A DNA stretch of 60,929 bases, counting the filler. It is 8 parts of 8 records of this genome, joined end to end, with 100 filler letters (N's around TTAATTAATTAA, not from the genome) between each part and the next. Parts side by side here need not be neighbours in the genome. Positions count along the whole stretch, not along the records: positions 23,392 to 31,342 come from SRR31156797_34887; 7 more parts are not named here. One strand, written 5' to 3'. The position numbers and the translations under genes were made by a program. Each line of letters begins with the position of its first letter. Positions within the stretch are counted from its first letter, which is position 1. This document shows positions 1 to 60,929 of the stretch, piece by piece. The notes under the pieces are model-generated. The model saw only the letters and a program-made list of their open reading frames with translations. It was not told the origin of the DNA and ran no database searches.

Positions 1-290
1 GTCCCATCGCCGGCACAAAAGTGCTGACCGATCTGTTCATATGCTTTTTCCTAGAATCAGATAAATACCCCTGAGCCCCATGGGTACCTATCCAACACCT
101 TTACCAAACCGGCTTCCAAAGGGTTTCTATGGATATATCTCAACAACTCCGGAAGGTAGCTGTCCGCCTCCCCCTATCCAAAATCGTTTTCTTAAAATGT
201 ATATTATTATCCAACTTCCTGGTATTATCAATTGACGGTCTTTTACCTATCACCTTAGTAAAGTTATTGCCTGATTTAAGGGGAAACGGG

Positions 291-3200
291 ATGAAAGATA
301 AAGATAAAACAAAAGAGCAACTCATAGATGAACTGGTGAAATTGCGCCGACGCGTCGCCAAGTCGGAAGCATTGGAAGCTGAGCGCAAGCGAGCGGAGGA
401 GGCGCTACGGGAAAACGAACGGAGGCGCCGCGCTGTTTTCGACCAGACGTACCAATTCATCGGTCTCATGACGCCGGATGGAACCCTTATCGAGGCTAAT
501 AGGGCAGCCCTCCGATTCAGCGGGATTAAAGAATCGGAGGTGCTCGGTAGACCGTTTTGGGAGACGCCCTGGTGGACCCATTCTCCAGAGTTGCAGGAAC
601 GGTTGTGCCATGCTGTAAAGACCGCCGCAAGCGGACGGTTTATCCGCTTTGAAGCCACCCATCGGGCGCACGACGGCAGCCTCCGTTGCGTGGACTTTTC
701 ACTCAAACCGGTTAAAGATGAAGCCGGCAACGTGGTTTTTCTGATTCCTGAAGGCCGCGATATAACCGATCGCAAGCAGGCAGAGGATGAATTGAAGAAA
801 TACCGCGAGCGCCTTGAGGTGATCGTGAAGGAGCGGACCGCTCAGCTGGAGGAAACCAACAAAAGCCTGAGGCAGGAAATAGATGAGCGCAAACATATTG
901 AAGAAGCGCTGGGGGAAAGCAGGCGCAAGCTCTTTACACTGATGGGCAATCTGCCGGGCATGGCTTACCGCTGTCTGAATGATGAAGATTGGACCATGGA
1001 ATTCGTCAGTGGAGGATGTCTGGAACTAACCGGCTATGAACCTTCGGATCTGATTGGAAATCGAAAGCTTTCCTACAGCGATCTGATTCATCCGGATGAT
1101 CGGGGTCCTGTTTGGGATCGGGTACAGAAAAGCATCGCGGAAAGGCGACCGTTTCACCTGGCGTATCGCATTCAGGCCGCAGCAGGAGAACAGAAATGGG
1201 TCTGGGAGCAAGGGGTGGGAGTCTTTTCCGAGGAGGGGGAGCTGTTTGCACTGGAGGGATTTGTTGTTGACATCACCAAGCGCAAGACGGCGGAGGAGGC
1301 GTTGCGGGAGAGTGAAAAAACGCTTTCGGAAATCGTTCAGAGAAGTTCGATACCAACCTTTGTAATTGATAACGATCACACCGTCACCCACTGGAACAAG
1401 GCGTGTGAGAATCTGACAGGTATTTCAGCAAATGAAGTAATTGGAACCCGGAAACAGTGGTTGGCCTTTTATTCCGTGGAAAGGCCGCTCATGGCTGACC
1501 TTATGGTGGATGACGCGCCGGAGAAAGAGATAGCCAAGTATTACGGCGACAAATATAGGGCATCCGCTGTTACAAAGGGAGCATACGAAGCTGAAAGTTT
1601 CTTCCCTGAATTGGGAGAGAGAGGCAAATGGCTTTTCTTTACCGCAGCGCCATTGAAAGATGCCGAGGGGAAAGTCACTGGAGCGATTGAAACCTTACAG
1701 GACGTCACAGAACGTAATCTGGCCGAGGAGGCGCTCCGCCTTGACGAGTCTCGTCTCGAAACTTTGTTGAAATTTAGCCAAATGGCCGAAGCATCATTGG
1801 ATGAAATCACGGACTTTGCCCTTGAACAGGCGATCAGACTTACCAGAAGCAAGATTGGATATCTCGCATTCACGAACGAGGACGAAACCGTTCTCACAAT
1901 GCATTCCTGGTCCAAAAGTGCGATGGAGGGATGCGCCGTTAGAGATAAACCGATTGTCTATCCCCTAGAAACCACAGGGCTTTGGGGTGAGGCGGTAAGG
2001 CAACGGAAACCCATTATCATCAATGATTACGCCGCTCCAAATCCTCTAAAGAAAGGGTATCCAAAAGGGCATGTCCATCTAAATCGACACATGAATATCC
2101 CGGTGTTTAATGGAGGCCGAATTGTCGCAGTGGCGGGCGTGGGAAACAAAGATGAGGAATACGATGAATCGGATGTCCGCCAACTGACATTGCTGATGCA
2201 AGGTATGTGGAGATTTCTGGAGCGCAAGCAGGCAGACGAGGAATTGAGAAAACATCGCGATCACCTTGAGGAACTGGTGCGGCAGCGCACCGCCGATCTC
2301 GTCGAGTCCGAGGAAAAGTACCGAACCCTAGTGGAGAACGTGCCGCTCGTGGTCTATCGAATGGGGCCGGGTGGGGAGACCCTTTTTGTCAATCATTTTG
2401 TGAAAAAGACATTCGGATACAATCCTGCCGAGATATTCCGCAACCCTGAGGTGTGGTACGAAAGAGTTTTCGATGAAGACCGGGTCAAGGTGGAAAAGCT
2501 CCGGGAGAAGAATTTCCGGGAGGGTAAAGAGTTTATTGCAGAGTATCGCGTCAGACATAAGAACGGCAGCATCGTTTACGTAATGGATCACGCCATCCCC
2601 TTTGAGGCGGCTGACGGCCTGATCGGCGGCGTGGACGGCATCATCATGGACGTGACCGGCAGGGTGAAGTTACAGGAAAAGCTCGTCCGGGCGGAAGGAC
2701 TCAAGACCATCAGTGAAGTTTCAGCTCGGCTGGCCCACGAAATTCGCAACCCTCTGGTGTCGGCAGGCGGGTTTGCGCGACGGCTCTTGTCGTCCATGAG
2801 CCAGGAGGATCCCAACAGGGCGAAGGTCGAGATTATCGTGAGAGAAGTGGCCCGGCTGGAGATTATTCTGCGCATGATGCTGAACTACATCCACCCATTC
2901 GAACTGGAAAAGTCGCCGATCGCTCCAAACCAACTGGTTGAAAGGGCCTTGAGCGCGGTGGAAACGGAGATCAAGGAGAGAAATGTGAGCGTAGATCTCC
3001 AATTGGCGCCCGGACTTCTGAAGATTTCCGCTGATCGGCCGCAGATGGAACTGGCGGTGGAGACCCTGGTCAAACAAGCTCTGAATCAGATGCAGGAAGG
3101 GGCAACGCTGTCCGTTTGGACATTCCAGGAAAATGGAATGTTCAATCTGGTCATGCGGTATCCCGTCCAGCACATGGCGCCTGACGATGTGGAGCACTTC

Positions 3201-3407
3201 TTCTATCCTTTCACCACGTCCAAGATGGGGTACGATACCGCAGACCTTCCCATGTCCAAAATTGTGGTGGACAAACACGGCGGCGTGATCGACGTCAGCC
3301 TTGAAGAATCGGGCGAACTTATCATTCACATATCACTGCCTCACGTTCAGACGCCTTCTGATGTCCTCAGTGCTCGATGGGTCTTGATGACCGGTGAAAA
3401 ACCATGA
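291..3407 (+). CDS. Multi-PAS/GAF sensor histidine kinase-like protein with degenerate HATPase domain
   Basis: Four PAS/PAC modules, one GAF domain, H-box LAHEIRNPL. Start moved from 129 to ATG 291 (MKDKDKTKEQLIDEL, a typical N-terminal coiled coil, purine-rich RBS upstream). Confidence 0.85.
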   Translation: MKDKDKTKEQLIDELVKLRRRVAKSEALEAERKRAEEALRENERRRRAVFDQTYQFIGLMTPDGTLIEANRAALRFSGIKESEVLGRPFWETPWWTHSPELQERLCHAVKTAASGRFIRFEATHRAHDGSLRCVDFSLKPVKDEAGNVVFLIPEGRDITDRKQAEDELKKYRERLEVIVKERTAQLEETNKSLRQEIDERKHIEEALGESRRKLFTLMGNLPGMAYRCLNDEDWTMEFVSGGCLELTGYEPSDLIGNRKLSYSDLIHPDDRGPVWDRVQKSIAERRPFHLAYRIQAAAGEQKWVWEQGVGVFSEEGELFALEGFVVDITKRKTAEEALRESEKTLSEIVQRSSIPTFVIDNDHTVTHWNKACENLTGISANEVIGTRKQWLAFYSVERPLMADLMVDDAPEKEIAKYYGDKYRASAVTKGAYEAESFFPELGERGKWLFFTAAPLKDAEGKVTGAIETLQDVTERNLAEEALRLDESRLETLLKFSQMAEASLDEITDFALEQAIRLTRSKIGYLAFTNEDETVLTMHSWSKSAMEGCAVRDKPIVYPLETTGLWGEAVRQRKPIIINDYAAPNPLKKGYPKGHVHLNRHMNIPVFNGGRIVAVAGVGNKDEEYDESDVRQLTLLMQGMWRFLERKQADEELRKHRDHLEELVRQRTADLVESEEKYRTLVENVPLVVYRMGPGGETLFVNHFVKKTFGYNPAEIFRNPEVWYERVFDEDRVKVEKLREKNFREGKEFIAEYRVRHKNGSIVYVMDHAIPFEAADGLIGGVDGIIMDVTGRVKLQEKLVRAEGLKTISEVSARLAHEIRNPLVSAGGFARRLLSSMSQEDPNRAKVEIIVREVARLEIILRMMLNYIHPFELEKSPIAPNQLVERALSAVETEIKERNVSVDLQLAPGLLKISADRPQMELAVETLVKQALNQMQEGATLSVWTFQENGMFNLVMRYPVQHMAPDDVEHFFYPFTTSKMGYDTADLPMSKIVVDKHGGVIDVSLEESGELIIHISLPHVQTPSDVLSARWVLMTGEKP

Positions 3408-3605
3408 CCCTATCGGCATGGGCATCGGGGCCGGTATCGCCATGCTGCTCTACCTGGTTTGCCGGCTCCCGCAACTCCACAAATACAAGGGCCCGCACCT
3501 CATATCTCATTATTTTCGTGGGAATCCTGCTCTGTTTGTCCCCTTTTCTGGCCGTATGAGCGAAGATTTTTTGGTGAACGGTTCCCATTGGGTGGGCATG
3601 GCGCT

Positions 3606-4937
3606 TCAGGCGCATTTGTTCAGCATGATATTCAGGATGGCCGGATCCATCCCCCCGAGGCCCGATCGGACGATTTCCCCCAGGTTGCCCATGGTCTCTT
3701 CCGGGCTCTCGCCGATGATGCCGTCCTCCGGTTTGACGATCACGCCTTGCAAGGCCATGAGCGCGCTCTTGACCCCCGAGGAAGCGGCTTCCCCCACCTT
3801 GAGCGCACAACCGGTTTTGGCCCCGTCGCACAGAAGGGTGGCGGTATTTTCGATATGGTTCTTGACGGCGCCCCCGATCTTTTCAACCGTGCCCCCCAGC
3901 AGGTAGGTCACGCCCGCGGCAACCCCGGCCCCGCCCGCCACGGCACTGCCGCAAAGGGGTCCGATTCTCCCGGCCAGGGTCTTGATGTAGCAGGTCACCA
4001 GATAACTCAAGGTCACCGATTTGATCAAAAGCAAATGGTCCTCCATGACGGCAAATTCGCTTGCCGCCACCATGGGCGTGCCCGCGACAATGCCTTGATT
4101 GCCGCTGCCCGCCAGCGTCATGGCCGGAAGCATGACGCCCCCCATGCGGGAATCAATGCCGGCTGCCGCAAACATGCCGCCGGCCTGAACCATGTCTTTT
4201 TTGAGAAGCCCCTGGCGCAGGAGACTCTGCTGGGTCTTGCCCACCCCCAGGCCCGGACCGTGGGAAAGACCATGGTGCACCAGGTCCATATTGAGGTCTA
4301 TCCCCCGTTGAATATAGGCTGCGTCGTCCCGGTTGAGATCATTGGAAAGGTCCACCATCTCTTCCAGAGAGAGGGACGTGAGCCACGGTTCCAGCTCTTC
4401 AACGCTCAGATCATCGCTTCCGCCCCCCGTGAGGAGCGGGTGGTCCTGACGGGGACTTCCATCCACGGCGAGGGATTCGATGTGGTCGTGGCGGCCCGTT
4501 ATCACAGCCTCCGCCGCATGCTCACCGGCCTTGACAACCGTTCTCACATAGAGGCCATCATGCCCATCTTCGATCCCTGCTGAGACCTTGCCGTTCTTCA
4601 GAAGGGATTCGGCGTTTTGGACCCCTTGTTTGTCAACGGTTTGGAATACCTGTAGGCCGTTTTTCGGGTTTCCGGCAACGGCCCCCATGGCCGCGGCCAA
4701 AGGGATGCCGCTCTGGCCCCCGGAAGCGGGGATGATGACGCCCATGGCATTCTTGTAGATGTTGGGATCCGTGGCCACTTCAATGGATTGGATGGCGACC
4801 TCTTCCAAAAGCGCGGCCGCGGCAGCCGCACAAAGTCCGATGGCGGCAGGTTCCGTGCACCCCAGGCCCGGATCGGTCTCAATGTGCAAAAGGTGACTTG
4901 CCTTGTTGTGAAGGATGTCTTTCAGGGTGAACCCCAT
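3606..4937 (-). CDS. L-cysteine desulfidase / YhaM-like (serine dehydratase alpha-like) protein
   Basis: GLGCTEP, YKNAMGV, GSGNQG and CDGAKTGCALK motifs; GGGAGG RBS upstream. Confidence 0.85.
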   Translation of the reverse strand: MGFTLKDILHNKASHLLHIETDPGLGCTEPAAIGLCAAAAAALLEEVAIQSIEVATDPNIYKNAMGVIIPASGGQSGIPLAAAMGAVAGNPKNGLQVFQTVDKQGVQNAESLLKNGKVSAGIEDGHDGLYVRTVVKAGEHAAEAVITGRHDHIESLAVDGSPRQDHPLLTGGGSDDLSVEELEPWLTSLSLEEMVDLSNDLNRDDAAYIQRGIDLNMDLVHHGLSHGPGLGVGKTQQSLLRQGLLKKDMVQAGGMFAAAGIDSRMGGVMLPAMTLAGSGNQGIVAGTPMVAASEFAVMEDHLLLIKSVTLSYLVTCYIKTLAGRIGPLCGSAVAGGAGVAAGVTYLLGGTVEKIGGAVKNHIENTATLLCDGAKTGCALKVGEAASSGVKSALMALQGVIVKPEDGIIGESPEETMGNLGEIVRSGLGGMDPAILNIMLNKCA

Positions 4938-5145
4938 AATTCGCCTCCCGGTGTTGATGATCGTCCTAAAAGAGCGACTTTATCGCGGCCGAATCGAATT
5001 TCGGAAAGGGTTTTAAAATACTGTTTTTGACTTCCTTTTTCAAGGAGAAACAAACCGCTTGCAAGGCGACCCGCAGGTTGTTACCATTCCTCCGGTCCAA
5101 TAAGATCCGCCCTCCAGCCAAGGCGACCCAAAGCAAGAGGCCTTT

Positions 5146-7728
5146 GTGAAACAGAACTCTCCCCCGAACCCGGTGTCCGAGCCCCAAACCGGCAAACTGG
5201 GGACATTCGCCGGTGTCTTTACCCCCAGCGTATTGACCATCCTGGGGATTATCCTGTTTCTCCGGTTGGGCTATGTGGTGGGGAATGCGGGGCTTTCCCG
5301 GGCCTTGATGATGATCGGACTGGCCAATGCCATCTCGGTGCTGACCAGCATCTCCTTGGCGGCCATCGCCACAAACTTCAAGGTAAAAGGGGGAGGGGAC
5401 TATTATCTGATCTCCCGGACCCTGGGCGTGGAATTCGGCGGCGCCATCGGCATCGTGCTTTTTCTGGCGCAATCCGTCTCCATCGCCTTTTACTGCATGG
5501 GCTTCGGAGAAGCCGTTGCGCAACTTCTGCCCGGTGTTCCCTGGCTTTCCACCCGAATGATTGCGGCCATGGCCGTTTCCCTCCTTTTTGTGCTGGCCTG
5601 GCTGGGTGCCGACTGGGCCACCCGGTTTCAATACGGGGTTATGATCCTGATCACGGCTGCCCTTGTCTCTTTTTTCTGGGGGGGGGTGAGTCTGTGGGAT
5701 TCGGCTGTTTTTAGGGAAAGCTGGGGCAGACCCTCTTCGGGCCTTCCCTTCTGGGCGCTGTTTGCCATCTTTTTCCCCGCGGTGACCGGATTTACCCAAG
5801 GGGTCAGTATGTCCGGGGACCTGAAGGATCCCGGTAAAAGCCTTCCCCTGGGCACTTTTAGCGCTGTTGGGATCTCCATCCTGGTCTATTTCGGCGTGGC
5901 CCTGGTCTTTGCGGGGGCCCTGCCCCAGGGGATTTTGGCGGGGGACTATGGCGCCATGGCCAAAGCGGCCCGGTTTTCATTTCTCATTGACGCGGGCGTT
6001 ATTGCGGCCACCCTGTCGTCTGCCATGGCTTCCTTTCTGGGGGCGCCCCGCATCCTTCAATCCCTGGCAACGGATCGTATTTTTCCCTTTCTTCTCCCTT
6101 TTTCAAAAGGTTCCGGGCCCACCAACAACCCGCGCCGGGGGGTGCTGTTGAGCACGGGCATCGCCTTTATGACCGTTGCCCTGGGCAACCTGAATTTAAT
6201 CGCTCCCGTGGTGAGCATGTTTTTCCTCATCAGTTACGGCCTTTTGAACCATGCCACCTTTTTTGAGGCCCGATCGGCCAGCCCCTCTTTTCGCCCCCGG
6301 TTTCGATGGTTTCATCCCTATCTCAGTCTGGTCGGGGCGCTGGCCTGCCTGGGGGTCATGCTGGCCATCGATTTCACCGCCGGAATTGCGGCTGCGGCCG
6401 TCCTCTTTGCCATATTCCAGTACTTGAGACGGACGGCGGGTCCCTCCCGATGGGCGGACAGCAGGCGAAGCTATCACCTCCAACAGGTTCGGGAACACCT
6501 CCTGGCGGCTTCCGGGGAAAGGGAGCATCCCAGGGATTGGCGCCCCCAGATGCTGGTGTTTTCAAATGAACCCGAGCGGCGCAAGCCCCTTCTGGGTTTT
6601 GCTTCATGGATCCACGGGGGGAGCGGTCTCATTACGGCGGTGCGCATGTTGGAAGGGGATGTCTTACGAACCGCACGGATGCGTGAGGAGGCCAAAAGCG
6701 AACTGGGGAAGGATATCTCCGAGAACCTGTCCAAAGCATTCCCCCTGGTGGTGACGGCACAGGACCTTCAACAAAGTCTTCCCACCCTGATTCAGTCTTT
6801 CGGAGTGGGGCCCCTGAAGGCCAACATGGCCCTTTTCAACTGGTCCGGGTCCCTGCGTAAAGGGGTCTTGGGGATCCGAAGGAGTGCTTACGCCAACAAT
6901 ATCAAGGCGACCTTTCGCCTGGGGTGCAATATCCTTCTGCTGGTGGCCCCCCGGGAGGCGTGGGCAAAGCTGGAGACCATTTCCGCCGCCGATCGCCGCA
7001 TTGATGTATGGTGGCGGGATGATTCCAGCGGGCGGTTGATGCTCCTATTGGCACACCTCATGACGCGCAACCCCCAATGGGAAGAGGCGCGTATCCGTCT
7101 TCTGGCGACCACCACAACCACCCGGCCGGGAGATGACCTTGAACCCCTCAAGGAGAGCCTTGGCCGGATGCTGGACGAGATTCGGATCGAGGCGGATCCC
7201 CAGGTGGTCACGAATCCGGACCAGGACTCCATCGCCGCAAACTCCGGGGATGGGGCCATGGTATTGATATCCTTTCGCATCGGGAGAGGGGAAATCCTGG
7301 CCGCCCACAATACGAACATCGATGATCTCGCCGGGCGGGGGATGATGGTTGCCCTGGTGCTGGCGGCCGAGGATATTGATCTGGACGCGGATCCGGAGGA
7401 AGGAAAACACGGTGAGGTGGCCGCCGCTCTGGATGCGTTGACGGATGCGGGAAAGAAAGCCGGCCGGTTGGAAAAAGAAGCGGCGGAGGCCCGGAAAAGG
7501 GCCGAGGAAGCGGAAGCCCATTTGCAGCGTGCCATGGAAGAGGCCCGGCCGGGTATTGATCGGGAAGCCATGTTAAAAATTGAAACCGCCGTGGAAGCGG
7601 CTCGTAAAGCGGCTTCTGAGGCCCACATGATGGAACGGAAAGCGGCCAAGGCCAAGGCCGGGAAGATTTTTTCACAACGCCGTGCGGAAGCCGTGGGGGC
7701 TGTCAGGGATGATGAAAGGGGGGATTAA
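5146..7728 (+). CDS. Prokaryotic cation-chloride cotransporter (SLC12/CCC-like APC permease) with C-terminal coiled-coil tail
   Basis: GTFAGVFTPSVLTILGIILFLR, GGGDYYLISRTLG, FFPAVTG..SGDLKDP, PSFRPRF, DWRPQ and RIDVWW are SLC12 signatures; GTG start. Confidence 0.85.
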   Translation: MKQNSPPNPVSEPQTGKLGTFAGVFTPSVLTILGIILFLRLGYVVGNAGLSRALMMIGLANAISVLTSISLAAIATNFKVKGGGDYYLISRTLGVEFGGAIGIVLFLAQSVSIAFYCMGFGEAVAQLLPGVPWLSTRMIAAMAVSLLFVLAWLGADWATRFQYGVMILITAALVSFFWGGVSLWDSAVFRESWGRPSSGLPFWALFAIFFPAVTGFTQGVSMSGDLKDPGKSLPLGTFSAVGISILVYFGVALVFAGALPQGILAGDYGAMAKAARFSFLIDAGVIAATLSSAMASFLGAPRILQSLATDRIFPFLLPFSKGSGPTNNPRRGVLLSTGIAFMTVALGNLNLIAPVVSMFFLISYGLLNHATFFEARSASPSFRPRFRWFHPYLSLVGALACLGVMLAIDFTAGIAAAAVLFAIFQYLRRTAGPSRWADSRRSYHLQQVREHLLAASGEREHPRDWRPQMLVFSNEPERRKPLLGFASWIHGGSGLITAVRMLEGDVLRTARMREEAKSELGKDISENLSKAFPLVVTAQDLQQSLPTLIQSFGVGPLKANMALFNWSGSLRKGVLGIRRSAYANNIKATFRLGCNILLLVAPREAWAKLETISAADRRIDVWWRDDSSGRLMLLLAHLMTRNPQWEEARIRLLATTTTTRPGDDLEPLKESLGRMLDEIRIEADPQVVTNPDQDSIAANSGDGAMVLISFRIGRGEILAAHNTNIDDLAGRGMMVALVLAAEDIDLDADPEEGKHGEVAAALDALTDAGKKAGRLEKEAAEARKRAEEAEAHLQRAMEEARPGIDREAMLKIETAVEAARKAASEAHMMERKAAKAKAGKIFSQRRAEAVGAVRDDERGD

Positions 7729-9095
7729 GGGCTCTCGGTTTCCAGCCTGTTTTGTAAAGAATATCGCTGAAAAAACTCCATCAGTTCTTGTTTGAGCAGG
7801 TTGGCCCTTTCAAGGGCGTTGCGGTATTCATCCTTTATGGACGTAATCTTTTCTATTTTCGTCAAAAGCTCTCCCCGAAACGCACCCCCCTTTTCCATGC
7901 CCCTTTCATATTCGTCCCTGAGTGAATTGAGACCCACTTTCAATCCGGTCAGATACGCCTCCTTAAAGGAGCCGAGCCGTTCAAGCGCTTTTTCATATTC
8001 ACCACGCAGGTTGCTGATGCTTTTTTCCCTGGCGAGGAGGTATTGCTCCTTAAGCTCCATCAGCAGCTCCTTTGCCGGTATGATCTTGTCGACCCGGTAG
8101 GCATTGCTCCCCCCAAAGACAAAGCCTTTATCCAGAATCCCCTTTCTGGCATTATCCAGGGCCAGGGTGAGGCAGTAGGGGGCCGTCTTTATGTCACAGC
8201 TCTTAAGGCATTGCCAGGAACACTTGCGGGACTGTTTTTTCCCTGCGGCAACATCTTTCAGAAAACGATTTTCGATGGCCCGGCCGGGCATGCCCACGGG
8301 ACTTTTGATGATTTTGATGTCATCCTTTTTGCACGCCATATAGGATTCCTTGAACCTGATATCCGCGTCACATTCATGGGTTGCCACGAACCTTGTTCCC
8401 AACTGGACGGCCCGCGCGCCAAGCTTGAAGGCCTTGTATATATCGGCGCCCGTATAAATGCCTCCCGCAGCGATTACGGGAATTGTTCTGCGCAATTGAT
8501 CCTCGTATTTCTTTATCTCGGCAACCACCTGGGGCAGAATATTCTCAAGGGCGAAATCGGGATCATCGATCTGCTCCTCTTTAAATCCCAGGTGACCGCC
8601 TGCCTTCGGACCTTCCACCACCACTGCGTCGGGGATGTCGGCGTATCTCTTCACCCAGGATCTGAAGATAAGGCCCGCCGCCCTTGCGGAACTCACGATG
8701 GGGACCACCTTGACCCCCGCCGACCGGAGATCCTTAACCGGAATCCCTTTTATGGGGAGCCCCGCCCCGAGGAATACCATATCCACCTTTTCATCCATGG
8801 AGACCCTCAAAAGGGAATGGAAATCATTGACGGCTACCATGATGTTGACGCCGATGATACCGGATGTCTTTTCCCGGGCCTTTCTTATCTCCTTTCGAAG
8901 GGCCATGGCGTTGGCGTCCCTGTTTTCCGCATAATAATCGGGATCCAGCATTCCGATGGAATTGGCGGCGATAATACCGATGCCCCCTTCATTGGCAACG
9001 GCTGAGGCCAAACCTGAAAGGGATATGCCCACACCCATGCCACCCTGCACGATGGGCAGCTTTGCGACGGCATTGCCAATCTTCAATTTGGGCAT
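7725..9095 (-). CDS. Nitronate monooxygenase / FabK-like FMN oxidoreductase with helical C-terminal extension
   Basis: PIVQGGMGVGIS, VEGPKAGGHLG, AAGGI and SPVGMPGRA motifs. Start uncertain (9095 preferred; frame open to 9212). Confidence 0.8.
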   Translation of the reverse strand: MPKLKIGNAVAKLPIVQGGMGVGISLSGLASAVANEGGIGIIAANSIGMLDPDYYAENRDANAMALRKEIRKAREKTSGIIGVNIMVAVNDFHSLLRVSMDEKVDMVFLGAGLPIKGIPVKDLRSAGVKVVPIVSSARAAGLIFRSWVKRYADIPDAVVVEGPKAGGHLGFKEEQIDDPDFALENILPQVVAEIKKYEDQLRRTIPVIAAGGIYTGADIYKAFKLGARAVQLGTRFVATHECDADIRFKESYMACKKDDIKIIKSPVGMPGRAIENRFLKDVAAGKKQSRKCSWQCLKSCDIKTAPYCLTLALDNARKGILDKGFVFGGSNAYRVDKIIPAKELLMELKEQYLLAREKSISNLRGEYEKALERLGSFKEAYLTGLKVGLNSLRDEYERGMEKGGAFRGELLTKIEKITSIKDEYRNALERANLLKQELMEFFQRYSLQNRLETESP

Positions 9096-9406
9096 CTTGG
9101 TCCATCCAACTTTAGGGATGCTAAATTTAGGCCATTCTATATTGTTTAAATTCGTTTTCTTCAGCATTAACCCATGCTGTTTAATGAAATCCACGGATAT
9201 GGTTCTCCTCAATTGAAAAATTGGATAAAGATCGGCGTTTTTTTTAGGGCAGATAAAGCTAGGACACGCCGACCTTTATGTCAAGGGGTTGGAAAGAAGA
9301 TGGCGTTTTACCATCTTTATTTACCAGGGTGACAAACCGGGCTTGACCCCGATCCGCCCTTGGTGTAAATGGATTCGGGATCTTAAATTCAAAAATAGGG
9401 GGGAGC

Positions 9407-10924
9407 ATGACGTCAGGCATTGCATTTGACAACGAGAAATATATGAGGGAGCAGGCATCGGAAATCTTGGACCGGGTGAAGCGGTTTGACGACAAGCTCT
9501 ACCTCGAATTCGGCGGTAAGCTTTTGTACGACTATCATGCTTCCAGGGTTCTGCCGGGGTATGACCCCAACATCAAGATGCGGCTCCTTCAGGAGTTGAA
9601 AGACAAGGCCGATATTTTGCTCTGTATCTATGCGGGTGATATTGAAAGAAAAAAAATGCGGGCGGATTTTGGTATTACCTATGACTCGGATGCGTTGAAG
9701 TTGATTGATGATCTGAGGGAATGGGGGATCACCGTCCTGGGTGTGGTCATCACCCGTTTTGAAAACCAGCCGTCGGCGCGGCAGTTCAAAACCAAGCTGG
9801 AGCGGCGAAAAATCAAGGTCTACACCCACCGGTTTACCAAGGGATACCCCACGGATGTGGATCTTATCGTCAGTGATGAGGGTTATGGGGCCAATGAATA
9901 TATTGAAACGGAAAAACCGCTGGTGGTGGTTACGGGCCCCGGTCCCGGAAGCGGTAAATTGGCCACCTGCCTCTCCCAGGTGTATCATGACCATAAGCGG
10001 GGGATTCGGGCGGGGTATGCCAAATTCGAGACATTCCCCATCTGGAATCTGCCCCTGCGGCACCCGGTCAATGTGGCCTATGAGGCGGCCACCGCGGATA
10101 TCCGGGATTTCAATTTGATCGATCCCTTTCATCTGGAGGCCTACGACCAAAAGTCGGTTAACTACAACCGTGACGTGGAAGTTTTTCCCGTTCTCAAGAG
10201 AATCCTGAAGAAGATCAGGGGCGGCGAATCCTTTTACAAATCCCCCACGGACATGGGTGTCAATCGGGTCGGATTTGCCGTAACGGACGAAGGTATTACG
10301 AAGGAGGCGGCCAAACAGGAAACCATCCGGCGTTACTTCCGGTATCGATGCGAATACGCCATGGGGTTGACGGATTCGGGTACGGTCCAGAGGGTGGAAC
10401 TGCTTATCAAGGATTTCGGTCTTGAGCTTGATTACCGTAATGTGGTTGAGCCGGCGCGGGAGGCGTCCCTGGACGCCCAAAAGAGAGACAAGGGGAGTGA
10501 GGGGATTTATTGCGGGGCGGCCATCGCCCTCAAGGACGGCGCCATCGTCACCGGAAGCAATTCGCCCCGCCTTCATGCGGCGTCAAGTCTCATCCTTCAT
10601 GCCGCCAAATACCTGGCGGGAATTCCGGAGAAAATCAAGCTGCTGCCGCCCTTTATTATCGAATCGGTGCGGAATCTCAAGACCGAAGTCCTCAACGAAA
10701 AGACCCTCAGCCTGGACCTTCTGGAAACCCTCATCGCCCTCAGCATCAGCGCCGCCACGAACTCCGCGGCCCAAATCGCCGTGGAAAAACTCAATGAACT
10801 CCGGGGTTGCGAGGTCCATATGACCCACATGCCCACCCCCGGAGACGAAGCGGGTCTCAGGCGGCTCGGGGTCAACCTGACCAGTGATCCGAATTTTTCC
10901 ACCAAGGACCTGTTTGTCTGCTGA
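9407..10924 (+). CDS. DUF1846 (UPF0371) family P-loop protein
   Basis: KLYLEFGGKL..DYHASRVLPG, GPGSGKLATCLSQ, YAKFETFPIWN and SPTDMGVN motifs; GGGGAG RBS. Confidence 0.85.
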   Translation: MTSGIAFDNEKYMREQASEILDRVKRFDDKLYLEFGGKLLYDYHASRVLPGYDPNIKMRLLQELKDKADILLCIYAGDIERKKMRADFGITYDSDALKLIDDLREWGITVLGVVITRFENQPSARQFKTKLERRKIKVYTHRFTKGYPTDVDLIVSDEGYGANEYIETEKPLVVVTGPGPGSGKLATCLSQVYHDHKRGIRAGYAKFETFPIWNLPLRHPVNVAYEAATADIRDFNLIDPFHLEAYDQKSVNYNRDVEVFPVLKRILKKIRGGESFYKSPTDMGVNRVGFAVTDEGITKEAAKQETIRRYFRYRCEYAMGLTDSGTVQRVELLIKDFGLELDYRNVVEPAREASLDAQKRDKGSEGIYCGAAIALKDGAIVTGSNSPRLHAASSLILHAAKYLAGIPEKIKLLPPFIIESVRNLKTEVLNEKTLSLDLLETLIALSISAATNSAAQIAVEKLNELRGCEVHMTHMPTPGDEAGLRRLGVNLTSDPNFSTKDLFVC

Positions 10925-10967
10925 AAGACCATCTGTTCCCAAAAAGCGTCCAAGGCGGCACCTTACC

Positions 10968-11006
10968 AGAAAAAGGCAGAGGAAAAGCACCCCTGCCTTT
11001 TTTTCT
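10968..11006. terminator. Bidirectional intrinsic terminator between convergent genes
   Basis: AAAAAGGCAG...CTGCCTTTTTTT stem with an A-tract on one side and a T-tract on the other. Confidence 0.65.
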
Positions 11007-11027
11007 TATTGGCGACAGGGATCCGGA

Positions 11028-11320
11028 TCAAACGGATGCGATCTTCCGTCTGCGGATTGCAGCATACCCTATCCCTGTCAGGAGCAGCGTTAAGCCGATC
11101 AGGCCCCACTCGTTTAATGTGGGAATCGGGGGTGGTGTATAGGTGAGTTTTGCCACAAAGACATCATCAAAACCGGCGTTGGTTGCCTGGTACGGGTTTT
11201 GGGTGGGAAAATCGCTGGACCAGGTACGTCCTGCGACATATGCGCATCCGGATGCGTCTACTGCTATGCCGCCATCTGCGGAATCGACACCGCTTCCCCC
11301 CAGATAGGTGGAATAGGTAA
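11028..11320 (-). CDS. C-terminal fragment of an SBBP beta-propeller-repeat surface protein with IPTL-CTERM sorting signal (absent from ORF track)
   Basis: Manual translation: TYSTYLGGSGVDSADGGIAVDASGCAYVAGRTWSSDFPTQNPYQATNAGFDDVFVAKLTYTPPPIPTLNEWGLIGLTLLLTGIGYAAIRRRKIASV*. 5' end truncated by contig edge. Confidence 0.85.
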
Positions 11321-11420
11321 NNNNNNNNNNNNNNNNNNNNNNNNNNNNNNNNNNNNNNNNNNNNTTAATTAATTAANNNNNNNNNNNNNNNNNNNNNNNN
11401 NNNNNNNNNNNNNNNNNNNN
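11321..11420. other. Artificial contig linker (N-run with TTAATTAATTAA)
   Basis: 100-bp N spacer with six-frame stop 12-mer. Confidence 0.98.
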
Positions 11421-12655
11421 GCGGCCATGGCCTTGGCAATGGCAATGGCTTCCATGAATCCCAGCAGTGAGATAATCACGGCAAAGGGAAGCAGCTGCAA
11501 AAAGGAGGACAGGCTGATCTCCGGCAGACTCAGGCTGGGCAGGCCCTTGGGAATGCTGCCCACCACAGCCCCGCCCCCTGACATGACAATGGCGGCGGTA
11601 TCCAAAGGTTTGTTGCCGATTTTAATTCGGTATACCCGGTCATCTGCCCTGACTGTTTTGGAAGTCTCGCTCCCCTCTTTCAAAAACACAAGGGTCTCAC
11701 CGTTTTTGGCCGCAGAAAATTTATAATCCCGCAATTCGGTCCGGATCAGACTGGCCTCATGTTTCAGTGAATTAATCCGGGCGGTAAGTTCATTCACCTG
11801 GTAATCAAGGGAGAGCACCTCCGTCCGGGGGGCATGTTCAGACCGGGCCGATTCCAGGCCGGAGGTGGCCAGGGTTCGTTCATCGGCCAGACGTGAAATC
11901 TTGTCCAGGGTTATATTAAAGGACTGGACCTGGCCCTGGATCTCCCTGGACTGAATCCGGTCCGGAGTAACTTTGACATTATGCTCAAACCCCGTGGCCC
12001 AGGAAATCAGGGTGGCGATGACCACGGCCACCAGCACATAGGGAATCTTGGGGTTCAGCCGCTTGAGCCCGGCCATCACGGCAATGGAAGCCGCGCCCAT
12101 GGCCAGGGTGGGCCAATGGGTATAGTCAACGGCCGCCTCTATCACCCGGATAATGGTTTCATAATGGTGGGGGGCCTTGTCCACATAGACCCCGAACATC
12201 TTGGACAACTGGGAAGAGGCAATGATGATGGCTGCGGCATTGGTGAAGCCGTTGACCACCGGATGGGACAGAAAATTAACAATAAGGCCCAGGCGGAGCA
12301 CCCCCAGCAGGAACTGAAACATGCCCACGGTCAGGGCCAGCATGATGGAATAGGCAATAAAGGCCTCGCTCCCGGCTGAGGCCAGAGGTTCCAGGCAGGC
12401 GGCGGTCATCAGCGAGACAACGGCCACCGGCCCTGTTGCCAGCTGGCGGCTGGATCCGAAGAGACTGGCCACCATGGGGGGCAAAAAGGCCGCATAAAGG
12501 CCGTAATAGGCCGGAAGCCCGGCCAGCTGGGCATAGGCCATGGACTGGGGAATCAACACCAGGGCCACGGTCAGGCCGGCGAGAAAATCAATTCTGAACT
12601 TTGCCGAAGAATAATCTTTAAACCAGTGGAGAAACGGCAGGAATTTATAAAGCAT
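11421..12655 (-). CDS. SulP (SLC26) anion permease, 3'-truncated
   Basis: DFLAGLTVALVLIPQSMAYAQLAGLP..YGLY, FGSSRQLATGP and PVVNGF motifs; ATG at 12655. Confidence 0.9.
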
Positions 12656-12671
12656 CTGTCGTACCTTTCGA

Positions 12672-13253
12672 TTATTGAGTTTGAAGTATGCGTTTACATG
12701 CCAATACCATCTCGTTGAACAGGGCATTGGCATTATAAAGGTTATAGGTTTTAAACCGGACCACCCCGTCAACCATGGAAAAAATGATCAAGGCGGTTTT
12801 CCGGGCCGGGAGAAGGTCAATGGAGCCGTCTTTCTGACCCGATTCAATGGCCTCCTCATAAATATTGACCAGGCAGTCGTAAATGGCCTCCAGATGGCTA
12901 CGGCATTCGGGAAAGACCTCGGCCATCTGATAGGGGTAATACCGGTGAAGCAGAAGAAACTGATTTTCCATCTTTCCGGCCAGGTAAAGATGAAAGGAGA
13001 CAGCCTGTTCCATCATGTCCATTCCGGACTCAAACTGCTGTTTACCCATATAGTCCTCAAATTCATTGAGGATCATTTCACGGGTCTGGCCGAGCACGGC
13101 CAAAAACAATTTTTTCTTATTCTTAAAATGATAGAACACCGTACCCTCGGCCACACCGATCATTTTTGCCAGATCGGCCGTAGAGGTTTCCTTGAACCCG
13201 TTCTGGGAAAACAGCACCGTGGCTGCCTGTAATATGGTCTCTTTTTTATTCAT
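12672..13253 (-). CDS. TetR/AcrR family transcriptional regulator
   Basis: ILQAATVLFSQNGFKETSTADLAKMIGVAEGTVFYHFKNK HTH; ATG 13253 (alternative GTG 13259). Confidence 0.9.
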   Translation of the reverse strand: MNKKETILQAATVLFSQNGFKETSTADLAKMIGVAEGTVFYHFKNKKKLFLAVLGQTREMILNEFEDYMGKQQFESGMDMMEQAVSFHLYLAGKMENQFLLLHRYYPYQMAEVFPECRSHLEAIYDCLVNIYEEAIESGQKDGSIDLLPARKTALIIFSMVDGVVRFKTYNLYNANALFNEMVLACKRILQTQ

Positions 13254-13264
13254 ATTCACCTTTC

Positions 13265-13326
13265 TGAGTATCCACTCAAATAAACTGAGTAATTACTCAG
13301 TATCAAGATTAAAGATCAAAAGTCAA
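13265..13326 (-). promoter_or_regulatory. Putative tetR promoter (TTGACT-N16-GATACT) overlapped by two TGAGT-N4-ACTCA operators
   Basis: Perfect 18-bp palindrome ACTGAGTAATTACTCAGT (13284-13301), second core TGAGTATCCACTCA (13265-13278), and -35-like TTGACT at 13326-13321. Confidence 0.7.
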
Positions 13327-13669
13327 CCCTTTTTATGGGGGGCCCTCATTTTTGGCCAGCCATCAATGCCGGAATTGTCCATGATTTGATTTTTTAATCT
13401 TATTCCCCTGTTTTTTTGACAAAAAGAATGGTTTCTGGTAAAAAAATACCACGATTTTATCCGTAAGTTGAATCGGATAAAATCGTGGCACACCTTGAAT
13501 TTCCTGCCGGACAGCGGTCGGACTCAGGGGTTGAACACTATAAAGTTTAAGGAGTGGCACACACTTCAGACGATAATTGACATTATGGAATAAGCCGGTT
13601 TCATATCCCGACAATGAAACTGGTTTATTTGTTTAAAGCAGAAAAACGGGTTTAAAAAGGATCTCCCCC

Positions 13670-15025
13670 ATGAACAGCTCTCAGATAAAAGGATTCCAAA
13701 ATTCCCATATCCGGGCGGCCCTTACCGTCCTTGTCACATTCTTCCTCATTTCCTCAGGTCCGTCTCCCGCATGGGGTGCTGCCGGTAAAACCATCCTGCG
13801 CATCCACGGATCAAACACCATTGGCGCAAAACTGATGCCGGACCTGGCAAAACGATTCCTGAAAAAAAAGGGGTATCAGTTCATCACCCAAGACGAAGGT
13901 GCCAGGAAGCATGAATATTTTATTGTGGGTATAAAAGGGGATGATATCCATCGAATTGAAATCAATGCCCATGGCTCATCAACCGGTTTCAAAAGCCTTG
14001 AGGACGGGGGCTGTGATATTGCAATGGCCTCCCGAAGGATCAAAAATAAAGAGATTCAATCCCTTGAACCTCTCGGCGACATGACCGCCATTGACAACGA
14101 ACACATCCTTGCCATTGACGGTATTGCCGTCATCGTCAACCCGTCCAATAACCGATCCGAACTGGATAAAATCCAATTGAAAAAAATTTTCTCAGGAAAA
14201 ATCACCAATTGGAAACAGGTTGGCGGAAAAGATACGCCCATCAAGGTATACGCACGGAACGACCGGTCCGGGACCTATGACACCTTTAAAACAATGGTGT
14301 TGAATAAAACCCGGCTGATTGGCACGGCCAAACGGTATGCGTCCAACGAGGACCTGTCTTATGATGTATTCAAAGATCCCGGCGCCATCGGATTTGTGAG
14401 CATGCCCGGAGTTCTCAATTCAAAGGCCCTGACCATAAAAGAAGAAGCCGGCAGTGCCGGGGTCCGGGCCAATCATATAACGGTTGCCTGTGAAGATTAC
14501 CCCCTGTCCCGCAGGCTCTACCTTTATACGGCATCCATGGAAAACAGATGGGTAAAAGAATTCATCGGGTTTGCCCTGTCCAACGAAGGGCAGAACCGGG
14601 TCTCCATGCTGGGATTTTCAAAGCTTTCCATGGACATGGACGGATTTGAGGTCAATACATCCCGGTTCAGGGACAAGGAACAAAACCTAAGATACAAAAA
14701 CGAAACCCTGGGAGGGCGCCGGGTTAATTTTAATTTCCGCTTTACCCCCTCAGGCGGCCTGGAAAACAGGTCCAAAAAAGATCTGGACAGGCTCATCCAA
14801 TATATCCAGCATCCTGACCAGAAATACTATGAACTGGTTCTCATCGGTATCAACGGCTGCAAAAAAACCAATGGGGTGGGAAATCTTATCCTCAAGCGGA
14901 TCGGGACGGACCGCTTCTATGTGCCGCCCAGGATTATCTGCCTTGATGATGTGTTCACTCCGGGAGGAACCCCCTGGAAACCCGTCATTGAAGTCTGGCT
15001 CCGCACAGTGGATGACGGTGCCTGA
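13670..15025 (+). CDS. PstS-like phosphate-binding periplasmic protein with degenerate OmpA-like C-terminal region
   Basis: Signal peptide; LRIHGSNTIG, GSSTGF, DIAMASR, SGTYDTF and YPLSRRLYLY motifs. Confidence 0.8.
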   Translation: MNSSQIKGFQNSHIRAALTVLVTFFLISSGPSPAWGAAGKTILRIHGSNTIGAKLMPDLAKRFLKKKGYQFITQDEGARKHEYFIVGIKGDDIHRIEINAHGSSTGFKSLEDGGCDIAMASRRIKNKEIQSLEPLGDMTAIDNEHILAIDGIAVIVNPSNNRSELDKIQLKKIFSGKITNWKQVGGKDTPIKVYARNDRSGTYDTFKTMVLNKTRLIGTAKRYASNEDLSYDVFKDPGAIGFVSMPGVLNSKALTIKEEAGSAGVRANHITVACEDYPLSRRLYLYTASMENRWVKEFIGFALSNEGQNRVSMLGFSKLSMDMDGFEVNTSRFRDKEQNLRYKNETLGGRRVNFNFRFTPSGGLENRSKKDLDRLIQYIQHPDQKYYELVLIGINGCKKTNGVGNLILKRIGTDRFYVPPRIICLDDVFTPGGTPWKPVIEVWLRTVDDGA

Positions 15026-15069
15026 TTCCGGTCGCAGCACAGCCCCTTCAACGACAGGGAAAAGCCGTT

Positions 15070-17316
15070 TCAGTTCCCGGCCGCCATCAATCTGTTCACT
15101 GAATTAAAGACTTCAAACTGGGTACAGGGCTTGGCCAGATGGTCCACATGGGAATCTTTTTGTTTGAGATCCCCTATGGAGGCGATAAATTCAAGATTGC
15201 CTGAAATGAAAAGTATGGGAATACAAGGATTGGATATTCGGGTATGGGAATATACATCCATGCCGGATATCCCCCCGGGAAGGACATAGTCCAGACAGAT
15301 CATGTCATATGAAGATTCATCGATCAGGGCCATGGCGGTCCGCCCGTTTTCCGCAATATCGACCCGGTGCCGGCCCGGGCTCTTTGAAAGCAGATCGGAA
15401 TATATCTTGGAAATGGCCGGTTCATCTTCCACCAGAAGAATATGTTTCCCTTGGCAGATCTCTTCCCGGTGAAGGTCTTGGGCATCCTGCACAGCGGCCC
15501 CATGATTTATCATGGGCAAACAGATGGTTGTCCGGGTCCCCCGGCCTTCCTCGGACCGGACAGAGACAGTCCCTTTGTGCTGTTCCAGATACTTTTTCAC
15601 ATTGGCCATTCCATAGCCGGTCCCTTTAATTCCCTTTGCATAGACCCCGCGCCGGTCACGGCTCCCCTTCAGGGTAAATGAGGGATCAAATATGAGGTCC
15701 ATATATTTTCCGGGAATGCCGCAACCGTTGTCTTGAATTTCCACACTGACGGCATCCTCCCGGTACCGGGTCCGGATGATGATTTCAGGAAACTCAACCC
15801 GGCTGAGGGCATGAATCGAATTCTGCAGGATATTGACAAGGGCGTTTTCCACCATCCCGGGATCGGCTATGATATCCCTTGGTGGCAGGGCATATTCCCT
15901 GATGAGGCGAATATCCTCAAGATCCCGTTCCAACAGGCTGAGAACAAGATCTATTTTCTCGCCTACACAAAAACGGGCCTTCTTAAACTCCTGGTCTTTG
16001 GCAAAGGCGACCAGGTTTTTTGTCATTGTCCGTCCAAGAACGCTCTGCTCAAATATCTGGCCAAAGGCTTTTTTCGCATCAGGTTCAGCACTTTCAAGGC
16101 CGCTCAACTCGGAGATCCCCATGATAATGGTCAGGATATTATTAAAATCATGGGCCATTTTACCGGCAACCTGTCCGACCAGGGCAAGCTGCCGGGCTTC
16201 GGCAGCCTCACTGAGAGCCGCCATTTTTTCAGCCTGGGCCTTTTTGACTTCGGAAATATCCTCGGACACGCAGACAATATGCTCAAGGGCCCCGGAGGGC
16301 CTGAAAACGGCATCAAAGGCACCCCGGTAATGGCGAAGGTTTCCGGATTTATCCCTGAGTCTGTAATCGATGAAGGTTCTGGATATAATTCCCTGTTCAA
16401 GTTTTTTAAATTCCGGTTTCAGGGCCCGGACATCTTCCTCGGCCATCAGGGTAAATGAGGATTTCCCCACAAGCTCCCCGGGGCTGTACCCCAGCTGTCC
16501 GTGGGAATGGCCGGCATAGGTATAACGGGCGTGGTTATCGTGGATGGAGACCAGGGCGCTGGTATGCCCTGTGATCAGGTTAAAAAGGGTTTCGCTCTCC
16601 TTGAGCCGGTCGATGAGCCGGTCACGGTCCTCAACGGTTTTCTCATATTCGGCAATAAGATCCTTGGTTAAAAACCTCAGGCCCATGCGGTAGAGCCGGT
16701 TGAAAAAGCTGGGCACCTTCCAGTGAAACTCTATTTCACAATGGCTGTGGCCTTCCAGAACGCACTTCACTTCCCTGGCCTTGATCAGCCTGGCCCCGGC
16801 CAGCCTGGCAACCCCCATGTATATACCGATATTCCAATTGCAGACATCCTTGGTCACCCGGAACCCGGGTTTATAATGCAGCTCCAACCGGGCAAAATCC
16901 TTTCCAAGCCCGGAAATTTTCACCGTTTTTGTCCGGTTGAATTTGGCATTGACCCTGGCGACTTTTTTGGCAATGCCCGTGGGCCCGACAAGCCTGCTGA
17001 AAAACAGATCCCGCCTTGAAAGGGATTCAAGAACAACGGCCTTACCCGCCGTCCGTTCCGGATGGGGGCCGGGAACCACTGTCTTGATCATCGACAGCAA
17101 AGAAAGGGAAAACCCATTGGAAATCCAATAGGCCTCGTCGGTCAGATGGGCAATGGTAACCGGCTCAAGAACGGCGGGATCATTCTTATTGGCGATCAGG
17201 TAGGGTTTATCCCCCATGGCCCCCTGAACCATTTTCTCCAAAGCGGTTTTTCCGAAACGGTTTTCAATATACCCGAAAAGCCCTTTGAAATTCAAACAAC
17301 AGATATCTTTATCCAT
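15070..17316 (-). CDS. Hybrid histidine kinase (V4R-like N-terminus, PAS, HisKA, HATPase, receiver)
   Basis: MAHDFNNIL, NILQNS, DNGCGI, GTGYGM and receiver LLVEDE..LDYVLP. Start at MDKDICC; the ORF-track extension to 17808 overlaps the permease. Confidence 0.85.
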   Translation of the reverse strand: MDKDICCLNFKGLFGYIENRFGKTALEKMVQGAMGDKPYLIANKNDPAVLEPVTIAHLTDEAYWISNGFSLSLLSMIKTVVPGPHPERTAGKAVVLESLSRRDLFFSRLVGPTGIAKKVARVNAKFNRTKTVKISGLGKDFARLELHYKPGFRVTKDVCNWNIGIYMGVARLAGARLIKAREVKCVLEGHSHCEIEFHWKVPSFFNRLYRMGLRFLTKDLIAEYEKTVEDRDRLIDRLKESETLFNLITGHTSALVSIHDNHARYTYAGHSHGQLGYSPGELVGKSSFTLMAEEDVRALKPEFKKLEQGIISRTFIDYRLRDKSGNLRHYRGAFDAVFRPSGALEHIVCVSEDISEVKKAQAEKMAALSEAAEARQLALVGQVAGKMAHDFNNILTIIMGISELSGLESAEPDAKKAFGQIFEQSVLGRTMTKNLVAFAKDQEFKKARFCVGEKIDLVLSLLERDLEDIRLIREYALPPRDIIADPGMVENALVNILQNSIHALSRVEFPEIIIRTRYREDAVSVEIQDNGCGIPGKYMDLIFDPSFTLKGSRDRRGVYAKGIKGTGYGMANVKKYLEQHKGTVSVRSEEGRGTRTTICLPMINHGAAVQDAQDLHREEICQGKHILLVEDEPAISKIYSDLLSKSPGRHRVDIAENGRTAMALIDESSYDMICLDYVLPGGISGMDVYSHTRISNPCIPILFISGNLEFIASIGDLKQKDSHVDHLAKPCTQFEVFNSVNRLMAAGN

Positions 17317-17363
17317 GTCCCCTTTTCTCCTGTTCCGTCCTCTCAGGCCTGGGTTCCGGGCGC

Positions 17364-18179
17364 TTATTTTCTCAGCACCATCCCAATACCCAGAAAAATC
17401 AGGGTAATGACCATAAAGGGGATAAACATGGCCTTGTGGACCGCGCCCCAGATGATATAAACAGAACCGGCACCGGCAAGGGCAGGGGCAATAAAACGGC
17501 TTAAAACAGGCAGATCGGTGAAAGATTTCATCATCCAGCCGTAAAGGGAAATATAAATCACATATAAAAAGGCAATGGGCAGTTCCGAAATATCCATAAA
17601 CCCGCCCCACCATCCGGCAAAATTGCCGTACCAGACCACCATCCAGAGGCTGGACATCACAAAGCCCAGCACCGCAGAAGAGATGGAGGTATCGGTTTTT
17701 GGATTCACGGCGCTGAAAAGCCCTGATTTGGGCCCCATCCCCCGGCTGGCAATGGCATACATGCCTCGTGAGCAGCCCATGATGAGTCCGTTGAGGGTGC
17801 CAAGGCATGAAATGATGACGAAGACGGATAAAAGAGAGGCACTCAATTTCCCGAAAATCAGGGAAATTACCATTACAGGAGCCCCGTCACCAGCCTTGAG
17901 AACCTCGTCGTTGGACAGGACCCCGGCAATGCCGACGTAATACAGCATATAAACCGCAATCACCACCAGGGTGCCCACCACCAGAGCCCGGGGCAGGGTT
18001 TTCCTGGCATCCTTGAGCTCGGCATTGATGGAGGTGGCAATGATCCACCCCTCATAGGCAAAGGCCGTTGAAAGCGTGGCCACGGCCAGCCCGCCGGAAT
18101 CTGCCACAGCCGTGGCTCCCTGGGTAAAACTGTCGACAATCTGTCCTGAACTGACCCCTTTGATCATTCCGACGACGGC
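17364..18179 (-). CDS. APC family amino acid permease, 5'-truncated
   Basis: FAYEGW...INAELKD..KTLPRAL and ISCLGTLNG..SRGMY motifs; multiple TM helices. Confidence 0.85.
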   Translation of the reverse strand, partial: AVVGMIKGVSSGQIVDSFTQGATAVADSGGLAVATLSTAFAYEGWIIATSINAELKDARKTLPRALVVGTLVVIAVYMLYYVGIAGVLSNDEVLKAGDGAPVMVISLIFGKLSASLLSVFVIISCLGTLNGLIMGCSRGMYAIASRGMGPKSGLFSAVNPKTDTSISSAVLGFVMSSLWMVVWYGNFAGWWGGFMDISELPIAFLYVIYISLYGWMMKSFTDLPVLSRFIAPALAGAGSVYIIWGAVHKAMFIPFMVITLIFLGIGMVLRK

Positions 18180-18279
18180 NNNNNNNNNNNNNNNNNNNNN
18201 NNNNNNNNNNNNNNNNNNNNNNNTTAATTAATTAANNNNNNNNNNNNNNNNNNNNNNNNNNNNNNNNNNNNNNNNNNNN
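18180..18279. other. Artificial contig linker
   Basis: N-run with TTAATTAATTAA. Confidence 0.98.
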
Positions 18280-18476
18280 CGGATCACCTGGTTGACACGG
18301 CTCTCTATCTCCCGGAGTTCCTCATCCGTGGGCATCCGGTCAAACCGGTAGTCGCACTTGGACTTCTTCTTGTTGATATGGGCGCTGAAGCAGCGCTGGC
18401 AGCCGAACATCCTCACCATGGTCTGGTTCAGCAGGTGCTCTGCGGAGTGCATCCTTACGTCGGGGGGCGTGGTCAT
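18280..18476 (-). CDS. Small AlaX-like / tRNA synthetase editing-domain protein, 3'-truncated
   Basis: RMHSAEHLL (HxxxH zinc motif) and IESRVNQVI. Confidence 0.7.
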
Positions 18477-18529
18477 GACTTTTCCTCTTCTATCTCTGGT
18501 TCCGGATTCCCAATGGTTGACACTCAGGT

Positions 18530-19600
18530 TCAGGAGATGTAGTCGATAAACCGTTTCATGGCAGACACTTCATCCATGCCGGAAAGATCCCGCCGGATCC
18601 GGACACTCTCTTCATACTCATCCTGAGATAGAAGGAGGTCCTCTTTACGGGTGCCGGACTGGTTGATGTTGATGGCGGGCCACACCCGCTGTTCCGCACA
18701 GGGCCGGGACAGCACCAGGTCCATGTTGCCGGTGCCCTTGAACTCCTGGAAGATGACGTCGTCCATCCGGCTTCCCGTATCCACCAGGATGGTCGCCATG
18801 ATGGTAAGGGAACCGCCGTTTTCAAGGTTCCGGGCCGCACCGAAGATCTTCCTGGGAAAAGCCATGGCATTGGCGCCAAGACCGCCGGACATGGTCTTGC
18901 CGTGGCTGTTGGTCTCAATATTGAAGGCCCGGGTCATCCGGGTCAGGGAATCGATGAACACCACGGCGTCATGGCCTGTCTCGGCACAGCGGATGGCCGT
19001 ATGCATGGCCAGCCGGGTCATCCGCATGTGCTGGGCGATCTGCTGGTCCGCCGAGGAGTAGAGCACGTGGGCCTCTCTCAGGCCCCGCCGGAAATCGGTC
19101 ACCTCTTCGGGCCGCTCGTCCACCAGCAGGACAAACACCTTGGAATCGGGATGATTCATGATCATGGAGTTTGCCATGTGCCTCAGGATGGTTGTCTTTC
19201 CCGATTTGGGCGGTGCAATGACCAATCCCCGCTGGCCCTTGCCAATGGGAACGATCATGTCCAGGGCCCTGCCGGTCATGTCATCCGGCCCCTGGGCAAG
19301 GTTGTAGCGCTCCTCGGGATTGATGCTGACCTGGTCCTGAAGCAGGGGGATTTTCTGATACTCCTCGAGGGAAAGACCGTTGACGGTATGAATTCTCGTG
19401 AGTGCAAGGTTCTTGTTCTTGGCCCCCTTGCTCTCTCCCTCGCCCTTGATATAACTTCCCTCCCTGAGGTCGAACCGGTTAATTAACGGAATCGACACAT
19501 AGGGATTTTCAGGACCCGGCTGATAATTATTTTCAATGGAGCGTAAAAAACCAAAGCCCCTGTCCATTATTTCTAGATATCCCTCTACAGGTTCCAACAT
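18530..19600 (-). CDS. rho: Transcription termination factor Rho (short form)
   Basis: GFGFLR, PIGKGQRGL, APPKSGKT, LVDERPEEV, DSLTR, FGAARN and EFKGTGN motifs. Confidence 0.92.
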   Translation of the reverse strand: MLEPVEGYLEIMDRGFGFLRSIENNYQPGPENPYVSIPLINRFDLREGSYIKGEGESKGAKNKNLALTRIHTVNGLSLEEYQKIPLLQDQVSINPEERYNLAQGPDDMTGRALDMIVPIGKGQRGLVIAPPKSGKTTILRHMANSMIMNHPDSKVFVLLVDERPEEVTDFRRGLREAHVLYSSADQQIAQHMRMTRLAMHTAIRCAETGHDAVVFIDSLTRMTRAFNIETNSHGKTMSGGLGANAMAFPRKIFGAARNLENGGSLTIMATILVDTGSRMDDVIFQEFKGTGNMDLVLSRPCAEQRVWPAININQSGTRKEDLLLSQDEYEESVRIRRDLSGMDEVSAMKRFIDYIS

Positions 19601-19616
19601 CAAACTCCCGGATAAA

Positions 19617-19671
19617 TGATTGACACATCAGTGACAAATCGGTGAAAAATCAGTGACACATAATTGACAAC
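19617..19671. repeat. Five imperfect 11-bp tandem repeats upstream of rho
   Basis: TGATTGACACA / TCAGTGACAAA / TCGGTGAAAAA / TCAGTGACACA / TAATTGACAAC. Confidence 0.8.
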
Positions 19672-19794
19672 ATGTTTTAAATTCGAATTGCTGCCAATGA
19701 TGAAGAACGGCAACCAAGTATTCAGTCTACGTAAAAAACGACAAGAATACAAGAGGTAGCAGCTAGTTTTTTAACCCAACACTGCTTTTTTCCG

Positions 19795-21453
19795 TTACTT
19801 TTTTACCCCCCTGAGGGTGATTTGGGCCAATCCCCGCGCAAAGCGCCGGACCAGGGACCTATCGACCGGATGCTCGAACACGGTACCGTCCCGGGAGAAG
19901 CCCCGGATTTTGTTGTCATGGAAAAAGCCTGCCAACAACCGTTTCCCCGCCGCCCTCCGGTCATGGGAAACCATGCCCCCACCGGGATCACTGGTCCGGC
20001 AGGGCCCGGGCAGCTCACCATCATCCACAAGGGCCTTCATGAAATTGAGTAGCCTGGCAAGCCTCAGCAGGGTCGCCGCCTGGAGCCGGGTGGTGGTGTC
20101 GGACACGGGAAAGGCGGTGGAGCGCATCCGGGTGAAGGCCGGGGGAAGCAGCCCCCTGTCCCGGCACAACTGAAAATCATGGCTTCCCGGGGCCGGGTAA
20201 AACACGGAAAAACCCACCAGGGTGCGCCTGGCCCCGAGGTACAAAAGATCTTCCACCGACTGTTCCGGTTTCTGGCCCGGCGCCGCGCCAATCAGATAGG
20301 AAACCGCCTCCATGGAAAAAGCCCGGGCAAGGTCCAGGCTCCGGTCAAGGGCTTTGCGCACATCGGGCCGTTTGAACCGGGCCAGCTGCTCCCTGGAGGT
20401 GGAACCCAAAGAGAGGTTCAAGGTCCTGAACCCCGCGGCCTTCATGGCGGCAACAATCTCCTCGTCCAGGGAGGGGGCATAGAGACCGTTCATGGCTCGA
20501 AGCTCCATATCCCTTCCCCTGAACCGGGTGGTGATCTCCTTCAGCAGGGAGAGGAACCATTTTTTGTCGAGGCTCAGGTTTTCATCCTCAAAATCGATGA
20601 ACCCCACCTCCCGGCGTTCCATTTGACGTTCAAGCTCCGCCATCACCGACGCCACGCTTCGCCGTCGAAAAGGGGCATGGGCGGAAGAGGCGCCCAGGCA
20701 ACAGTAGGTGCAGTGCATGGGACAGCCCCTGGCCGCCACAATGGAGATGCTGGCCCGCTGTTTCCGCTGATAGAATCCATGGTCCACCAGGTCTGTGGCA
20801 GGCAGGGGAACGGCGTCAAGGTCCTCCATCCATGCGGGCTCCTTCATGTGAAGGGAACCGCCACGGGTTCTGTAAACAATGCCCGGCACGTCCCCCAGGG
20901 GTGTATTGTTCCTGAGGGCCAGGGCAAGCCGGGGCATGGACACCTCCCCCTCCCCCCGGAGCACGAAATCCACGGCCTTGCACCCCATCACCGCTTCCGG
21001 AAAAAGGGTGGGATGGTGGCCGCCCATGACCACCCGGCACTCCGGCCAGAACCGCTTGATGGCCCGGGCCGTCTCGAGAGCCTCGTTGCAATAGGCCGTG
21101 AACAGGGAGGAGATGCCCACCAGAAAGGGCCGCTTCTCCCTTGCCAGGGTGCCCATGTGCTCGAAGCTGTAGCCGTAATGGCGATAGTGGTGAAACAGGG
21201 CAAAGGGAGACAGGTCGTTCCTGCCGTAGAATCGGTCCAGATCTCCCAGCTCCGGGGGCGGCGGGATGATTTTCGACTTGCCCACCGCCAGGGCGTCCGC
21301 CAGGGAAACGGAAAAGCCCGCCTGCTCGAGGGATGCGGCAATGCAGGCAAGGCCGTAGGGAACGGTCCGCTTGGCCGTGAGATAGAACTCCTCCATGGGG
21401 GGCTGGACAAGAAGAATATCCGCCCCGGAGGATGCCCCGGAACGGGTGCTCAA
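19795..21453 (-). CDS. Cobalamin-binding radical SAM protein
   Basis: PYGLACIAASL and GGHHPT..GEGE B12 domain; RGCPMHCTYC CxxxCxxC motif. TTG start overlaps the upstream stop. Confidence 0.85.
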   Translation of the reverse strand: MSTRSGASSGADILLVQPPMEEFYLTAKRTVPYGLACIAASLEQAGFSVSLADALAVGKSKIIPPPPELGDLDRFYGRNDLSPFALFHHYRHYGYSFEHMGTLAREKRPFLVGISSLFTAYCNEALETARAIKRFWPECRVVMGGHHPTLFPEAVMGCKAVDFVLRGEGEVSMPRLALALRNNTPLGDVPGIVYRTRGGSLHMKEPAWMEDLDAVPLPATDLVDHGFYQRKQRASISIVAARGCPMHCTYCCLGASSAHAPFRRRSVASVMAELERQMERREVGFIDFEDENLSLDKKWFLSLLKEITTRFRGRDMELRAMNGLYAPSLDEEIVAAMKAAGFRTLNLSLGSTSREQLARFKRPDVRKALDRSLDLARAFSMEAVSYLIGAAPGQKPEQSVEDLLYLGARRTLVGFSVFYPAPGSHDFQLCRDRGLLPPAFTRMRSTAFPVSDTTTRLQAATLLRLARLLNFMKALVDDGELPGPCRTSDPGGGMVSHDRRAAGKRLLAGFFHDNKIRGFSRDGTVFEHPVDRSLVRRFARGLAQITLRGVKK

Positions 21454-22283
21454 TAGTAGCGCCGCCGAAGCCTGTCCACGGTGGCCAGGTCCGGGCGAAA
21501 GGGAAGAGCCGGCGCCGGGGGCAGGGACAATTCATTGCTCCGGGCAAAGGGCGTCTCCTGGATTTTCATGTTGTACGCCTTGACCATCAGGATCTCCAGG
21601 TTGACCACGTCCTCTATATTATAGGCCAGCAGCGTTTCCAGGGCCTTCGGGTTCCGGTTTTTCATATAATCGTTCCAGAGCAGGATGGCGAAGTAGCCGT
21701 CCACCCCGTCAAGCTCCCCACGGTCGATGCCCAGGCTTTTTTCGCACCCCTTGAGCCCGCCCTTGAACCCGAGGCTCTTCAATATGTAACGAAGATCAAG
21801 ATGCACCTGATCCAGGTGGATGCCGAACTGATGCTCGATGAACGGCACGTCAAAGCATTTTCCATTGTAGGTGACAATCACCTTGTACTGCCGGATATCC
21901 TTTGGAAAATCATCCAGGTTCCGGCCCTTGACATAGTGGCGGATATTCTCACCGTCATACAGGGCAATGGTGGTGATGGACTCATAATCCCACTCGAGTC
22001 CCGTGGTTTCGATATCAAGATAGGCCGTGGCGTGGCGGAACTCCGGGAAGAATCGCCAGTGAAGGGCCGGCGGCAGCAGCCCTTCAAAGTAGTTGTAATT
22101 TTTCTTTTCCATCTGCCGCCTGGATTCATCCACATGGCGGGTCAGGGTGCTGAGCCGCTTGGGGGAGATTTTCAATCCATTGGGATCGGTTAACCGATCC
22201 CAATGGTTCACTCCCGCGGCCCACAGCTCCTGTTCGGTCTTCATTCCGATGCCCGGAATGTGATGAAATGTGTTGTTCAGCAT
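21450..22283 (-). CDS. YprB-like RNase H-fold exonuclease
   Basis: HhH-like IPGIG, YLDIETTGL, TYNGKCFD and YNIEDV motifs. Confidence 0.85.
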   Translation of the reverse strand: MLNNTFHHIPGIGMKTEQELWAAGVNHWDRLTDPNGLKISPKRLSTLTRHVDESRRQMEKKNYNYFEGLLPPALHWRFFPEFRHATAYLDIETTGLEWDYESITTIALYDGENIRHYVKGRNLDDFPKDIRQYKVIVTYNGKCFDVPFIEHQFGIHLDQVHLDLRYILKSLGFKGGLKGCEKSLGIDRGELDGVDGYFAILLWNDYMKNRNPKALETLLAYNIEDVVNLEILMVKAYNMKIQETPFARSNELSLPPAPALPFRPDLATVDRLRRRYY

Positions 22284-22313
22284 GAACTCTCCTGATTCTG
22301 GTTTAAAAGGTCG

Positions 22314-23291
22314 CTAAAATTTGTCTATCAGCCCCAGCAGCTGGTCGATGTCCGACTCGGTATGGGCGGCATTGATCTGGAACCGTATGGTCTCATCCCC
22401 CTGGGGCACCACCGGAAAAGTGAGTCCCACGACCAGCACCCCGTTGTCAAACAAAAAATCCACCATGGCCCGGGTATTTTGGGTATCCCGCACCATCAAC
22501 GGCACCACCGGGTGGGGCCCCGGGATGGACTCCTTGCCAAGGGCGGAAAGGCCCTTCCGGAACTGGAGGGTCCGCTTTTCCAGGTTGGAGAGAAGTTCTA
22601 TACCCTCCGGGCTGTCGCAGATGGAAAGGGCGGCCGATGCGGCGGCGCAGTCGGCAACGCTAAGCGGATTGGTATATATATAGGTATCGGCCTTCTGGCG
22701 CACCGCCTCGGTGAGCGTGGCACTGCCGGCGATGAACCCGCCGTTCACCCCGAATGCCTTGCCAAAGGTGCCGACGATGATGTCGGGGGTCGTTCCGCAG
22801 AACTCGGCGGTGCCCCGGCCGGTCTTGCCAAACGCCCCGATCCCGTGGGAATCATCCACCACGGTGATCACCCCGTCCCTGAATTTTGAACGATAAGGCG
22901 CGACAACGGCCTCTATCCAGTCTATGGGCGCATTGTCCCCCCGCATGCTGAAGATGCCGTCAAACACCACCACCACCCGCTCCATGGACGGGTCCACCTC
23001 GTTCAGGCAACGCTCCAGGTCGTCCATGTCGTTGTGCTTGTAAATCCCCTTGTTGGCCCTTGGCACATTGGCGATGCGCATGGCCCGGATGATGCTGTTG
23101 TGGTTGAGCTGGTCGCCGATCCAGTGGGTCTTGGGGGTGGAGATGGTCAGGGCAAGCCCGCAGTTGGCCGTATAGGCCGAGTTGAAGATTTTTGCCGAGG
23201 GCTTGCCCACAAAACGCGCCACCCCGGTTTCAAGTTCCCGGTGGTGAACAAAGGTGCCGTTGATGAAGCGCACCGCCCCCGGACCCACGCC
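22314..23291 (-). CDS. PLP alpha-oxoamine synthase (2-amino-3-ketobutyrate CoA ligase-like), 5'-truncated
   Basis: AVRFINGT, LNHNSII, DGIFSMRGD, DDSHGIG and GTFGKAFG motifs. Confidence 0.8.
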   Translation of the reverse strand, partial: GVGPGAVRFINGTFVHHRELETGVARFVGKPSAKIFNSAYTANCGLALTISTPKTHWIGDQLNHNSIIRAMRIANVPRANKGIYKHNDMDDLERCLNEVDPSMERVVVVFDGIFSMRGDNAPIDWIEAVVAPYRSKFRDGVITVVDDSHGIGAFGKTGRGTAEFCGTTPDIIVGTFGKAFGVNGGFIAGSATLTEAVRQKADTYIYTNPLSVADCAAASAALSICDSPEGIELLSNLEKRTLQFRKGLSALGKESIPGPHPVVPLMVRDTQNTRAMVDFLFDNGVLVVGLTFPVVPQGDETIRFQINAAHTESDIDQLLGLIDKF

Positions 23292-23391
23292 NNNNNNNNN
23301 NNNNNNNNNNNNNNNNNNNNNNNNNNNNNNNNNNNTTAATTAATTAANNNNNNNNNNNNNNNNNNNNNNNNNNNNNNNNNNNNNNNNNNNN
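23292..23391. other. Artificial contig linker
   Basis: N-run with TTAATTAATTAA. Confidence 0.98.
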
Positions 23392-24368
23392 AGGGCTATC
23401 CCGGCCAGGTCGAGCATAAGGGATATAATTCCAGCTGTAAAACCGGGCAGGTTAAACCTGAATTGGGTACTGATCGCGACGACAAAGGGCAGTAGAAAGC
23501 CTGCAAACAGGGCGTAGTGGCTCCAACCGGCCGCCGGACGGGTAAAAACCTTTCGTTGACCGAAAACATGCTTCAGAAGGCCTGAGAATCGCTCTCCCAA
23601 CCGGTCCAGACGAAACTCGGGGCTGCCTTGCCGCCAGAAAACCAGCTTCCGGCCCCATCCCCAGCAAAATACAGCCAGGGCGCCGCATAGCGTGACAAGG
23701 TATAAAATGTCTCCGGATAAGCCGCCCGAAAGGCCTGTCCCATGAAAACTTCCGAGAACAGCCCGCCCGTCCATTTCGGAATCGTGGCATTTATAACAGG
23801 CTGCATCGGTAATCGGTTCTTTTTCATTGTGCGCAGCCCGTCCCTGGTGGCAGTCAAGGCAGTTGGCTCGGGAATAGTCTTTTGCCAGGTCGGCTTTACC
23901 GTGTCCTTTGAGTCGAAAGGATAAAAGCGAGGCCCGGATGCCGCCGCCGGCTTTTTCAGGGTGGCAGGCCGAGCAAGTCGCAGCCTGGTTCCGGTCGGAC
24001 AGGGTCGAGGCGTCATCGGTTCGCGGCAGGATGAGATGTTTGCCGTGGCACTGGTGACACTGTGGCGCCTGTTCGGCCATATTCCCATGGGCGTTTCCTG
24101 ATTCGTGGCATTCAAGACAATTTACCGGAGTAACGGTTTTGCTTTTTTGGTGGGCAGGGTCTTCACCCGAGGGGTGGCAGTCCAGGCAGGACAGATCGCT
24201 TCCATGGACGGAAGCTTTGAAATCCGCGCCCTTGATATGCCGAGAGCTTTGAGCGCTGCCTATTTCGTGACATTTAAGACATTCAGACCCGGCCTCGGAT
24301 CCCATGGCTGGCTGAGAAATGCTGAGAATGAGAAACAGGGCTGCAATAATGACAAGCGGACGCATCAT
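23392..24368 (-). CDS. Seven-heme cytochrome c fused to a membrane domain resembling the N-terminus of ETF:quinone oxidoreductase (EMO/FadF/DUF224-type), 3'-truncated
   Basis: Signal peptide; CLKCH, CLDCH, CLECH, CHQCH, CSACH, CLDCH, CYKCH; then a TM helix and RLDRLGER..HVFGQRKV...GWSHYALFAGF. ATGA overlap with the etfA stop. Confidence 0.8.
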
Positions 24369-25384
24369 GACGATTCCTCTACACCGGCTGATTCCGCCTG
24401 TTCTGATTTGCCGCGGCAAAGTTTCAGCAGTTCCTGAAGCACTTCCGCAGCGTCCCCAACAAGGCCCAGGTCGGCGTAAGAAAATATGAGGGCCCTTGGA
24501 TCCGTGTTAATGGCCGCAACGGTCCGGCTGTCGGTCATGCCCACAGTGAATTCGTTGGCCCCGGATATACCGCAAGCCAAGAGCAGCCTTGGCGCCACGC
24601 TGACTCCGGTCTGTCCTATCTGGCGTTCGAAAGGCAAAAGCCCGGCGTCTATGACCGGCCTGGCCGCGCCCAGGGAAGCTTCCAGGAATTCGGCCGCATC
24701 CCTGATCAGGGGCATGCCGTCGGGAATAAGCCCGCGTCCCATGGCCACTATCCTGTCGGCCTGGTCGAGAGGCAAAGTGCGAAAGTCTCCCGGAATGCGC
24801 TTCACTGTCCGCAAGCGGTCCGAGTAAGGGGATGGGACAGGGTTAATAATTAATACATCGGCGGTCTTTTCGCCTCTGGATTCCCATCGCCCCAGAACTT
24901 GAGGCTCCCAGGTCAGGATGTTGATAATTGTTGGATCAAGAATCACTTCCAGGTCGAGGCGGCCGTCATGCAACGGCTGCAGAGCAATGAAATCGCCGTT
25001 TTGGTTTCGATCCAGACCCAAACATTTTGACACCAGACCTGCTTCAAGCAAAACCGCCAGCAGGGGAGCGGATATCGCGGTGGAGATGGAAAGACAGAAG
25101 ACCCAGGCCTGACCGGCTTCAAGGACAAGGGAAGCCGCGGTGCGGGCCGCGGTATCGGGAGCGTATTCAACATCATCCAAAATGCATTGATACACCCGGG
25201 AGACGCCGTATGGACCAAGAATATCGCCGGCGTTTTCAAGTTGGCCAAAGACAAGGGCTTCAATCGAAAGTAATGGATCAAAATTTTTAGCCCAGGCAGC
25301 GGCCTGTCCGGCAAGGGCCAGGGACGACGGCTCCAATTCGCCGTTTATCGATTCCAGAATAACGAGTACACCGCTTTTATTCAT
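24365..25384 (-). CDS. etfA: Electron transfer flavoprotein alpha subunit (divergent)
   Basis: ADRIVAMGRG, GAARP, RQIGQTG, GISGA and AINTDP..IF..ADLGLVGD motifs; ATGA overlap with the upstream OYE. Confidence 0.88.
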   Translation of the reverse strand: MNKSGVLVILESINGELEPSSLALAGQAAAWAKNFDPLLSIEALVFGQLENAGDILGPYGVSRVYQCILDDVEYAPDTAARTAASLVLEAGQAWVFCLSISTAISAPLLAVLLEAGLVSKCLGLDRNQNGDFIALQPLHDGRLDLEVILDPTIINILTWEPQVLGRWESRGEKTADVLIINPVPSPYSDRLRTVKRIPGDFRTLPLDQADRIVAMGRGLIPDGMPLIRDAAEFLEASLGAARPVIDAGLLPFERQIGQTGVSVAPRLLLACGISGANEFTVGMTDSRTVAAINTDPRALIFSYADLGLVGDAAEVLQELLKLCRGKSEQAESAGVEESS

Positions 25385-27345
25385 ATTTTGCGCCCTATTC
25401 GGTTGCCTTCGGCAACAGCCATGTCAATTCTTCGCGGCGCTGCTGCATCGCCGATGATATACAGTTCATTCACTTTTCCTTTTAGCTTGAGATAAAGGCT
25501 GTCGTCGGCTTCCGCGCCGCAAGCCAATACGATCCGGTCGTATCCTTCGAGTGTGACCATTTCGCCCGAGTAGACCTGCACGGCTTGGGCGGAAAGCCCG
25601 TTGATCATGAAAACGGCTGTATCATTTATAAAAGAGACCCCTTTTTCGGCCAGTCGCTTGCGTGAAAGCGAAAAATCCTGCAAGGGGCCGAGCCCCGAGC
25701 CTACAAAAAGAGACGGCGTGACCATGGTGACTTCATTTCCTTTATCAGCCAGGAACTCGGCCGTGGAAACAGCCTGGTGGTGACCGTCGTTGTCAACCAG
25801 CAGCACGCGGGAATTTGTAATTTCATATTCGCCAAGGAGAACCTGCCATGAAGATATAACTTCGGGCGGGCCGTAATCGCCTCCAAAAGGGGCGTTTTTC
25901 GGGCGGGCGCCCGCGGCGATTACAACTGCATCCGCTTGCTCTGCCAAAATTGTTTCCGGGTCAGCGTGGGCATTCAAACGCAGGTCTATGTTATTCAGCT
26001 TATCAACCTGGCTGATCAGCCACCTGGTAACGCCTTCGATTTCCTGGCGTCCGGGTGCGCGGGCGGCGATCATATTCTGCCCGCCGACATAACCGTTTTT
26101 TTCCATAAGCACCACTTCATGCCCACGCAGGGCCAGAATCCGTGAAGCTTCCAATCCGGCCGGACCGGCGCCGACAACCACTACTTTTTTGGGCTGGTCC
26201 GCTGGTTTGACCGTTCCCTCCCCCAATTCCACTTCCCGTCCGACAGCGGGATTCTGGATGCAGCCAAGTGAGTAACCCAATCCCATGCGGCCGATACAAC
26301 CCTGGTTGCAGGCAATGCAGTAACGGATATCCCCGGCACGGCCTTCCAATGATTTTTTTGGCAGTTCCGGATCGCAGATCAAGGCCCTAACCATTCCAAT
26401 CATGTCGGCATGGCCGTCGGCAATAATGTTTTCGGCCAGATGCGGGTCGTTTATTCGGTTGGTGGCAAAGACCGGCAGACTGACCTGCTCGCGAACGGCG
26501 GCGGCCAGGGGAACCGTGTACGCCAGAGGCGTGTGCATTGAGCCTTCAACTAAAAAGAGATTGAAGAAAGTGCCGATGCTCAGGTCGAGAAAATCAATGA
26601 GGCCCGAATCTTCAAGTGACCTGGCTATGCCGGGCGTATCAGAGATGGACAGGCCGCCCATGGGGTGCATTTCATCCGCATTGAGCCTGACGCCTACCGT
26701 AAAATCAGGGCCCACGGCGTTGCGAACCGCCTTGAGTACATTCAGACAGAACCTAAGCCGACCATCAAGGTCGCCTCCGTATTCATCATCGCGAAAATTG
26801 GTTAAGGGAGAAAGAAACTGTCGTATCAGGGAGCTGTGACCGATCTGGATTTCAATGCCGTCAAAACCTCCATCACGAACATATAGGGCCGACTGTGCGA
26901 AATAATCCACGCATTCCTGGATTTCCACATGTTCCATGGCCTTGGGATACTCTCTGAACAGTGGATCGGGCACGGATGACGGTCCCCAGACCGGCCGGTC
27001 GGTATGACTGGAATCGCCCTGCAGACCATTGTGGTTGAGCTGGGCGAATATCTTTGTGTCAGTCTCATGGACGACGTTGGTCAGTTTGCGATATCCCTTG
27101 ACCACATCAGGTTTAAAGGCGAAAACCAGCTTTTCGTAAGGGTGATCGGAGGGGTGAACCGACAATTCTTCTGTAATAATGAGTCCGGCGCCGCCTTTGG
27201 CCCTTTCCCGGTAATACATTATATGCCCGTCGCTGATTCTGTTTTCCCGGCCAAGGTTGGTCATGTGGGCGGAAAAACTGATCCGGTTGGGCACGACGGT
27301 GCGGCCGATTTGCAGAGGTGAAAACAGATATTGAAAGTCGGCCAT
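25381..27345 (-). CDS. Mycofactocin-system FadH/OYE family oxidoreductase (OYE2-like)
   Basis: TIM barrel (YYRERAKGGAGLIITE, RQFLSPLTN), CIACNQGC..C [4Fe-4S] motif, VGAGPAG dinucleotide fold; located in the mft operon. Confidence 0.85.
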   Translation of the reverse strand: MADFQYLFSPLQIGRTVVPNRISFSAHMTNLGRENRISDGHIMYYRERAKGGAGLIITEELSVHPSDHPYEKLVFAFKPDVVKGYRKLTNVVHETDTKIFAQLNHNGLQGDSSHTDRPVWGPSSVPDPLFREYPKAMEHVEIQECVDYFAQSALYVRDGGFDGIEIQIGHSSLIRQFLSPLTNFRDDEYGGDLDGRLRFCLNVLKAVRNAVGPDFTVGVRLNADEMHPMGGLSISDTPGIARSLEDSGLIDFLDLSIGTFFNLFLVEGSMHTPLAYTVPLAAAVREQVSLPVFATNRINDPHLAENIIADGHADMIGMVRALICDPELPKKSLEGRAGDIRYCIACNQGCIGRMGLGYSLGCIQNPAVGREVELGEGTVKPADQPKKVVVVGAGPAGLEASRILALRGHEVVLMEKNGYVGGQNMIAARAPGRQEIEGVTRWLISQVDKLNNIDLRLNAHADPETILAEQADAVVIAAGARPKNAPFGGDYGPPEVISSWQVLLGEYEITNSRVLLVDNDGHHQAVSTAEFLADKGNEVTMVTPSLFVGSGLGPLQDFSLSRKRLAEKGVSFINDTAVFMINGLSAQAVQVYSGEMVTLEGYDRIVLACGAEADDSLYLKLKGKVNELYIIGDAAAPRRIDMAVAEGNRIGRKI

Positions 27346-27349
27346 GATA

Positions 27350-29302
27350 TCAGACCTCTAATCCGGCAAGGGCGCCTTCTCTGACAGCCGAATCAATCCT
27401 GCGCGGGGCCACGCAGTCGCCGGCGCGCAGAACCTTTAGACCCATTGCCTTAAGCTCATTGTATAATGAATCATTTGGGATCTGGCCCATGACCGTGACC
27501 ACGGTGTCATAACCTGGCCAATTTTTTACGGCGCCGGTGTGTTTATCGATAGTTTCCACTACTGTTCCATTAATGGCCGTGACCAGCTGGTCGCAGTGGA
27601 TGGCAACGCCTCTGGAGTCAAGTTGTCCGCGAATGAAATTCAAATCTCCCTGTGGGGCCAGGTCAAGTCCGATAAAAAGTTCGCTGGACATCATTTCAAC
27701 CCGGCTTCCACGATCGGCGATGAAGACCGCTGTCAGGGCGGCCTTGTAGTGTCCGTCCTCGTCGATCAGCAGCACGTTTTTACCGACAGGATATTTTTCT
27801 TCAAGCACATCCCTTACGGTCAATACTTCAGGCGGACCGTATTTTCCGGGAACCGGTGCGGGATTAGGGATAGATCCCAAGGCCAGGATCACGGCGTCAG
27901 GCTCCAGGGCCATAATCGATGTAGCATCCATTTTTCTCCCATAGAATACAGGGACTCCGATTTTTTCCAGACGTGCGGCCATGCGGCCGACCATTACCCC
28001 AATTTCGGACCGTCCTGGTTGGATGCCCGCCAGGCGCGCCTGACCGCCGGGTTCGTCCTGCTCTTCAAAGATTAGAACGTTATGCCCACTCGATGCGGCA
28101 ATGTATGCGGCTTCAAGCCCGGCCGGCCCGGCGCCGACCACGACAATCTTTTTCTGCTTATCGGCTTTTTTACCTTTTGGCTTTTTGGATTCCCGGCCGG
28201 TCCGGGGATTTTGAATACACCCAATTGTTCGATCCCGATTGGTTCGCCCAATACAGGACTGGTTATCGTACACGCAGGCGGTTATTTCCGATTCACGGCC
28301 TTCTTGAATTTTTTTCGGCAGATCGGGATCGCAGATAAGCGGCCGCCGCCATGAGATCATATCGGCCTGCTTCGAGTCTAAAGCTTCTTCGGCCATTTCC
28401 GGCGTTGTAATCCTATTGCCCACGGCCACGGGCAGTGAAACTTTTTCCTTGAGCGATGCGGCCAGATCCAGGTTGAATCCCCGGGAATGGTGCATAGAAG
28501 CCCTGACCAGATGCAGATTATAGTAAGTGCCCACGGTTGTGCAGAAGAAGTCGACCAGTCCGGATTCCTGCAACCGTATGGCCGCTTGAAGAGCTTCTTC
28601 CCGGTCCAGGGCGCCGTAAAACATTTCATCAAGGCAGAAAACCGGCCCGATAGGGAAATCCGGCCCCACTGCACCCCGCACCGCCTTGATAATTTCGAGG
28701 GGGAAGCGGAGTCTGCCTTCCAGGTCGCCTCCGTAATCGTCGTCTCGCGTATTAGTGAGAGGAGAAAGAAACTGACGCAGAAGACTATCCGAGCCTATGC
28801 CGATTTCAATGCCGTCAAAACCGGCCTCTTTTAAGGCTTCGGCGCCTTGGGCCAGTGCTTCCGTAACTTCCCGTATTTCTTCCGAGCCCATTTTTCGGCA
28901 TACTTCACCGTAGACAATGTCAGAAACCGGGACCGGCCCCCAGGTCGGCAGGCGACTGATAGCTCCATGGCTCTGAAATCCGCGATGATTAACCTGGGCA
29001 AAGACGGCGGCGCCGGCGGATTTCAGGGTTTCAGCCAGGCGTTTCAAGTCGTCGACGCCGGCCGGCGTATAGGCTTCTATCATTTTTTCATACGGGCGAT
29101 CACCTGGATGATAGCTGATTTCGCCGACAACCACGGCGCCGCAGCCGCCATTGGCGCGGGCCTGATAATAGGCGGTCAGGGTTTCGCTCACCCGGCCGTT
29201 ATGGGCAAGGTTTGTTCTGTGCGGCCGGAAAATGATCCGGTTTTTGAGCCGAACGTTCCCCAGTTGGACGGGAGAGAGCAGATTTTTGTAGGAACCGGTC
29301 AT
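27350..29302 (-). CDS. Mycofactocin-system FadH/OYE family oxidoreductase (OYE1-like)
   Basis: Paralog of the downstream gene: RQFLSPLTN, CVYDNQSC..C, VGAGPAG; starts 1 nt after the mftC stop. Confidence 0.82.
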   Translation of the reverse strand: MTGSYKNLLSPVQLGNVRLKNRIIFRPHRTNLAHNGRVSETLTAYYQARANGGCGAVVVGEISYHPGDRPYEKMIEAYTPAGVDDLKRLAETLKSAGAAVFAQVNHRGFQSHGAISRLPTWGPVPVSDIVYGEVCRKMGSEEIREVTEALAQGAEALKEAGFDGIEIGIGSDSLLRQFLSPLTNTRDDDYGGDLEGRLRFPLEIIKAVRGAVGPDFPIGPVFCLDEMFYGALDREEALQAAIRLQESGLVDFFCTTVGTYYNLHLVRASMHHSRGFNLDLAASLKEKVSLPVAVGNRITTPEMAEEALDSKQADMISWRRPLICDPDLPKKIQEGRESEITACVYDNQSCIGRTNRDRTIGCIQNPRTGRESKKPKGKKADKQKKIVVVGAGPAGLEAAYIAASSGHNVLIFEEQDEPGGQARLAGIQPGRSEIGVMVGRMAARLEKIGVPVFYGRKMDATSIMALEPDAVILALGSIPNPAPVPGKYGPPEVLTVRDVLEEKYPVGKNVLLIDEDGHYKAALTAVFIADRGSRVEMMSSELFIGLDLAPQGDLNFIRGQLDSRGVAIHCDQLVTAINGTVVETIDKHTGAVKNWPGYDTVVTVMGQIPNDSLYNELKAMGLKVLRAGDCVAPRRIDSAVREGALAGLEV

Positions 29303-29303
29303 G

Positions 29304-30320
29304 TCAGGCCGCGACCAGCCCCAGGCAGCGCATGCATTCCGGGTCAGGCTGGTTTAATTCATTATAAGTATGATAGGCCACTGCCGGACAACCGCCCCTG
29401 CAGGATTCGAAACGGTAGCAGGATTCACAGGAACCGACTTCCATGTTCCGAAACTCGTCGAAGATTTTAGACTGTCGCCAGATATCGCTTAACGACTGCT
29501 GTCTGACGTCGCCGGCCTTGAACTCCGGTTCCTGGAGAAAAGCACATGGATAGACTTCGCCTGTCGGCGACAGACAACAGGTCATTTTGGCGGCGCCGCA
29601 CATATCCAGGCCCTGGCGGCGCCGTTTTTCCGATGTCAGGGAAAAAAATGAATCCCCGGTGCGGATCATATCGTGTTCGCTAAGCCAGCCGGCGAAAGAT
29701 TCTAGCTGTTCCTTATCAGGCTTGAGTTGATCGTTGTTGGATTTGCCCCGGCCGGACGGGCGGAAGCGGGACACCCGAAGGTCCGCGGAATAATTCGCGG
29801 CCAGGGATCGCAAATCATCTAGCTGGGGATAGCTTTGTTTGGTCAGAACAGTGTTGAAGCTGAAGCGGACGCCTTGTCCCGCCAGGTTTTCCGCGGCCTG
29901 AAGAACCTTGAGGTAAGTCCCCTGCCCTCGTATTTCGTCGTTGACTGCGGCCGTGGCCCCATCCAGACTGATCTGCAAAAACAGCATGGACATTTTTGAA
30001 AGGGTTGCGGCCAGATCGGCGTCAATGAGAGTGCCGTTTGTGCTCACGCAGGCGACTATGCCCTTTTCATGAGCGTATTTCAACAGGTCGAGGAAATCCG
30101 GCCTCATGAACGGTTCGCCGCCGCCGATGTTTATTTGAAAGACGCGCAACCGGGCCAGTTCATCCAATACTTTAATGCATTCTTCCGTAGTCAGCTCATC
30201 TGTTGCAGCCGGCCCCGAGGCGGACAGGCAGTGACGGCAGAACAGGTTGCACTTAAAGGTGATTTCCCAGGTCAGATTCACAGGCGCCCGTAAACCGCTT
30301 CGTGCGAGGTTAGAACTCAA
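29304..30320 (-). CDS. mftC: Mycofactocin radical SAM maturase MftC (SPASM)
   Basis: APVNLTWEITFKCNLFCRHCLS, QINIGGGEP, QISLDGAT, RFRPSGRG and SPASM cysteines CGAA..CC..VYPC..CESC..CRGGC..PDPEC; TTG start with AAGGAG RBS. Confidence 0.9.
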   Translation of the reverse strand: MSSNLARSGLRAPVNLTWEITFKCNLFCRHCLSASGPAATDELTTEECIKVLDELARLRVFQINIGGGEPFMRPDFLDLLKYAHEKGIVACVSTNGTLIDADLAATLSKMSMLFLQISLDGATAAVNDEIRGQGTYLKVLQAAENLAGQGVRFSFNTVLTKQSYPQLDDLRSLAANYSADLRVSRFRPSGRGKSNNDQLKPDKEQLESFAGWLSEHDMIRTGDSFFSLTSEKRRRQGLDMCGAAKMTCCLSPTGEVYPCAFLQEPEFKAGDVRQQSLSDIWRQSKIFDEFRNMEVGSCESCYRFESCRGGCPAVAYHTYNELNQPDPECMRCLGLVAA

Positions 30321-30573
30321 TTATCACTCCTTTGTGTTTCAGGTTTTCCAGGGCTTTTTTAAGTCCGGCTGCTTTTTTAAAGGATTCCGGGCCTTGCTCC
30401 ATTTTCTTGTCGACCCATTCCCTCAGGGTAATATCGCTAGTAAAAAACTCTTCGCCCAACAACTTTTTGGAAGCGAGGAAGAAAAGCCTGGGGCCGTGCA
30501 TGGAATAGAACAGCAGCCCGAAATCTTCTTCACGGACCTGGGCGCCAGGCGCCAGTCTGTATTTGGTATCCAT
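30310..30573 (-). CDS. mftB: Mycofactocin RRE peptide chaperone MftB
   Basis: YRLAPGAQVREEDFGLLFY..PRLFFL and ALENLKHKGVI match the MftB/PqqD-like pattern; lies between mftA and mftC. Confidence 0.85.
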   Translation of the reverse strand: MDTKYRLAPGAQVREEDFGLLFYSMHGPRLFFLASKKLLGEEFFTSDITLREWVDKKMEQGPESFKKAAGLKKALENLKHKGVIIEF

Positions 30574-30697
30574 TATCAATCCTTAGTTCGGCGCGGCCGG
30601 AGCAGCAGCGGTTCAAGTATCGGCTTCTTTGGTCAGGCGCCAAATACTTATTTTGCATTCCATAAATAATTGGCAATACGATCCATTCCATTATTTT

Positions 30698-30769
30698 GCA
30701 GGTTGGGTTAGCAAAGCCTAACCCAACACCTTTATATTGGTGGGTTACGTTCCGCTAACCCAACCGACC
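30698..30769. repeat. Inverted pair of REP-like palindromes (REPIN-like)
   Basis: GCAGGTTGGGTTAG-CAAAGC-CTAACCCAAC (30698-30727) and an inverted copy whose minus strand reads GGTCGGTTGGGTTAGCGGAACGTAACCCACCA (30738-30769). Confidence 0.7.
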
Positions 30770-30784
30770 TAGGATGCGGCCGGA

Positions 30785-30922
30785 TCAATAAACGCCGCAG
30801 ATTCCGTCAATGGCCATTTCTTCGATTTCGATCTCCTCGATCGCAAACGCGTCTTCCTTACTTTCACTTGCAGCTTCCGGTAGTTCGACAGCATTTTCGT
30901 TCAATTTACGTTCGTTGTTCAT
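30785..30922 (-). CDS. mftA: Mycofactocin precursor peptide MftA (45 aa; missed by ORF track)
   Basis: Manual translation MNNERKLNENAVELPEAASESKEDAFAIEEIEIEEMAIDGICGVY*; GGAGG RBS upstream; C-terminal IDGxCGVY hallmark. Confidence 0.95.
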   Translation of the reverse strand: MNNERKLNENAVELPEAASESKEDAFAIEEIEIEEMAIDGICGVY

Positions 30923-30962
30923 ATGGTTCCTCCACTTGTTTTATTTAATTACAGACGCCGGC

Positions 30963-31342
30963 TTAGTCCCATTTACAGACCCAACGCCCGTTAATTTCCT
31001 TATGTTCCATGGCCTCGGCCACCTGGTTGATTTCTTCCAGGTCAAAATAACGTGTGGTCAATTTACCCAGGGGAATATCGCCCCGGACGACCATATCGGC
31101 CATGCGCGGGATATCCACTGATGTGCGGATATTGCCGTACAGGGTGCCAATCACGGATTTACCGTGATGCGTCAAAAAGTTAAGCGGCAGTTCGGTCATG
31201 GCTTCTTCCGGGCAGATGCCCACGACCACCAGCTTGCCGAAAGGCGCCAGGGCCCAGAAGGCCTGGTGAATGGCCCCGGGATTGCCGACAACCTCAAAAA
31301 TATGTTGGGCGCCCCATCCCCCGGTAAGTTCCTTCACCTTCG
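30963..31342 (-). CDS. Zn-dependent (MDR) alcohol dehydrogenase, 5'-truncated
   Basis: ELTGGWGA..FEVVG, GKLVVVG, GTLYG and LEEIN C-terminal MDR motifs; ends 40 bp before mftA. Confidence 0.8.
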
Positions 31343-31442
31343 NNNNNNNNNNNNNNNNNNNNNNNNNNNNNNNNNNNNNNNNNNNNTTAATTAATTAANN
31401 NNNNNNNNNNNNNNNNNNNNNNNNNNNNNNNNNNNNNNNNNN
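31343..31442. other. Artificial contig linker
   Basis: N-run with TTAATTAATTAA. Confidence 0.98.
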
Positions 31443-31670
31443 TTCATCGGCAAAAAGACGCATTGTAATTGCCGGCACCAAAAACAGATACAACCAGGGC
31501 GCCAGCGAAAAAAGCGTTTCCAGCGATGCATAGCCGCTGTCGGGAATATTATAAGTTCCCGGAAAAACCCAAAGAAATAATCCGGTTACCAGCAAAAATA
31601 CCAACACTGCAAGGTAACCGATCAACGATCCTAAAAATGTTTTTATCTCTTTTTGGAATAAACTGTACAT
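31443..31670 (-). CDS. gldF: Gliding motility ABC transporter permease GldF, 3'-truncated
   Basis: KEIKTFLGSLIGYL..GLFLWVF..GYA..F.LAPW..LVPAITMR.FADE. Confidence 0.8.
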
Positions 31671-31704
31671 TATTATTAGTTTCGAGTTTAAAATTTTTAT
31701 TTAT

Positions 31705-32832
31705 TCATTTCAACAGTGAAATCATTGTTTCTGCGGCTTTATGCGAACATCCTGGCACACCCATAAATTCGTTTAATTTTTGATACTCGCCCTTAATTTT
31801 ATCAGGGTAAGTTTCATTAAAAAGTAATTTCTCCATTTCGTTCTTTACATTTTTCAATGTCATTTTTACCTGTATATATTCCCGCACAATTTCACGGTTC
31901 ATAATTATATTTGGCAACGACACACCTGCCATTTTAAACACAAAGTTTCGCATAACAAAATCCATTAACCATCCCCCTTCCACTTTATAAATTACAGTTT
32001 GTGGGACATTAAACAATGCAGCTTCTAAAGCGGCTGTTCCCGAGGCTACCAAAGCAGTGTGTGCGTTATTTAACAAATCGTAGGTCTGATCGAAAATGAT
32101 TTCAATTCCTGTATTCTCAAGGTATGAATTGTATAATTCGTTGTTAATGGTATTTACTCCGGCAACAACAAACTGAAATTCAGGAAATTCCTTTGAAACT
32201 TTCGCCATAAAAGGCAGCATTCGTTTAATCTCTTGCACGCGGCTACCTGCTAAAAGGGCAACGATTGGTTTTTCGTTCAAATTGTTTTTATCTAAAAAAT
32301 CATTTTTTGAAAGTGCTTTTTTGCGAAATTCTGCGATCGAATCCATTAATGGATTTCCCACATAATGGACTTCAAAATTATGCTTTTTATAAAATTCGGT
32401 TTCAAATGGAAAAATGGTAAACATCTCATCAACAAAAGCTTTTATCTTTTTGATTCGATATTCTTTCCATGCCCATATTTTAGGCGAAATATAATAGAAA
32501 ACTTTTATGTTGTGTTTTTTTGCAAATTCGGCAATTCGCAGGTTAAATCCCGGATAATCGATTAATATTAAAACATCGGGCTGGAACGTTAGAATATCTT
32601 TTTTGCAGTATTCCAGATTCCGGTTAATGGTTCTAATATTCAGTATTACATTTACAAAACCCATAAAAGCCATTTCGCGATAATGTTTTACGAGCTCTCC
32701 ACCAATTGCCTTCATTAAATGGCCGCCAAAGAAACGAAAGTCCGCATTTGCATCCTTCTGCTTTAACGCCTTCATCAGATTAGAACCATGTAAATCGCCA
32801 GATGCTTCGCCAGCTATCAGATAATATTTCAT
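31705..32832 (-). CDS. lpxB: Lipid-A-disaccharide synthase
   Basis: IAGEASGDLHG, IDYPGFN, YYISPKIWAW, VGNPL, GSR and ASGTA.LE motifs. Confidence 0.95.
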   Translation of the reverse strand: MKYYLIAGEASGDLHGSNLMKALKQKDANADFRFFGGHLMKAIGGELVKHYREMAFMGFVNVILNIRTINRNLEYCKKDILTFQPDVLILIDYPGFNLRIAEFAKKHNIKVFYYISPKIWAWKEYRIKKIKAFVDEMFTIFPFETEFYKKHNFEVHYVGNPLMDSIAEFRKKALSKNDFLDKNNLNEKPIVALLAGSRVQEIKRMLPFMAKVSKEFPEFQFVVAGVNTINNELYNSYLENTGIEIIFDQTYDLLNNAHTALVASGTAALEAALFNVPQTVIYKVEGGWLMDFVMRNFVFKMAGVSLPNIIMNREIVREYIQVKMTLKNVKNEMEKLLFNETYPDKIKGEYQKLNEFMGVPGCSHKAAETMISLLK

Positions 32833-32863
32833 CTTACACTATTTCTCGCTAAATCGTAAAAAG

Positions 32864-33166
32864 TTATAATGCCCTTGAAATTAAAACAGCAAAAGCATAA
32901 ACCAATGTTGCTCCCAAAACCCCTTTTGCAGCTTTATCGTATTTTAACCGAATAAATCCCATAAAAACCAGAATATTGGCAAATACACATAAACTTCCCA
33001 GTTTAACCAATGCACGAACATGCCAAAGACTTTTTATATAATTTGAGAATGATATTTCGTTATCGCCAAAAAAATAGGTTCCAAAAAATATAATTAAAGG
33101 AACCAGGAAACCGGCTAAGAAACCAATTCCCGCGTTATCTAGTGGTTTTCTTTTACGTTGCTGCAT
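32864..33166 (-). CDS. Small membrane protein
   Basis: Three hydrophobic segments; start shares a base with the surE stop. Confidence 0.7.
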   Translation of the reverse strand: MQQRKRKPLDNAGIGFLAGFLVPLIIFFGTYFFGDNEISFSNYIKSLWHVRALVKLGSLCVFANILVFMGFIRLKYDKAAKGVLGATLVYAFAVLISRAL

Positions 33167-33927
33167 TAAAATTTCCAGGTTTTAAGTTCATCGAGCGTTT
33201 TATAACAGGTCATATCCACAGTAACGGGAACTATTGAAGCATAATTGTTTTCGAGGGCATAAATATCGGTTTCCTTCGATTCTTCTTCAAAGTTTTTAAA
33301 ATACCCCGATAACCAGTGGTATTCCCTTCCGTGCGGATCGGTTCTTTTTTCAAACTCTTCCACCCATTTCCCATGAGTTTGCCGGCATACTTTTATTCCT
33401 TTTGGTTTACCTTTCGGAATATTTACATTTAAACAGGTAAAAGGAGGCAACCCTTTTTCCAAAACGCTTTGAAAAATTTTTGCCACCACAATTTTAGCTT
33501 TCGAAAAATCGGCCTGTGAACTATAATCATCCAGCGAAAACCCAACGGAAGGCACACCATGTAAACTTCCCTCAATTGCCGCTCCCATAGTTCCGCTGTA
33601 AATCACACTTATTGATGTATTTGCACCATGATTTATACCCGAAACCACATAATCGGGTGTACGTTCGAATAAACTGTTAAAACTAAGTTTTACACTATCT
33701 ACCGGAGTACCATTGCTTTTAAAAGTAGGCACATCGTGTATTTTCTCTACCGGAGTTGCCCGCAAAGGAGAATCGACTGTTATTGCACACGATTTCCCCG
33801 ACATTGATGTTTCGGATGAAATAACAACCACATCTCCAAAGAACTTCATTACTTCAACCAGTTCCTGCAATCCGCGGGCATGAATCCCATCATCGTTGGT
33901 CACTAAAATTAATGGATTTTCTGACAT
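33166..33927 (-). CDS. surE: 5'/3'-nucleotidase SurE
   Basis: ILVTNDDG, GTPVDSV, SGINHGAN and YSGT motifs; start at MSENP (33927) preferred. Confidence 0.93.
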   Translation of the reverse strand: MSENPLILVTNDDGIHARGLQELVEVMKFFGDVVVISSETSMSGKSCAITVDSPLRATPVEKIHDVPTFKSNGTPVDSVKLSFNSLFERTPDYVVSGINHGANTSISVIYSGTMGAAIEGSLHGVPSVGFSLDDYSSQADFSKAKIVVAKIFQSVLEKGLPPFTCLNVNIPKGKPKGIKVCRQTHGKWVEEFEKRTDPHGREYHWLSGYFKNFEEESKETDIYALENNYASIVPVTVDMTCYKTLDELKTWKF

Positions 33928-33945
33928 ATTTTTTTGCATAAAAAG

Positions 33946-33953
33946 CAAAGATA
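33946..33953 (-). promoter_or_regulatory. Bacteroidota -7 promoter element (TAnnTTTG) for surE
   Basis: TATCTTTG on the minus strand about 20 nt before the start. Confidence 0.5.
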
Positions 33954-34027
33954 AAGGAAATGATTAATGAACCTTAAATGTTTACAAATAAAAAGAATGG
34001 CAATTTTTAAAAGATGGCATCATTCGA

Positions 34028-34058
34028 AATAAAAATGCCGGCTATAAATAGCCGGCAT
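34028..34058 (-). terminator. Intrinsic terminator
   Basis: ATGCCGGCTAT-AA-ATAGCCGGCAT hairpin with a U-tract on the minus strand. Confidence 0.7.
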
Positions 34059-34086
34059 GCAAAAAACCAAAAACAAATAAACAAAC

Positions 34087-34389
34087 TTAATTCCAATCGT
34101 ATTTTGTAAAGTCATGTATAAATAATCCTTCTTCCGATGTAAGTGCGACATTATTTATTAACCGAAGAGCCAATTTGTGACCAATAAAATTCCTTTCGGC
34201 AAACCAATGTAAAATTTTATAACTTTTAAATGCTGTTTTTACTGAATATCCTGAATGTAAAACCGCAAGAAACGATTTTCTAAATTGTGGTTTAACCTTA
34301 AATAATTTCAGCTTTATTTGTTCAAATTCAGCGGGATTTACCAGGTTTTGTGTTTGATTGATAAATTCTAAAGTAGCATAACTTTTCAT
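34087..34389 (-). CDS. Hypothetical protein
   Basis: 100-aa ORF followed by a terminator; no recognised motif. Confidence 0.5.
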   Translation of the reverse strand: MKSYATLEFINQTQNLVNPAEFEQIKLKLFKVKPQFRKSFLAVLHSGYSVKTAFKSYKILHWFAERNFIGHKLALRLINNVALTSEEGLFIHDFTKYDWN

Positions 34390-34642
34390 TTCTTACCCCC
34401 CTTTCCTCTATTCATAATTCCTCATTTACAAAAATAAGGTAACCCGGTTAAATAACTGCAATCTAAAATACTGGAATTCGGGTTCAATTCGGCTGATTTT
34501 TTATCAGTATTGAACTGATAGAATTTAGTACGGAATCAAAATTTCGAAAACTATAATTACTTCCTGCTGGTAATTAAATCAATAGATTTGATCTATTTCA
34601 CATCATAATTTATTTTAAACCGAAATAAATTTTCACTGCCGA

Positions 34643-34668
34643 TGTAATGATATTACAAATTCTCCGTC
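34643..34668 (+). promoter_or_regulatory. Candidate ECF-sigma autoregulated promoter TGTAA-N17-CGTC
   Basis: TGTAA at 34643-34647 and CGTC at 34665-34668, 32 nt upstream of the ECF sigma gene. Confidence 0.45.
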
Positions 34669-34700
34669 ATACCTTTGAAACAAAACAAGACAACAAATAA

Positions 34701-35243
34701 ATGGTTGCCAGAGATTTTAAAACAAGAGTTTTACCGGTGAGCAAAAAGTTGCTTCGGTTCGCCACTCACTTTTTAAAAGATGAAGATGAGGCCCGCGATG
34801 TGGTTCAGGATGTATTCCTGAAGCTCTGGCAAAAAAGGGAGACTCTTGCAGAAATTGAAAATATTGAGGCTTTTGCAATGCGAATGACCCGGAACCGTTG
34901 TCTGGATGTAATAAGAGCCAATAAAGTAGTTCCGATTGATGCAGAAACCGACCGTAAATTGAAAGAAAAATCGGTCGACGTTCATTCAAAAATTGAATTG
35001 GGAGAATCGGCAAATCAGATAAAAAAACTGATTAGCCAACTGCCCGAATTGCAACGTACAATTATGCAGTTAAGAGACATTCAGCAGCTTTCGTATGAAG
35101 AAATTGCTGAAGTAACAGAATTAAAAGTAAATGCAATCAGGGTAAATCTTTCGAGAGCACGAAAAAAAGTAAGAAACGAATTTTTAAAAATAAATTCACA
35201 TGGAAACCAGGGAAGTAAAACAATTACTGCAACAGTATTTTAA
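34701..35243 (+). CDS. ECF RNA polymerase sigma factor
   Basis: EARDVVQDVFLKLW, RNRCLD and LSYEEIAE..NAIRVNLSRARKK motifs. Confidence 0.92.
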   Translation: MVARDFKTRVLPVSKKLLRFATHFLKDEDEARDVVQDVFLKLWQKRETLAEIENIEAFAMRMTRNRCLDVIRANKVVPIDAETDRKLKEKSVDVHSKIELGESANQIKKLISQLPELQRTIMQLRDIQQLSYEEIAEVTELKVNAIRVNLSRARKKVRNEFLKINSHGNQGSKTITATVF

Positions 35244-35745
35244 CGGAGAAAGTTCGGCTGAAGATGAATTAAGGCTGGAAGCTTATTTCCAAAGTGGAAA
35301 TATTGCTGAAGATGTAAAAGAATATGCTGAATTCTTTGGTGGAATTTCTGAACTATCGAATATTGCCGACGACCCTACTATTGAAGCCGATATTATGGAT
35401 TATATATTGGAAAATGAACACCAGGAAAAGACAAAATACCGCGGGCTTTGGAAAACTGTTACCGGAATAGCCGCGTCGATAATTATAGTTTTGGGAGGAG
35501 TATTATTTTACGAACAACAACAAAAACCATTTGATGATACATTTGAAAATCCCGAGCAAGCGTACGTATACGCACAGCAAACTCTTCAGTATGTTTCGGG
35601 AAAATACAACAAAGGACTCGCAGAACTTTCGAATTTTGAAGTACTGGAAACAGCTTCAAAACCATTAAAAAAAGGAGTAAAACCCATTAATGAATATTAC
35701 AAATTGGTTGAAAATGTTGTTGAAACAAATAAAAAAGCGGAATAA
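35200..35745 (+). CDS. Putative single-pass anti-sigma factor
   Basis: Overlaps the sigma gene; LLQQYFNGESS.EDE..L N-terminus and GIAASIIIVLG TM helix. Confidence 0.75.
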   Translation: METREVKQLLQQYFNGESSAEDELRLEAYFQSGNIAEDVKEYAEFFGGISELSNIADDPTIEADIMDYILENEHQEKTKYRGLWKTVTGIAASIIIVLGGVLFYEQQQKPFDDTFENPEQAYVYAQQTLQYVSGKYNKGLAELSNFEVLETASKPLKKGVKPINEYYKLVENVVETNKKAE

Positions 35746-35875
35746 AATAAACAGCTGTAAGTTTTAAATAAATAATGTTGAAAATCATGAAACGCTCTAT
35801 TATTAGGCATTTCAGAAAACAAGAACAAATTAATTATTTCGGATAAATAAAATTACAAACTAAAAAATACATAAA

Positions 35876-36388
35876 ATGAAAAAGTTATTGTTATTTCTCG
35901 CAGTTATATTGCCGATGGCAGTATTTGCACAAAAAACACCGGTTGACAAATTATTTGAAAAATACGCCAACCAAAAAGGATTTACTACTGTAAACATCTC
36001 GGGAAAACTGTTGGGTTTTGCCAGTCAGCTTGAAACCGGAGATGCTGCCACTTCCGATTTATTATCGGGTTTAAGCGGTATTCGAATTCTATCGGTTGAA
36101 GATGATAAATTAAATGCTGAGATTGACTTTTATGCGGAACTTGAAAGTGACGGTTTTTTCAAAAACAACGAATATGAGGTATTAATGGAGGTAACCGAAG
36201 ATGATGAAGTTGTACGGTTTTTAGCCAAAGATGCCGGGAACGGAATGATTGCCGACTTGCTTCTGGTTGTTGGTGGAGACGACAATGCACTTATTAGTAT
36301 TGGAGGACTAATTAATCCGCAAGACATAAACAAAATTACCAATTCGCTCGATATCGATCTTGATGATATGGATATAGATATTGACTAA
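35876..36388 (+). CDS. DUF4252 family secreted protein
   Basis: Signal peptide; LFEKY...GFTTVNIS and YEVLMEV; typical position after ECF/anti-sigma genes. Confidence 0.75.
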   Translation: MKKLLLFLAVILPMAVFAQKTPVDKLFEKYANQKGFTTVNISGKLLGFASQLETGDAATSDLLSGLSGIRILSVEDDKLNAEIDFYAELESDGFFKNNEYEVLMEVTEDDEVVRFLAKDAGNGMIADLLLVVGGDDNALISIGGLINPQDINKITNSLDIDLDDMDIDID

Positions 36389-36414
36389 TTTGTAATTCAA
36401 ACATATCAAAATAT

Positions 36415-36442
36415 AAATCCGGGTTATTCCCGGATTTTTTTT
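36415..36442 (+). terminator. Intrinsic terminator
   Basis: AAATCCGGG-TTATT-CCCGGATTT followed by a T-tract. Confidence 0.8.
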
Positions 36443-36502
36443 GCAATGAAGTTAACATGTCAAACTATTTCGTAATTTTGGTTCTCATCTAATAAAGAAA
36501 AA

Positions 36503-37120
36503 ATGGAAGTAAAATCTGTTTTTGGAAAACATCAGCTCTCACCTGGGAACAAGCATATTATTCATTTCAACAAAATGAAAATGGAGATTACCAGGAAAAA
36601 AGAGGGATGGAATATTCATTCAACAAATTTCACTCAAAAAGACTTAAAAGAAGGAGATATTTCAGAATTAAAAAGTGAATATTTTCAGACAGGAAAATCG
36701 AATTCATTATTAATCCAATCTGCATTGCCTGAGAAACCACTTGTTTTCAAGGGAAACTCAATGCATATTGCTCCCAATCAGAAACTTACTTTTTTTATAA
36801 AAATACCGTTAAACATTCAAATTTATTTCTCTCGCATGCAACCTGAAAACTTAATTAAAGAGTTTTCATGGCAACGGTTATCCGACACATGGTTTGGTGA
36901 ACCCGACAATGGAGAATCTGCTTTTTCTGCCGGAAATGAATACGTTTTAAACATAGAAAATTTTGAACCACAACCATTTGAAGCCATTTGCCCGGTAATA
37001 GTACATAACAACTCAGCTATTGCTTTAGAAGTAGAACGATTAATAATAAGAGTTGATAATCTGGCACTTTTTTTAAACGAGAGCAAAATAGTTACCAGTG
37101 TGGTACAAATAGAATACAAA
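36503..37120 (+). CDS. DUF432-like protein, 3'-truncated
   Basis: PEKPLVF, FFIKIPL and LSDTWFG motifs; TAATTTTG (-7 element) upstream. Confidence 0.55.
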
Positions 37121-37220
37121 NNNNNNNNNNNNNNNNNNNNNNNNNNNNNNNNNNNNNNNNNNNNTTAATTAATTAANNNNNNNNNNNNNNNNNNNNNNNN
37201 NNNNNNNNNNNNNNNNNNNN
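37121..37220. other. Artificial contig linker
   Basis: N-run with TTAATTAATTAA. Confidence 0.98.
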
Positions 37221-39562
37221 ATCCCTACGACAAATGTTGCGAACCTGGCTAGTTTTAACTGATCGGTATTTCCTCCCCAACCAAACCTGAAATGAACATC
37301 AGTAGCATAAGCAGTAGCTGCCGAATTCATACTACTGCTCAAACTGCTCATTGCTGCTGCAAAAATTCCAGCAATCAGCAATCCGGAAATCCCTGCTGGA
37401 AGCTGAGATGCAATATACCAGGGAAAAATGGCATCGTTATTTTGAAAGGCAGGATTCAATTCAGTAGGAAAAGATTTATAAAAAACCCAAAGAGCCGTAC
37501 CAACAAAAAAGAAGATAATGGTAGCAGGAATAGTTAAAATAGCATTTGTCCATACACTTTGGTTGGCTTCTTTTTGTGTTTTTGTGGTCAAATAACGCTG
37601 TACCATGGTTTGGTCAGTTCCATAAGTCGTTATATTCGCAAAAATCCCCCCTAACAACATTACCCACACCGTTGGTTGCTTCAGCGAAAGGGTTAAATCG
37701 AGCACATTAAATTTGTGATTGTGTGCAGCAATATCAACAATAGATACAAAACCGCCATCTATTTTAAGAATGATTATACCAAGAGACAAAATTGCACCTC
37801 CAAGCAGAACCACTACTTGAATAACATCAGTCCAGATTACGGCTTCTATGCCTCCAAGCATCGTATAAATAAGAGCAACAACTCCCATTAGTGCAATGCA
37901 TAAAAAGATATCGATTCCTGTAACAACATTCAATGCAATTGAAGGAAGAAAAAGAACGACACCCATTCGTCCTATTTGATAAACAATAAACGACAGGCTA
38001 CCAATAAGCCGTATGGTAAGATCAAATCGGTTTTCAAGATATTCATAGGCAGTAGTTACATTCTGTTTCCTGTAAAAAGGAATAAATAGCAAAACGATGA
38101 CTGGAGCCACAAAAAAAATGGTCATGTTTAGCATAAAATACGACCAGTCAGCTGCAAATGTTTTGGCAGGAATAGCCATAAAAGTAATCGCACTTAAAGC
38201 TGTTCCAAAAATACTCAACCCGGCTGCCCACCAAGGGATACGGCCTCCACCTTTAAAATAATCGTTAGTATCCTTTTGTCGTCTTGAAAAGAAATACCCC
38301 ATCCACGCCAGCACCAGGAAATAAAGAGCAATTACTATAGAATCTAAGAGTCCTAAATGAGTCGTATCTTTTTGAACTTCAATTTTCAATACTTCCGACG
38401 TTCTTATACCCGGACTAATTTCACCTGAAGGGATGATAAAATCATCTCCCCATTTAACAACAGTTGTTGTTACCTGTCCAGTTGCCGGCAAATTACCCAG
38501 TTCATATATTTCATCAGATAAAGTATTAAATCCCATTATCCTGTTTCCAAATCCTGGATGCATATCTAGGTGTTTTATTAACTCTCTTTGAGCTTCTTCC
38601 AGTTCTTGCTTTATCGTTTCATCTTTATCTGAAATTAACTGAAGTGCGTCAATACGTTTTTCAATTCGCATCTGCTTTTTCATCATTTCTCCGTTTGCTC
38701 CGGATGAAAAGGCAATTGTGCTTGCTCCCATAGGAAAAGCAGTTCCGGCCATAAAAGGGAATTCCTTATCTGCCCCATCAGAAATTACTGACCACTGCTT
38801 TAGCGAAGGATTGTAGACATGTGCGTCGTACAGGATTTCATATTCCCCGTTACTTTTTATGTTTCTTCCTGAAAAGAGATAAAAGCAATTATCTATCCCA
38901 TTGCTTTGTGCTACTCCAATGGCAAAAGCACGAGGTTGCCCGTTCCATTCCGCGAGTTTTTCCCATTTCCAGGTTCCGGGAATATTTCCTGACAAATCAA
39001 GCGAAAAAAATACTTTCTGAGAAGCACCTCCTGTTTCTGAAATTCCGCCGGCTATAAAAATTGTATTATCCACCCTGGTAAAAGCAAAATTTGTTAACGG
39101 TTTCGGGAGTTGTGGTCCTGGTGTAATCTCCACATTATCATTTTCAGGGAAATAATTTATGAACCAACTTTCAGAAATACACTTTTTGCTGGTATTCCCC
39201 CCAAAACACAGTAGCCCGAATGGCGTGGAGACAGCTCCTCCATAAGCCGCTGCAAATGGTATCTTTTTTTCTGTCTTTTTCCAGAAGAAGTTGTCTTCCC
39301 CTACTTTTTGTAAAATGAAGATTTCATCATAGTACACCTTTGAGCCCCCTTTCCACGGGACTTTGTCAGGGAAGTTTGCACCGCCAGTCACGATCAATAC
39401 ATCGTCATCTACTCCGGAATAGAGCCCTGCAAGTCCAGGCTGAGTATTATAACCGGTATTCGGAAGAAGTTTGGGCAAGGATGAAATTTCCAAATAATTG
39501 TTTTTTGCCTGAAGGTTATTAATGGAAAAGATAATAGAGAAAATAAAAACCAGATGCTTCAT
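37221..39562 (-). CDS. Kelch (NanM-like mutarotase) fused to SSS sodium:solute symporter (SiaT-like), 3'-truncated
   Basis: Signal peptide; GGANFP..W.GG.K.YYD and GEISPGIRT Kelch motifs; then DYFKGGGRIPWW, LSAITFM, GGIEAVIWTD and DQTMVQRY. Confidence 0.88.
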
Positions 39563-39580
39563 TTTAGAAATTGTTTTTAA

Positions 39581-40519
39581 TTATTGCTCGAAAAATTCCG
39601 GAATTATTTGCATTGCCTTCTTTCTTACCGGTTCTATAAATTCTTCAGGAATAGATTTATAAGGCCAACGAAGTTTCAATCCTACATCAGCCCAATTGCC
39701 AATTGCAGCCATAAACCTATCGCAAGCATGATTCGGGTAGAATTGTTTTGTGATAAAAGGTTCAATCAATTCTCTCATAAATTTTTGAATTCTTTTCTCC
39801 AATTCCAGTGCAGAGTCAATATCGGTTTGCATTTGGTTAAACCATTTTTGAGCCGCAAATGGATTTAAACAAGCCACATTTGAATAGGCGCCATGGGCTC
39901 CAAGCGTAATTCCAGTAGCAAGATTATGACCGGGAACAAAAACAGAAAGGCCTTCCCTATTTTGTCGGACCGACTCATACCATTTTTTGTCGGAATTATA
40001 ATCAAATACTTTTACCCCCATAAAAGAAGGTATTAGCTTTTTTATTACGCCCCAGTCTTCTGGTTGCAGTTTTTTCTTTGCATGTGGCGGATTGTATAAA
40101 ATCAGGCTAATATCACCCGCCTCTTTTGCCATTTCTTCCAAAAAGAGAATGCACTCGTCCAGTGTTGATGGAAACCAATCAGGTAAAATAACCTGCACTG
40201 CTCCCGGACGCAGATATTTGATTTCTTTTAATCTTTTTAGCGATATTTGCGGACTCATGTGGCTTACTCCCAATTGAAATGGGATACCGGCATTTTCACA
40301 TTTCGATGCAAGCAACTCACTTACTTTTAAAAATTCATCTTCGCTTTGTGAATAAAACTCACCTGCCGTCCCGTTTGAATAAATACCATTGGGGTTAGAT
40401 GAAACCAAGACATCAATTTCATCATTTAATCTTGAATAATCAACATTTCCGGTTTTATCGGTCGCTAAAAGCAAAGTTGCCCAATTTCCGTATATTTCAT
40501 CAGACATTAAAGGTTTCAT
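39581..40519 (-). CDS. DHDPS/NAL family class I aldolase (divergent)
   Basis: NGTAGEF, ILYNPP and Schiff-base lysine in MGVK. Confidence 0.8.
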   Translation of the reverse strand: MKPLMSDEIYGNWATLLLATDKTGNVDYSRLNDEIDVLVSSNPNGIYSNGTAGEFYSQSEDEFLKVSELLASKCENAGIPFQLGVSHMSPQISLKRLKEIKYLRPGAVQVILPDWFPSTLDECILFLEEMAKEAGDISLILYNPPHAKKKLQPEDWGVIKKLIPSFMGVKVFDYNSDKKWYESVRQNREGLSVFVPGHNLATGITLGAHGAYSNVACLNPFAAQKWFNQMQTDIDSALELEKRIQKFMRELIEPFITKQFYPNHACDRFMAAIGNWADVGLKLRWPYKSIPEEFIEPVRKKAMQIIPEFFEQ

Positions 40520-40520
40520 T

Positions 40521-41693
40521 CTATAAGCTATCGATATTTAATAATGAACCGGTCGTAAATAATTCTTCGGGCTCAAAAGCAATAAAAACCATTTCTTCAT
40601 AGGCTCTTTTCTTTCCTGTTTCGAAAAACATACCGATTTTTCCATCGGGCAATTTTGTCAGGCATGAATAAGCAGCATGCCCCGGATATATCAGTTTTGC
40701 ATTGCCCCAGCTTTTGCAGTCATCGAAACTTGCTTTTAGCGTAAGGTTAGTTCTTCCAACAGGTACTGCGGGATTCAAAAACAAGTGCATTTGTTTCCCC
40801 TTATATTTTCCGTAATTCAGGATACTGGCCTGGCATTGCGATTCTGCCAACTGGTAATCGTGCGCTACTTCCGACCAGGTCTCCCCCCCATCTTTACTAT
40901 AGCTTATTGCCCTGCAATATTTTTCATTGTACGACCGCATATTCATTACCAGGGTTCCGTCGGATAGTTCAACAACCTGACTTTCGTTACAACCGGGTTT
41001 GATTGGTTCGCTCATTTTCCAGCTTTTCCCATGGTCATCAGAGATCAAAACATGTGCACCATAACTATAAGGACCATTGCGGATTATTCCCTGAGGGTCG
41101 TCGTAACTGTGATTGGCAGGAACAACCAGTCTTCCGGCATATTTCCCATTATTTAGTTGAATGCCAAAACCAGGCCCGGTTGCATACCATCCCCAAGTAG
41201 TATCCCTACATGTTTTTGCCATATTTACAGGAGTAGACCAGGTCTTTCCATCATCGTCGGAATAACACAAATAGGGCAACCTCGGAAAAGTTGAAGTTTT
41301 ATGAATAATAGCAGTTTCAATATCATCTCCTTTGTTCCAGCACATGAACAACCATATTCGTCCTGTTTCCTGATCTACCACAGGACATGGATTTCCACAA
41401 CTATTGTTTCCATCACTCCACACAACTTGTTCTTTGTCCCAGGTAATACCGTTATCCTCCGAACGCCTTAGCAACAAGTTTATATCGCCGGCATCACCAT
41501 CTTCCCGCCCTTCACAAAAAGCCAAAAGTGTACCCTTGGTTGTAACCACCAGCGAAGGAATACGATAATTGTTATGTTTTCCATTTCCCTGTTGCCACAA
41601 AACAGACTTTTGAATCTTTGTTGTTTGCTTTTTACAGGAATACCCACAAAGAACTATAACAACCAAAAAAAATATAACCAGTTTGTTATTCAT
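40521..41693 (-). CDS. GH33 exo-alpha-sialidase (lipoprotein)
   Basis: Lipobox GYSC; YRIP motif; Asp-boxes SEDNGITW, SDDDGKTW, SDDHGKSW, SKDGGETW, SFDDCKSW; C-terminal AYS. Confidence 0.9.
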   Translation of the reverse strand: MNNKLVIFFLVVIVLCGYSCKKQTTKIQKSVLWQQGNGKHNNYRIPSLVVTTKGTLLAFCEGREDGDAGDINLLLRRSEDNGITWDKEQVVWSDGNNSCGNPCPVVDQETGRIWLFMCWNKGDDIETAIIHKTSTFPRLPYLCYSDDDGKTWSTPVNMAKTCRDTTWGWYATGPGFGIQLNNGKYAGRLVVPANHSYDDPQGIIRNGPYSYGAHVLISDDHGKSWKMSEPIKPGCNESQVVELSDGTLVMNMRSYNEKYCRAISYSKDGGETWSEVAHDYQLAESQCQASILNYGKYKGKQMHLFLNPAVPVGRTNLTLKASFDDCKSWGNAKLIYPGHAAYSCLTKLPDGKIGMFFETGKKRAYEEMVFIAFEPEELFTTGSLLNIDSL

Positions 41694-41723
41694 CTTATTT
41701 AATTTTATCATTCAAAGAAATAT

Positions 41724-44700
41724 TTATTGATTAAGTTTATTATAAAACCACAAAGAAACCGGGCCTATTAAACCCGATTTTAAATCGCCGCGATACCTTG
41801 TTGGAATGGTTGTATAATTATTGGACAAAGTATTATATACAAGAACTTCTACTGTATTCTCACCAGCTTGTACCAAATCTGTAATGTCAAAGCAGAATGG
41901 CGGTGCCAGCTTAATTCCAGCACTTTTCCCGTTCACCAACAACTCTGCCGATGCCACAACTTCTCCTAAATCTATTTCCAGTTTATGTTTTAGGTCTTTA
42001 GCATTAATGCGAATAGTTTTACGATACCATGCCCCTCCTGAGTAAGCTTTCAATCCATCAATCTTTGACCAATCGCCAAGGGTTATGCGTCCTTTTCTGC
42101 AGGATTGTGCAATATATTGAGGCAGAGCCGCACCATCGGAGTAACCCGGCTGATAGTCGATTTTCAAAATCACCTGATCTCCCTTTTCCTTTACATTCTT
42201 GATGTTTACTGAATAAAATTTCAAACCATCCTTATTTCTACTGACAACATCAGGGATATATTTTTCTCCATCAACCCAAAGGGCAACTCTACCGTACGCA
42301 GCAAAAGATAAGTTTTTTAATCCCGGTGCTGAGTTAAAAGCATAAAGTCCAGATTTTTTCTGAGAAACGGTTGTACAATCGAAGGGCAAAACTCCCTCAT
42401 CCTTATACCAGCACATGGCAACAGGTTCTTTTTCAGGACGTGGCTGGTTTATTTCCCGAAAAACAAGATATGAAGCACAAGCCTTGTCGTATGCCAGAAG
42501 TAAAGAATTTGCCCCCTTTTTTAATTGCACAGTTTTTCTTTTCACATTGATATTTGTGCCGTTAAGAAATAAATAATGAGGCTTTACATTTCCTGTCAAC
42601 AGCTCGAAATCACCATCACAAGGAGCAATTACATGAGAATAAAGCAAATAATTTGCACCTGCTTCTTCGGGAACAATTCTCAGCGAATGTTTATATTCTT
42701 CCGTTTTCCCCAAACGGATAAAATTGTCGTACATTTTTCCTTTTAGCCCGTGGTATCCCTGATGTCCCGGATCTCCTTCCAAACCATATTGCCAAGAAAA
42801 CTTATAATCTTGCCAGGTGTGCCGTTTATTGTTAATCGTTATTGTTTCTGAAATATTTCCGGACAATAGTTTCATCAAATCTTCTTCTACAGGCATGGTT
42901 TTAAGCGGTCCTATTTTCAGGAAATGTGTACCATAACTACAGGTAACTGAATCCCAGTTGGAATCAACCGTAATACCTCCGCCATTGTATTCCTGATTTT
43001 CTTTAAAATGCAATTGGCGCACCTGTGCCTCAAGCATTCGCGGTGAAGCAGGAAGCTGAAAATCACCCCACTGGTTATCTAAACAAGGTTCTAGTTCAAA
43101 ATCCCAGCTATTATCAAGGGTGTCTATCCTTATAAGACCGTCAAAACTGGATCCCCTGGTTTGGGGCTTATCTTCCGGACTAAAAACAATAAGTTGAATC
43201 TCTGCTTTAGACAAAGGCAAACTTACTTCCGTTCCTTCATATGTTTCTTTTGCCAGGTGAGCAATTGAGCTTACCTTTCCGTTCCAGGGATTCCAAAGTT
43301 CAACAGCTCCCTTAGCATGGAAAAAACATTTCGTGTTTTTAGGCAAGTTATATAAGGCATACACATCGCGTTTTCCAATTCTACGATGCATAACATACGG
43401 GCGTTCTTTAATACGACCAAGTATCTTAAAATTCTGAGGGTATTTTTCAGACAAAGCAGCTAAAACCTCCTGTTCGTATTGGCATTGGATAGTATTCTCA
43501 CTTTCAGAAAAAACAGAAGCGACTAACTTCTTTACTTCGGGGTCGTTCAAACCGCTTTTTTCAGAAGCCATTGGGATTTCCCCAATATTGATGATAACTC
43601 CTGCTGCCCCTTTAAATTCATCAAGCTTTTGAAGTGTTGAATGCCGGATAGCTTTCATTGATGGGACAATAATCACTTTATACTTTTCGCCGGACACACA
43701 CAACTCCCCATTTTTTGCATCTGCCCGTGCAATCGATTCGTAATCGATAAAATCGAAATCAATACCTTTATCGTAAATATTATTTCCGGTATTAAACGCA
43801 ATATCCACCGAGCTTTTGCCATCCATCCCAGCCACAACAGGTTCGGTCGGATAAACTATTGCTACATCGCAAACATGTTTCCCCTGTGATAGAATATAAG
43901 ACAACCTTTGCGTGCACTCCATCAATGGCTCAATATGATTCCAGTATGGCATACGGAAATGGTTGCACGGCGGAGCCCATTCCCACCATCCCCCAATAGT
44001 GGAGTAATACAGTCCGTGAAGTGATAAAAGGTTATATCCTGCCACATAATTTGCAAAAATAGCATCGGTAAGTGCAGCAGATGTAGTTCCCCAGCCACTA
44101 CCGTAAAAACCTTCGAGCCACACCCTGGGACGATTGTACAAATGAGAAATAGATGCAGCTACTTTCGCCTTTATAATGTCTTTTGATAACCTTGGCTGGT
44201 CGGAGCCCGGTCCCTGATTCCACCGCTGGGTACGAAAATAATCACCAAATTCACCTACCTTCTTCCCCCGTCCGCCATGGTCGCAGCCATAAATCAGTTC
44301 CCGGCTTTCGTGCCATTCATATACAGGTATAAAAAAATTCTCTTCACTCAAACTAACCATCACATCATTATAATCCATCCTGATTTTGGGTGTAATATCT
44401 CCGATGTCGGTAAACAAAGCATCTAAATATGGAACTAAATCATAACCTTTGCGTTTTTTGAATTCATCTGCAAAATATTTATTCCAGATATTCCCGTTTA
44501 CATGAAAATCGAGTTCATCAGAAAAAAAGAAGTTAAGAGCCTCTGTATTGCCAGGAAGGGCTTTTTCAAATTTATCAAAGAAATAACGGATATATGACTT
44601 CCCGCTTTCAGGGTGCATAGGATCATAGGAAGGAATCTTACTTTTATAATAAACACAACGTAGCAACCACCTGCCTTTTCCGAAATTATATGTAATGGTT

Positions 44701-45052
44701 CCGTTCTTAACAAACGGAAGAAGATTCTTTCGGGTATTAGAAATTGTATTTCCTCCAGCATCAACTTTATAAGCAGTTACACTCAAGGCACCGTCGGGCA
44801 ATTTCCATCTAATCCTTTCCTTTGTCACCCATGTTGAGTCCAAAAGGATTTTCCCGTTCATGTCCGGAAATTCACTCAACGCTTCATCCATAGCAAACCC
44901 CTGCCCTACACCAAGTGTATAATCGCTTAGACTTACTGTCATCCCGCGTTTTTGACATTCATTAGCAAACCATTTAAAGAGTTTCCACCATTCTGGTGTA
45001 AAAAGAGCCGGTTTGCTGGGATTTGACAAGCCCCACGAAATGCCACCGCTAT
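41724..45052 (-). CDS. Large glycoside hydrolase (GH106-like with C-terminal beta-sandwich), 5'-truncated
   Basis: WWKLFKW..ECQKRGM, FFSDE, MPYW, ILSQG and C-terminal IDLGEV..AE..VNG..SGLIGPV motifs. Confidence 0.65.
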
Positions 45053-45152
45053 NNNNNNNNNNNNNNNNNNNNNNNNNNNNNNNNNNNNNNNNNNNNTTAA
45101 TTAATTAANNNNNNNNNNNNNNNNNNNNNNNNNNNNNNNNNNNNNNNNNNNN
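45053..45152. other. Artificial contig linker
   Basis: N-run with TTAATTAATTAA. Confidence 0.98.
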
Positions 45153-45525
45153 CATGCTGATCGGTCGTGACCACGCTGGTGTTGGTGACTTCTATGGTCT
45201 GTTTGAAGCACAGGAAATTTTTGACCGTGTTCCTGAGACAGGTGATGCAGGTAAAGATCTCCAGTGCAAGCCAATGAAGATTGACTGGACTTTCTATTGT
45301 CATAAGTGTGATGGTATGGCTTCTCTGCGCACATGTCCTCATACCAAAGATGACCGTGTTATTCTTTCTGGTACCAAGCTGCGTAAAGCACTTTCTGATG
45401 GTGCTGAGATTGTTGATCACTTTGGTCGTGATGAAGTTCTTGATCATCTCAAAGCTTACTACGCAGGACTTACAGAAAAAGTTGAAGTTAAGATGCAGGG
45501 TGCCGCTTCTGGTGACTCCATGTAA
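45153..45525 (+). CDS. sat: Sulfate adenylyltransferase, 5'-truncated
   Basis: [11 protein letters not shown], CxxC..TCPH zinc site and LSGTKLRK. Confidence 0.92.
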
Positions 45526-45552
45526 TTAACGCTTCTTTTTAGCGTTTGCTTT

Positions 45553-45591
45553 AAGAGGAGGTACCTGTTTATGGTATCTCCTCTTTTTTTT
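45553..45591 (+). terminator. Intrinsic terminator after sat
   Basis: AAGAGGAGGTACC...GGTATCTCCTCTT followed by a T-tract. Confidence 0.8.
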
Positions 45592-45667
45592 GCTTTTTTC
45601 TTTTCATTGTTCCAAGGAAGGAGTAAACGATTCCTATCAGAAAAGATTACCAAAGGTTAAGCCAACC

Positions 45668-46753
45668 ATGAAGGAACAAACCCTGCAAGTAGGTCTCGAT
45701 GAGAGAAGTTATCCCATTGTCATTGGGAACAATGTATTCAATCAAATTGGTCCAGATCTAGCCGCTAATCCGGTTGGGAAACGATACGGGATAATCAGCG
45801 ATGATAATGTTGCGGCACTCTATGGCCAACAAATAATCACCTCGTTAACTGAATCCGGTCTTGCCTGCGAGTTGATAGTATTTCCCGCAGGTGAAGAACA
45901 GAAAAATACACTTACCCTGTCAAACCTTGCCAGTGAACTTGCCAAGCGCGGATTTGACCGAGGAGATGCCCTTATAGCCCTTGGTGGTGGTGTCGTCGGT
46001 GATATCACTGGGTTTCTTGCCTCTATTTATATGCGTGGTATACCGTTTGTACAGGTACCGACCTCTTTGCTTGCTCAAGTGGACAGCTCTGTAGGGGGAA
46101 AGACAGGAGTTGATATCCCTGAGGGGAAAAATCTCATTGGTACCTTTTATCAGCCCAAGGCTGTCTACATTGATATAGACGTGCTTAAGACTTTACCGCC
46201 AGAAGAGTTTCGTGGAGGCTTAGCCGAAGTTATTAAATATGGTGTGATTGTCGATCAGGATTTTTTTGCTTTTTTAGAGCAGAACCGGCGTGCAATTGTG
46301 AGTTTGGATCCAGGCATGCTCATTACCATGATTTATAAATGTTGTGAGATAAAAGCAAATGTTGTTGCGCAGGATGAGCGTGAAGGTGGCTTAAGGAGAA
46401 TTTTAAATTTCGGGCATACTATCGGTCACGCAGTTGAAGCGGCCTCCGGATTTCAAATTATCCATGGCCTTGCTGTATCCATAGGTATGTATACGGTAAC
46501 GCAACTTGCTATTAAGGGTGGATATGCAACAGATCCGGTGTTAGAGACTCTTAAGAAACTCCTACTTGCATACAACCTTCCTTTGGAAATCCCCGCTGAA
46601 CTTGACCGGAAACAGATAAGGGCTTACTTGCAGACAGATAAGAAAACTGTCGGTGGTAGAATCTTTTTCGTACTCCCCCAAAAGATAGGTAAGGTGACGG
46701 TAACTGATCACGTCAGGCCTGAGGATATTGATTTTGTGTTAGCTAACGGTTAA
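45668..46753 (+). CDS. aroB: 3-dehydroquinate synthase
   Basis: ALGGGVVGD, VPTSLLAQVDSSVGGKTG, LNFGHT.GHA and HG.AV motifs; ATG at 45668. Confidence 0.95.
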   Translation: MKEQTLQVGLDERSYPIVIGNNVFNQIGPDLAANPVGKRYGIISDDNVAALYGQQIITSLTESGLACELIVFPAGEEQKNTLTLSNLASELAKRGFDRGDALIALGGGVVGDITGFLASIYMRGIPFVQVPTSLLAQVDSSVGGKTGVDIPEGKNLIGTFYQPKAVYIDIDVLKTLPPEEFRGGLAEVIKYGVIVDQDFFAFLEQNRRAIVSLDPGMLITMIYKCCEIKANVVAQDEREGGLRRILNFGHTIGHAVEAASGFQIIHGLAVSIGMYTVTQLAIKGGYATDPVLETLKKLLLAYNLPLEIPAELDRKQIRAYLQTDKKTVGGRIFFVLPQKIGKVTVTDHVRPEDIDFVLANG

Positions 46754-46759
46754 AAATAC

Positions 46760-46879
46760 CTGCTCAGCTGCACTCCTCGGAGTCTGTGCTTACCTCTGCG
46801 TACAAACGCCTGTGAAAACATAGCATTACTGCAATAGTTATCCTTGGCGATTGTACAAATCTGGAACACTGCTGAACAG
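46760..46879. repeat. Nested imperfect inverted repeats (possible decayed MITE/REP-like element)
   Basis: CTGCTCAGC(46760)/GCTGAACAG(46871) enclosing GTACAAACGCC(46800)/GGCGATTGTAC(46846). Confidence 0.45.
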
Positions 46880-46956
46880 CTGCAGATCGAGGCTAAGACG
46901 AGGTTGTTTTTTATTAGCTTCCCCTTTTGTTAATTTCATAATTATATTCAGTTACT

Positions 46957-47451
46957 ATGCCCATTTACGAATTTTACTGCGATCAGTGCAATACAGTCTT
47001 CAACTTTTTTTCACAAAGGGTAAATACTGAGAAACAACCGGATTGTCCCAAGTGCGGCAAAGTAAAATTAGAGAAAAAAATCTCTACCTTTGCCACAATC
47101 GGTAAAGCAAAAGAGGATGATGGTAACGATCCTTTAGCCGGCATGGATGAATCAAAAATGGAACAGGCCTTTGATGGTCTTATGCGTGATGCCGAAGGGA
47201 TGAATGAAGACGACCCTCGCCAGATGGCAAATTTGATGCGGCGGTTTTCAGAGAAAACCGGTCTTTCTCTTGGGGAACAGATGGAAGAGGCCATTGCTCG
47301 CCTGGAAGCAGGCGACGATCCCGAACAAATTGAGCAGGAGATGGGTGACTTGATGGATTCTGATGATGCATTTGGCTTGGAGGCAATGAAAAAGAGTGCC
47401 AAAACAGGACCGAAGCCTCCTGTATATGATGATAAATTGTATGAACTGTAG
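46957..47451 (+). CDS. FmdB family zinc-ribbon protein
   Basis: MPIYEFYCDQC...CPKCG. Confidence 0.85.
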   Translation: MPIYEFYCDQCNTVFNFFSQRVNTEKQPDCPKCGKVKLEKKISTFATIGKAKEDDGNDPLAGMDESKMEQAFDGLMRDAEGMNEDDPRQMANLMRRFSEKTGLSLGEQMEEAIARLEAGDDPEQIEQEMGDLMDSDDAFGLEAMKKSAKTGPKPPVYDDKLYEL

Positions 47452-48182
47452 GTGCATCTCTAATTTAAGCTGATTGCAGTTTCTTTTTTGGCAAAGATCT
47501 TTTTCTGCGTACCCCGTACATTCAATTACTGCTAATGTCCGGTTGCCTTTGCTGTAAGCAAGGGCATTCACAATATTTTTTGCTGGTGGCCAGGCCAGTG
47601 CCCACTCGCCCCCAAGGCATCACCTTTCTCTGTCGTTTTCAACGGAAAGTTTCTTCTTCACTTCAATTCCAGATCCCTCATCCACCTCCTTAGTGGCAAT
47701 GATAGTGTGGCTCATCTGGCTTTCTCATCAAGCCTGCCTGAATCTTGTCCAAAGTACTTTTTTGTATGATCAAAAATGTTCATAGGAAACGGCCGTAGCG
47801 CTTTTTGTTTCGTCTCTGTAGCATTTAACATAAAATTCATCACGATTGGTTCAACAGCCATGTTGCTTTTAAGGCTGGTCTGTTAGAAGAGAGAATGGTT
47901 TATGGTAATGGAAATTACGATGTAATTTCAAAGTTTTCAGGCTGCTATCAATGATTGTTTTCAGTTCAAAACAGGATGTGTCAGAACAGCTCTTGTCTCT
48001 CTGATCGAGTTTTATTGAAAAGGCCAGGGATTGATATGAGCATTTTTACAAAAATACTATTCCTGCGTAAATATTGGAAGCCGACATTAACACTTTGAAA
48101 TGATAATTGCTTTTTTCGCCTCGTACTATAGAGTTGTTATAGGATTTGGTTTTTCTAATGAAATCAACTGGGAGGATAAGAG

Positions 48183-48548
48183 GTGAAAATACATGTGAAA
48201 CTATTTAGTCAGTTTTTTATGGTTTGTTCCTGTATCGTATCTATAGGATCTGTAGCGCCTGCTGTAGCGGTACCACAGCATCCCGAACTGATTGAACAAA
48301 AAATGTATATACCATGCTCCGAGTGTCATCAGAAAACCTCACCTGAAATTTTTACCCAGTGGTACGATTCTTCCCATGGGATAGCTATGGTTAAATGTTA
48401 CCAGTGTCATGGTACCTTTGAAACATTCAAAGTTATTCCCTCCCGTGCAGATTGTGCGGTTTGTCATGAGAAAATGACGAACAAGTGTCCTCAAGATAAA
48501 GATTGTTGGCAGTGCCACAGCGCTCATTCATTTCCTGTTAAGCAATAA
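48183..48548 (+). CDS. napM: Small tetraheme cytochrome c (NapM-like)
   Basis: Signal peptide; CSECH, CYQCH, CAVCH, CWQCH; directly upstream of napA; GGAGG RBS, GTG start. Confidence 0.75.
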   Translation: MKIHVKLFSQFFMVCSCIVSIGSVAPAVAVPQHPELIEQKMYIPCSECHQKTSPEIFTQWYDSSHGIAMVKCYQCHGTFETFKVIPSRADCAVCHEKMTNKCPQDKDCWQCHSAHSFPVKQ

Positions 48549-48629
48549 GGGAATAGGAGCTCATTGCACGACTTAACAACATCTATGTAAGAATATATTT
48601 CATATATTGATTTCAGGGAGGATGTACTA

Positions 48630-51017
48630 ATGATGCAGACCAGGAGAGACTTTCTAAAAACCACAGCTGCCCTTTCCGCAGCTTCAACAATTGGTATGCA
48701 GCTGTCGCTGAACAAAGGCAGTATTGCAAAGGCGGAAGAAGGTATTTCATGGCATCGAGGCAGTTGCAGGCTTTGCGGAGTCGGGTGCCGGTTGGAGTTG
48801 GGAGTAAAAAATGGTGTGCCCGTTGGTTTGCGCGGTGTTGCAGATGCCCGTACTAACTATGGTTACCTTTGCATGAAGGGTATGCATTTCTGGAAGTGCA
48901 TGCGCCATAAGGACAGATTGATTAAACCACTGTATCGTGAAAAAAAATCAGACAGTTTTAAAGAAATTTCCTGGGATAAAGCACTTGATATTGCAGCTGA
49001 AAAATTTGCTGATACTGTAACCAAATATGGTAACGACTCTGTGGCTTACTACGGTTCTGGTCAGTCTTTGACAGAGGAAACTTATCTTTTTCAGAAAATA
49101 ATGCGAGGTGGGCTGCAGACAAATAATGTGGAAGGGAATCCTCGGCTTTGCATGGCCAGCGCTGTGGGCGGTTACCTGACCTCGTTTGGTGCAGACGAAC
49201 CCATCGGCGGCTATGCGGATATTGAAAAGGCATCTTGTTTTTTTATCATCGGTTCCAATACTGCAGAAGCACATCCCGTACTTTTCCGCAGGCTGATGCG
49301 GCGTAAACTTGATAACCCAGAGGTAAAGGTAATCAATGCTGATCCTAGGTTTTCTCAAACCTCACGCATTGCTGATAAGCACCTGCAATTTAAGCCTGGC
49401 ACGGATCTTTCCCTGCTCAACGCCATGGCCAATGTGATTGTTGAAGAAAAACTCTATGATGAGGAGTTCTTTTCCAACTATGCTACTTTTCGCCAGGGAA
49501 AAGAAAAAAAGATTGTTTCCTTTGAAGATTTTAAACAGTTTGTAGCGCCTTATACTCCAGAGAAAGCTGCCAAAAAATGCGGAGGCAATATCACTGCCGA
49601 TGATATTCGGCAGGTGGCTCGCTGGTTTGCCACTTCTAAAGGAACCATGACCTTGTGGACAATGGGCATTAACCAGAGAAAACAGGGCGTTTGGGCTAAT
49701 AACCTTATTCATAATCTTCATATTCTTACCGGCCAGTTGCTCAAAGAAGGGGCCGACTCTCTATCCCTGACTGGACAACCAAACGCCTGTGGCGGGGTTC
49801 GTGAAGGTGGAGGCTTGTGCCATATTTTGCCTGGTCACCGTCCTGTAGCCAAAGAAAAACTTCGTAATCAGGTTGAAGAGGCTTGGGGGATACCCAAAGG
49901 AAGGATACCACCGAAACCAGGTCTGCATACCATGGCCATGTTCACCGCCATAAATGAAAAGAAGGTAAAGGCTATCTGGGTTAATTGTACAACTCCAGTA
50001 CAGAGCCTGCCGAACTGCGACCTGTATACTCAAGGTATGGCTAGTGATGATTGTTTTATGGTGTGTACGGATATTTTTCCAACCAGGACAACTGAACTCG
50101 CTAATCTAATTCTACCTACAGCGTTTCATTTCGAAAAAACAGGAGTGTATGGTTGCACGGAAAGGAGATCGCAGATCACGGTAAAGGCGGTGGATGCACC
50201 TGGCGATGCAAAACCTGAAGTGTGGATAGTGCGTGAATGGGCAAAAAAACTTGCTAAAAAACTCGATGACCCGGTTATTGCCCAGTGTGTGCAGCCATTT
50301 GATGGTTTGGAAGAAGATTATGCCCTCCCTAAAGCTATTTGGGATGAATATACTCAGAAATTGACTAAGAACAGGGATAATGATCTTCGCGGTGCCACCT
50401 ATGATGTAATGCAGCAGATGGCAGACGGTGTACAGTGGCCGGCCCCCACGGAAGCCTTTGCCCTTACAGGAGGAACCGTGAAAAAATTTGTCAAAGGGTC
50501 TGACCCGATGGCAGATACAGAGTCAAAAGACGATAAACCCTACCAGTTTTACGGTCCAGCCCATGCAGACCGAAAGCTCTGGATCTGGCTTCGTCCCCAG
50601 GCTGAACCTGCTGAAATCCCAGATGCGGAATATCCATTCTATCTTTCCACCGGCAGAATCATCGACCACTGGCATACCATGTCAATGACTGGGAGAGTGC
50701 CTGAGTTGTTACGAGCTAACCCTTATTCCTATGTGGAACTTAATCCCAAGGATGCCGCCAAGCTTGGAATAAAACCTGGTGATATGGTGGAAATTAAGTC
50801 ACGCCGGGGCGTTAATGTAATGCCGGCAAAGGTGTACGAAGGACCGATTGAAGGAATGGTGTTTGCTTACTGGCATGACCAGGACCAGAGTCGCATGATC
50901 AATAAGGTGACCAAGGATGCATATGATCCTGGATCAAAGGAACCAGAGTTTAAAATATGCGCGGTGCAGGTACGGAGAGTCTCTGGACCAAAACCGCTTA
51001 AGCCGTTTATTCTTTGA
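48630..51017 (+). CDS. napA: Periplasmic nitrate reductase catalytic subunit
   Basis: Tat signal TRRDFLK; CRLCGVGC..C [4Fe-4S]; GSGQ, RLCMASA, WTMGINQ, SLTGQPNACG, HWHTMSMT and SKEPEFK motifs. Confidence 0.93.
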   Translation: MMQTRRDFLKTTAALSAASTIGMQLSLNKGSIAKAEEGISWHRGSCRLCGVGCRLELGVKNGVPVGLRGVADARTNYGYLCMKGMHFWKCMRHKDRLIKPLYREKKSDSFKEISWDKALDIAAEKFADTVTKYGNDSVAYYGSGQSLTEETYLFQKIMRGGLQTNNVEGNPRLCMASAVGGYLTSFGADEPIGGYADIEKASCFFIIGSNTAEAHPVLFRRLMRRKLDNPEVKVINADPRFSQTSRIADKHLQFKPGTDLSLLNAMANVIVEEKLYDEEFFSNYATFRQGKEKKIVSFEDFKQFVAPYTPEKAAKKCGGNITADDIRQVARWFATSKGTMTLWTMGINQRKQGVWANNLIHNLHILTGQLLKEGADSLSLTGQPNACGGVREGGGLCHILPGHRPVAKEKLRNQVEEAWGIPKGRIPPKPGLHTMAMFTAINEKKVKAIWVNCTTPVQSLPNCDLYTQGMASDDCFMVCTDIFPTRTTELANLILPTAFHFEKTGVYGCTERRSQITVKAVDAPGDAKPEVWIVREWAKKLAKKLDDPVIAQCVQPFDGLEEDYALPKAIWDEYTQKLTKNRDNDLRGATYDVMQQMADGVQWPAPTEAFALTGGTVKKFVKGSDPMADTESKDDKPYQFYGPAHADRKLWIWLRPQAEPAEIPDAEYPFYLSTGRIIDHWHTMSMTGRVPELLRANPYSYVELNPKDAAKLGIKPGDMVEIKSRRGVNVMPAKVYEGPIEGMVFAYWHDQDQSRMINKVTKDAYDPGSKEPEFKICAVQVRRVSGPKPLKPFIL

Positions 51018-51130
51018 TTTTTTGATGAGGGCACGTAAAGGATTGTGCGCTTCGAGTTATGAGCCACATTAAACGTACAGGGCAAGAGTCATGGGTGACT
51101 TCTGCCCTGGATTGTTAAACAGGAAGAGCT

Positions 51131-51436
51131 ATGCCTATCGGTGGAGTAATAGTATCGATTCGTCCTCAAGAAAGTGTTGCAGCCTTGGCCGAACTTAATA
51201 ATTTGCCAGAGGTAGAGGTACATGGCGTTGATGAACAGAGCAATGTTGTAGTTGTTCTGGATACCTCAACCTCTGCTGACATGGAAGCGTTAATAAAGTC
51301 CCTGAATAAGAAACCGTGGGTCCTTCATGTAAGCCTCACCTATCTCAATGTTGAGGATGAGGCAGAAAAGATTGCCAGCGGTGACGATGTTCCCAGAGTT
51401 TTTGGCAGCCGCAAACACGAAAAAGAGCGGCAATGA
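51131..51436 (+). CDS. napD: NapD chaperone
   Basis: MPIGGVIV..LPEVEVHG..VVVLD; follows napA. Confidence 0.85.
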   Translation: MPIGGVIVSIRPQESVAALAELNNLPEVEVHGVDEQSNVVVVLDTSTSADMEALIKSLNKKPWVLHVSLTYLNVEDEAEKIASGDDVPRVFGSRKHEKERQ

Positions 51437-52020
51437 ACCGAAGATTTGTTCTTAAGTCTTTGGGGGCACTTGCAGGTGTCGTGCTGCTGCTGAAAGTGGA
51501 GGACAGTAGCGGTTCTTCGTTATTTCGTTCTCCTGTAGAGACTAACCACCTCCGGCCTCCAGGTGCTGTAAGCGAAGATTCTTTTGGAGGCACCTGTATT
51601 CGTTGTGGAAGGTGTGTGGAAGTCTGCCCATACAGATGCATCACACTGCTTGATATTCGTAATGGGGTGTATGCCGGGACACCATTGATAGATGTCCAGA
51701 ATATACCCTGTTATCTTTGTATGAAGTGTGTTGAGGTATGCCCCACTGGGGCATTAGTGAAGGTTAGTCAGCAGGCAACCCGTATGGGGACAGCCATTAT
51801 AAATAGGTTTACCTGTGCGGCGTGGTCAGGGACAACTCTCTGTCGGACATGTTACGATAAATGCCCATTTAAGGGGGCTGCCATCTATCTTGACCAGCTG
51901 AAACCCGTTGTTGTGGACCAGGCATGTACAGGCTGCGGTCTGTGCACCTATGCCTGCCCGGTTACAACCTCTGACGGCCTGAAGGCAATCAATATAGATC
52001 CTTCTTTTCAAAGGGCGTAA
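51433..52020 (+). CDS. napG: NapG ferredoxin-type protein
   Basis: Tat-like NRRFVLK, LRPPGA and four Cys cluster motifs. Confidence 0.85.
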   Translation: MNRRFVLKSLGALAGVVLLLKVEDSSGSSLFRSPVETNHLRPPGAVSEDSFGGTCIRCGRCVEVCPYRCITLLDIRNGVYAGTPLIDVQNIPCYLCMKCVEVCPTGALVKVSQQATRMGTAIINRFTCAAWSGTTLCRTCYDKCPFKGAAIYLDQLKPVVVDQACTGCGLCTYACPVTTSDGLKAINIDPSFQRA

Positions 52021-52034
52021 ACACGGTATAACAG

Positions 52035-52862
52035 GTGACTTTCAAAATAAAAAAGAGCTGGCGTTATAACGCGTTACGAAGGGGCATTCTAGGATGTTCC
52101 TTTCTCCTGGTCGTTGTTAACCCGTTGCTGGTCTTTTATTTTGATTTTTCGTTTATTCAAGGATGGTATCAATCTTTAGGTGTAGGGAATCTGTGGTTTG
52201 TTTCCCCCTTGGAGGGGATGGAACGTTTTCTTGTCACCCGTTCATTTCATGTACCTACTCTTATTGGTATGTCGCTGCCGCTCATCCTTGCCTTTCTCCT
52301 TGGCAGGGTTTTTTGTTCCTGGATCTGTCCTGTTACTTTTTTAAATGAACTCCTTGACGCTGTACGCAGGAAAATTTTTAAAAATAAACATCTCCAGGAC
52401 AGGCTGGTTTTGTCGAGGCAACTACTTTGGTACGCCCTTATCGGCGAGATTGTTTTGTCGATGATTATTGGTATGCCCCTTTTTGTTTTTATTTCACCCC
52501 CAGGACTTGTAGGCCGAGAAGCAATGATGCTTATTTTCTTTCATAAGGTGGCCTTGGAAGGTGTGGTGATTTTAGTCGTCTTGCTTTTGGAGCTGCTGAC
52601 CCGTAGAATGTATTGCCGATATTTTTGTCCTTTGGGGGCATTACTGGCTTTGGTCGGCAGTCGCCGCAAACTGCTTGTTACCCGCCAGGAACAAGAATGT
52701 ACAGAATGTCGTAGATGTGACTTAGTCTGCCCCATGGGTATCCTGCCCAGCAGCGGCGAATCAGTTACGGCCTATTGCTGGAACTGCGGCGAATGTGTTG
52801 ACTGTTGCAAGGAGGGTGCTCTAGCCTTTACTTGGCGCGGGTCAATATCCTCATCCCACTAA
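52035..52862 (+). CDS. napH: NapH quinol dehydrogenase membrane subunit
   Basis: GRVFCSWICP, YCRYFCPLG and two CxxCxxCxxxC motifs. Confidence 0.87.
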   Translation: MTFKIKKSWRYNALRRGILGCSFLLVVVNPLLVFYFDFSFIQGWYQSLGVGNLWFVSPLEGMERFLVTRSFHVPTLIGMSLPLILAFLLGRVFCSWICPVTFLNELLDAVRRKIFKNKHLQDRLVLSRQLLWYALIGEIVLSMIIGMPLFVFISPPGLVGREAMMLIFFHKVALEGVVILVVLLLELLTRRMYCRYFCPLGALLALVGSRRKLLVTRQEQECTECRRCDLVCPMGILPSSGESVTAYCWNCGECVDCCKEGALAFTWRGSISSSH

Positions 52863-53021
52863 CTGTTTTGTTTTATCCGTTCTAATACGTTTGTTGTATT
52901 TTTGAAAATTAGTACCCCGCTAGAATAGCAAGTTACACTTTATTCTTGGCTTGTCGGCTGGCTGTGCGTACAGTATAGGCATTGGAAAAAATGAGTCGCA
53001 TACGATAAGAGGCTGGAAATA

Positions 53022-54245
53022 ATGAATAGAAAGCTTGTGATAGTAATGGCAGGGCTGCCTGCCCGCGGTAAGTCGACCATGGCGCGTAAGTTAAGCCGTA
53101 CCTTGGAACTTGATGGGGTAAAGAGTGCAATTTTTAATAATGGTGACCTTCGTCGAAGGATGAGTGAAGAGAATACTTCGTCCTCAATCTTTTTTTCACC
53201 TGGGAATCCTGAAGGTGTTGCCTTTAGAGAAAAAATTTCCTCGATTAATATTGAAAATGCCCATAAATTTTTACGCAGGGACGGTTGTGTTGCCATTTTA
53301 GATGCGAGTAATGTAAGCCGTAAACGACGACAAAAAATTCGAAATACGTTCCCAGAGACACCATTGCTGTTCATAGAGTGTATGAATGCTGATGCTGAAG
53401 CTTTGGAGGCCAACCTGGAACGAAAAGCAGGGCTGAACGAATTCAAGCATCGGTCTAAAGAAGACGCGATGTCAAGTTTTTTGAAACGGATTAAATACTA
53501 TGAATCGATCTATGAGCCTCTGGATGTAGAACCTAACCGGATTCTGGTTGACTCGTTTGAAAGCTGTATTCTACAGGAACAGGCCAACTACGAAGTACCT
53601 TATTATGATCGTATTCGGGATATTCTAACCACCAGAGTGGTGCGCAACCTCTTTCTGGTTCGCCATGGAGAGACTTTTTTTAATGTGGAAGACCGGATTG
53701 GTGGTAACAGTGAGCTTACAGAAAAAGGGTTTGAACAAGCCAGGTCTCTAGCTGAACATTTTGCCACCCAGCGCATTCCCATCATTTTTACTTCAAATTA
53801 TAAGCGAACCCTACAGACAGCAGAAACTATAAGGGAACGTCAAGATTATTGTTCCATTATTGCTTTACCAGAATTTAATGAAATTCATGGTGGTATTTGT
53901 GAAGGGATGACCTACAAGCAGATCGGCGAAGATATGCCACATATTGCCAGGGCAAGAGGGTTAAATAAATATAATTATATCTATCCCGAGGGCGAGGGGT
54001 ATAAGAGCATGGAAGAGCGGGTGCATCGTGGCCTTAAAAAGGTGTTTTATCTAAATAATTATGATGAAAATATCATGATTGTTGGGCATCGGGCTGTGAA
54101 TAGGGTGATCCTTTCCAAATTTCTTTCACGCCAGGAGAAAGAAATACCCTATATCTATATGCCGCAAAATCGTTATTACCATATTCAGATAAACCCGCAT
54201 AAACGAGTTTTTGAACTTGTTCCTTACCATACCGCGTCCGGTTGA
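53022..54245 (+). CDS. Bifunctional 6-phosphofructo-2-kinase/fructose-2,6-bisphosphatase-like protein
   Basis: Kinase half MAGLPARGKS, FNNGDLRR, AILDASN, RIKYY..YEPL; phosphatase half LVRHGE, RIGG, TS..RT.QTA, YPEGE.Y, GH.AV.R. Confidence 0.87.
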   Translation: MNRKLVIVMAGLPARGKSTMARKLSRTLELDGVKSAIFNNGDLRRRMSEENTSSSIFFSPGNPEGVAFREKISSINIENAHKFLRRDGCVAILDASNVSRKRRQKIRNTFPETPLLFIECMNADAEALEANLERKAGLNEFKHRSKEDAMSSFLKRIKYYESIYEPLDVEPNRILVDSFESCILQEQANYEVPYYDRIRDILTTRVVRNLFLVRHGETFFNVEDRIGGNSELTEKGFEQARSLAEHFATQRIPIIFTSNYKRTLQTAETIRERQDYCSIIALPEFNEIHGGICEGMTYKQIGEDMPHIARARGLNKYNYIYPEGEGYKSMEERVHRGLKKVFYLNNYDENIMIVGHRAVNRVILSKFLSRQEKEIPYIYMPQNRYYHIQINPHKRVFELVPYHTASG

Positions 54246-54308
54246 GAGCTGAAGACAGCTTGATTTTTTTTTAGCAAGCTGTCGGTGAGTCCGGCGAGCC
54301 GTTCTTTG

Positions 54309-54659
54309 TTACTGTAGGGAGGTTGTGTCGCCTTTTTCTACCCGGTGGCACATACCGTGTTTTTCCTCTTTTTCGGCAATGATGCTCTTGGCTTCCTCCT
54401 CGCTGATACCCAGCGAATTTGCCAGCTGTGATAATGAATAACAGGGTGCCCCGTCTTTGCCATAGCCAAGCGGATCCAGCTCTGGAAAACTCTCCACCGT
54501 TGCATGGGCGGATGCCTGTTTGAGCATCTCCTGTATTTCCTGAGGGCCATAGATAAGGAGCCATTCAACGGCTTCAGCCCATACCTTACTGTCAACTGTT
54601 GGATGGTTGAGGATCTCCATTGCTGTCTCAGTATCCCATTCCTGCCTGAAGTGTGTCAT
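54309..54659 (-). CDS. Conserved-looking hypothetical protein
   Basis: 116-aa ORF with AAGGA RBS; no assignable family. Confidence 0.65.
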   Translation of the reverse strand: MTHFRQEWDTETAMEILNHPTVDSKVWAEAVEWLLIYGPQEIQEMLKQASAHATVESFPELDPLGYGKDGAPCYSLSQLANSLGISEEEAKSIIAEKEEKHGMCHRVEKGDTTSLQ

Positions 54660-54917
54660 AACGCTATTCCTTAAAAATATTTTGGTACCTTGTGCGTCCT
54701 ATACTATACTGAAAGGAGTTGTCATAACAACCCCTGCATATGATGATTTTGGGTCAACCAACATCAACCGTTGCAATAAATACTATCGGAGCAACAAGGG
54801 CAAGCTCTGAGTGCTTTCCTAGTAAAAGGTTATATTTTATTTGCTGATGCTGAAATTAAGAGAGAGCCTTTGTGGGCTGGGACGAGTTCAATAGAACCTT
54901 AGCGAGGGGAAATATTC

Positions 54918-55193
54918 ATGGAAGCAAGCAAACTTGTTTTTTTAGAATCACTGGAATGGTTTGATGAGTCTGGGGAGGCACTGCTGCACCGTTTACCTGA
55001 AAAAGGTTCAGGTGAGATTAAGTTCGGTGCCCAGTTAACCGTACGTGAAAATCAGGCTGCGGTAATGTTTTATAAGGGACGAGCCTGCGATGCATTTCCA
55101 CCTGGTCGGCATACTTTGAAGACTGGGAATATTCCGATTCTTACTAAAATACTGTCCCTCCCGTGGGGGATGACCAGCCCCCTGCGGGCCGAA
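54918..55193 (+). CDS. SPFH/band-7-like (YdjI-type) protein, 3'-truncated
   Basis: IKFGAQLTVRENQ.AV...G...PGRHTL.T.NIPILT. Confidence 0.8.
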
Positions 55194-55293
55194 NNNNNNN
55201 NNNNNNNNNNNNNNNNNNNNNNNNNNNNNNNNNNNNNTTAATTAATTAANNNNNNNNNNNNNNNNNNNNNNNNNNNNNNNNNNNNNNNNNNNN
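55194..55293. other. Artificial contig linker
   Basis: N-run with TTAATTAATTAA. Confidence 0.98.
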
Positions 55294-56488
55294 TGTCGCG
55301 GGCGGTCCACTTTTTACCGCGGAATCGGAAGAGTTTGGAGATGTGGAACATCTTGTGCTCGACGAAGCGGAACTTACCCTGCCGCTGTTTCTTGAGGACC
55401 TGAAAAACGGCCGCCCGAAAAAGATTTACAGGGCGTCCGGCTTCTGCGACCTTCGCAGCACCCCCATCCCCCTATGGCGTTTGATAAGCATAAAGAAATA
55501 TGCATCCTTGAGCCTTCAGTTTTCAAGAGGATGCCCGTTCAACTGCGAGTTTTGCAACGTAACCATTCTTTTCGGTCATCGGGCGCGCGTGAAAACATCC
55601 CAACAGATTATCGCGGAACTGGATTATTTTTATGATGCCGGTTGGCGCGCTAGTATTTTTTTTGTTGACGATAATTTTATCGGAAACAAGCAATACCTGA
55701 AAACACAATTGCTGCCGGCCCTGATCGAATGGCGTAAAGGTAAAAAGGGATGCGTTTTCTTTACGGAAGCTTCGATCAATCTTTCCGACGACCCGGATCT
55801 CCTGGATATGATGGTTGAGGCCGGATTCGATTCCGTTTTTATAGGTATTGAATCGCCTGATGAGGCCTGTCTCACGGAATGCCGGAAAACTCAGAACAAA
55901 AACCGGGATCTTCTTCATAGTATCAAAACGATCCACCGTGCCGGAATACAGGTGATGGGCGGATTTATAGTCGGTTTCGACAGCGATACGCCGTCCATTT
56001 TCCAGCGGCAGATCGATTTCATTCAGAAAAGCGGAATCGTAACCGCAATGGTTGGAATGCTGCAAGCCGCCCCGGGTACACGGCTCTATGCACGACTTCA
56101 AAAGGAAAACCGTCTGGTTCGCGGGTTTTCCGGAGATAATGTCGATGGGAGCACCAATATCATCCCCCAAATGGGACTGGATAGGCTTGAAGAAGGGTAT
56201 CGATCGATCATGAAACATATCTATTCTCCCAATAACTACTACCGGCGGGTCATACAATTTCTTAAGGAACTCAAGACGCCCGATATCACGGCGCCTATGG
56301 ATGTCCAGCGATTCCTGGCCTTCTTCCGATCCATTATTTTGCTTGGCGTCTGGGGCAAAGAACGTCTCCATTTCTGGCAATTACTATTCTGGACTCTGTT
56401 CCGTAAGCCCAGGCTGTTACCGATGGCCGTCACTCTTGCCATATACGGCCATCACTACCGGAAAATATGCGATTTATATGTTCCATAG
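55294..56488 (+). CDS. B12-binding radical SAM protein with DUF4070-type C-terminus, 5'-truncated
   Basis: AGGPLFT, QFSRGCPFNCEFC, FVDDNFIGN and GGFIVGFDSD motifs. Confidence 0.85.
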
Positions 56489-56612
56489 GCATGATTGCAT
56501 GCCGATCGCCTGTGGGATTGAAAAGTTTTGGTACGAAAATGATTCACCAATCTGGGAAGTTGACCACAATTCATGAGAGCCATGAATGTTTGGCCGCAAA
56601 AGGAGTTAAACT

Positions 56613-57659
56613 ATGCCCGAATGGAATCAATCCCCATTGGGACCGCCGCAGTCTTTGGATGACATAATTGAGAATATTCGATTGAAGTTCGGTGGGTTCA
56701 AAAGCAGTTCGATCCTTATTTTCGCCGCCGTCGCGGGTGTGGCGATTATCTTCTGGACAGCCTGGTTCACCGTCCAGCCCGAAGAAACGGGAATTGTGCA
56801 GCGCTTTGGAAAAGTCATGCGCACGGCCGGCCCGGGATTGCATTTCAAACTGCCTTTCGGTATCGAAACGATCCGCCTGTTACCCACGGCCCGCGTCCTC
56901 AAAGAAGAGTTCGGCTTCCGGACGGTGGCCTCTATTCCCGGTGAGAAGACGAGGTATGATCCGAGCGGTTCCTATAAGGACGAGTCGCTGATGCTGACCG
57001 GAGATTTGAACGTTATCGATGTCCAGTGGATCATCCAGTACCGCATCGAAGACCCAATCCGTTATTTGTTCCAGGTACGCAACACGCCGAAAACGATTCG
57101 GGATACCACTGAAGCTATCATGCGTCGGGCGGTGGGCAATCGCCTCGGCAGCGAGGTGTTGACAACCGGCCGGGTGGCCGTGGCAATAGAGGCGAAAAAC
57201 GAAATCCAGAAAGTTCTGACGGCTTATGAATCAGGAGTGCGTTTGGTTACAGTGGAACTTCAGGATGTGACCCCGCCGGATACCGTAAAACCGGCTTTCA
57301 ATGAAGTAAACGAGTCGCGCCAGGACAGGGAACGAACGATCAATAAGGCCCAGGAGCAAGCTAATCGGGAAATTCCAAAAGCCCGGGGAGTGGCTACGCA
57401 AAGGATCAGCGAGGCTGAAGGATACGCCCTTGAGCGCGTCAACCGGGCCGAAGGCGAGGCTACCCGTTTCAAGGCCATTTTGGGTCAATACCAAGGGGCG
57501 CCGCAGGTCACACGCAGACGACTGTACCTTGAGGCGATGTCGATTTTTCTGACGAATATGAAGGGACTCTATATTGTGGATAAAGATCAGAAGGCCATGG
57601 TGCCGTGGCTCCCGATCGAGTCCGGTAAGCAACCATCAGCTAAAGGGAGCCAGCCATGA
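56613..57659 (+). CDS. hflK: FtsH modulator HflK
   Basis: TM anchor; RFG, PGLHFKLP, MLTGDLN, PP..V..AFNEV, A.GEA.RF and VTRRRLYLE motifs; AGGAG RBS. Confidence 0.9.
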   Translation: MPEWNQSPLGPPQSLDDIIENIRLKFGGFKSSSILIFAAVAGVAIIFWTAWFTVQPEETGIVQRFGKVMRTAGPGLHFKLPFGIETIRLLPTARVLKEEFGFRTVASIPGEKTRYDPSGSYKDESLMLTGDLNVIDVQWIIQYRIEDPIRYLFQVRNTPKTIRDTTEAIMRRAVGNRLGSEVLTTGRVAVAIEAKNEIQKVLTAYESGVRLVTVELQDVTPPDTVKPAFNEVNESRQDRERTINKAQEQANREIPKARGVATQRISEAEGYALERVNRAEGEATRFKAILGQYQGAPQVTRRRLYLEAMSIFLTNMKGLYIVDKDQKAMVPWLPIESGKQPSAKGSQP

Positions 57660-58696
57660 AGTATAAATTGAGAATGTCAATTATCGGAATATTGGTGGGT
57701 ATCGTGATCGTGCTCTCTAGCTCGTTTTACACATTGGAAGAGGGCATGCAAGCGATTATCGTGCAGTTTGGCCGGCCCGTGGGGGATCCGGTGACCGAGG
57801 CGGGGCTACACATAAAACTGCCTTTTGTGCAAGAGATCCGGCGATTCGAAAAGCGTCTGCTTGTTTGGGATGGCGACCCGAACCAGATTCCGACCAAGGG
57901 GCGAGAGTTCATCTGGGTGGACACTACGGCGCGATGGCGGATTTCGGATGCTAAAAAATTTCTTGAGAATGTGGCCAGCGAAGAAGGAGCCCAGTCCCGT
58001 TTGAACGACATCCTCGATTCCGTGGTGCGCGACCAGGTGTCAAGCAGCGAGCTTGTGGAGCTTGTCCGTAGCGCATCGTGGGAAATCCCCCAGAACGAAG
58101 CACTGAAGGATATCCCCAAGGAGCGGGAAGAAGAGCTTAAAAGAGAGATCGCCCGAGGGCGGGAGGAAATCACCCGAACGATACTGGCTGAAGCACGGAA
58201 GATCATCCCGCAGTACGGCATCGAACTGGTGGATGTGCGTATCAAGCGCCTTGATTACGTGAAAAGCGTCCGCGAGAAGGTATACGAGCGCATGATATCA
58301 GAGCGAAAACGCATCGCGGCTCAGTTCCGCTCCGAAGGTGAAGGTCGCAGCGCGGAAATCCTCGGGACGATGGAAAAAGAGTTGCGTCAGATCAGGTCCA
58401 CGGCCTACCGCCGAGCACAGGAAATCCAAGGCAAAGCCGACGCGGATGCCACGCGCATTTACGGCAAAGCCTACAATCAAAATCCCGAATTCTATGCTTT
58501 CTTGCGCACCCTTGAAAGCTACAAAGAGAAATCGAATGAAAATTCCGTTCTGATCCTCACCACGGACAGCGACTTCTACCAATACATCAAGCAAGCGGTT
58601 CCAGACGAAACAAGGGACCTGTCGTCCCCGGCCTCACAAAAGACGACGCCATACGCCGGAAATGCCGGGTCTGAAGCGGTCTCGGAGGGAAATTGA
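57656..58696 (+). CDS. hflC: FtsH modulator HflC
   Basis: QFGRP, GLH.KLPF, GIELVDVRIKR, RMISER..IA..RSEG and PEFYAF.RTL.SY motifs; ATGA overlap with hflK. Confidence 0.9.
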   Translation: MKYKLRMSIIGILVGIVIVLSSSFYTLEEGMQAIIVQFGRPVGDPVTEAGLHIKLPFVQEIRRFEKRLLVWDGDPNQIPTKGREFIWVDTTARWRISDAKKFLENVASEEGAQSRLNDILDSVVRDQVSSSELVELVRSASWEIPQNEALKDIPKEREEELKREIARGREEITRTILAEARKIIPQYGIELVDVRIKRLDYVKSVREKVYERMISERKRIAAQFRSEGEGRSAEILGTMEKELRQIRSTAYRRAQEIQGKADADATRIYGKAYNQNPEFYAFLRTLESYKEKSNENSVLILTTDSDFYQYIKQAVPDETRDLSSPASQKTTPYAGNAGSEAVSEGN

Positions 58697-58995
58697 CGGT
58701 GATGCTTGGGATAGTCCAAACCATGTCGAAAATTTGCATTACTATTTATAGCGACAAAGGATTTTTTCATGAACACCTTTTAACCGAAATTATGCTCCTT
58801 GAAAGGAGGATCTCCGGACAGTGCTTAATGCAATGGGGAGCAAGTCCCCATAGGAAAGAAAGCATCATGGAAATCGCCTTCATATCCTAAGAAAACGGCC
58901 AGTTACCGGTCGGGGTCGATGACCGGAGCCAAATACCTGGCAGCAAGGTCATCGTAGGCAAAAACATCTTAACATAACACAGAGAGGCATTAGCA

Positions 58996-59346
58996 ATGAA
59001 AACAGAAACCGCGGGAAAAATTAAGTATGGAGTATGGGGGCTCATTTTTGGGGCCGTCATCGTAATGATCGTCGGTTTTTCCTGGGGGGGATGGACAACC
59101 TCCGCCACTGTCGAAAAGCTGAACAAAGAGGCGATCTTGGCAAATCAGGCGCAGATATGCATAGCTCAATTTATGATGCAATCAAATCATACGGATAAAC
59201 TTAAAGAATTTGGGGAAATAAGCATCTGGGAAAGATACAGGTTCATCGAAGAGGGGGGCTGGGACAAAATGCCCGGACAACAGGAGGCCGGCTATGGCGT
59301 GGCCCGTGCATGCGCCGACGGGCTTGAATTACTTATCGAAAAATGA
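58996..59346 (+). CDS. Small membrane-anchored hypothetical protein
   Basis: WGLIFGAVIVMIVGFSWGGW TM segment, two spaced Cys, GAGG RBS. Confidence 0.7.
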   Translation: MKTETAGKIKYGVWGLIFGAVIVMIVGFSWGGWTTSATVEKLNKEAILANQAQICIAQFMMQSNHTDKLKEFGEISIWERYRFIEEGGWDKMPGQQEAGYGVARACADGLELLIEK

Positions 59347-59371
59347 GTTGATTGATAAATGTTGATTATTT

Positions 59372-59407
59372 ACGGGATAGTAATTTGGGCGTGCCTAACT
59401 ATCCCGT
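59372..59407. terminator. Stem-loop between the hypothetical gene and ftsH
   Basis: ACGGGATAGT...ACTATCCCGT inverted repeat; weak U-tract. Confidence 0.4.
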
Positions 59408-59487
59408 CTTAATCCCGCGCCCTGTCCGACTTGAATCTAATCCAGGAGTAGGAAAAGAAAAATGCCCTTTGATGAGAATAAAATCTT

Positions 59488-60929
59488 ATGAAGAATCTAA
59501 AAGATATATTCAATTCCTTTTTCGGCCCTAAGGACCCACAGGCTCAAAAGAACGCCTGGCCGCCCAAGGCTCGTTTCAGCATATGGTATTTCCTGATCGT
59601 ATTTATGGCAGTCGGCTACCTGCAACAATACTTCCTTTCTTCAAAAGTGGAAACGATTCCTTACAGCCAATTTAAACAATACATCTCCGACGGCTACGTG
59701 GATAAACTATCCATTGGCTCTGAAAATATCGATGGGACGTTAAAAGGAACGCCGGAGCGTAAATTTACAACGGTTCGAGTAATTGATCTCAACCTGGTGA
59801 AGGAACTGGATGAACGCAAGGTCGGTTACTCCGGACGCCACGAAAGCAAATTTCTGGGCACACTGCTCTCCTGGATCATCCCTGTCGGCTTTTTTTTCCT
59901 TATCTGGCGCTTTGCCATGAAAAAGATGGGGCCGGGGATGGGGGTGATGTCTTTTAGTAAAAGCAAAGCCAAAATTTTTGCCGAAAGTGAAACAAAGGTC
60001 ACTTTCGAAGATGCCGCCGGTATTGATGAGGCAAAAGAGGAGCTCCAGGAGGTAGTTGATTTTTTGGGTAATCCGGGGAGGTTCCAGAAACTGGGGGGGA
60101 GGATTCCCAAAGGGGTGCTTCTGGTCGGTCCGCCAGGGACCGGTAAAACCCTTCTGGCCAGAGCTGTGGCAGGGGAGGCCAAAGTGCCTTTCTTCAGCAT
60201 CAGCGGTTCCGAATTTGTGGAGATGTTTGTCGGCGTGGGCGCGGCCCGTGTTCGCGATCTTTTCGCTCAAGCCGCCGAACAAGCCCCCTGCATCATCTTC
60301 ATCGATGAATTGGATGCCTTGGGCAAAGCCCGGGGTATGAATATCATGGGCGGTCATGACGAAAGAGAGCAGACCCTTAACCAACTCCTGGTGGAAATGG
60401 ATGGTTTCGAAACGAATAAAGGGGTCATCATCATGGCTGCAACCAACCGGCCGGAAATTCTGGATCCCGCTTTGCTGCGGCCGGGGCGGTTCGACCGGCA
60501 GGTTCTGGTCGATCGGCCGGATATCAATGGACGGGAAGCCATCTTGATAATTCACTCCAAGAACGTTTTATTGGCCCCCGATGCGAATCTCCGTGAGATC
60601 GCGGGCCGGACCCCCGGATTTGTGGGAGCTGACTTGGCCAATCTCATCAATGAGGCCGCCCTGTTGGCTGCCCGGAAAGATAAGGAAACCGTAGAGCCGG
60701 TTGATTTTGATGAGGCCATCGACCGTTTGGTCGCGGGGCTTGAGAAAAAGAACCGGGTGATGAATGCGAAGGAGAAAGAAATTATTGCCTTTCATGAGTC
60801 CGGACATGCGATTGTGGCTGAATCTGTTGAGCATGCCGACCCGGTGCACAAAATCTCCATTATTCCCAGGGGGATCGCGGCTCTAGGATATACGCAGCAG
60901 CAACCCACCGAAGACCGCTACTTAATGAC
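59488..60929 (+). CDS. ftsH: ATP-dependent zinc metalloprotease FtsH, 3'-truncated (absent from ORF track)
   Basis: Manual translation from ATG 59488 ([21 protein letters not shown]); [38 protein letters not shown] and HESGH motifs. Confidence 0.93.

What the first reader, a model, noticed from the sequence alone, without database searches (positions are those of the whole stretch)
23392..31342. Mycofactocin locus of a likely anaerobe wired to ETF and a multiheme membrane oxidoreductase: candidate anaerobic mycofactocin electron-transfer chain
Seen: one co-oriented run, ADH-mftA-mftB-mftC-OYE1-OYE2-etfA-7-heme cytochrome/membrane protein, with overlaps or 1-4 nt gaps from mftB onward. Established: mycofactocin is a RiPP-derived redox cofactor serving alcohol dehydrogenases; FadH/OYE genes occur beside mft clusters with unknown function; OYE-fold trimethylamine dehydrogenase donates electrons to ETF; EMO-type proteins link ETF to (methyl)menaquinone in anaerobes. 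Inference: alcohol -> ADH -> mycofactocinol -> OYE1/OYE2 -> ETF -> membrane heme protein -> quinone or periplasmic hemes. This would give the orphan OYEs a function and explain O2-independent cofactor recycling. mft genes in anaerobes are known; I do not know of this complete wiring being described.
Basis: partly seen in the sequence, partly recalled or inferred. Interest (0 to 1): 0.9.

Follow-up and report, generated by a model that had tools for sequence, protein, structure and literature searches.

The report
Variant mycofactocin cluster wired to membrane
This contig carries a mycofactocin cofactor gene cluster of an unusual kind, common in anaerobic bacteria, in which two flavin/iron-sulfur enzymes, an electron-transfer flavoprotein and a membrane heme protein take the place of the enzymes that mycobacteria use to finish and to re-oxidise the cofactor.

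Summary
The gene run is real. It fills one 7,951-bp contig (window 23392-31342), cut at both ends and flanked by artificial N/TTAATTAATTAA linkers.

The order is Zn-ADH fragment, mftA, mftB, mftC, two FadH/OYE flavoproteins, etfA, then a heptaheme-c/membrane protein. Genes from mftB onward overlap or lie 1-4 nt apart.

- Both OYEs belong to the OYE_2 family, not OYE_1 plus OYE_2.
- NCBIfam already holds "mycofactocin-associated ETF alpha/beta" models, so the ETF link is catalogued, though I found no paper on it.

In relatives the cluster continues NarI-like/FeS/CCG domain (EMO/Tmc-like), etfB, mftF, radical SAM. etfA and etfB always bracket a membrane or quinone-linked ETF oxidoreductase: EMO-like, Hmc-like or FixCX.

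New here: this OYE/ETF type excludes MftD. MftD was over cut-off in 0 of 24 such genomes. Among 401 Actinomycetota, 32 had MftD, 11 had OYE_2, none had both. MftE (0 of 10) and MftG (0 of 5) were also missing.

Best reading: the OYE pair takes electrons from the mycofactocin core, in maturation and/or recycling, and passes them through ETF to the membrane. No biochemistry exists. This is a new variant of a known kind.

The parts
30963..31342 (-). C-terminal 126 residues of a Zn-dependent alcohol dehydrogenase, cut by the contig end
   Evidence: Pfam ADH_zinc_N scores 50.7. NCBIfam hits are mycothiol-FDH and TIGR03989-like. Full-length neighbours in 8 related loci all score best on TIGR03989, at 302-371 bits, below the cut-off of 440.
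30785..30922 (-). mftA precursor peptide, 45 aa, ending IDGICGVY
   Evidence: TIGR03969 scores 29.8 (cut-off 25) and NF040489 variant_MftA 33.7 (cut-off 30). The same C-terminus occurs in ETF-type clusters elsewhere.
30580..30784 (.). mftA-mftB spacer holding a palindromic multi-copy (REP-like) element
   Evidence: The RNA fold is -79.4 kcal/mol, z = -4.64. Contig depth is about 10-fold higher in run X1 and 3-fold higher in X2 over 30574-30839, with many contig ends there.
30310..30573 (-). mftB chaperone (ATG at 30573; an in-frame TTG lies at 30579)
   Evidence: TIGR03967 scores 53.9 against a cut-off of 33.
29304..30320 (-). mftC radical SAM/SPASM maturase, TTG start, overlapping mftB by 11 nt
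   Evidence: TIGR03962 scores 389.3 against 265. Pfam finds Radical_SAM plus SPASM.
27350..29302 (-). OYEa: a FadH/OYE-type FMN/Fe-S flavoprotein, the divergent paralogue, with CxxDxxxC...C and Ser-Asp-Ser (Glu-Ser in most relatives) where OYEb has His-Ser-Ser
   Evidence: TIGR03997 scores 720 against 793 (below cut-off) and TIGR03996 scores 345 against 628. It falls in the OYEa clade of 25 rows, support 100.
25381..27345 (-). OYEb: mycofactocin-system FadH/OYE oxidoreductase 2, with CIACNQGC...C, GHSSLIRQF and no GxGxxG in the third domain
   Evidence: TIGR03997 scores 855 against 793. PDB matches are NCR 6qkg 293 bits, FadH 1ps9 261 and TMADH 218.
24365..25384 (-). etfA, electron-transfer flavoprotein alpha subunit
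   Evidence: Pfam finds ETF plus ETF_alpha. The best NCBIfam family is NF038209 mft_etfA, at 123.8 against 240, below cut-off.
23392..24368 (-). N-terminal 325 residues of a fusion protein: signal peptide, heptaheme cytochrome c, then the start of a NarI-like membrane domain. The contig end cuts it before the Fe-S and CCG domains
   Evidence: 7 CxxCH motifs. Pfam finds cytochrome c3/c7. P0009 is 90% identical (291 of 325), 836 aa, with NarI, Fer4 and CCG domains. The ATG overlaps the etfA stop codon.
23292..23391 (.). Artificial assembly linker (N44-TTAATTAATTAA-N44)
31343..31442 (.). Artificial assembly linker (N44-TTAATTAATTAA-N44)

Best explanation
This is a fragment of a variant mycofactocin system that has no MftD, MftE or MftG.

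Proposed mechanism:
1. MftB and MftC cross-link and decarboxylate the C-terminal Val-Tyr of MftA, as in mycobacteria.
2. The two OYE_2-family FMN/[4Fe-4S] flavoproteins, OYEb catalytic and OYEa probably its partner subunit, then oxidise C3 of the resulting pyrrolidinone core. I propose they oxidise both the amine of the AHDP-type precursor (creating the keto-amide redox centre, MftD's job) and the hydroxyl of the reduced cofactor made by the neighbouring nicotinoprotein-like ADH (MftG's job).
3. Electrons run FMN, then [4Fe-4S], then the FAD of a dedicated EtfAB, then the Fe-S/CCG domain of a dedicated membrane oxidoreductase, then hemes b, and finally menaquinone and/or the seven periplasmic hemes c.

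Shown here:
- gene content and junctions;
- family memberships;
- conserved synteny across phyla;
- etfA and etfB always bracketing a membrane or quinone-linked ETF oxidoreductase;
- mutual exclusion with MftD;
- absence of an NAD(P)H-type motif in the OYEs.

Inferred:
- the substrate;
- the direction of electron flow;
- the OYEa/OYEb pairing;
- every electron-transfer step.

My odds: about 0.8 that the module is functionally tied to mycofactocin, about 0.5 that it performs the MftD-like step, and about 0.45 that it recycles the reduced cofactor (about 0.3 for both).
For: 1. Family hits. MftA, MftB, MftC and OYEb are over their curated cut-offs. mft_etfA is the best family for EtfA.

2. Tight junctions from mftB to the heme protein.

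3. etfA-anchored scan of 45 loci:
- 36 have an OYE gene directly upstream of etfA.
- 30 hold mft genes. Of these, 28 have the NarI/FeS/CCG protein after etfA, and the other 2 have FixCX.
- 21 of the 30 have the heptaheme protein.
- etfB follows in 33 of 45.

4. mftC-anchored sample of 401 genomes of one phylum:
- 17 genomes with 19 places over cut-off.
- 14 of 18 usable places have OYE next to mftC.
- 12 of 12 long ones have etfA and etfB; 6 of those 12 have the heme protein plus the membrane protein.
- FixC and FixX were verified in L049.

5. The middle module varies while its position does not. It is the heptaheme fusion here, and in L001 and L003. It is a separate cytochrome plus membrane protein in L026 and others. 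It is HmcABC plus a TmcC/HmcE-CCG fusion in Desulfobacula (L042). It is FixC-FixX in Aneurinibacillus and Actinomycetota.

6. MftD over cut-off in 0 of 24 genomes with such clusters. In the same 401 Actinomycetota genomes:
- MftD in 32 (positive control);
- OYE_2 in 11;
- mft_etfA in 9, all within the 11;
- overlap with MftD, 0.

7. MftE over cut-off in 0 of 10 genomes. MftG over cut-off in 0 of 5.

8. Loss of mftD abolishes all mycofactocins in M. smegmatis, whereas loss of mftE does not (PMC7491314, passages read). An MftD-like activity is therefore needed.

9. OYE sequence features:
- The OYE relatives TMADH and histamine dehydrogenase match at 218 and 206 bits.
- OYEb His170 aligns with TMADH His172.
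- The third domain reads DxDGHH, like TMADH's NADTYF and unlike FadH's GCGGIG.
- PDB entry 1o94 holds TMADH together with ETF chains.

10. The membrane protein is a dedicated paralogue in 5 of 5 genomes examined.

11. PMFT has a midpoint potential of -255 mV (PMC7491314). That it can therefore reduce menaquinone is my inference.

12. The MftG paper leaves open what replaces MftG in the 25% of MftC genomes without it (PMC11778925). Its table lists Desulfonema, Geobacter and Desulfofarcimen as MftC+/MftG-.
Against: - No expression or biochemical data exist. No RNA run holds the stretch.
- The window's contig ends before etfB, mftF and the Fe-S/CCG domains, so its own completeness is inferred from relatives at 31-67% identity and from one 90%-identical protein.
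- EtfA (124 against 240) and OYEa (720 against 793) are below NCBI's cut-offs.
- OYEb has Met28 where TMADH has the flavin-linked Cys30. Its best solved relative is a reductase, 2-naphthoyl-CoA reductase at 293 bits, not an amine dehydrogenase.
- One 6.9-Mb MAG (G378) has mftABCF but neither MftD nor an OYE_2-level hit (best 492 bits). An OYE may therefore not be needed to make a product there, unless that MAG is incomplete.
- The zero overlap with MftD is significant only if one conditions on genomes that have mft. The genomes are also phylogenetically related, so they are not independent events.
- Single classical OYE-etfA-membrane protein-etfB modules exist without mft genes nearby (L009, L013, L015, L031, L033). 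The ETF/EMO-like unit is therefore not exclusive to mycofactocin.
- A dedicated respiratory module is heavy for a purely biosynthetic step.
Confidence: 0.6

Rival explanations
1. Maturation only. The OYE pair is an oxygen-independent substitute for MftD (premycofactocin synthase). ETF and the membrane protein merely dispose of the two electrons of that biosynthetic step. Recycling of the reduced cofactor is done by something else.
For: - Exclusion of MftD is perfect: 0 of 24 genomes, and 0 overlap between 32 MftD and 11 OYE_2 genomes out of 401.
- mftD is essential for the redox centre in M. smegmatis (PMC7491314).
- The family includes ETF-dependent amine dehydrogenases.
- The OYE genes sit directly after mftC, among biosynthetic genes and before mftF.
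Against: - A seven-heme, heme-b, Fe-S membrane protein and a private ETF are a large investment for catalytic amounts of a cofactor.
- MftG is also missing (0 of 5), so some re-oxidising route is needed.
- Cluster-linked ADHs of the mycofactocin-associated branch imply turnover.
- Cys30 of the amine dehydrogenases is not conserved.
Confidence: 0.2
2. Reverse or bifurcating flow. Electrons come from the periplasm/quinol or from NADH through a FixAB-like bifurcating ETF. They are delivered at low potential to the OYE Fe-S/FMN centres, which act as reductases, reducing mycofactocin or another hard substrate.
For: - The best solved relative of OYEb is 2-naphthoyl-CoA reductase (293 bits). That enzyme uses a low-potential donor (abstract of PMC6502838, seen in the search listing).
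- The best solved relatives of EtfA are bifurcating ETFs: 5ol2 at 124 bits, 7qh2 at 121 and FixB 7koe at 100, against canonical 1efv at 92.
- FixCX, the partner of bifurcating FixAB, occupies the same slot in other phyla.
- EMO works in both directions in Syntrophus (PMC8805022).
Against: - EtfB of the closest full locus matches the canonical M. methylotrophus ETF beta best (91.5 bits, against FixA at 84), so the ETF type is unresolved.
- Adjacent dehydrogenases would produce, not consume, reduced cofactor.
- A cofactor at -255 mV needs no low-potential donor.
Confidence: 0.12
3. Coincidental neighbour. OYE-ETF-membrane protein is an independent catabolic module (enoate or aryl-CoA-type reduction or oxidation) that merely lies beside mft genes.
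For: - Similar etfA-membrane protein-etfB units with a single classical OYE occur without mft genes (L009, L013, L015, L031, L033).
- Desulfobacterota genomes hold many FadH/OYE paralogues, for example 9-10 hits each in G268 and G209.
Against: - The module is embedded between mftC and mftF, not beside the cluster, in Desulfobacterota, Spirochaetota, Bacillota and Actinomycetota.
- OYEa, OYEb and the single-OYE type form clades distinct from the non-mft OYEs, with their own motifs.
- In Actinomycetota, OYE_2 and mft_etfA co-occur in 9 of 11 genomes and never with MftD.
Confidence: 0.05

Closest known systems
Actinomycetota/Bacillota mycofactocin clusters carrying NCBIfam families TIGR03996/TIGR03997 (FadH/OYE oxidoreductase 1 and 2), NF038209 (mft_etfA) and TIGR04503 (mft_etfB)
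   Same: The backbone is the same: mftA-B-C, OYE genes, etfA, an ETF oxidoreductase, etfB, mftF. MftD is absent.
   Different: In those clusters the first OYE is OYE_1-like and the middle module is soluble or peripheral FixC-FixX. Here both OYEs lie inside the OYE_2 clade. The middle module is an integral-membrane heptaheme-c/NarI-b/Fe-S/CCG fusion. The window's EtfA scores only 124 against a cut-off of 240.
MftG (GMC flavoprotein mycofactocinol dehydrogenase of mycobacteria)
   Same: The proposed physiological role is the same: moving electrons from reduced mycofactocin to the respiratory chain (PMC11778925; abstract and passages read).
   Different: There is no homology. MftG is absent from 5 of 5 related genomes. 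Here the route would need OYE, ETF and a membrane oxidoreductase.
MftD (FMN-dependent premycofactocin synthase)
   Same: Both are FMN enzymes placed in the mft cluster. The proposed shared job is oxidative deamination of AHDP.
   Different: The fold family differs: alpha-hydroxy-acid oxidase type against OYE/FadH with a [4Fe-4S] cluster. The two are mutually exclusive in genomes.
Trimethylamine dehydrogenase / histamine dehydrogenase with ETF (PDB 1o94, 2tmd, 3k30)
   Same: Both have the three-domain FMN/[4Fe-4S]/ADP-type architecture. His172 has an equivalent here. There is no NAD(P)H motif in the third domain. ETF is the partner, solved for TMADH and genomic here.
   Different: The Cys30 that links to the flavin is Met in OYEb. 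Similarity is lower than to NCR and FadH (218 bits against 293 and 261). OYEa has Asp in place of the second cluster cysteine.
EMO, the ETF:(methyl)menaquinone oxidoreductase of Syntrophus aciditrophicus
   Same: Both are membrane-bound heme-b/Fe-S proteins encoded beside etf genes (PMC8805022, passages read). Full-length homologues here have NarI-like, 2x[4Fe-4S] and 2xCCG domains.
   Different: Here there is an extra N-terminal periplasmic heptaheme cytochrome c domain, and the gene lies between etfA and etfB inside an mft cluster. Sequence relatedness to the Syntrophus protein itself was not tested, because no sequence was on hand.
Tmc/Hmc transmembrane redox complexes of sulfate reducers
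   Same: Both combine a multiheme cytochrome c, a TmcC/HmcE-type membrane subunit and a TmcB/HmcF-type CCG Fe-S protein. In L042 genuine HmcA, HmcB and HmcC (over cut-off) sit in the same slot.
   Different: Here all parts are fused into one polypeptide. Scores to the Tmc and Hmc models are far below their cut-offs.

Membership tests
Mycofactocin system (Haft 2011) | MftA precursor ending CGVY | tested here: met
   TIGR03969 scores 29.8 against a cut-off of 25. The C-terminus is IDGICGVY.
Mycofactocin system (Haft 2011) | MftB chaperone and MftC radical SAM/SPASM maturase | tested here: met
   TIGR03967 scores 53.9 against 33 and TIGR03962 scores 389 against 265.
Mycofactocin system (Haft 2011) | MftF glycosyltransferase co-occurring with MftA and MftC | tested here: inconclusive
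   MftF is not on the truncated contig. It is present downstream in 25 of 45 related loci; for example TIGR03965 scores 350 against 280 in L001.
Canonical (mycobacterial) mycofactocin pathway | MftD premycofactocin synthase and MftE peptidase | tested here: not met
   Neither is on the contig. In relatives' genomes MftD is over cut-off in 0 of 24 and MftE in 0 of 10. As a positive control, MftD was found in 32 of 401 Actinomycetota.
TIGR03997 mycofactocin system FadH/OYE oxidoreductase 2 | Score over the curated cut-off of 793.15 | tested here: met
   OYEb scores 855.4. OYEa scores 720.3, below cut-off, but falls inside the OYE_2 clade in the tree.
TIGR03996 mycofactocin system FadH/OYE oxidoreductase 1 | Score over the curated cut-off of 627.9 | tested here: not met
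   OYEa scores 344.9 and OYEb 393.8.
NF038209 mycofactocin-associated ETF alpha | Score over the curated cut-off of 240 | tested here: not met
   The score is 123.8. It is the best-scoring family but below cut-off. The ETF and ETF_alpha Pfam domains are both met.
EMO-type ETF:menaquinone oxidoreductase | Membrane heme-b domain plus Fe-S/CCG domain, encoded beside etf genes | tested here: inconclusive
   The window copy is cut after about 3 transmembrane helices. The 90%-identical P0009 and L001 have NarI-like, Fer4 and 2xCCG domains. Adjacency to etfA is met. Heme-b ligands and similarity to the Syntrophus enzyme were not tested.
EMO-type ETF:menaquinone oxidoreductase | ETF oxidation coupled to (methyl)menaquinone reduction | not testable with these tools
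   This needs a biochemical assay.
TMADH-type ETF-dependent dehydrogenases | FMN barrel, CxxCxxxC...C cluster motif, and a third domain without an NAD(P)H motif | tested here: met
   OYEb has CIACNQGC-x12-C and DNDGHH. OYEa has CxxDxxxC.
TMADH-type ETF-dependent dehydrogenases | 6-S-cysteinyl FMN (Cys30). That this defines the family is recalled, not from a call | tested here: not met
   OYEb Met28 aligns with residue 30 of TMADH.
Bifurcating (FixAB-type) ETF | Second FAD and NADH site in the small subunit | not tested
   Only overall similarity was examined, and it is ambiguous. The diagnostic motifs were not on hand.

The most novel reading that the evidence does not exclude
The OYE_2 pair is a single oxygen-independent enzyme system that replaces both MftD and MftG. 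It creates the keto-amide centre from the amine precursor and re-oxidises mycofactocinol. A private ETF wires it to a transmembrane heme conduit. In Desulfobacterota this would form a 'mycofactocin:periplasmic cytochrome/menaquinone oxidoreductase'. Such a system would let nicotinoprotein alcohol oxidation feed anaerobic respiration, syntrophic H2/formate formation or extracellular electron transfer.
Probability: 0.3. Interest if true: 0.85.

Novelty: new variant of a known kind. Interest (0 to 1): 0.68.

Why it matters
Mycofactocin biology has been worked out almost entirely in aerobic mycobacteria. The MftG paper explicitly leaves open what happens in the quarter of MftC-encoding genomes that lack MftG.

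This cluster type offers a concrete candidate answer, found across at least four phyla: OYE, a dedicated ETF, and a dedicated ETF oxidoreductase. It also raises a second, sharper point. The same module appears wherever MftD is missing.

That gives function-less curated families (mycofactocin FadH/OYE 1 and 2, mft_etfA and mft_etfB) testable roles. It suggests an oxygen-independent route to the cofactor. In sulfate reducers and syntrophs it would link alcohol oxidation by nicotinoproteins to the membrane and the periplasmic cytochrome pool.

Tried and rejected
- Whole genome of the window: none is held.
- Metagenome scan with the full-length homologue P0009: 47 pattern matches, none a relative.
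- Sequencing runs: no RNA holder is listed, so co-transcription could not be examined.
- Complex prediction of OYEb with EtfB (both from locus L001): the queue was full several times. Once accepted, the job was returned as not folded, so there is no verdict. I attempted no other fold of that protein.
- Two anaerobic benzene-activation papers (PMC13416013, PMC13101534) looked like possible matches to a flavoprotein/ETF cluster. The passages I read describe GlcDEF-like proteins, which are unrelated.
- Reviews PMC6449177 (occurrence of mycofactocin) and PMC6716157 (MftD) are not held. They may already discuss MftD-less clusters.
- Promoter and terminator scan: 8 and 15 sites found, against 4.3±2.4 and 10.0±3.7 in shuffles, which is not informative.
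- I first read the mftA-mftB hairpin as a possible attenuator. I rejected that in favour of a multi-copy REP-like element.
- The neighbouring contigs of the window are unrelated housekeeping genes of differing GC and were not used as context.
- ETF type, bifurcating or canonical: similarity alone could not decide it.

Full report
WHAT IS THERE

The window is not one piece of genome. It is eight contigs joined by seven N44-TTAATTAATTAA-N44 linkers. The finding's coordinates, 23392-31342, are exactly one contig of 7,951 bp with GC 0.54-0.56. The contigs around it have GC from 0.33 to 0.60 and carry unrelated housekeeping genes. Only the contig itself counts as context.

All genes lie on the minus strand:
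- The C-terminal 126 residues of a Zn-dependent alcohol dehydrogenase, 30963-31342, cut by the contig end.
- mftA, 30785-30922, 45 aa, ending IDGICGVY.
- A 211-nt spacer.
- mftB, 30310-30573.
- mftC, 29304-30320.
- Two 650-aa FadH/OYE flavoproteins: OYEa at 27350-29302 and OYEb at 25381-27345.
- etfA, 24365-25384.
- A protein starting at the ATG at 24368, with a signal peptide, seven CxxCH motifs and then transmembrane helices. The other contig end cuts it at 23392.

- mftB/mftC overlap by 11 nt.
- There are gaps of 1 and 4 nt.
- There are two ATGA overlaps.

A 22,752-base contig from a different study (run X2) covers the whole stretch in one piece with 501 differing letters. The order is therefore not an assembly artefact.

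FAMILY ASSIGNMENTS

- MftA: TIGR03969 29.8 against a cut-off of 25. It also reaches NF040489 'variant-type' at 33.7 against 30.
- MftB: 53.9 against 33.
- MftC: 389 against 265.
- OYEb: TIGR03997 'mycofactocin system FadH/OYE oxidoreductase 2' at 855 against 793.
- OYEa: also scores best on OYE_2, at 720, below cut-off.
- Neither OYE approaches OYE_1 (345 and 394 against 628).
- EtfA: has both ETF Pfam domains. Its best NCBIfam family is NF038209 'mycofactocin-associated ETF alpha subunit', at 124 against 240.

That model and TIGR04503 (mft_etfB) already exist. Curators therefore already know that ETF genes accompany some mft clusters.

I found no paper on the link:
- Full-text searches for 'mycofactocin' with 'electron transfer flavoprotein' gave 0 papers.
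- A search with ETF, old yellow, dienoyl-CoA reductase and FixC (any 2 of 6 terms; 288 papers held 2 or more, 15 listed) showed only one listed paper with 'mycofactocin'. That paper was on coumarin degradation.
- Of the 6 papers holding 'mycofactocin' and 'anaerobe', none, by title and abstract start, deals with such clusters.
- The 2011 founding paper has no occurrence of FadH or OYE.
- Two relevant reviews are not held.

THE MEMBRANE PROTEIN

- A protein 90% identical over the shared 325 residues (P0009, 836 aa) has 7 CxxCH, about six transmembrane helices with a NarI-like Pfam domain, two CxxCxxCxxxC motifs and two CCG motifs.
- The closest genome loci (L001, L003) encode the same fusion (856 aa).
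- This matches the architecture described for EMO, the membrane-bound diheme/FeS ETF:methylmenaquinone oxidoreductase of Syntrophus (PMC8805022, passages read). Here it carries an added periplasmic heptaheme domain.
- The parts also resemble TmcC/HmcE and TmcB/HmcF.
- It is a dedicated paralogue in 5 of 5 genomes examined.

SYNTENY, TWO WAYS

Anchored on EtfA, 45 loci were found in the species-representative genome collection:
- 36 have an OYE gene directly upstream of etfA.
- 30 hold mft genes.
- 28 of those 30 have the NarI/FeS/CCG protein directly after etfA. The other two have FixC-FixX.
- 21 of the 30 have the heptaheme protein.
- etfB follows in 33 of 45.
- Six loci are ordinary etfB-etfA pairs without OYE or mft.

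The full order in relatives is [ADH]-mftA-mftB-mftC-OYEa-OYEb-etfA-[heptaheme c]-NarI/FeS/CCG-etfB-[radical SAM]-mftF-radical SAM/SPASM.

Anchored on MftC, to avoid that bias, I used 401 genomes drawn evenly from the phylum of locus L001:
- 17 genomes with 19 places exceed the MftC cut-off.
- Of 18 places with DNA after mftC, 14 have an OYE_2-type gene next to it.
- All 12 of those that reach far enough have etfA and etfB.
- Six of the 12 carry the heptaheme protein plus the membrane protein.
- The other six have a single OYE and a 1.7-kb insert between etfA and etfB. This insert was verified as FixC plus FixX in L049, and a FixX-like hit was seen in L059. The other four were judged by spacing only.
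- Four places are bare mftABCF. Two of these lie in genomes that also have the ETF type.

The slot between etfA and etfB is thus always filled by a membrane-bound or quinone-linked ETF oxidoreductase, but by different ones:
- the fusion seen here;
- a separate cytochrome plus membrane protein;
- genuine HmcA, HmcB and HmcC plus a TmcC/HmcE-CCG fusion in a Desulfobacula MAG;
- FixC-FixX in Aneurinibacillus danicus and in Actinomycetota.

That pattern is the strongest argument that the ETF connects the cluster to membrane electron transport.

These clusters have none of the three later mycobacterial genes:
- MftD is over cut-off in 0 of 24 genomes carrying ETF-type or bare clusters.
- MftE is over cut-off in 0 of 10. 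Aneurinibacillus has a sub-cut-off creatininase-family gene beside its cluster.
- MftG is over cut-off in 0 of 5.

As a control, the same 401-genome Actinomycetota sample gave:
- MftD over cut-off in 32 genomes;
- OYE_2 in 11;
- mft_etfA in 9, all among the 11;
- no genome with both MftD and OYE_2.

Ten unpublished genomes are in that sample's denominator only. If both sets are taken as subsets of mft-bearing genomes the split is complete. However, the genomes are related and the conditioning is an assumption.

In six of the nine mft_etfA loci, mftC lies in the fetched stretch. All nine have FixC after etfA.

The precursor peptides of ETF-type clusters keep the canonical ...IDG(I/M)CGVY end, so MftC chemistry should be the same. 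In M. smegmatis, loss of mftD abolishes all mycofactocins and AHDP piles up. Loss of mftE is partly bypassed by other peptidases (PMC7491314, passages read). An MftD-like oxidative deamination must therefore come from somewhere, and the OYE genes are what appears in its place.

THE OYE PROTEINS

The best solved relatives of OYEb are:
- 2-naphthoyl-CoA reductase, 6qkg, 293 bits;
- E. coli 2,4-dienoyl-CoA reductase, 261 bits;
- trimethylamine dehydrogenase, 218 bits;
- histamine dehydrogenase, 206 bits.

All of these are FMN/[4Fe-4S]/nucleotide three-domain enzymes. PDB entry 1o94 holds TMADH together with ETF chains.

In the alignments:
- The third domain of OYEa and OYEb reads D-x-D/N-G-H/G-H, where FadH has GCGGIG and TMADH has NADTYF. 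No NAD(P)H site is apparent.
- OYEb has an invariant GHSSLIRQF (20 of 20 in alignment A1). Its His170 aligns with TMADH His172. FadH and NCR have Gly-Tyr there.
- The flavin-linked Cys30 of TMADH is Met28 in OYEb.
- OYEb keeps CxxCxxxC-x12-C.
- OYEa has Asp in place of the second cysteine in 22 of 23 first paralogues, and in the window's copy.

A FastTree of 79 OYE sequences (local support only, with some long branches) shows:
- an OYE_1-like clade, made of the first OYE of Actinomycetota and Aneurinibacillus;
- separate from it, an OYE_2 clade. Within this clade OYEa (25 rows, support 100), OYEb (30 rows, support 99) and the single-OYE type form a trichotomy.

OYEa is therefore a lineage-specific duplicate of OYE_2. 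Both window proteins are sister to those of L001 and L003 (a Desulfomonilaceae MAG), at 52% and 66-67% identity. This is the basis for calling the source a Desulfobacterota-like anaerobe.

Single classical OYEs (HGAHGYL motif, GG..G in the third domain) with etfA-membrane protein-etfB but no mft genes also exist (L009, L013, L015, L031, L033). The ETF/EMO-like unit is therefore a reusable module.

THE ADH

Eight full-length Zn-ADHs beside related clusters all score best on TIGR03989 (302-371 bits, cut-off 440). TIGR03989 is the Zn-dehydrogenase branch that Haft tied to mycofactocin (PMC3023750, Table 1 and text). They are close to that nicotinoprotein family but are not certified members.

HOW IT MOST LIKELY WORKS

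I commit to the following:
1. After MftB and MftC act, the OYE pair oxidises C3 of the pyrrolidinone core.
2. It passes electrons through its [4Fe-4S] cluster to a private EtfAB.
3. EtfAB reduces the cytoplasmic Fe-S/CCG domain of the membrane protein.
4. From there the electrons reach hemes b, and then menaquinone and/or the periplasmic hemes c.

The amine precursor (maturation, replacing MftD) and the reduced cofactor (recycling, replacing MftG) differ only in the C3 substituent. I therefore think one enzyme system serves both, perhaps with the two paralogues dividing the work. With PMFT at -255 mV (PMC7491314), flow towards menaquinone is downhill. That step is my inference.

My confidence is 0.6 in the overall chain, about 0.5 for the MftD-like step, about 0.45 for recycling and about 0.3 for both.

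Rivals:
- maturation only, 0.2;
- reverse or bifurcating flow with the OYEs as low-potential reductases, 0.12. NCR is the closest solved relative, and EtfA resembles bifurcating ETFs most, while EtfB resembles the canonical M. methylotrophus ETF most;
- coincidental neighbour, 0.05.

COMPARISON AND NOVELTY

The system belongs to a catalogued but uncharacterised kind (mft with FadH/OYE and ETF). What I did not find described:
- the membrane end of the chain: an EMO/Tmc-like protein with a heptaheme domain, with interchangeable Hmc or FixCX modules between etfA and etfB;
- the clean exclusion of MftD, MftE and MftG.

The MftG paper states that about 25% of MftC genomes lack MftG, and that whether other enzymes complement it is open. 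Its supplementary table lists Desulfonema limicola, Geobacter pickeringii, Geotalea uraniireducens and Desulfofarcimen acetoxidans among them.

I rate this a new variant of a known kind, with interest 0.68. It is not a surprise to a curator. It does turn two open questions into direct experiments: what re-oxidises mycofactocin without MftG, and what makes it without MftD or oxygen.

LIMITS

- There are no expression data and no biochemistry.
- The window's own copy is incomplete.
- Identities to the loci used for context are 31-67%.
- MAG incompleteness affects every 'absent' call.
- The tree is a quick one.
- The OYE-ETF docking prediction gave no verdict.

Noticed in passing
window 11321-11420, 18180-18279, 23292-23391, 31343-31442, 37121-37220, 45053-45152, 55194-55293: Seven N44-TTAATTAATTAA-N44 linkers show that the window is eight concatenated contigs. 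GC ranges from 0.33 to 0.60, so the contigs may not come from one organism. ORFs listed across the linkers are artefacts.
   Followed up: yes
window 30580-30784 (core about 30694-30772): The mftA-mftB spacer is a strongly folding palindromic element (z = -4.6). It occurs many times in the source metagenome: depth is about 457 against 45 in run X1 and 156 against 51 in X2, with many contig ends there. The close relative in X2 lacks 25 bases of it. It looks like a REP-type repeat rather than a dedicated attenuator.
   Followed up: partly
L054-L057 (G268, G209, G001, G378): A second, minimal cluster type, mftA-mftB-mftC-mftF only, has precursors ending ...VDGICGIY (Ile-Tyr instead of Val-Tyr). 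In G001 and G209 it co-resides with an ETF-type cluster.
   Followed up: partly
L026 14597-15721 and 17215-18369; also L001 16278-17447: One or two further radical SAM/SPASM genes are conserved downstream, around mftF. They are far below the cut-off of MftC or any named maturase, which suggests extra peptide or cofactor modification in this variant.
   Followed up: no
L042 11058-17107: In a Desulfobacula MAG, full HmcA (16 hemes), HmcB and HmcC, all over their NCBIfam cut-offs, sit between etfA and a TmcC/HmcE-CCG fusion, followed by etfB and mftF.
   Followed up: partly
L009, L013, L015, L031, L033: OYE-etfA-NarI/FeS/CCG-etfB modules occur with no mft gene in the stretch fetched. The three whose OYE entered the motif table (L009, L015, L031) carry a classical OYE with an HGAHGYL-type motif, and two of these (L009, L015) have a GG..G-type third domain. 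This is a related ETF-linked module of unknown substrate.
   Followed up: no
L026 3787-4518 and homologues in L016, L017, L019, L020, L023, L024: A 220-243-aa SnoaL-like protein (Pfam SnoaL_4, 94.7 bits) is conserved at 74-89% identity just upstream of mftA in Desulfatiglans-like loci. It follows CoA-transferase, thiolase and hydroxyacyl-CoA dehydrogenase genes.
   Followed up: no
window 23392 and 31342 (contig ends): Contigs of run X1 extend about 6.4 kb beyond 23392 and 5.4 kb beyond 31342. Run X2's 22,752-base contig extends 5.4 and 9.4 kb beyond the ends. The missing halves of the ADH and the membrane protein, and the downstream genes, therefore exist in public data, but I could not fetch them here.
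   Followed up: no

Follow-up and report, generated by a model that had tools for sequence, protein, structure and literature searches.

The closest described counterparts of the locus analyzed here are the actinobacterial mftABCDEF clusters, such as those of Mycolicibacterium smegmatis and Mycobacterium tuberculosis (Rv0691A-Rv0696). In the characterized pathway, MftB binds the precursor peptide MftA, MftC decarboxylates the terminal Tyr and cyclizes it onto Val, and AHDP is released; oxidative deamination then turns AHDP into premycofactocin, a keto-amide whose midpoint potential lies near -255 mV, and MftF glycosylates it (PMC7491314). According to the same account, deletion of mftD abolishes the cofactor, and an M. 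smegmatis mftE knockout still makes it through "an unknown peptidase" (PMC7491314). Haft 2011 described MftF as always co-occurring with MftB and MftC and the MftD family as not universal (PMC3023750). There are 17 reported Saccharopolyspora clusters without TIGR03966 but with a TIGR03997 gene (PMC11162802), and S. erythraea makes methylmycofactocins (PMC9679996). In the PQQ system (PqqA/PqqD/PqqE), too, a peptide-derived redox cofactor is made from a small precursor with the help of a chaperone of the PqqD type and a radical-SAM enzyme of the SPASM group, although its precursor, cross-link and product all differ from those of our locus. To our knowledge, mycofactocin has been studied experimentally only in aerobic actinobacteria. 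Among the papers listed, and judging by titles and the openings of abstracts, a delta-proteobacterial mycofactocin system is treated only by Haft 2011.

Like the actinobacterial clusters, the locus described below has a short precursor that ends IDGxCGVY with Val-Tyr as its core, encodes MftB and MftC, arranges its genes in the order mftA-mftB-mftC, and has next to them an alcohol dehydrogenase that may be of a mycofactocin-linked type. It differs from them in having Ile for Met at the fifth residue from the end of the precursor, in a longer and very acidic leader (45 aa in total against 31 aa in M. smegmatis; PMC7491314), in having neither mftD nor mftE nearby, in an operon that adds two TIGR03997 flavoenzymes, an ETF and a cytochrome/HdrD-like module, and in its host, an anaerobe of delta-proteobacterial lineage. 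The Saccharopolyspora clusters resemble it in the presence of mftA, mftB, mftC and TIGR03997 and in the missing mftD; they differ in belonging to an aerobic actinobacterium, in a precursor that ends IDGMCGVY, in having one TIGR03997 gene rather than a tandem pair, and in retaining mftE, six of seven genes being reported as similar (PMC11162802).

The window, by which we mean the whole 60929-base stretch of DNA that was analyzed, consists of eight segments with G+C contents from 35% to 58%, joined through spacers that each hold 12 bases between two runs of 44 N. Because the window is a set of joined segments and not one piece of DNA, the sole usable physical context for mftA is the segment at 23392-31342 (7951 bp, 54.4% G+C), which carries the 30785-30922 ORF. 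This contig is a piece of an uncultured delta-proteobacterial (Desulfobacterota-type) genome from an anaerobe, and all of its cluster genes lie on the minus strand, tightly packed or overlapping. The right-hand neighbor segment, with 35% G+C and genes for lpxB, surE and an ECF sigma factor, clearly comes from another organism.

The mftA gene occupies 30785..30922 on the minus strand, 45 codons running from an ATG at 30922-30920 to a TGA stop, and a Shine-Dalgarno GGAGG (30929..30933, minus) stands before it with the 6-nt spacer AACCAT, as read directly. Its translation consists of an acidic variable leader and a conserved C-terminal block that ends in AIEEIEIEEMAIDGICGVY and then the stop, so that the last eight residues are IDGICGVY and Val44-Tyr45 form the core. 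Acidic residues strongly predominate in the peptide, 13 (11 Glu, 2 Asp) to 3 basic ones (2 Lys, 1 Arg), and no other peptide in the six frames of the window has a G[VI]Y-stop ending or a DGxCG motif. A truncated Zn-type alcohol dehydrogenase gene stops 40 nt before mftA begins, and mftB follows 205 nt after its end. The original prediction had described this ORF with exactly these coordinates, leaving the strand unstated, together with a GGAGG site, the acidic leader, and an intact terminal Val-Tyr, and in all of these features it is borne out. The ORF is real and more than a product of chance.

A comparison with MftA models had been proposed as a check on the assignment, and two NCBIfam models accept the peptide. 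It reaches 33.7 bits on NF040489, the "variant-type mycofactocin precursor", where 30 are required (E 3.2e-8), and TIGR03969, "mycofactocin precursor MftA", gives it 29.8 bits with the cut-off at 25 (E 4e-7). The Pfam MftA family PF23709 is missed, at 20.7 bits against a gathering score of 27 (E 4.8e-4). A protein search returned relatives at E <= 0.01 in 145 of 150 candidate database proteins, the best of them 93% identical and likewise 45 residues long. Among the matches listed, 120 relatives all carry the EEIEIEEMAIDGICGVY-type block, and their C-termini read IDGICGVY in 119 cases and IDGVCGVY in one; the leaders, which make up the N-terminal halves, cannot be aligned. The relatives that are named come from MAGs of Deltaproteobacteria, Desulfobacteraceae and Thermodesulfobacteriota, and several bear the NCBI or JGI name "variant-type mycofactocin precursor" or "mycofactocin precursor". 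The peptide was thus hardly hidden, contrary to what had been supposed, given that these pipelines already name its close relatives; it is an ordinary member of a curated and recognized family, caught by existing models and with hundreds of near-identical C-termini in the databases, and in itself it is nothing new. The identification of the peptide as an MftA precursor, and of the cluster as a mycofactocin cluster, is supported.

The Ile that had been singled out as a variant of the core requires a similar change of emphasis. Haft 2011 found one position within the last eight residues of MftA that is not invariant (PMC3023750), and the Ile of the window's IDGICGVY, fifth from the end, falls on this single variable position. 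It does contrast with the actinobacterial pattern IDGMCGVY (PMC11162802), as originally stated, but it is the norm of its own lineage rather than an oddity: Ile occupies the position in 72 of 72 mftA genes (51 ending in VY, including the window's, and 21 in IY) and in 119 of the 120 database relatives among the matches listed.

The peptide search favors proteins that share 5-mers with the query, and an independent test was therefore started from MftC. The window's MftC was aligned with 34 relatives, and this alignment was used to scan GTDB at one genome per species; the scan gave 353 pattern matches, 188 of which encode an MftC relative, and the best 80 of these 188 were kept with 10 kb on each side. 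These best 80 loci come from delta-proteobacterial or Thermodesulfobacteriota hosts in 78 cases, the other 2 being labelled "Pseudomonadota bacterium", and their MftC is 55-67% identical to that of the window, an identity low enough that the contig has no species-level representative in the GTDB set. An MftC with 97% identity occurs solely in a metagenome-derived cluster. In 70 of these 80 MftC-selected loci, mftB is closely preceded by a CG[V/I]Y-stop ORF of the same strand. Among the 10 loci without mftA, 6 have a contig end within ~170 nt of mftB or mftC (L005, L008, L014, L019, L047 and L074), 3 have mftC and enough upstream DNA, yet no recognizable mftA within 700 nt or anywhere in the locus (L004, L020 and L023), and L043 has just a 13-codon remnant-like ORF ending IDGTRGIY. 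The original prediction had held that a lack of conservation upstream of homologous mftB genes would speak against it; with the peptide in that place in 70 of 80 loci, conservation is what is found.

The same loci show that what is conserved is the protein. Every one of the 51 VY-type mftA genes encodes D-G-I-C-G-V-Y (51 of 51 at each residue), while the codons beneath them include 4 for Gly, 4 for Val, 3 for Ile, both for each of Cys, Asp and Tyr, and all 3 stops. Invariant residues combined with freely varying synonymous codons show that mftA is selected as a protein and that the ORF is translated, and the pattern is the same as that described by Haft 2011, who found MftA conserved at the protein and not the DNA level (PMC3023750). 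The value of the peptide is as an anchor: it marks a complete-looking mftABC module under selection in uncultured anaerobes of the sulfate-reducer type.

A more striking variation than the window's Ile is seen in a group of 21 loci: their MftC shares 55-59% identity with that of the window, and their peptide ends VDGICGIY, with Ile replacing the cross-linked Val. On NF040489, three of these GIY peptides score 50-52 bits and one VDGICGVY peptide 45 (4 of 4 tested at 45-52), as against 24.9-36.2 for peptides ending I/LDGICGVY (the window at 33.7, L044 at 36.2, L051 and L048 at about 25). This "variant" model is centered on the VDGICGIY subgroup. The window peptide has the canonical Val-Tyr core and a position between the two NCBIfam models. 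It passes NF040489, and the GIY peptides differ from it in their surroundings. Homologs of TIGR03997 were found by tblastn in 52 of the 80 loci, among them 43 of 49 of the VY type and 0 of 21 of the IY type; the IY-type loci have mftF directly after mftC in 11 of 21 cases and larB/larC/larE in 19 of 21, against 0 of 49 for the lar genes in VY-type loci.

Downstream of mftA, the operon continues with mftB (30310..30579, minus), a PqqD-like peptide chaperone that scores 53.9 bits on TIGR03967 against a cut-off of 33. Its listed start is the TTG at 30579, although the ATG at 30573, behind AAGGA, looks likelier, and it overlaps mftC by 11 nt. The product of mftC (29304..30320, minus) is a radical SAM/SPASM maturase of 338 aa that scores 389.3 bits on TIGR03962 against a cut-off of 265; its CxxxCxxC and SPASM cysteines are invariant across 35 aligned sequences, and its nearest solved structure is PqqE (6c8v, E 1e-22). 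Other SPASM maturase models reach at most 167 bits on it, with the PqqE model at 145 against a cut-off of 381. The original prediction had the peptide fixing the identity of the whole cluster, but the scores of MftC (389 against 265) and MftB (53.9 against 33) already do so.

Behind mftC lie two paralogous FadH/OYE flavoenzymes, a (27350..29302, minus; 650 aa) and b (25381..27345, minus; 654 aa), with TIGR03997 scores of 720.3 bits, below the cut-off of 793, and 855.4 bits, above it, respectively. Paralogue b thereby takes the model's name, "mycofactocin system FadH/OYE family oxidoreductase 2". The solved structures closest to it are those of 2-naphthoyl-CoA and 2,4-dienoyl-CoA reductases and of the trimethylamine and histamine dehydrogenases (E 1e-57 to 1e-64); these two dehydrogenases are amine-oxidizing Fe-S flavoproteins that pass electrons to ETF. 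By eye, and within the window, the Fe-S cysteine motif differs between the two paralogs. They are followed by an ETF alpha-like subunit (24365..25384, minus), which falls short of the NF038209 mft_etfA cut-off (123.8 bits against 240) and has clear ETF domains in Pfam (ETF_alpha 86.5 bits, ETF 45.2). The last gene, broken off at the end of the contig, encodes a multiheme c-type cytochrome that has a membrane part at its C-terminus (23392..24419, minus; Pfam Cytochrom_c3_2, Cytochrome_C7 and Paired_CXXCH_1).

On the other side of mftA, the contig end also cuts the Zn-type alcohol dehydrogenase, of which the 3' end remains (30963..31342, minus; 124 codons; TIGR03451 56.5 and TIGR03989 48.1 bits). 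Homologs of this gene occur in 17 of the 80 loci. TIGR03989 gives the full-length dehydrogenase neighbors of L044 and L030 317-329 bits, short of its cut-off of 440. The relatives show the operon at greater length: a sigma-54 regulator, a Zn- or Fe-type alcohol dehydrogenase and an aldehyde oxidoreductase precede mftABC, and two TIGR03997 genes, etfA, the cytochrome, an HdrD/TfrB-like Fe-S protein (replaced by HmcABC in L030) and etfB follow it.

Neither MftD (TIGR03966) nor MftE (TIGR03964) was matched when 236 proteins of the window and of the 80 loci (10 kb on each side of mftC) were scanned. These 236 comprise 11 + 27 from the window, 48 from three full loci, 48 for clusters occurring in at least 3 loci and 102 for rarer clusters. 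Beyond the three full loci, locus proteins were scanned as cluster representatives, and the rarer clusters were limited to 170-470 aa, with 199 of 308 falling outside; five of the 53 clusters in at least 3 loci stand outside the 48, namely MftB, MftC, FadH/OYE, a histidine kinase and an aldehyde dehydrogenase, the latter two annotated via L002. With no match to MftD or MftE, this neighborhood does not encode the textbook steps that turn the MftC product into the cofactor. For MftF the case is different. TIGR03965 has no match on the 7951-bp contig, but this is uninformative, since the contig stops 5915 bp after mftC and the mftF of the relatives lies mostly 8.2-9.0 kb after it, behind etfB, in 20 of 52 TIGR03997-type loci (tblastn). 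The idea that the TIGR03997-type operon is one without mftF is ruled out by these genes at its far end.

We consider it very probable that the window holds a genuine mftA, the first gene of an mftA-mftB-mftC operon, and that its product enters a pathway of the following kind. By analogy with the mycobacterial system, the MftB chaperone would bind the 45-residue peptide through its conserved C-terminal block, and MftC would oxidatively decarboxylate Tyr45 and cross-link it to Val44, leaving a lactam (AHDP) end. This end would then be cut off and oxidized to a keto-amide redox cofactor for dehydrogenases with tightly bound NAD, for which the upstream alcohol dehydrogenase is a candidate partner. 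Since MftE and MftD are not encoded nearby, release of AHDP would probably fall to a housekeeping peptidase. Oxidative deamination, or else re-oxidation of the cofactor, would probably be carried out by the two FadH/OYE flavoenzymes, whose electrons may pass to the co-encoded ETF and from there to the cytochrome/HdrD-like membrane module. The roles given here to the flavoenzymes and ETF, like that of the hairpin described below, are drawn from context and analogy, and the TIGR03997 enzymes may just as well depend on mycofactocin to reduce some substrate.

How the cofactor is completed and recycled without oxygen, MftD or MftE is the sole interesting question here. The one published precedent, that of the mftD-less Saccharopolyspora clusters, together with the kinship to amine dehydrogenases, leads to two readings of the flavoenzymes: an oxygen-free substitute for MftD, or a re-oxidizer or user of the cofactor like MftG. 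It is possible, though doubtful, that the pathway is the textbook one, with mftD and mftE elsewhere in the genome, mftF further down the operon, and the FadH/OYE enzymes, ETF and cytochrome acting as users or re-oxidizers of the cofactor, an anaerobic counterpart of MftG. Just 7951 bp are linked to mftA and the relatives were viewed over 10 kb on each side, with the operon end lying beyond the fetched DNA in loci that have mftF near +9 kb; in loci with a sufficiently long flank mftF does appear at the operon's far end, and the name of TIGR03997 designates a "mycofactocin system" oxidoreductase, not a biosynthetic enzyme. Mycobacterial MftG, for its part, links mycofactocin to respiration (PMC11778925). 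Against this stands the count of 0 of 80 loci with mftD or mftE, including 15 in which mftF directly follows mftC (starting 8-167 nt past the mftC match; 11 of the IY type and 4 of the VY type): the sequence beyond mftF in those 15 and in L009, which in several runs to kilobases, encodes neither. In addition, the delta-proteobacterial host lineages are known mainly as strict anaerobes. The MftD step, described as aerobic (PMC8406134), would suit such hosts poorly, and so an oxygen-requiring step is unlikely here.

On the other hand, the Desulfobacterota may, as strict anaerobes, both make and use mycofactocin by an undescribed, oxygen-independent route, in which the TIGR03997 pair, the ETF and the cytochrome/HdrD-like module would replace both MftD and the MftG link, so that a single operon would serve precursor, maturation and re-oxidation. 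We advance this only tentatively, as a rather unlikely reading. The downstream genes could also do both, replacing MftD and re-oxidizing the cofactor. The recurrent operon, in which a dehydrogenase gene and mftABC are joined by two FadH/OYE genes, ETF and a cytochrome/HdrD-like module and in some cases by mftF, is a place to study oxygen-free finishing and recycling of the cofactor. Desulfosarcina variabilis (locus L044) is a cultured carrier of the same operon, which makes a test of oxygen-free cofactor finishing practical.

Both of these accounts take the product to be mycofactocin. It is improbable that the peptide, MftB and MftC are real but the product is something else, the peptide staying intact or being otherwise processed, for example by a ranthipeptide-like use of its Cys or by action of the FadH/OYE enzymes on the peptide itself. 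MftD and MftE are indeed unmatched in the 236 proteins, and antiSMASH files mftD-less clusters as ranthipeptides (PMC11162802); the Cys of the C-terminal block is invariant in 72 of 72 mftA genes, yet it lies outside the known cofactor (PMC7491314). That Cys, however, is just as invariant in actinobacterial MftA (PMC3023750), and the S. erythraea cluster is without mftD while mycofactocins are still made (PMC11162802, PMC9679996). The MftC score is at equivalog level (389 against 265, other SPASM models at most 167), neither the Val-Tyr core nor any invariant residue has been lost, and in 20 of 52 relatives this type of operon ends with mftF, whose product glycosylates the cofactor after its release. 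All of this argues for mycofactocin as the product.

An antisense ORF of 103 aa (30810-31121, plus) overlaps mftA and also runs antisense through the dehydrogenase gene, and an alternative-frame ORF of 41 aa lies at 30769-30894 on the minus strand; Pfam has no family for either. The view that mftA is a chance frame or the shadow of an opposite-strand gene, for which its mere 45 codons, the overlapping 103-codon ORF and the missed PF23709 might be cited, is already refuted by the two NCBIfam models passed, the 145 database relatives, the synteny in 70 of 80 loci, the invariant amino acids over free synonymous codons, and an antisense ORF that has no family and crosses the dehydrogenase gene.

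The genuine mftA is separated from mftB by a spacer that carries a strong secondary structure. A 65-nt imperfect hairpin (30701..30765, minus), with 28-nt arms that are 82% complementary and no U-tract, begins 20 nt past the mftA stop; its predicted fold of -39.9 kcal/mol has a z of -5.46, and 0 of 200 shuffles were as stable. A scan of the contig against Rfam gave 0 matches at E <= 1, which places the hairpin outside the described RNA families. A scan of 30200-31342 for sigma-70 promoters and terminators yielded nothing on the minus strand, and the terminator-like signal at 30702-30727 was set aside because it lies on the plus strand, where nothing is encoded. The sigma-54 -24/-12 consensus has 26 matches against 31.8 expected, none of them near mftA. 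The hairpin 12-mer GGTTGGGTTAGC was also considered as a dispersed repeat and rejected, with 6 matches (at most 2 mismatches) against 4.7 expected, its two exact copies being the arms themselves. By analogy, we infer that the hairpin may act as a transcript-stabilizing or partial-attenuation stem-loop that raises the precursor transcript, probably keeping it abundant relative to those of the enzyme genes. In the relatives, the distance from mftA to mftB varies between -2 and 362 nt (median 72), compared with 205 nt in the window, and of the 34 genes whose gap is 80 nt or more, the window's included, 16 have a stable structure after the stop (z < -2; counted by hand, with mononucleotide shuffles), which makes a stem-loop behind the precursor gene a common feature of these loci, if not a universal one.

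Among the 80 relative loci, designated by L numbers and chosen through MftC alignment, a subgroup of 21 (L056, L059-L069, L071-L073 and L075-L080) carries, just upstream of mftB, an mftA whose product ends in VDGICGIY, so that an isoleucine replaces the valine that MftC cross-links. The cofactor made from these peptides would be predicted to carry one extra methyl group. These loci have mftF immediately after mftC (counted in 11 of the 21), followed in 19 of the 21 by larB, larC or larE, genes for the nickel-pincer cofactor, and none of the 21 contains a FadH/OYE gene. It is on this group that the NCBI model for the "variant-type mycofactocin precursor" (NF040489) is centred.

At L043:9685-9724 the place of mftA is taken by an ORF of only 13 codons, MEEIRIDGTRGIY, with mftB and mftC intact downstream. 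This ORF lacks a leader and has Thr-Arg at positions -5 and -4, where Ile-Cys is otherwise invariant; it is a gene in decay or else a minimal version of mftA. Second copies of mftA lie 7-9 kb away from the main cluster in two loci, at L026:2554-2724 on the plus strand and at L039:1039-1170 on the minus strand, the latter ending in INGICGVY with asparagine for the otherwise invariant aspartate. In the window itself, the listed start of mftB is TTG 30579 on the minus strand, but the ATG at 30573, two codons further on and with AAGGA 6 nt upstream of it, is the more plausible start.

The two FadH/OYE paralogues that follow mftC in the window, both on the minus strand, differ in their Fe-S cluster motifs, which were read by eye in the window only. 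The second paralogue (25381-27345) has YCIACNQGCIGR, while the first (27350-29302), which adjoins mftC, has ACVYDNQSCIGR and therefore an aspartate at the site of the second cysteine ligand. This first paralogue falls below the TIGR03997 cut-off in the window and in L044, L002 and L030. In L002 mftC is separated from the first FadH/OYE gene by an inserted toxin-antitoxin module (L002:11060-11781; Phd-family antitoxin, VapC-like toxin), and the operon is syntenic apart from this insertion. Some mftC loci also hold a second, longer radical SAM/SPASM gene, found at L002:1488-2720 and L006:1485-2717, with further copies in L029, L032, L041 and L047; the one product scanned, the 410-aa protein of L002, scores 99.5 bits against the MftC model TIGR03962, far below its cut-off.

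The window consists of eight contigs separated by spacers (11321-11420, 18180-18279, 23292-23391, 31343-31442, 37121-37220, 45053-45152 and 55194-55293), in each of which 12 AT-only bases are flanked on either side by N44, and ORFs that extend into these are artefacts. Because G+C spans 0.35 to 0.58 by contig, adjacent segments are without physical linkage and probably derive from different source organisms. Two other contigs, unlinked to the mft contig, encode B12-binding radical SAM proteins (19795-21453, minus; 55343-56488, plus) whose best models, of P-methyltransferase, BchE and HpnJ type, are all matched far below their cut-offs. Likewise unrelated to the mftA finding is a periplasmic nitrate reductase-like set on a separate contig of 44.6% G+C (48630-52862, plus), comprising NapA-like (654 bits, below cut-off), NapG-like and NapH-like genes.
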